A DNA stretch of 64,000 nt from Octopus sinensis (Eukaryota). Under the pieces are notes generated by a model, which was not told where the DNA came from, did not search any database, and saw nothing but the letters and a program-made list of their open reading frames with translations. Below, in pieces: positions 1-64,000 of this stretch (position 1 is its first letter; each line of letters starts with the position of its first letter). The stretch spans positions 20,894,001-20,958,000 of the forward strand of contig NC_043023.1 of assembly GCF_006345805.1 (NCBI RefSeq). Direction: 5' to 3'. Position numbers and translations under genes: made by a program.

Positions 1-603
1 TTCGTGCAAATATTTTTTGGGAGGTGTTAATTCCCACACAGTGAAATTCTTTGCCTTTGCCATAACGTAAGAAAAATACAGTTCAAAATGATAAACTAAA
101 ATTAGACACAGAAAGGAGAAAAAAATGCAACAGAAGGGAAGAAATAAATTAAAAATGGCAGTTCAAAAAGGTTTTTACAAATAAATAATAGACAGAGAAA
201 GAGAGTTCAATTCAGACAAAGGAATTCAGTTCTTTTTTTTTTCCACTTCTTCGGCCCAAAATTGTAATCCAGGCCAAATGCACTTGGTAAAACCCTTGGT
301 AAATAATCCTTGGTAATCCGTGGACAACACAACGACAATTTCAACAATAATTTTTTTTCAGACGGACTATGCCGCTTCAAAAATACAATTTCTTTTTACT
401 CGACACAGGCAGAAAAATTATATCCGGAGCAAAGTGGAGCCTCATTACTTGCTAAAAAATATTAAATGCTAAAAAAACATTCATGCAAGTAATAAAACTT
501 CACTTCGCCCGCAAAAATACAAAACGCCTACCTGTAGTCGAGTCAAATGTTCAATAGTTCACGTTAACACGTGACATTTGCCGGAGCAAAAAACAGCACG
601 TCT

Positions 604-1347
604 GTCTGGTAAGAAGCTACTTACCACACAGCCACTTCTACGCTTATATATACATATATACATATATACGATGGGCTTCTTTTCAGTTTCCGTCTACCAA
701 ATCCACTCACAAGGCTTTGGTCGGCCCGAGGCTACAGTAGAAGACACTTGCCCAAGGTGCCACGCAGTGGGACTGAACCCGGAACCATGTGGTTGGTAAG
801 CAAGCTACTTACCACACATCACTTCTACGCTTATATATACATATAACATATATACGACGGGCTTCTTTTCAGTTTCCGTCTACCAAATCCACTCACAAGG
901 CTTTGGTCGGCCCGAGGCTACAGTAGAAGACACTTGCCTAAGGTGCCACGCAGTGGGACTGAACCCGAAACTATGTGGTTGGTAAACAAGCTACTTTTTT
1001 TTTTGTTTCTTTGGCAAAGTCGACCTCGGTGGAATTTGAACTCAGAACGTAGCGGCAGACGAAATACCTATTTCTTTACTACCCACAAGGGGCTAAACAC
1101 AGAGCGGACAAACAAGAACAGACATAGGTATTAAGTCGATTACATCGATCCCAGTGCGTAACTGGTACTTAATTTATCGACCCTGAAAGGATGAAAGGCA
1201 AAGTCGACCTCGGCGGAATTTGAAATCACAACGTAACGGCAGACGAAATACCGCTAAGCATTTCGTCCGGCGTGCTAACGTTTCTGCAAACTCGCCACCT
1301 TAAACAAGCTTAAACAAGCTACTTACCACACAGCCACTCCTACGCCT
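604..1347 (-). mobile_element. tRNA-derived SINE family A (duplicated heads) with a Meta-domain-like SINE B inserted at about 1015-1300
   Basis: Head GGCGCAGGAGTGGCTGTGTGGTAAG with A/B-box-like motifs; same family recurs more than 10 times in the window; aaacaagct is repeated around the SINE B insert. Confidence 0.8.
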
Positions 1348-1559
1348 ATGCATATATATATACGTTAACATAGAGATTTGCATACGACCTATTTCTTATA
1401 CAATGAAAGATTTCATTCAAATCGTGACTCATTATTCTCTTTTCGTTAACAATGAACTTATTTCTCTCAAAAAACAGAACTTGATTCTATTCAAATCTGA
1501 GGTCAGCTTTTTGCCTCAATTCAGAAAAATAGGTAAAACTGAAGTACATATGCGCTGAC

Positions 1560-2390
1560 ACTTTACCTGTCTGTCTATTTACCTTCCTATCTCTCTCCCG
1601 CCTTCACTCACTCCTTCCCTCCATCCATTCATCCTCTATCCGCTCTTTCTATCTCCCTCCCTCCCTCCCTCCTTCTCTATCTTCCTCTCCCTATCTCCCG
1701 CCCTCCCCATCTCCCCCTCCGTCCCTGTCTCTCTCTCCCTCCCTTTCTATTTCTCTCCCCCCTCCCTATCTATCTCACCCCCTCTCTATCTCCCCTCTCT
1801 CTCCTTCCTTCCCTCCCTTTCTCTCCCCCTCCCATCTCTCCCCTTGTCTCTCCCTTCCCCCTCCCCCTCCCCTATCTCAGTTTCTCTGTCTACCTCTCTC
1901 TCACTCTGTCTATCTCTCTCTCACTCTATCTACCTCTCTCTCACTCTATCTACCTCTCTTTCACTCTGTCTATCTGCCTCTCTCTCACTCTCTCTACCTC
2001 TCTCTCACTCTGTCTATCTACCTCTCTTTCACTCTCTCTACCTCTCTCTCACTCTATCTATCTACCTCTCTCTCACTCTATCTACCCTTCTCTCACTCTG
2101 TCCATCTACCTCTCTCTCACTCTGTTTAATCTACTTCTCTCTCACTCTCTCTACCTCTCTCTCACTCTGTCTATCTACCTCTCTCTCACTCTGTCTATCT
2201 ACCTCTCTCTCACTCTATCTGTCTACCTCTCTCTCACTCTGTTTATTGACCTCTCTCTCACTCTATCTACCTCTCTCTCACTCTGTTTATCTACTTCTCT
2301 CTCACTCTATCTACCCCTCTCTCACTCTGTCTATCTACCTCTCTCTCACTCTGTCTATCTACCTCTCTCTCACTCTATCTATCTACACTC
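1560..2390. repeat. CT-rich low-complexity/minisatellite tract (ctctctcactct(g/a)tctatctac-type units)
   Basis: Polypyrimidine repeats seen directly. Confidence 0.9.
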
Positions 2391-2606
2391 TCTTACACTG
2401 GCGTCATCCAGGTGTTGTGGTCATGCTGGGGCACCACCATTAGTGTGATTTTTTCTATATTTTAATTACACTTTCAGAACCTTGTCCGTGAGGGCTAATT
2501 TCACAGGTGAAGCAAGCATTTGGACTAAGCCGCCCTTGTTTGTGCCTTTTGCTCTCACGTTGCCTTCATCTGGTAGCACTTCATCTGGTATCTAGTAACA
2601 CTGATA

Positions 2607-2987
2607 GAAACGCAATGGCCCAGTGGTTAGGGCAGCGGACTCGCGATCGTAGGATCGCAGTTTCGATTCCCTGACAGGGCGTTGTGAGTGTTTATTGAGC
2701 GAAAACACCTAAAAGCTCCACGAGGCTCCGGCAGGGGATGGTGGTGATCCCTGCTGTACTCTTTCACCACTCTTTCTCTCACTCTTACTTCCTGTTTCTG
2801 TTGTACCTGTATTTCAAGGGGCCAGCCTTGTCACTCTGTGTGTCACGCTTAATATCCCCGAGAACTACGTTAAGGGTACACGTGTCTGTGGAGTGCTCAG
2901 CCACTTACACGTTAATTTCATGAGCAGGCTGTTCCGTCGATCGGATCAACCGGAACCCTCATCGTCGTAACCGACGGAGTGCTTCCA
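2607..2987 (+). mobile_element. tRNA-derived SINE family C, full length with target-site duplication
   Basis: tRNA-like head TGGCCCAGTGGTTAGGGCAGCGGACTCGCG...; TSD gtaacactgata at 2595-2606 and 2988-2999; further copies near 23365-23665(-), 32080-32465(+), 34060-34422(+), 41330-41650(-). Confidence 0.88.
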
Positions 2988-3009
2988 GTAACACTGATAC
3001 TAATCAGCA

Positions 3010-3236
3010 CACCTCCCATGACTTTCGGAAATATTTTTTCACGCTAAGAAACTTCCATGCTTCCTGAGATTCGCCAACACTACACCTGATTTTCTCCCCT
3101 CTATACACACACAAGCATGTATCTGACTCATACACTGTTCACTTTCCAGACATTTGTACATTACTGCATATGCTTTATACACACTTTTGACAAGTTGTGG
3201 TGCACCTGAGCACTGTATACAATGATTTCATTATTA

Positions 3237-3283
<47 letters not shown>

Positions 3284-3295
3284 ATTATCATTATT

Positions 3296-3326
<31 letters not shown>

Positions 3327-3371
3327 TTAATATTATTATCATTATTATTATTATTATTAATATTATTATCA

Positions 3372-3409
<38 letters not shown>

Positions 3410-3413
3410 ATTA

Positions 3414-3455
<42 letters not shown>

Positions 3456-3482
3456 TTAATATTATTATCATTATTATTATTA

Positions 3483-3522
<40 letters not shown>

Positions 3523-3810
3523 TTATTATTATTATTATCATCATCATCATTATTAAAATTATTAACCATCTCACAAACAATAACTCTGAGCACCTTTTCA
3601 AACTCCATCTGTCTAACACCCGTGGACATGTTTACAAAGTCAGAAAACAGCACAGGTCCCATGACATTCGGAAATTTTTTTTCACACTAAGAGTTGCTGA
3701 AGTATGGAACAAACTTCCGGCATCAGTTGTTAGTTGTCGGAGCACTGCATCCTTCAAAACTTCCATGCTTCCTGAGATTCGCCAACACTACACCTGTTTC
3801 ACATAAAAGA
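3010..3810 (+). mobile_element. CR1-like LINE 3' ends separated by a (TTA)n tail
   Basis: NTRGHVYKVRKQH...DIRKFFFTLRVAEVWNKLPASVV is the CR1-type ORF2 C-terminus; related copies at 18250-18680(-) and 40420-40700(-). Confidence 0.75.
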
Positions 3811-4104
3811 TTTCTCTAAATATCATTTGAAAACGTCCACATCCACACCTAACAAATAATTGTGACAATGTAGTGAAATATTCAAAATCGTAAGGTAACC
3901 AATCTGTTAATTTATTAGCTTCTGGTTCGAAATGGAAATCGTGTGTACCATACCACTATGCCTTCAGTGTGGGGGTCGGGTAAATCTTATATAAACGCCA
4001 ACGGAAAAATCCTGAATAATTCATAAGACAGTCTTATAAATTACAGTTTCTACCTGTCTATGGAGAATCACTATGAACTTACATCCACCATTTTGTTCCT
4101 GCTA

Positions 4105-5012
4105 AATTTGTATCATTTTATAATTCTATAATTTATATCATAATTCTATAATTCTATAATTCTATAATTCTATAAGTTATAATTTATATTTTATAATTCT
4201 ATAATTTATATTTTATAATTCTATAATTCAATAATTTATAATTACATATAATTTATATCATAATTATATAATTCTATAATTCTATAATTTATAATTCATA
4301 TTTTATAATTTTATAATTTATATCATAATTCTCTTATTTATAATTACATATAATTTATATCATAATTCTATAATTCTATAATTCTATAATTTATATTTTA
4401 TAATTCTATAATTCTATAATTTATAATTCTATAATTCACAATTCTATAATTTATAACTACATATAATTTATAATAACATATAATTTATATCATAATTATA
4501 TAATTATATAATTCTATAATTTATAATTTATATTTTATAATTCTATAATTTATATCATAATTCTATAATTCTTTAAGTTATAATTTATATTTTATAATTC
4601 TATAATGTATATCATAATTCTATAATTCTATAATTATAATTTATAATTCTATAATTTATAACTACATATAATTTATAATAACATATAATTTATATCATAA
4701 TTATATAATTCTATAATTTATAATTTATAATTTATATTTTATAATTCTATAATTTATATCATAATTCTATAATTCTATAATTCTATAATTTATAATTTAT
4801 ATTTTATAATTCTATAATTCTATAATTTATAATTCTATAGTTTATATCATAATTCTCTAATTTATAATTACATATAATTTATATCATAATTCTATAATTC
4901 TATAATTCTATAATTTATAATTTATATTTTATAATTCTATAATTCTATAATTCTGTAATTTATAATTCTATAATTCTATAATTTATAATTCTATAATTCT
5001 ATAATTTATATC
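4105..5012. repeat. About 900-bp AT-rich minisatellite of attctata/atttata-type units, almost G-free on the + strand
   Basis: Direct inspection. Confidence 0.9.
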
Positions 5013-5391
5013 ATTCTGTCACACTACATAAGAAGCAATTTGATACCTTTGCAACAACCAGACCCTCTTATATAGTATTATACTTGCATCAGCTCAGCCG
5101 ATGTATTAACAATGGTCAACCGTTATTTGCAGACATTCCGCAATGTTTAGGTTCTTGGACTGCTCTCCACTTATTCTCTATATGTATTATACACCTGTAT
5201 TCTTTGCTATTAAACACATATATTTATATACATACATATACATAATTTTATACACACACACACACACGCATATAGATAGATTATTTTTGTTCTTTCATTC
5301 TTTTACCTGTTTCAGTCTTGAGACTGTGGCCATGCTGAGGCACCGACTTGAAGTATTTTAGTAGAAGTAGTAGTTGTTGTTAATGATGATG

Positions 5392-5436
<45 letters not shown>

Positions 5437-5471
5437 TGATGATGATGATGATGATGATGAGGATGATGATG

Positions 5472-5523
<52 letters not shown>

Positions 5524-5552
5524 TAATAATAATGATAAAAATAATAATAACA

Positions 5553-6110
5553 AAATACCCTGATGCAGTACCAGGCAGTGGCTCTCGTGGCTTCTGATCT
5601 TAACTGATTGGAAATGTTATCATGTACATTGTTTTGTCTTGGTATAAAAGATGGGCTACAGCAAATATTCTGCTCAACACCACAGATTTGCTTGTCAGTT
5701 GTTTGACCTTAACCAGTTGAGCATGTCCCTTAGTGGCTGACGATATGTGCATCTCTGATCATGAGCAGAAGTAGTGGGAGAGCATCATAGCCATGTGTTG
5801 AGAGGGATTCTTTGGGGTCTGAATAATTCACCAGTGGAAACATAGGTGGTTTGTTCAACATCCTTAAACAACTCTTATTCAGGAACCTTTCGAGTGGAAT
5901 GGGTTACTTGACTTGAAGAAAATTCTAACTGGGCCCTTCCTGCAAGGTCATGCGCTGTTTATCTTGATATGAGATCACCATGTCGCGCACATATGGTTGT
6001 GATGCATGTGCCTAGTGTACCCTTATCAGACGGGTAGTCATGATGGGTATACTGGGCTTCGTATATTTTACCCCAGTATAACTTTGATGGCATGCACTGC
6101 TCTCTCACTC
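5553..6110 (+). mobile_element. Unclassified about 560-bp interspersed-repeat-like sequence embedded between two (TAA)n tracts
   Basis: Complex non-coding sequence bounded by (AAT)n at about 5395-5552 and 6110-6460; single copy in this window, so repeat status is inferred. Confidence 0.4.
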
Positions 6111-6156
6111 AATAATAATAATAATAATAATAATGATAATAATAATAATAATAATG

Positions 6157-6187
<31 letters not shown>

Positions 6188-6320
6188 TAATAATAATAAT
6201 AATGATAATAATGATGATGATGATGATGAGGATGATGATGATGATGGTAATAATAATAAAGATAATAATAATAATGATGATAATAATAATAACAATAATA
6301 ATAACAATAACAATAATAAT

Positions 6321-6382
<62 letters not shown>

Positions 6383-6479
6383 TAATAATAATAACAATAA
6401 CAATAATAATAATAATAATAATAATAATGATAATAATGATGATAATAATAATAATAATAATGAGGAAGATTGAAAAGGT

Positions 6480-7015
6480 ATGTCAAAAGACTTTATACTG
6501 TGGCACCTGCTTCTTCCGCCAGTCAGCACTGCTATGCATTATGTAATAGAATGGGCAAGACTTACAAGGGGCCAGAATCGAAACATTTATTTACTTCTCT
6601 CACAGGAAAGCATCAAGGTGCATGAAAAAGTGGTAGTCGGTAAGAGAAAGGTCTGGGGAATAAGCTGGGTGGGGAAGAGCTTCGTGGCCAAGTTCCCTCG
6701 ACTTCTGGAAGGTCATTAGGGAAACGTGTGGTCAGGCATTGCTATGAAGGATAGTTGCCCCTAACCCCACTGCACCTCTGTTGACCAGTCTGGGACAGAG
6801 TTCGTTCGATTTGGCAATTTCATGGCAATATGTTTCTGGAGAAATTGTTTCATTGTTTCTCTGGATTTTAAGTTATAGAGGATGAGTCCAGCAGCACATC
6901 ACCAAACAGTCACCATAACCTTCTATTTGAAGAGCTCGGGTTTAGGGCAGGATTTCAGTACATGGTCAAAGTGCATAGCATCTTGGGCGAGTGTCGTGTA
7001 CCATAAGTTAGGGAT
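6480..7015 (-). mobile_element. Degenerate mariner transposase fragment
   Basis: Manual translation gives ELGHEALPHPAYSPDLSLTDYHFF and KVMVTVW, with stops and frameshifts. Confidence 0.75.
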
Positions 7016-7121
7016 ATGTATATATATCTATATATATAGTTAATACAAACAAGAAAACACAGCAACGCGAGGACGTGGAACAATTAAAGTATTATTTGAC
7101 GCTCAGGAAAGAAGGAAAATA

Positions 7122-7167
<46 letters not shown>

Positions 7168-7203
7168 CATACACACACACAACATTTATAAATATACATA
7201 TAT

Positions 7204-7286
<83 letters not shown>

Positions 7287-7576
7287 TTTTACTATTATTG
7301 TTTTTACTATTATTGTTTTTTGTATTTTATATTCGTGTGGCATCGTCCGTTTTTCTGTCCCTGTTTCATATATATTCGATCCTTTTTCCAAGAAATTTAA
7401 TGCTCGTAGCTGGCCGGATCGGAGCGATCTCAAGATTAATCAGCCGAAATTGCTAGTGTGACCCGGTTCTTGACTGAAGATTGAAGGCTTCGAATGTCCC
7501 GTCCGTGTTTTTTGTATCGTCTTCTAAATGTTTTACGTTCTTGTCCCAGTTTGTATTTTTCTACATATAATATATA

Positions 7577-7619
<43 letters not shown>

Positions 7620-8020
7620 AGTCTGACTTGGTGCGGACGTCCTAGTATGCAGTTCTGCAAATTATATTCATTTGGACAGTCACACCGAAGATCTACGGAC
7701 ATCTTACGTACGTAAAATCACGTAATATGGTGATAGTGAAACATGTATGTTAATAATCCATATTTTTATTGCTTTTCTTTTGTCTTGCTCGATTACGTTT
7801 TGGTTGTTTTGCTGAATTTTTCTTGAGAACATTTCTTAGTGGTAAGACTGTAGAGGATCTATTTCTAGCATAAGGGTGTCCACATAGTGGTTCCCCTCTA
7901 ATATGTATACAATACAATTTTACTGAACTTTCAAGTTTTTTTATATGCTAGATCACTGGTGTGAAATCGATGTTAATTAAATTAATATCTAATTTCTCAC
8001 CCTCATTTTAAATTTATATA

Positions 8021-9296
8021 CGAGGGGCGTTCAATAAGTAATACCCCTGACCCACTTCCCATAGCAGTAGTGCAACGACACTTAGCACAGTTATTAGTCT
8101 TTTCCTACATAGGAACTACCCAGAGTTATGCATTTCTCCCATCGTTTGATACATCTCTGGAGACCGTTTTTGTAGAAGATCCCAGCTTGGTCCTCTAACC
8201 ACGACGTGACTTCAGAAATCAAGGCTGCATCATCTGGGAAACGCTTTCCTTTCAAAATCAACTTCATGGCTGAGAAGAGGTGAAAATCAGAGGGTGCAAG
8301 GTCAGCAGAGTAGGGGGATGGGGGAGGAGTTCATAGCTGCACGCCTGTGTTTCTGATCTGGCGACACGCGAGTTGTGGACCGGAGCGTTGTCCTGCAGGA
8401 GGAGGATGCCTTTGCTGATCTTGCCCCGCCTCTTGGTTTTGATAGCTTCTCTTAATTTCCTCAAAAGTGAAGCATAATAGGCTCCTGTAATTGTGGTACC
8501 CTTTGCCAGGAAATCTGTCATCACTACTCCGTCCTGGTCCCAGAAGACTGTGAGCATAACCTTGTCAGCGGAGGGCTGCACCCTTGCCTTCTTTGGAGGA
8601 GGTGAGTCACGGTGCTTTCACTGCATTGACTGGGCTTTGGTCTATGGATCATAGTGATGGACCCAGGTTTTATCCCGTGTAATCAGTCTTTTGAAAAATT
8701 TTGACTCATCTTCATGGCACATCTTCAAATTCATCCTCGAGCACTCAACGCGTTCTTGCTTCTGGAAAGGTGTGAGCAACCTGGAAATCCATCTGGCAGA
8801 CACCTTTGCATATGCAAATGGTCATGAATGATAGTTTCCACAGACCAGGTACTTGACCTTATGGGCTTTTTGTCGAATAGTTATGCGTTGACCTTCCAAA
8901 ATGGCAGCCTCAACTTGACGGACAGACGTCTCATCAACGGCAGACCAGATCTGGGAGCTGTTTCCACAGAGTTCCGACCATGTTTGAATTCACGATGCCA
9001 GCGTTTTACAAGGTCATATGATGGGGCATCATCACCATAAGTTACTTTCATTTCATCAAAAGTCTCCCGTGGTGTGCGTCCTTTCAAATACAAAAACCAG
9101 ATCACTGCTCGACACTCAACAGGCTCCATTTCACACTTGACTCAGTTCAAACACCTGTAAATCAGAAACCACAATTAGTTCAGAGCTGTAATTCGCCACT
9201 TAATCTATATAGGTATAAATAAGTGCACATGCAAAATTTCAGCTAGATCAAACAACTGCAAGTGAGTCAGGGGCATTACTTATTGAACGCCCCTCG
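8021..9296 (-). mobile_element. Full-length (1276 bp) mariner (DD34D) element, transposase frameshifted
   Basis: TIR CGAGGGGCGTTCAATAAGTAAT.CCCCTGAC at both ends with TA flanks; MEPVECRAVI..., VMLTVFWD and QDNAPVH motifs split across frames. Confidence 0.95.
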
Positions 9297-9357
9297 TATG
9301 TGACCGGTTTGTTCCAGTTTCTGCCTACACAATCTACTGATACGGGTTTCGTCAGAC

Positions 9358-9718
9358 AAAGAGATTAAGTCGATTATATCGACCCTAGTGCGTATCTGGT
9401 ACTTAATTTATCAACCCCGAAAGGATGAAAGGCAAAGTCGACCTCGGTGGAATTTGAACTCAGAACGTAGCGGCAGATGAAATACCTATTTCTTTACTAC
9501 CCACAAGGGGCTAAACACAGAGGAGACAAACAAGGACAGACAAAGGGATTAAGTCGATTACATCGACCCTAGTGCGTAAATGGTACTTAATTTACCGACC
9601 CCGAAAGGATGAAAGGCAAAGTCGATCTCGGTGGAATTTGAACTCAGAACGTAACAGCAGACGAAATACCGCTAAGCATTTCGCCCGCTGTGCTAACGTT
9701 TCTGCCAGCTCGCCGTCT
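9358..9718 (-). mobile_element. Meta-domain-like SINE B with tandemly repeated body
   Basis: Core GCCTTTCATCCTTTCGGGGTCGATAAATTAAGTACC resembles the MetaSINE central domain (recalled, not searched); other copies near 25200-25690, 26137-26590, 28290-28520, 40700-40975, 46262-46480. Confidence 0.75.
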
Positions 9719-9877
9719 TGAGAAGTGATAATTCCATTAGACAAGGAATGATGCTATTTTGGATTTTTCGAGAAGAAAAATGAGTAGAGTGGATAAAGGG
9801 AGGCAAACGGTGGCAAGGGGGACAACTACCTCCTCAGCATTATTGAATATGATATGAGAAATAATTTCTACAGGAAA

Positions 9878-10308
9878 TCTCTCTATATATAAACGGCAGT
9901 TTGTCTGTCTGTGTGTCTGTCAGGTTGTACCCTCACCCTGACCACGGCTTTCAACCGATTCTGATGAAACTTGACACACACATAGCCCAATGTCATAATT
10001 CAAAACTAACGCAGCGAAAATTTTGAAAAGTTCCCCCAGTTATGAAAAAATCGATAAATTCGACATGGGGTCGAGAATCTAAGCTTTTTATATGCAACAC
10101 ATTTTCTGTCTAGGGGACACAACTCGACCTTTTTATCGCCCAAAAGGACAGCTAGGAACATCGTATACACAGAAGTATTCGAGTGAAGAGAAGACATTGC
10201 AACCTACACATGCGCCTTCGTTCCCTAGAGGGAAAGGACTAGATTGGGATTAGTCGTTGCCTACTAGGGGCTCTTACATACCCGGGCAACGCCGGGCTAT
10301 GCTGCTAG
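9878..10308 (+). mobile_element. Non-autonomous Helitron-like element H1
   Basis: 5' TC after A; 3' hairpin cccgg-gcaacg-ccggg then CTAG followed by T; no TSD; second copy at 24712-25121. Confidence 0.8.
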
Positions 10309-10510
10309 TGTGAAAATAAAAATAATAATTGCAATTTTGAAAAATTGTGAAAAACGAAATTGAAAATCACAAAAAGTCTCTTTCAGTTCAAAATATTTAC
10401 TCTTTTCTCCACTCGATATCTCTGAAGAGTGAATATGCATCTTTATTTCACACATGTGAGTGAGAACACTTTGAGATATTTTAGGTATCTAACATATGTC
10501 AGATACTGCG

Positions 10511-10614
10511 AGCGCTGTTTCTGATTGGTCAATCCATGGTGATGACCCGAGGTCACGGTGACAGCGCTGCTTCTGATTGGTCAATCCTTGGTGATGACCC
10601 GAGGTCACGGTGAC
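10511..10614. promoter_or_regulatory. 52-bp direct repeat x2, each with an NF-Y-type CCAAT box (ctgattggtc) and TGACCC-g-AGGTCA; candidate promoter/enhancer
   Basis: Motifs seen directly, about 1.5 kb upstream of the first coding exon; function is inferred. Confidence 0.35.
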
Positions 10615-10708
10615 GGCACTACTTTTGTCATTCATAAGTTACAACTAAACGTGAAGAATTTAGTTATTGGGTTAATAAAATATGGTCGTTTATTCGTGTA
10701 ATAAATAA

Positions 10709-10852
10709 AATACCAAACTCATTCCCTATGGATACCGTATTTATTACAACGAATGGCTTGTAAACGTATCTAACTCACTTTCGCTCGTTAGATACGTTTA
10801 CAAGCCATTCGTTGTAATAAATACAGTATCCATACGGAATGAGTTTGGTATT
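10709..10852. repeat. Hairpin with 66-bp arms and a 12-nt loop
   Basis: 10709-10774 is the reverse complement of 10787-10852 with 2 mismatches. Confidence 0.9.
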
Positions 10853-11082
10853 CTCTATTTAATATTATTTTCAATTTCACTTAAGTGAGATGCATAATTC
10901 ACAGAGCAATCGTAAGAACTTTAAATATCTTCATATTCTCGACTGTACAATACAATTTAATCATTAATATAATATTACAATTCTATATATTAATACATCC
11001 TTTCAGTTTTATATTTAAGAGATGAGGAATTATTTACATTATTTACAAATGACTGATATTTGTCCTCATCTTGTTTGTTGTT

Positions 11083-11128
11083 AACACACAGTTTCGGCTG
11101 ATATACCTTCCAGCCTTCATCAGGTGTC
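11083..11128 (-). ncRNA. Minimal hammerhead-like motif, Penelope-type terminus (degenerate stem III)
   Basis: acac-CTGATGA-a-ggctg..cagcc-GAAAC-tg-tgtgt. Confidence 0.4.
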
Positions 11129-11394
11129 TTGGAGAAATTTCGAACTTGGGTTCTCATTCCAAAGGTATTTTTCGATGTTGTAGTTGTTGTTTTGTTGTTG
11201 TTGTTATTATTATCATTATAATTCTTCTTCTTCTTCTTCTTCTTCTTCTTCTTCTTCTTCTTCTTCTTTCTTCTTTTTCTTTTTCTTTTTCTTTTTCTTC
11301 TTCTTCTTCTTCTTCTTCTTCTTCTTTTTCTCTTTTTCCTTTCTCTTTTTCTTTTCTTCTTCTTCCTTCTTCTTCTCTTCTTCTTCTTTCTGTT

Positions 11395-11425
<31 letters not shown>

Positions 11426-11635
11426 TTATATTATTATTATTATGGCGCAGTGGTTAAGAGCACGGGCTACTAACCCCAATATTCCGAGTTCGATTCCAGA
11501 CGTTAACCAGAAAAATGTTCACTTAAAGAGAATAACAAGCTGTATAATGCAAAACTTTTACTTTCCAAACATTCCAATTATAAAGGGTCGAACCACACCC
11601 GAGCAACGCCGGGCGATACTGCTACTATCTACATA

Positions 11636-11681
<46 letters not shown>

Positions 11682-11908
11682 ATATATTATATATATATAT
11701 ATATTATATTGAGGGTACTACTATTCGTATATACCACACGCTAAGAGGTGACCAATGCGGTCAAAACTACTAAAATAACAAAATTTACCGAATGCAAAAC
11801 TTGAAAGCAAATCATTTAAAAAAGAATTAGTTACATATCACCTGTGATTTCGCAATAATGCGAAATGCCTTCTCTCTCTCTCTCTCCTCTCTCTCTCGTC
11901 TATATATA

Positions 11909-11957
<49 letters not shown>

Positions 11958-11962
11958 TAATA

Positions 11963-12001
<39 letters not shown>

Positions 12002-12128
12002 GTGTTGGTAGTATCAATCGAAATAGTAGCTAAGTAGATGAGATCAAATCAAAGATGAATACAGGATGTTTTACCGTACAATCACCATTTTCTATTACTT
12101 ATTTTATTAATTTTTTTCACCAACAGAC

Positions 12129-56381
<44,253 letters not shown>

Positions 56382-56904
56382 ATCGTGAAAATGTTGTTTA
56401 GTCCCAGATCAGCCTTCACCAAGTAATGATCTATGATCGAAAGTCTCCCAGTGATCAAACGTAAAAAGCTACAGTAACACCCCCGCTTTGTGGTTAGCCA
56501 TACTGAGATGGCTTTTATACTTTACATCTCTAAAAATGCTTATATAGTTATTTCCCTTACAAACCCGAGCAACGCCGGGCGATACGGCTAGTATACTATA
56601 AGTTAAAACATCAGGTATCATTAAAATGAAAATGTGACCGGTTTGAGAAAATCGGACTTCAGATTCGTAATCAGCATCGAAAATTAACCCAGAAAAGTCA
56701 ATCAGCAACTCTGATGATTAAAAAAAATGTTTCATTTTGTTGATCAGTGTAATTAGAGAGAGATGCAATAGATTAGCTTTCAGAAACAGACTACGTACAA
56801 ATTCTTTCCTCAGAACTCCTGAAGTTGTTATAGATTATGCCTAACAGAAAACGATCACAGCCACATCATCCAAACAGACCGGGTGAAACCGGGCTTAACT
56901 GCTA

Positions 56905-56939
<35 letters not shown>

Positions 56940-57450
56940 AGTAGTTGAATGAATTATCTTATTAGGGATAATTCGAAAGATAACCGATACCTGGGTAGCA
57001 AATTCACATCAGAAAGAACACGGTTGAAGTTACGTCCCTAGGGCATAGACTAAATCCTGTCTTTATTGCTAATGTAGAAAACTCAGAACCACATCGTCCC
57101 ACTTGTCCTACCTTAAGATGATGAAGTGTGAATTTTGGTAAATTCAGTTATTATTTCTAGCAGATCTGTCAACCTAATAGAGACCACTTTACTGGTTTGG
57201 CTCCGTTATTAGTAATTAACTTTTAAAATAAAGATAAACTTTGAAATGTTCATCTGTTGTTGGTGTTGTTGTATATCTAATCACCTCCTTAAACACTTCC
57301 ATTGTTATAAAAACAAGAGAATGTCTGGTATATATATATATATATATATAAATAAGCAACAAGAATAACTTCGGTAATTTGGTACAATCGTTTCGCACTA
57401 CATCATTTTATTAAATGATACATTATTATGTATTAATGGAAAACCTCTAT

Positions 57451-57543
57451 TAATGGCTGATGAGTGCTCAACATTTTAAAACTGTTGTAATACTTACAAT
57501 GTTTAATAAAATGTTGTAGTGCGAAACGATCGTACCAAATTAC
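57451..57543 (+). ncRNA. Type I hammerhead ribozyme candidate with canonical core and GUA cleavage triplet
   Basis: tgg-CTGATGA(57457-63)-long stem II(57464-57522)-GAAA-ACGATCGT palindromic stem III-A57534-cca. Confidence 0.7.
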
Positions 57544-57667
57544 CGAAGTTATTCTTGTTGCTTATTTTGATTATAATCACCCCATGGATTTATATGGATA
57601 ACACCATACAAAATTCTAGTGCATCTAACTTGAGTACCATATTCATTTGAATCTAAATTTTGCTGAA

Positions 57668-57709
<42 letters not shown>

Positions 57710-57798
57710 TACACACCACACACACACCACACACACACCACACACACACCACACACACCACACACACACATATATATATAGATATATATATATATATA

Positions 57799-58585
57799 TA
57801 AACTTAGATAAACTTAGATATGTTTCGACCAAAGATTGATCCAGGCCATGTCTAACTTAATAGCACCACCTGATAGGATTATTTGAATCCTGTTTAAGTC
57901 AAGTTTTGTTTATGGTCCATTCAAGTAGTGAGTTTTTGTTGGGTGAGTTGTATCCAATCATGGGTGGCTTATCTGGTATTCCTTGAAGGAATCTATCCAG
58001 ACTCCGTTTAGAGTTGATCGGATCCTTTTCCTCTTTGATCTCTTTCGGGACAATGTTAAATAGGGCAGGGCCTGTTGAGGAAAAGAAATTATGTTGCAGT
58101 GTACATGTATGCTGTGATCTTGAATTGGGCAGGGGACGTATGGCCTGTGGTCCCAATCTTGGATGAACCTTGAAGCTAATGTTCAGGTCGTTTGGGCAAA
58201 GTTGGCGGTATATTCTCCACATCGTACAAATGATGTACCGCTCACGGCGATGCTGGAGAGAGTAGAGTTTCAAGGCTTTAAGGCGGTCCCAATAATCGAG
58301 ATCAGCCATGCCTTCAATTCGTTTAGTGAGTGCCCTCTGGGGTGATTCAATCCTCGAGATGTTTTGTTTTGTATGGGGAGACCACAGTGGGCAGCAGTAT
58401 TCGAGGTGTGGCCGTACAAAGGAGGAGAAAAGTGGTATGATGACACCTTGTTCTCTGGACCGGAACCTTCTTAAGATCCAGGAACTCACCTTACGAGCTA
58501 TATCGACCTTCTTGTTGATGTGTGCACTCCAACTGAGATCGTCATCAACAATTACACCCAGGTCTCTGATATTGTTAGAGGCTGT
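57799..58585 (-). mobile_element. 5'-truncated CR1/L2-type LINE, sister of 30369-31155
   Basis: FVRPHLEYCCPLWSPH...; same tail, also abutting (TA)n. Confidence 0.88.
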
Positions 58586-58764
58586 GAGCGGTTCCCCTAT
58601 ATATATAAATTGTACTATTTTATATAAAGATTGTTAACATTAACAATACTCAGAAACAGGCTAGAATCGAAGTGCTCAAATTGAGCTAAGTTCCAATTTA
58701 TAATTTGAATGGAAGAAATACCAACGGAAAACTAGAGGAACATAACCTATTATCCAATAGAATA

Positions 58765-59146
58765 TCTTTATATATAAAAGTGAAGTTGTGTGTCTGTCTC
58801 CTACGATTTAGATTCCTAACTACTCCCACATTTTGCAGTGCAGTTTAACCAAAACCGGGTATCTTATATCGAGCCCTTCTGGGTATTAGCGCGCGTCTAC
58901 GATGAGTCTACGATTTTAAAAAACCCATAATTTTTTTCCATTTTAATGCATTTTTTCGCTATTATATAAGGGAAGTAACTCTCTAAAAATGTCTACGATG
59001 AGTCAACGATTTAAAAAAAAAATTTACCATCATTTTTTTTTCCGTTTTTAATGCACTTTTTTGCTATTTTTTGGCTATAACTCTCTAAAAATGATTATAT
59101 AGTTATTTCCCTTACAAACCCGAGCAACGCCGGGCGATACTGCTAG
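58765..59146 (+). mobile_element. Helitron-like H2 (no internal module)
   Basis: A|TC start; cccgagcaacgccggg hairpin + CTAG|T end. Confidence 0.8.
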
Positions 59147-59254
59147 TTCAATATATACGTGTACTTTCTTCGACATTAATAAATCAATATAAAGTTCGAG
59201 ATAATATTAGTATTAAAAACATACGAGCATATAAAGATTTAATATTTAAAAACA

Positions 59255-59650
59255 GGCGCAGGAGTGGCTGTGTGGTAAGTAGCTTGCCTACCAACCACAT
59301 GGTTCTGGGTTCAGTCCCACTGCGTGGCATCTTAGGCAAGTGTTTTCTGCTATAGCCTCGGGCCGAACAATGCCTTGTGAGTGGATTTGGTAGACGGAAA
59401 CTGAAAGAAGCCCGTCGTATATATATGTATATGTATGTGTGTTTGTGTGTCTGTGTTTGTCCCCCTAGCATTGTTTGACAACCGATGCTGGTGTGTTTAC
59501 GTCCCCGTAACTTAGCGGTTCGGCAAAAGTGACCGATAGAATAATTACTGGGCTTACAAAAAGAATAAGTCCCGGGGTCGATTTTCTCGATTAAAGGCGG
59601 TGCTCCAGCATGGCCGCAGTCAAATGACTGAAACAGGTAAAAGAGTTAAA
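59255..59650 (+). mobile_element. Full-length SINE A
   Basis: Head, central (TA/TG) tract and tail GGCGGTGCTCCAGCATGGCCGCAGTCAAATGACTGAAAC; other copies near 28548-29085, 31575-31835, 35612-36063, 39790-40200, 50525-50890, 53648-53810. Confidence 0.88.
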
Positions 59651-59984
59651 GAGTAATGCAAATATTTAAAAATATATAAACGCAAAATAGATATAAAAAA
59701 CGTCGATATGATGTAAGATAAAAACTCGTAGGTATTTAAAAATACTCATAAATATATATAAATACTTAAGCAAAATAGAAAACATGAATACAATATAAGA
59801 CATATTAAATTATTAATTCACACGATAAGATACAAGGGAATCAAAATTCACAAGTTACAACACGGCGTCCATTGAAATATGATATTTATGTCATATTTTA
59901 ACGGCCCGTCGATAAAACATTTGATCAATTGAACATTATCTTCGTATATTAGTATGTCCTTTTAATGTTTTATAATTTGAAACT

Positions 59985-60518
<534 letters not shown>

Positions 60519-61297
60519 ATATGTATATATATATGTATATATATATAACGGGAAGCTTTATGAAAATAGACAAAAGACGAAGGCAGGTTTACGGAAATAA
60601 ACAAAAGACGAAGGCAGGTGGAATACAAACAAACAATTGTATTAGTATGGCGCTCAGGAAATATAAATAAAACAAGTCTTTAACGTTTCGAGCCTCAGAA
60701 AGAAGGAGAGAAAAAAATATGCGTGCAGAGGCTAGCGAATCAACATGGCGATCTGATTTCGGCCAGAAGTCAAAGATCAAACGTGAGACGCAAGAGCGAA
60801 ATTAGGGGAGATAATAGGGTTAAATGACCTCGCTCCAACATAAGAGTGTGTGTGTGTGTGTGTATGAGAAGAGTGTGTGTGTATGAGAGAGTATTAGTGC
60901 GTATGAGAGGTCTGGACGTGTGTATGTATATATGATGTGATGTGTAAAGTCGTATGAGGTAAGAGGGGGGAGGTAAGGGGGGAGAGAGGGGAGGGGAGGT
61001 AAGGGGGGAGAGAGGGGAGGGGAGGGAAGAGGGGGAGGTAATGCCTGTATGCATGTATGCATGTATGTATATATGTATGTATACATATATAAATTTTGTT
61101 TCGGTCACAAGTTTTCTTCTTTTGCTGTATTTGTCCGCTATTTTACCCAGAAATTATTTGTTGAAACAACTAATTAAATTTTAAAATTAAATTTTAAAAA
61201 GTCATACAATGAATTCATATCTTTATTTTAAAACTCATAAGATTCCATAACTATTTTTCTTTTATTATTTTGAAACAAAGGATCTTTTTTCTCCTCA

Positions 61298-63147
61298 TCA
61301 CTTTTCTTCAAACGTTACTTTTAAAGTTACATCTTTGATAAAATCCTCGACTTTTGATTTTAATATTATGAAATATCTACCTTTCTTTGGACTCTCCATT
61401 AAAATTTTCTGGATTGTCCCGGGCTTGTTCGATCGCCATTTCGTCAAATGCTCATTGCAGCGGAGTTTCTTGTAGCAGACAAACAGATCTGCTTCTCCCA
61501 TACCGCCAAACGTAGTAATTTTCACATTCTTCAATTCTGACTTTATCTTCAGTTTAAACATGATTTCTTCCTCAGGGATCGCACTTAGGTCCTCGATTTT
61601 TGAGTTCTGGTGCACTGTTCGGATGTACGAAGACAGATCACACACTTTTATACCAACTTTTTTAAAAACTCTCTCTACCGGTTTAGTATCATAGCCAAAA
61701 TCGTAAGCGGACTTCATGAAGTCGCAAGCGGCCTCAACGAAAGTAGTTGTCGGATGCCAGTAGAAACGATTAGAATGAGCCGCAGCCTTTAAAACCCTTT
61801 TCGTATTCCATCCTCTCCTTCTGGCTAACAGACAGTAAAACCTGTTGAATACCCCACTGACGTAGTGTACGTCCATAAGATCATAATAGTCGCTAGCATG
61901 TATGATCGACATCCCATCGGTTGATTGGTTACACACGTTGCGAAGTGGAACCGTAGACACGTCCTCTCCAATTTCCCACTCGTTAGTCTCCCCTCTGTTT
62001 AAAAACTTCTCGGCTGCCTCTCCAGCCAGGTCACTGAACGATTCGTCGATGCCACCCGACTGCCCCTCGTATATCAAGCCCGAATGTTCCTCCGTGAAGC
62101 AGTGGGTTATTTCGTGTGCAATGATATCAAGACTTACTAGCGGCCGATACTCCTTGTCGCCGTCACCGAACGAGAAGTTTCTTCCGTTGTAAAAAGCATT
62201 CACTATGTTTTGGCCAAAGTGTACGCGGAGGGCCATTGGCAGCTTTTTCACCGGGGGTATCTTCACCCATTCTTTGTACATATTGTAGACGACATTGCCA
62301 TAGAAAATAGCATCGTTTATCGGAGAATAAGCTCCGTTCACTTCATCCTTCGCAGTAGTGTTGCATTTTAAATTATAAATACTTTCTGCTTCATTAGGCA
62401 GGAACTCCTCCCCCTTTAGATTCACCACTGTGACGAACTCGTTGCCGAAATAACAATCATCGCCCTCACGTGTCACTTCCAAATATGGTAGTTCTTCTCC
62501 GTATCTCAATTTACCTATCAAATTGTTACCCCCGACACCTTTCATTTTGTATTTGTTTTTTGCGGTTTCCAGTGTGTTCCATTTTTTAACAAGCATTCCA
62601 TTATTCGCATCGATTAGCATGCAAAATCGATAATTTTTTCCATTAGATACGGCATAATATTGAATTCGATAAACCAAGATGGCTACGTTGTCCTTCACGA
62701 AGATCATCAACTGGAGTTTATCGTAGTCTATGCGGGCCCCTTCCATCGAAAATTTTCCGTAGTTGGCAGCTAATAGCATCACTTCCGGCTCGTTCAAAGC
62801 TGGTACTGTAGAGTTGATGTCATCGTCAAGGTTCTGAGCCAGTCTTCCGGTCACCTGACCAGTGTACACATCGGTATTGGCGTCCGTCTCCACAGTGAGG
62901 CTGGCATCGAATACCGGAAGCCCTCTATAAGTCTCCCCGTACTTTTTGATGATGGTTCCTTGCTCACTCGGTGCCGAGTCCATCAGCGTGACGTCCTCGT
63001 CTTCGGTCAGACCGAATAGGTCACGTGTGGTGATCATGTGACTTGGTTGTCGCTTCATTGTCTCGCTCAAGGTATCCACATTGGACAGGAACACATTCCT
63101 GGCCTGTCGCCATTTTGCTGACGTCACAACGTGGCTCTCCAGGAACG
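61298..63147 (-). CDS. M4 (thermolysin family) zinc metalloprotease, LasB/vibriolysin-like: propeptide + catalytic domain + PPC-like C-terminal domain; 5' exon lies beyond the window or was not found
   Basis: HEITH (62102-62116), GGIDESFSD, DVHYVSGVFN, YSPINDAIFYG and FGDG..YRPLVSLDIIAHE match LasB/vibriolysin motifs. Acceptor ttatctttctag ends at 63148. Uninterrupted 1850-nt frame; AATAAA downstream (about 61222-61227). Confidence 0.93.
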
Positions 63148-63154
63148 CTAGAAA

Positions 63155-63371
63155 GATAATAATAATAATGATAATAATAATAAAAATAATAATAATAATA
63201 ATGATAATAATAATAATGATGATGATAATAATAATAATAATGATAATAATAATGATGATGATAATAATAATAATAATAATGATAATAATAATGATAATAA
63301 TAATAATAAAAATAATAATAACCATAATAATAATAATAATAATAATAATAACCATAATAATAATAATAACG

Positions 63372-63409
<38 letters not shown>

Positions 63410-63492
63410 GATAATAATAATAATAACAATAATAATAATAATAATAATAATAAGATAATAATAACAATAATAATAGGCGATAATAATAATAA

Positions 63493-63535
<43 letters not shown>

Positions 63536-63653
63536 GATAATAATAATAATATAAAATAATAATAATAATAATAATAATATAAAGATAATAATAATAATAA
63601 TAATAATAATATAATAATAATGATAATAATAATAAAATATAATAATAATAATA

Positions 63654-63684
<31 letters not shown>

Positions 63685-63690
63685 TAAAAT
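63155..63690. repeat. (TAA)n tract, intronic to the M4 gene
   Basis: Direct inspection. Confidence 0.92.
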
Positions 63691-64000
63691 TACTAACTTC
63701 TGGCTGAATGCCTTCCCAGAGAGCCATGAACTGCTAACAGAACTGTACAATGATGTTTTGCAACACCCTAGTAGGATGCCTCCTTGGCTAGTTAATGGGT
63801 TAACATTCCTGCTTCCAAAAAGTGAAGAAACAAATGAACCAAAAAACTATAGACCCATAACCTGCTTAACAACTATGTACAAAACACTAACATCTGTCCT
63901 GACGGAATATACCGATAGTTTTTTAACAGACAGCAGCATATTACCTAATGAACAGAAAGGATGTAAACGTGGATCCTACGGCTGTAAAGACCAACTACTC
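63689..64000 (+). mobile_element. 5'-truncated non-LTR retrotransposon RT, R4/Dong-like; runs off the window end
   Basis: NFWLNAF...PPWLVNGLTFLLPKS...PKNYRPITCLTTMYKTLTS...LPNEQKGCKRGSYGCKDQLL, open frame. Confidence 0.85.

Follow-up and report, generated by a model that had tools for sequence, protein, structure and literature searches.

A pseudolysin/vibriolysin-type M4 metalloprotease gene of Octopus sinensis belongs to an old mollusc family that most likely derives from a bacterial transfer

Functional bacterial genes are rare in animal genomes, and solid cases reveal how such genes gain introns, secretion signals and host regulation. A stretch of 64,000 nucleotides from Octopus sinensis (referred to as the window) contains a reading frame for a protease of bacterial type behind a spliceosomal intron, which raises the question of how this gene entered the animal and whether it still works there. 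The original prediction had proposed a domesticated horizontal transfer. Our analysis leads us, with high confidence, to read the locus as a functional octopus gene (Octopus vulgaris complex) for a predicted secreted M4 zymogen that probably goes back to one bacterial transfer into a stem mollusc and would most likely have a digestive role. The coordinates of its parts are listed in Table 1.

Table 1. Parts of the M4 metalloprotease locus in the window (positions are those of the 64,000-nucleotide stretch; residues are numbered along exon 2)
Feature	Position	Strand	Details and basis
M4 metalloprotease gene exon 2 (last coding exon)	61298..63147	-	2 nt finishing a split Ala codon, 615 codons and TGA; ORF, identity of relatives
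Intron 1, 3' part (phase 1)	63148..64000	-	Acceptor AG 63148-63149; (TAA)n microsatellite of period 3 at 63156-63687
Signal peptide, C-terminal part (AFLESHVVTSA)	63116..63147	-	N-termini of P0001-P0005 and P0007; cleavage site inferred
N-terminal propeptide (FTP/PepSY type), residues 11 to ~197	62555..63115	-	Pfam FTP weak; Foldseek
Mature catalytic domain, residues ~198-500 (Peptidase_M4 + Peptidase_M4_C)	61646..62554	-	Pfam, PDB alignment, conservation, Foldseek
Divergent PPC (pre-peptidase C-terminal) beta-sandwich domain, residues 501-615	61301..61645	-	Tail HMM, AlphaFold model, Foldseek
AATAAA, possible polyadenylation signal	61261..61266	-	31 nt past the stop; second copy at 61222-61227

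The minus-strand frame containing exon 2 extends uninterrupted from 63727 down to its TGA at 61298-61300. With 811 amino acids it is by far the longest stop-free stretch in the 64 kb (the runner-up has 301); about one-quarter of it, upstream of 63147, is translated microsatellite, and the true coding part (window:61301-63145, minus strand) comprises 615 codons without a stop. A second in-frame TGA (61295-61297) directly follows the first. Exon 2 is 98-99% identical to a protein annotated as "elastase-like [Octopus vulgaris]" (P0001). The splice junction at 63147 was placed using gene models of relatives, and the acceptor (tttctag/CG) agrees with the O. bimaculoides model. In three octopus genes, exon 1 is 49 nt long, ends in phase 1 and has the donor G/gtgagt; the acceptor context in the window is identical to theirs. 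Loci of Octopus bimaculoides, O. sinensis, Argonauta, Haliotis and Tegillarca likewise consist of two exons, the first of which is short, ends in phase 1 and lies within the signal-peptide region. In Octopus, Argonauta and Tegillarca, 10 codons separate the intron from a conserved Ala-Lys/Gln site that follows it; in Haliotis, the distance is 12 codons. The portion of the signal peptide encoded by exon 2 stops directly before a conserved KWRQAR. Intron 1 of the probable O. bimaculoides ortholog measures 5.9 kb. A search for the P0001 N-terminus across the window returned low-complexity noise alone; exon 1 therefore lies beyond the window end. These results agree with the original prediction of about 615 intact, intron-free codons, entered through an acceptor after a (TAA)n tract and preceded by an intron, with the signal peptide presumed to start on an upstream exon. 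The AATAAA that it had pointed out behind the exon is also present, but in such AT-rich DNA the two copies are weak evidence for polyadenylation.

By its sequence, exon 2 encodes an M4 zinc metalloprotease of the pseudolysin/vibriolysin type, predicted to be made as a secreted zymogen. Peptidase_M4 (PF01447) matched residues 211-352 (E 2e-22, 80.6 bits; gathering score, 22.4), and Peptidase_M4_C (PF02868) matched residues 355-499 (E 1.3e-25, 90.7 bits; gathering score, 24.4). A sequence search of the PDB retrieved pro-elastase (LasB; E 5.5e-84), Mcp02 (E 7e-72) and ProA (E 2e-63) and, among other M4 peptidases, thermolysin (E 3.7e-27) and aureolysin (E 4e-9). The AlphaFold model of the protein (pLDDT 87.5) displayed a predicted two-lobed thermolysin fold, which Foldseek aligned to mature vibriolysin MCP-02 with a TM score of 0.97 (rmsd 1.2 A, 40% identity) and to thermolysin with a TM score of 0.81. 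Identity in the structural alignments was 36-40% to members of the pseudolysin/vibriolysin subfamily, in contrast to 21-26% to other M4 subfamilies, with thermolysin at 25-26%. The likeness to MCP-02 (PDB 3nqx, 3nqy and 3nqz), pseudolysin/LasB (1ezm and 8cr4) and Legionella ProA (6ya1) extends over the fold (TM 0.87-0.97), the zinc site of HExxH plus Glu, the catalytic His and Tyr, two disulfide pairs and an FTP/PepSY-type propeptide. Unlike these bacterial enzymes, the window protein is encoded by an animal gene with a spliceosomal intron in its signal peptide and contains extra cysteines. The NCBIfam equivalog model for zinc metalloprotease ProA (NF045902) scored 298.5 bits against a cut-off of 900, which identifies the window protein, as judged by this profile, as a relative of ProA and no equivalog.

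The motifs named in the original prediction are located on the minus strand at 62116-62102 (HEITH), 62056-62030 (GGIDESFSD) and 61873-61862 (DVHY). HExxH, the third-ligand Glu and the catalytic His aligned residue for residue with the solved pro-elastase 8cr4, and seven positions (H344, E345, H348, Y359, E368, D372 and H427) were invariant in 59 mollusc and bacterial sequences. By this alignment, His344, His348 and Glu368 are the predicted zinc ligands and Glu345, Tyr359 and His427 the predicted catalytic residues, so that the protein has the M4 pattern of HExxH with a Glu about 20 residues downstream and a catalytic Glu, Tyr and His. Zinc-dependent endopeptidase activity is a prediction from sequence, for the window protein as well as for its mollusc relatives. 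Four cysteines had been proposed to be placed as in the LasB disulfides. C231, C261 and C474 aligned with cysteines of 8cr4; across molluscs and bacteria, C231 was invariant and C261, C474 and C502 were each conserved in at least 90% of the sequences, which points to two conserved predicted disulfide pairs in the mature domain, as in the pseudolysin/vibriolysin subfamily. Six further cysteines are present in the window protein beyond these four, one of them directly after HExxH.

The proposed pre-pro layout, with signal peptide, FTP/PepSY-type propeptide and catalytic domain, was likewise recovered. The Pfam FTP match of the window protein remained below its cut-off (E 0.0076, 16.5 bits versus 21), while relatives pass; the modelled propeptide aligned with the propeptide chain of vibriolysin MCP-02 (3nqz_A) with a TM score of 0.76 (E 5e-12). 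It ends in a low-confidence linker, visible as a pLDDT dip at residues 190-197. By analogy with the bacterial relatives, the propeptide would fold the enzyme and keep it inhibited until the zymogen cleaves itself near residues 190-200. The C-terminal tail, which had been described as PPC-like as in vibriolysin, gave a Pfam PPC (PF04151) score far below the gathering score (E 0.15, 13.4 versus 25.9 bits). Its identity was settled by means of a purpose-built HMM of mollusc tails and the structure model. The HMM recognized the PF04151 portion in 164 of the 167 bacterial homologues, with a lowest domain E of 4e-14, and the modelled tail aligned with the solved PPC domain 5sv5 (TM 0.72) and with collagen-binding domains (TM 0.63-0.69). 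The description thus was right, and the tail belongs to the PPC superfamily, though as a divergent member. The window gene has a single, strongly diverged PPC domain, whereas the sampled bacterial homologues contain one to three clear ones. After autocleavage, the PPC tail would aid secretion or substrate binding, again by analogy with bacterial relatives.

By analogy with its closest O. bimaculoides relative, the window gene would most likely serve to digest proteins extracellularly in the digestive gland and gut, since that relative was amplified from hepatopancreas cDNA; this reading draws on one RT-PCR from one tissue of another species. A different task, as a venom or salivary protease or as an immune effector, appears unlikely to us. 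In its favour, pseudolysin and vibriolysin break down host matrix proteins, and octopods possess several recent paralogs, as is often the case in families of secreted effectors. Against such a task stand the hepatopancreas cDNA, which is the sole expression datum found, and the presence of the family in grazing and filter-feeding molluscs as well. In addition, the literature that we examined on octopus digestive enzymes and glands of the digestive tract, including both salivary glands, mentioned no M4, "elastase" or vibriolysin-like protein, and a search for octopus pseudolysin, vibriolysin, thermolysin or digestive-gland metalloproteases found nothing specific. The roles in saliva/venom and mucus that had been suggested for the gene are speculation.

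The original prediction had left open whether homologues in other invertebrates make this an old transfer. A representative search returned 17,046 matches, and each named cluster above the first bacterial one was from a mollusc (Octopus, Argonauta, Sepia, Haliotis, Pomacea, Patella, Ylistrum, Pinctada, Ostrea, Tegillarca and Liolophura), so that relatives occur in four mollusc classes, namely cephalopods, gastropods, bivalves and a chiton. This restriction to molluscs counts named proteins; close relatives from ENA/Logan (P0010-P0014, P0185, P0188 and others) stand outside the count. The best bacterial identity to the window protein was 32-36%. The mollusc proteins, annotated as "elastase-like," "neutral protease-like" or "virulence metalloprotease-like" (Haliotis, Patella, Pomacea, Ylistrum, Pinctada, Ostrea, Tegillarca, Liolophura, Sepia ["hap"] and Argonauta), have the architecture and the tail of the window gene, the phase-1 intron in the signal peptide where checked (Haliotis, Tegillarca and Argonauta) and a position in one clan relative to the sampled bacteria; they differ from it in sequence (30-62% identity) and fall into two old clades. 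In neighbor-joining trees, clade A and clade B were each recovered in 100 of 100 replicates and the split of A plus B from bacteria in 89 of 100 (200 of 200 in a smaller set). These trees were calculated from corrected p-distances without an outgroup and included a limited set of bacteria chosen by similarity; the single-origin split may reflect an attraction of long branches, as animal sequences evolve fast here. Cephalopods and bivalves are present in both clades. Clade A contains the window gene along with sequences from octopods, cuttlefish and some bivalves, while the gastropods and the chiton were found in clade B only; a clade-B profile search showed no non-mollusc animal among the 15 matches listed. 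Homologues in gastropods, bivalves and a chiton, the two old paralog clades and the common phase-1 intron together indicate an old, phylum-wide family, which answers the question about invertebrate homologues and rules out an octopus-specific acquisition.

The same age would be expected if the subfamily had been present in early eukaryotes or animals and had been lost everywhere but in molluscs, without any transfer. The transcriptome of a foraminiferan (Ammonia sp.) carries an M4, and the close relatives without names could belong to other phyla. Nevertheless, we consider vertical inheritance improbable. It would require many independent losses, and all named clusters above the first bacterial one are molluscan. 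Moreover, the mollusc proteins have the full pseudolysin/vibriolysin architecture including PPC, with PPC tails of bacterial homologues matching that of the window protein, and other M4 subfamilies are much farther away; this full architecture and the nearness to one bacterial subfamily place the mollusc proteins inside bacterial diversity, not beside it. Liu et al. (PMC6011040) likewise found the octopus genes nested among bacterial homologues. A bacterial origin is the best reading, given that the protein is far closer to the gammaproteobacterial-type pseudolysin/vibriolysin group than to other M4 peptidases and that its named closer relatives are all molluscs. The locus is a genuine domesticated gene, which a stem mollusc most likely acquired by transfer. 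In this scenario, an M4 gene of bacteria that already had a PPC tail would have entered a stem mollusc once and would then have gained the signal-peptide intron. A duplication predating the split of the classes would have founded the two clades, and the gene would have expanded further in octopods into the ZnMP1, ZnMP2 and ZnMP7 types. For the scenario in its full form, with a single stem-mollusc entry more than half a billion years ago, two clades kept in cephalopods, gastropods, bivalves and chitons, and a recent octopod expansion for the kind of extracellular digestion that characterizes these predators, we see even chances. If true, few bacterial protease genes domesticated in animals would be older or more widely kept than this M4 gene.

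While the proposed bacterial transfer thus stood up as the best reading, its newness did not. Liu et al. (2018, Data Brief 19:1274; PMC6011040) described seven O. bimaculoides "Zn-metalloproteinases" as ancient bacterial transfers and amplified ZnMP cDNA, ZnMP7 among them, from hepatopancreas. Among O. bimaculoides genes, ZnMP7 (XP_014783435.1, locus L004) comes closest to the window gene and is probably its ortholog: the ZnMP7 cDNA fragment gave a match of 98.8% to L004 and of 88% to the window, whereas the ZnMP1 and ZnMP2 fragments matched the window at 75% and 78%, respectively. By these matches, the window gene is an ortholog or close paralog within the octopus set of ZnMP genes derived from horizontal transfer. 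It shares with ZnMP7 85% amino acid and 89.5% nucleotide identity, two exons, the acceptor, the domain order, a partly collinear flank and a proposed bacterial origin. The two differ in species and at the C-terminus, since the O. bimaculoides frame runs on where the window gene has a double TGA and the NCBI model of ZnMP7 adds a C-terminal extension. Because such proteins are already annotated as "elastase-like" and published as ancient transfers in a sister species, the window adds a species and no discovery. The added value is modest and consists in the family spanning four mollusc classes in two old clades, the common phase-1 intron in the signal peptide and the diverged PPC tail. As the 2018 report deals with a single octopus species and, in the part available, makes no comparison with further invertebrates, the picture across the phylum and the common intron may be undescribed. 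The window gene qualifies as a solid case in being intact, spliced, selected, syntenic and multi-copy.

A decaying relic, that is, an intact-looking but unexpressed or noncatalytic copy among the paralogs, is very improbable. The dN/dS analysis proposed in the original prediction gave 0.29 for the window gene against L004 (dS 0.26), somewhat above the values of 0.16-0.20 obtained against and among the paralogs, and this slight excess would suit a relic, as would the missing stop at the corresponding place in the O. bimaculoides relative and the fact that expression in O. sinensis is predicted from sequence. However, dN/dS was well below 1 in all three parts (0.36 in the propeptide, 0.30 in the catalytic domain and 0.19 in the tail), demonstrating purifying selection along the whole sequence. 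The 615 codons are open, the catalytic and zinc-binding residues and both predicted disulfide pairs are kept, the O. bimaculoides relative is transcribed, and the O. vulgaris gene has been modelled by NCBI. We therefore rejected the pseudogene reading on the open frame, the kept catalytic residues and dN/dS.

The original prediction had also argued against contamination, on the grounds of the clean acceptor, the AATAAA and the host repeats around the exon. Many dispersed repeats are indeed common to the window and an O. bimaculoides locus. Pfam searches of nine other long open reading frames of the window returned zero matches; one of these frames is a reverse-transcriptase fragment. A second M4 copy was not found elsewhere in the window. 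The intron-free exon 2 and its GC content (44.5% versus 37.6% in the remaining window) might point to bacterial contamination, to a chimeric contig or to a transfer that is recent and specific to octopus. This reading has a negligible probability and is refuted by several findings. Orthologous or paralogous loci occur in four octopod assemblies, and all of them carry a spliceosomal intron at the same position; bacterial identity is low, and the window is free of N bases; the alignment to L004 covers 61299-63215, reaching 68 nt beyond the exon, and some of the matches downstream are collinear; and the dS to the O. bimaculoides relative fits inheritance since the species split.

The best explanation for the minus-strand M4 exon is a functional nuclear gene which, by its sequence, would encode a secreted M4 zinc endopeptidase with a pre-pro layout and a PPC tail. 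The coding part of the exon comprised 615 stop-free residues, as expected from the original prediction of an intact exon of about 615 codons, and the frame upstream of 63147 consisted only of a translated (TAA)n microsatellite. No stop-free stretch of the 64 kb exceeded the one containing the M4 exon (811 amino acids, about one-quarter of them microsatellite); the runner-up measured 301 amino acids. The window contained no N, and the GC content of the exon was 44.5% (GC3, 52%) compared to 37.8% for the whole window. When ten long open reading frames (ORFs) of the window were searched against Pfam, the sole match besides the M4 exon was an ORF with a partial RVT_1 domain (E value, 7e-10). The rest of the window was made up of microsatellites, including long (AT)n arrays, and dispersed repeats in common with Octopus bimaculoides, and one 1-kb stretch had a GC content of 11%.

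Coordinates of the gene and of neighboring or related features
Feature	Sequence	Position	Strand
Stop-free open frame	Window	63727 to TGA 61298-61300	-
Exon 2	Window	61298-63147	-
Coding part of exon 2	Window	63145-61301	-
(TAA)n microsatellite	Window	63156-63687	
C349	Window	62099-62101	
C405	Window	61931-61933	
C438	Window	61832-61834	
Two successive TGA codons	Window	61295-61300	
Alignment with O. bimaculoides ZnMP7 locus L004	Window	61299-63215	
Match of ZnMP7 cDNA fragment	Window	61568-61823	
188/248-bp tandem repeat array	Window	54348-55942	
188/248-bp tandem repeat array	L004	24228-24413	
ORF with partial RVT_1 domain	Window	37941-38723	-
Long (AT)n arrays	Window	51554-52338, 53155-53646, 59986-60141	
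1-kb stretch with 11% GC	Window	4001-5000	
O. bimaculoides ZnMP7 locus, compared with the two TGA codons	L004	17800-20656	
M4-like tblastn matches	Tegillarca granosa locus L007	30-209, 1083-1454	

Pfam placed Peptidase_M4 at residues 211 to 352 (E value, 2e-22) and Peptidase_M4_C at residues 355 to 499 (1.3e-25), both above the cut-off, and the FTP propeptide motif was matched weakly. The nearest NCBIfam model was Legionella ProA (9e-89), far under the equivalog cut-off. Among solved structures, the top sequence match was Pseudomonas pro-elastase (5.5e-84), spanning propeptide and mature part, followed by Pseudoalteromonas Mcp02 (7e-72), ProA (2e-63) and, much weaker, thermolysin (3.7e-27); aureolysin reached 4e-9. 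When aligned with pro-elastase, the HEITH motif, Glu in GGIDESFSD, Tyr in LIYEGQSGG, and His in DVHY each fell on the equivalent elastase residues, as did C231, C261, and C474. An alignment of 59 mollusc and bacterial sequences showed H344, E345, H348, Y359, E368, D372, H427, and C231 to be invariant, with C261, C474, and C502 conserved in at least 90%. By analogy with solved bacterial relatives, the propeptide would assist folding and inhibit the enzyme, autocleavage would occur near residues 190 to 200, Glu345 would activate the zinc-water attack, and His427 and Tyr359 would stabilize the transition state. The ten cysteines of the window protein included C175, C349, C405, C438, C557, and C563 outside the bacterial pattern. 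M4 proteins of clade A, the mollusc paralog clade that includes the window gene, carry a Cys right after the second HExxH His (HEITHC) and two more conserved cysteines that are not in bacterial relatives; these could form an additional disulfide or provide a free thiol next to the active site.

An AlphaFold2 model built from the 59-sequence alignment had a mean pLDDT of 87.5 and a pTM of 0.79. Its sole internal low-confidence stretch, residues 190 to 197, lies where the propeptide is cut in bacterial relatives. Foldseek searches of the PDB matched the model to mature vibriolysin MCP-02 (TM score, 0.97; root mean square deviation, 1.2 Å; 40% identity) and to the MCP-02 propeptide chain (TM score, 0.76). 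The vibriolysin/LasB-like assignment, the three zinc ligands, the catalytic His, and the four LasB-like cysteines of the original prediction were all borne out. The C-terminal 115 residues matched a solved PPC domain (5sv5; TM score, 0.72) and also collagenase collagen-binding domains, and the Pfam PPC model gave only 13.4 bits (E value, 0.15). A hidden Markov model (HMM) built from 16 mollusc tails matched 164 of 167 bacterial homologs (domain E values down to 4e-14), and these matches coincided exactly with their Pfam-called PPC regions. Therefore, the proposed PPC-like tail represents a single, strongly diverged PPC domain.

The best database match was "elastase-like [Octopus vulgaris]" (633 amino acids; 98 to 99% identity), followed by O. 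bimaculoides "elastase" proteins (85% and 73%), an O. vulgaris paralog (70%), and proteins of O. sinensis (66%) and Argonauta hians (62%); identity to bacterial proteins started at 32 to 36%. The O. vulgaris protein carries 16 extra N-terminal residues (MAAC...LLLL) ahead of AFLESH, which together with the exon start form a typical signal peptide. Coding for these residues was found nowhere in the window; thus, exon 1 lies past position 64000, as had been presumed for the signal peptide. Predicted exons were joined as present in the fetched loci. In three octopus genes (L001, L004, and L005), a 49-nt exon 1 ending in G/gtgagt was followed by a phase-1 intron of 2.5 to 6.2 kb and a single large exon 2 entered at ...tctag/C. 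The predicted acceptor behind the (TAA)n tract was supported by its context, atctttctag/CGTTCCTGG, which agrees with L004. Argonauta (55 nt), the bivalve Tegillarca (37 nt), and the gastropod Haliotis (31 nt) likewise have a phase-1 exon 1 and then one large exon. The intron lies 10 codons upstream of the conserved Ala-Lys/Gln site at the signal peptide end in Octopus, Argonauta, and Tegillarca and 12 codons upstream in Haliotis; judged from these sequences, the positions fit one ancestral intron. A few kilobases upstream of the Tegillarca gene, M4-like matches suggest a possible tandem copy or fragment.

When 1.84 billion cluster representatives were searched with a profile, 17,046 matches were obtained. 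The first bacterial named cluster was Pseudoalteromonas, and every higher-scoring named cluster was from molluscs: Ylistrum, Pinctada (two), Ostrea, Haliotis (several), Pomacea, Patella, Liolophura (a chiton), and Argonauta (second gene). Sepia pharaonis "hap" fell within the cluster of P0008, and further members came from Tegillarca, Haliotis, and, as "neutral protease," O. sinensis and O. bimaculoides. No non-mollusc animal was found among the named relatives in the database protein searches. In rough neighbor-joining trees without outgroup (558 to 583 trimmed columns; bacteria picked by similarity), molluscs were split from the sampled bacteria in 200/200 replicates of a small set and 89/100 of a larger set. 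The mollusc sequences divided, with 100% support each, into clade A (octopods including the window gene, cuttlefish, scallop, pearl oyster, and oyster) and clade B (gastropods, chiton, ark shell, pearl oyster, and the second Argonauta gene). Given the presence of cephalopods and bivalves in each clade and the shared intron, duplication and intron gain predate the split of the mollusc classes. The question of whether invertebrate homologs make this an old transfer is thus answered by relatives in four classes. Clade-A relatives (P0012 to P0014 and P0185) were also located on large ENA contigs (ERZ25073293, 2.4 Mb; ERZ25073280, 0.3 Mb), where their neighbors are an ORF of the endonuclease/reverse-transcriptase type and fragments of MFS transporters; these contigs are evidently eukaryotic. 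A more distant M4 protein (P0387; 960 amino acids) from a transcript of the foraminifer Ammonia sp. (EukProt, MMETSP transcriptome) scored 266 bits against the clade-B profile; it may belong to the protist itself or stem from bacteria contaminating the transcriptome.

A single ancient transfer from bacteria is the most likely origin of the mollusc-wide family, because the subfamily signature (propeptide type, two disulfide pairs, and PPC tail) points to bacteria and the protein is much closer to pseudolysin/vibriolysin than to other M4s. Vertical descent of the subfamily from an early eukaryote would require many losses. The complete catalytic set and a dN/dS below 0.4 in every part (Nei-Gojobori; propeptide, 0.36; catalytic domain, 0.30; tail, 0.19) make a decaying gene copy unlikely. 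Against L004, dN/dS was 0.29 (dS, 0.26), and against and among paralogs it was 0.16 to 0.20. The coding sequence is thus under purifying selection throughout. Identity to L004 was 89.5% and extended 68 nt into the intron, and part of the matches downstream of the gene were collinear, one of them being a 248-bp tandem repeat (window 54348-55935; L004 24228-24413). A 188/248-bp tandem repeat array lies downstream of both genes in collinear order. Contamination or a recent transfer is excluded, as the gene has a spliceosomal intron, a collinear ortholog, a species-level dS, and only low identity to bacterial proteins, in agreement with the proposed host gene.

The horizontal transfer reading is already published, and the window gene is already annotated; the original prediction was therefore confirmed in its observation and supported in its interpretation but is not new. 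According to a data paper (Liu et al. 2018, Data Brief 19:1274; PMC6011040), twelve O. bimaculoides genes were of bacterial origin, among them seven "Zn-metalloproteinases" (ZnMP1 to ZnMP7) described as nested among bacterial homologs, and hepatopancreas mRNA was the source from which ZnMP cDNA fragments were amplified. Its companion article is titled "Ancient horizontally transferred genes...". We compared the printed fragments with the fetched loci and the window. ZnMP7 matched L004 best (98.8%; window, 88%), ZnMP1 matched L001 (98.4%; window, 75%), and ZnMP2 matched L005 (90%; window, 78%); therefore, the window gene is the ZnMP7 counterpart in another octopus. Relative to that paper, the four mollusc classes, two ancient clades, shared phase-1 signal-peptide intron, and divergent PPC tail may be additional. 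The hepatopancreas cDNA, the sole pointer to function, suggests a digestive role; the papers searched on digestive enzymes and glands of the digestive tract in octopus did not mention such a protein. Two successive TGA codons end the window gene. The O. bimaculoides frame stays open beyond this position, and the NCBI model of the ZnMP7 locus (P0002; 712 amino acids) gains some 80 residues through an additional exon, representing either a lineage-specific C-terminal extension or an annotation artifact.
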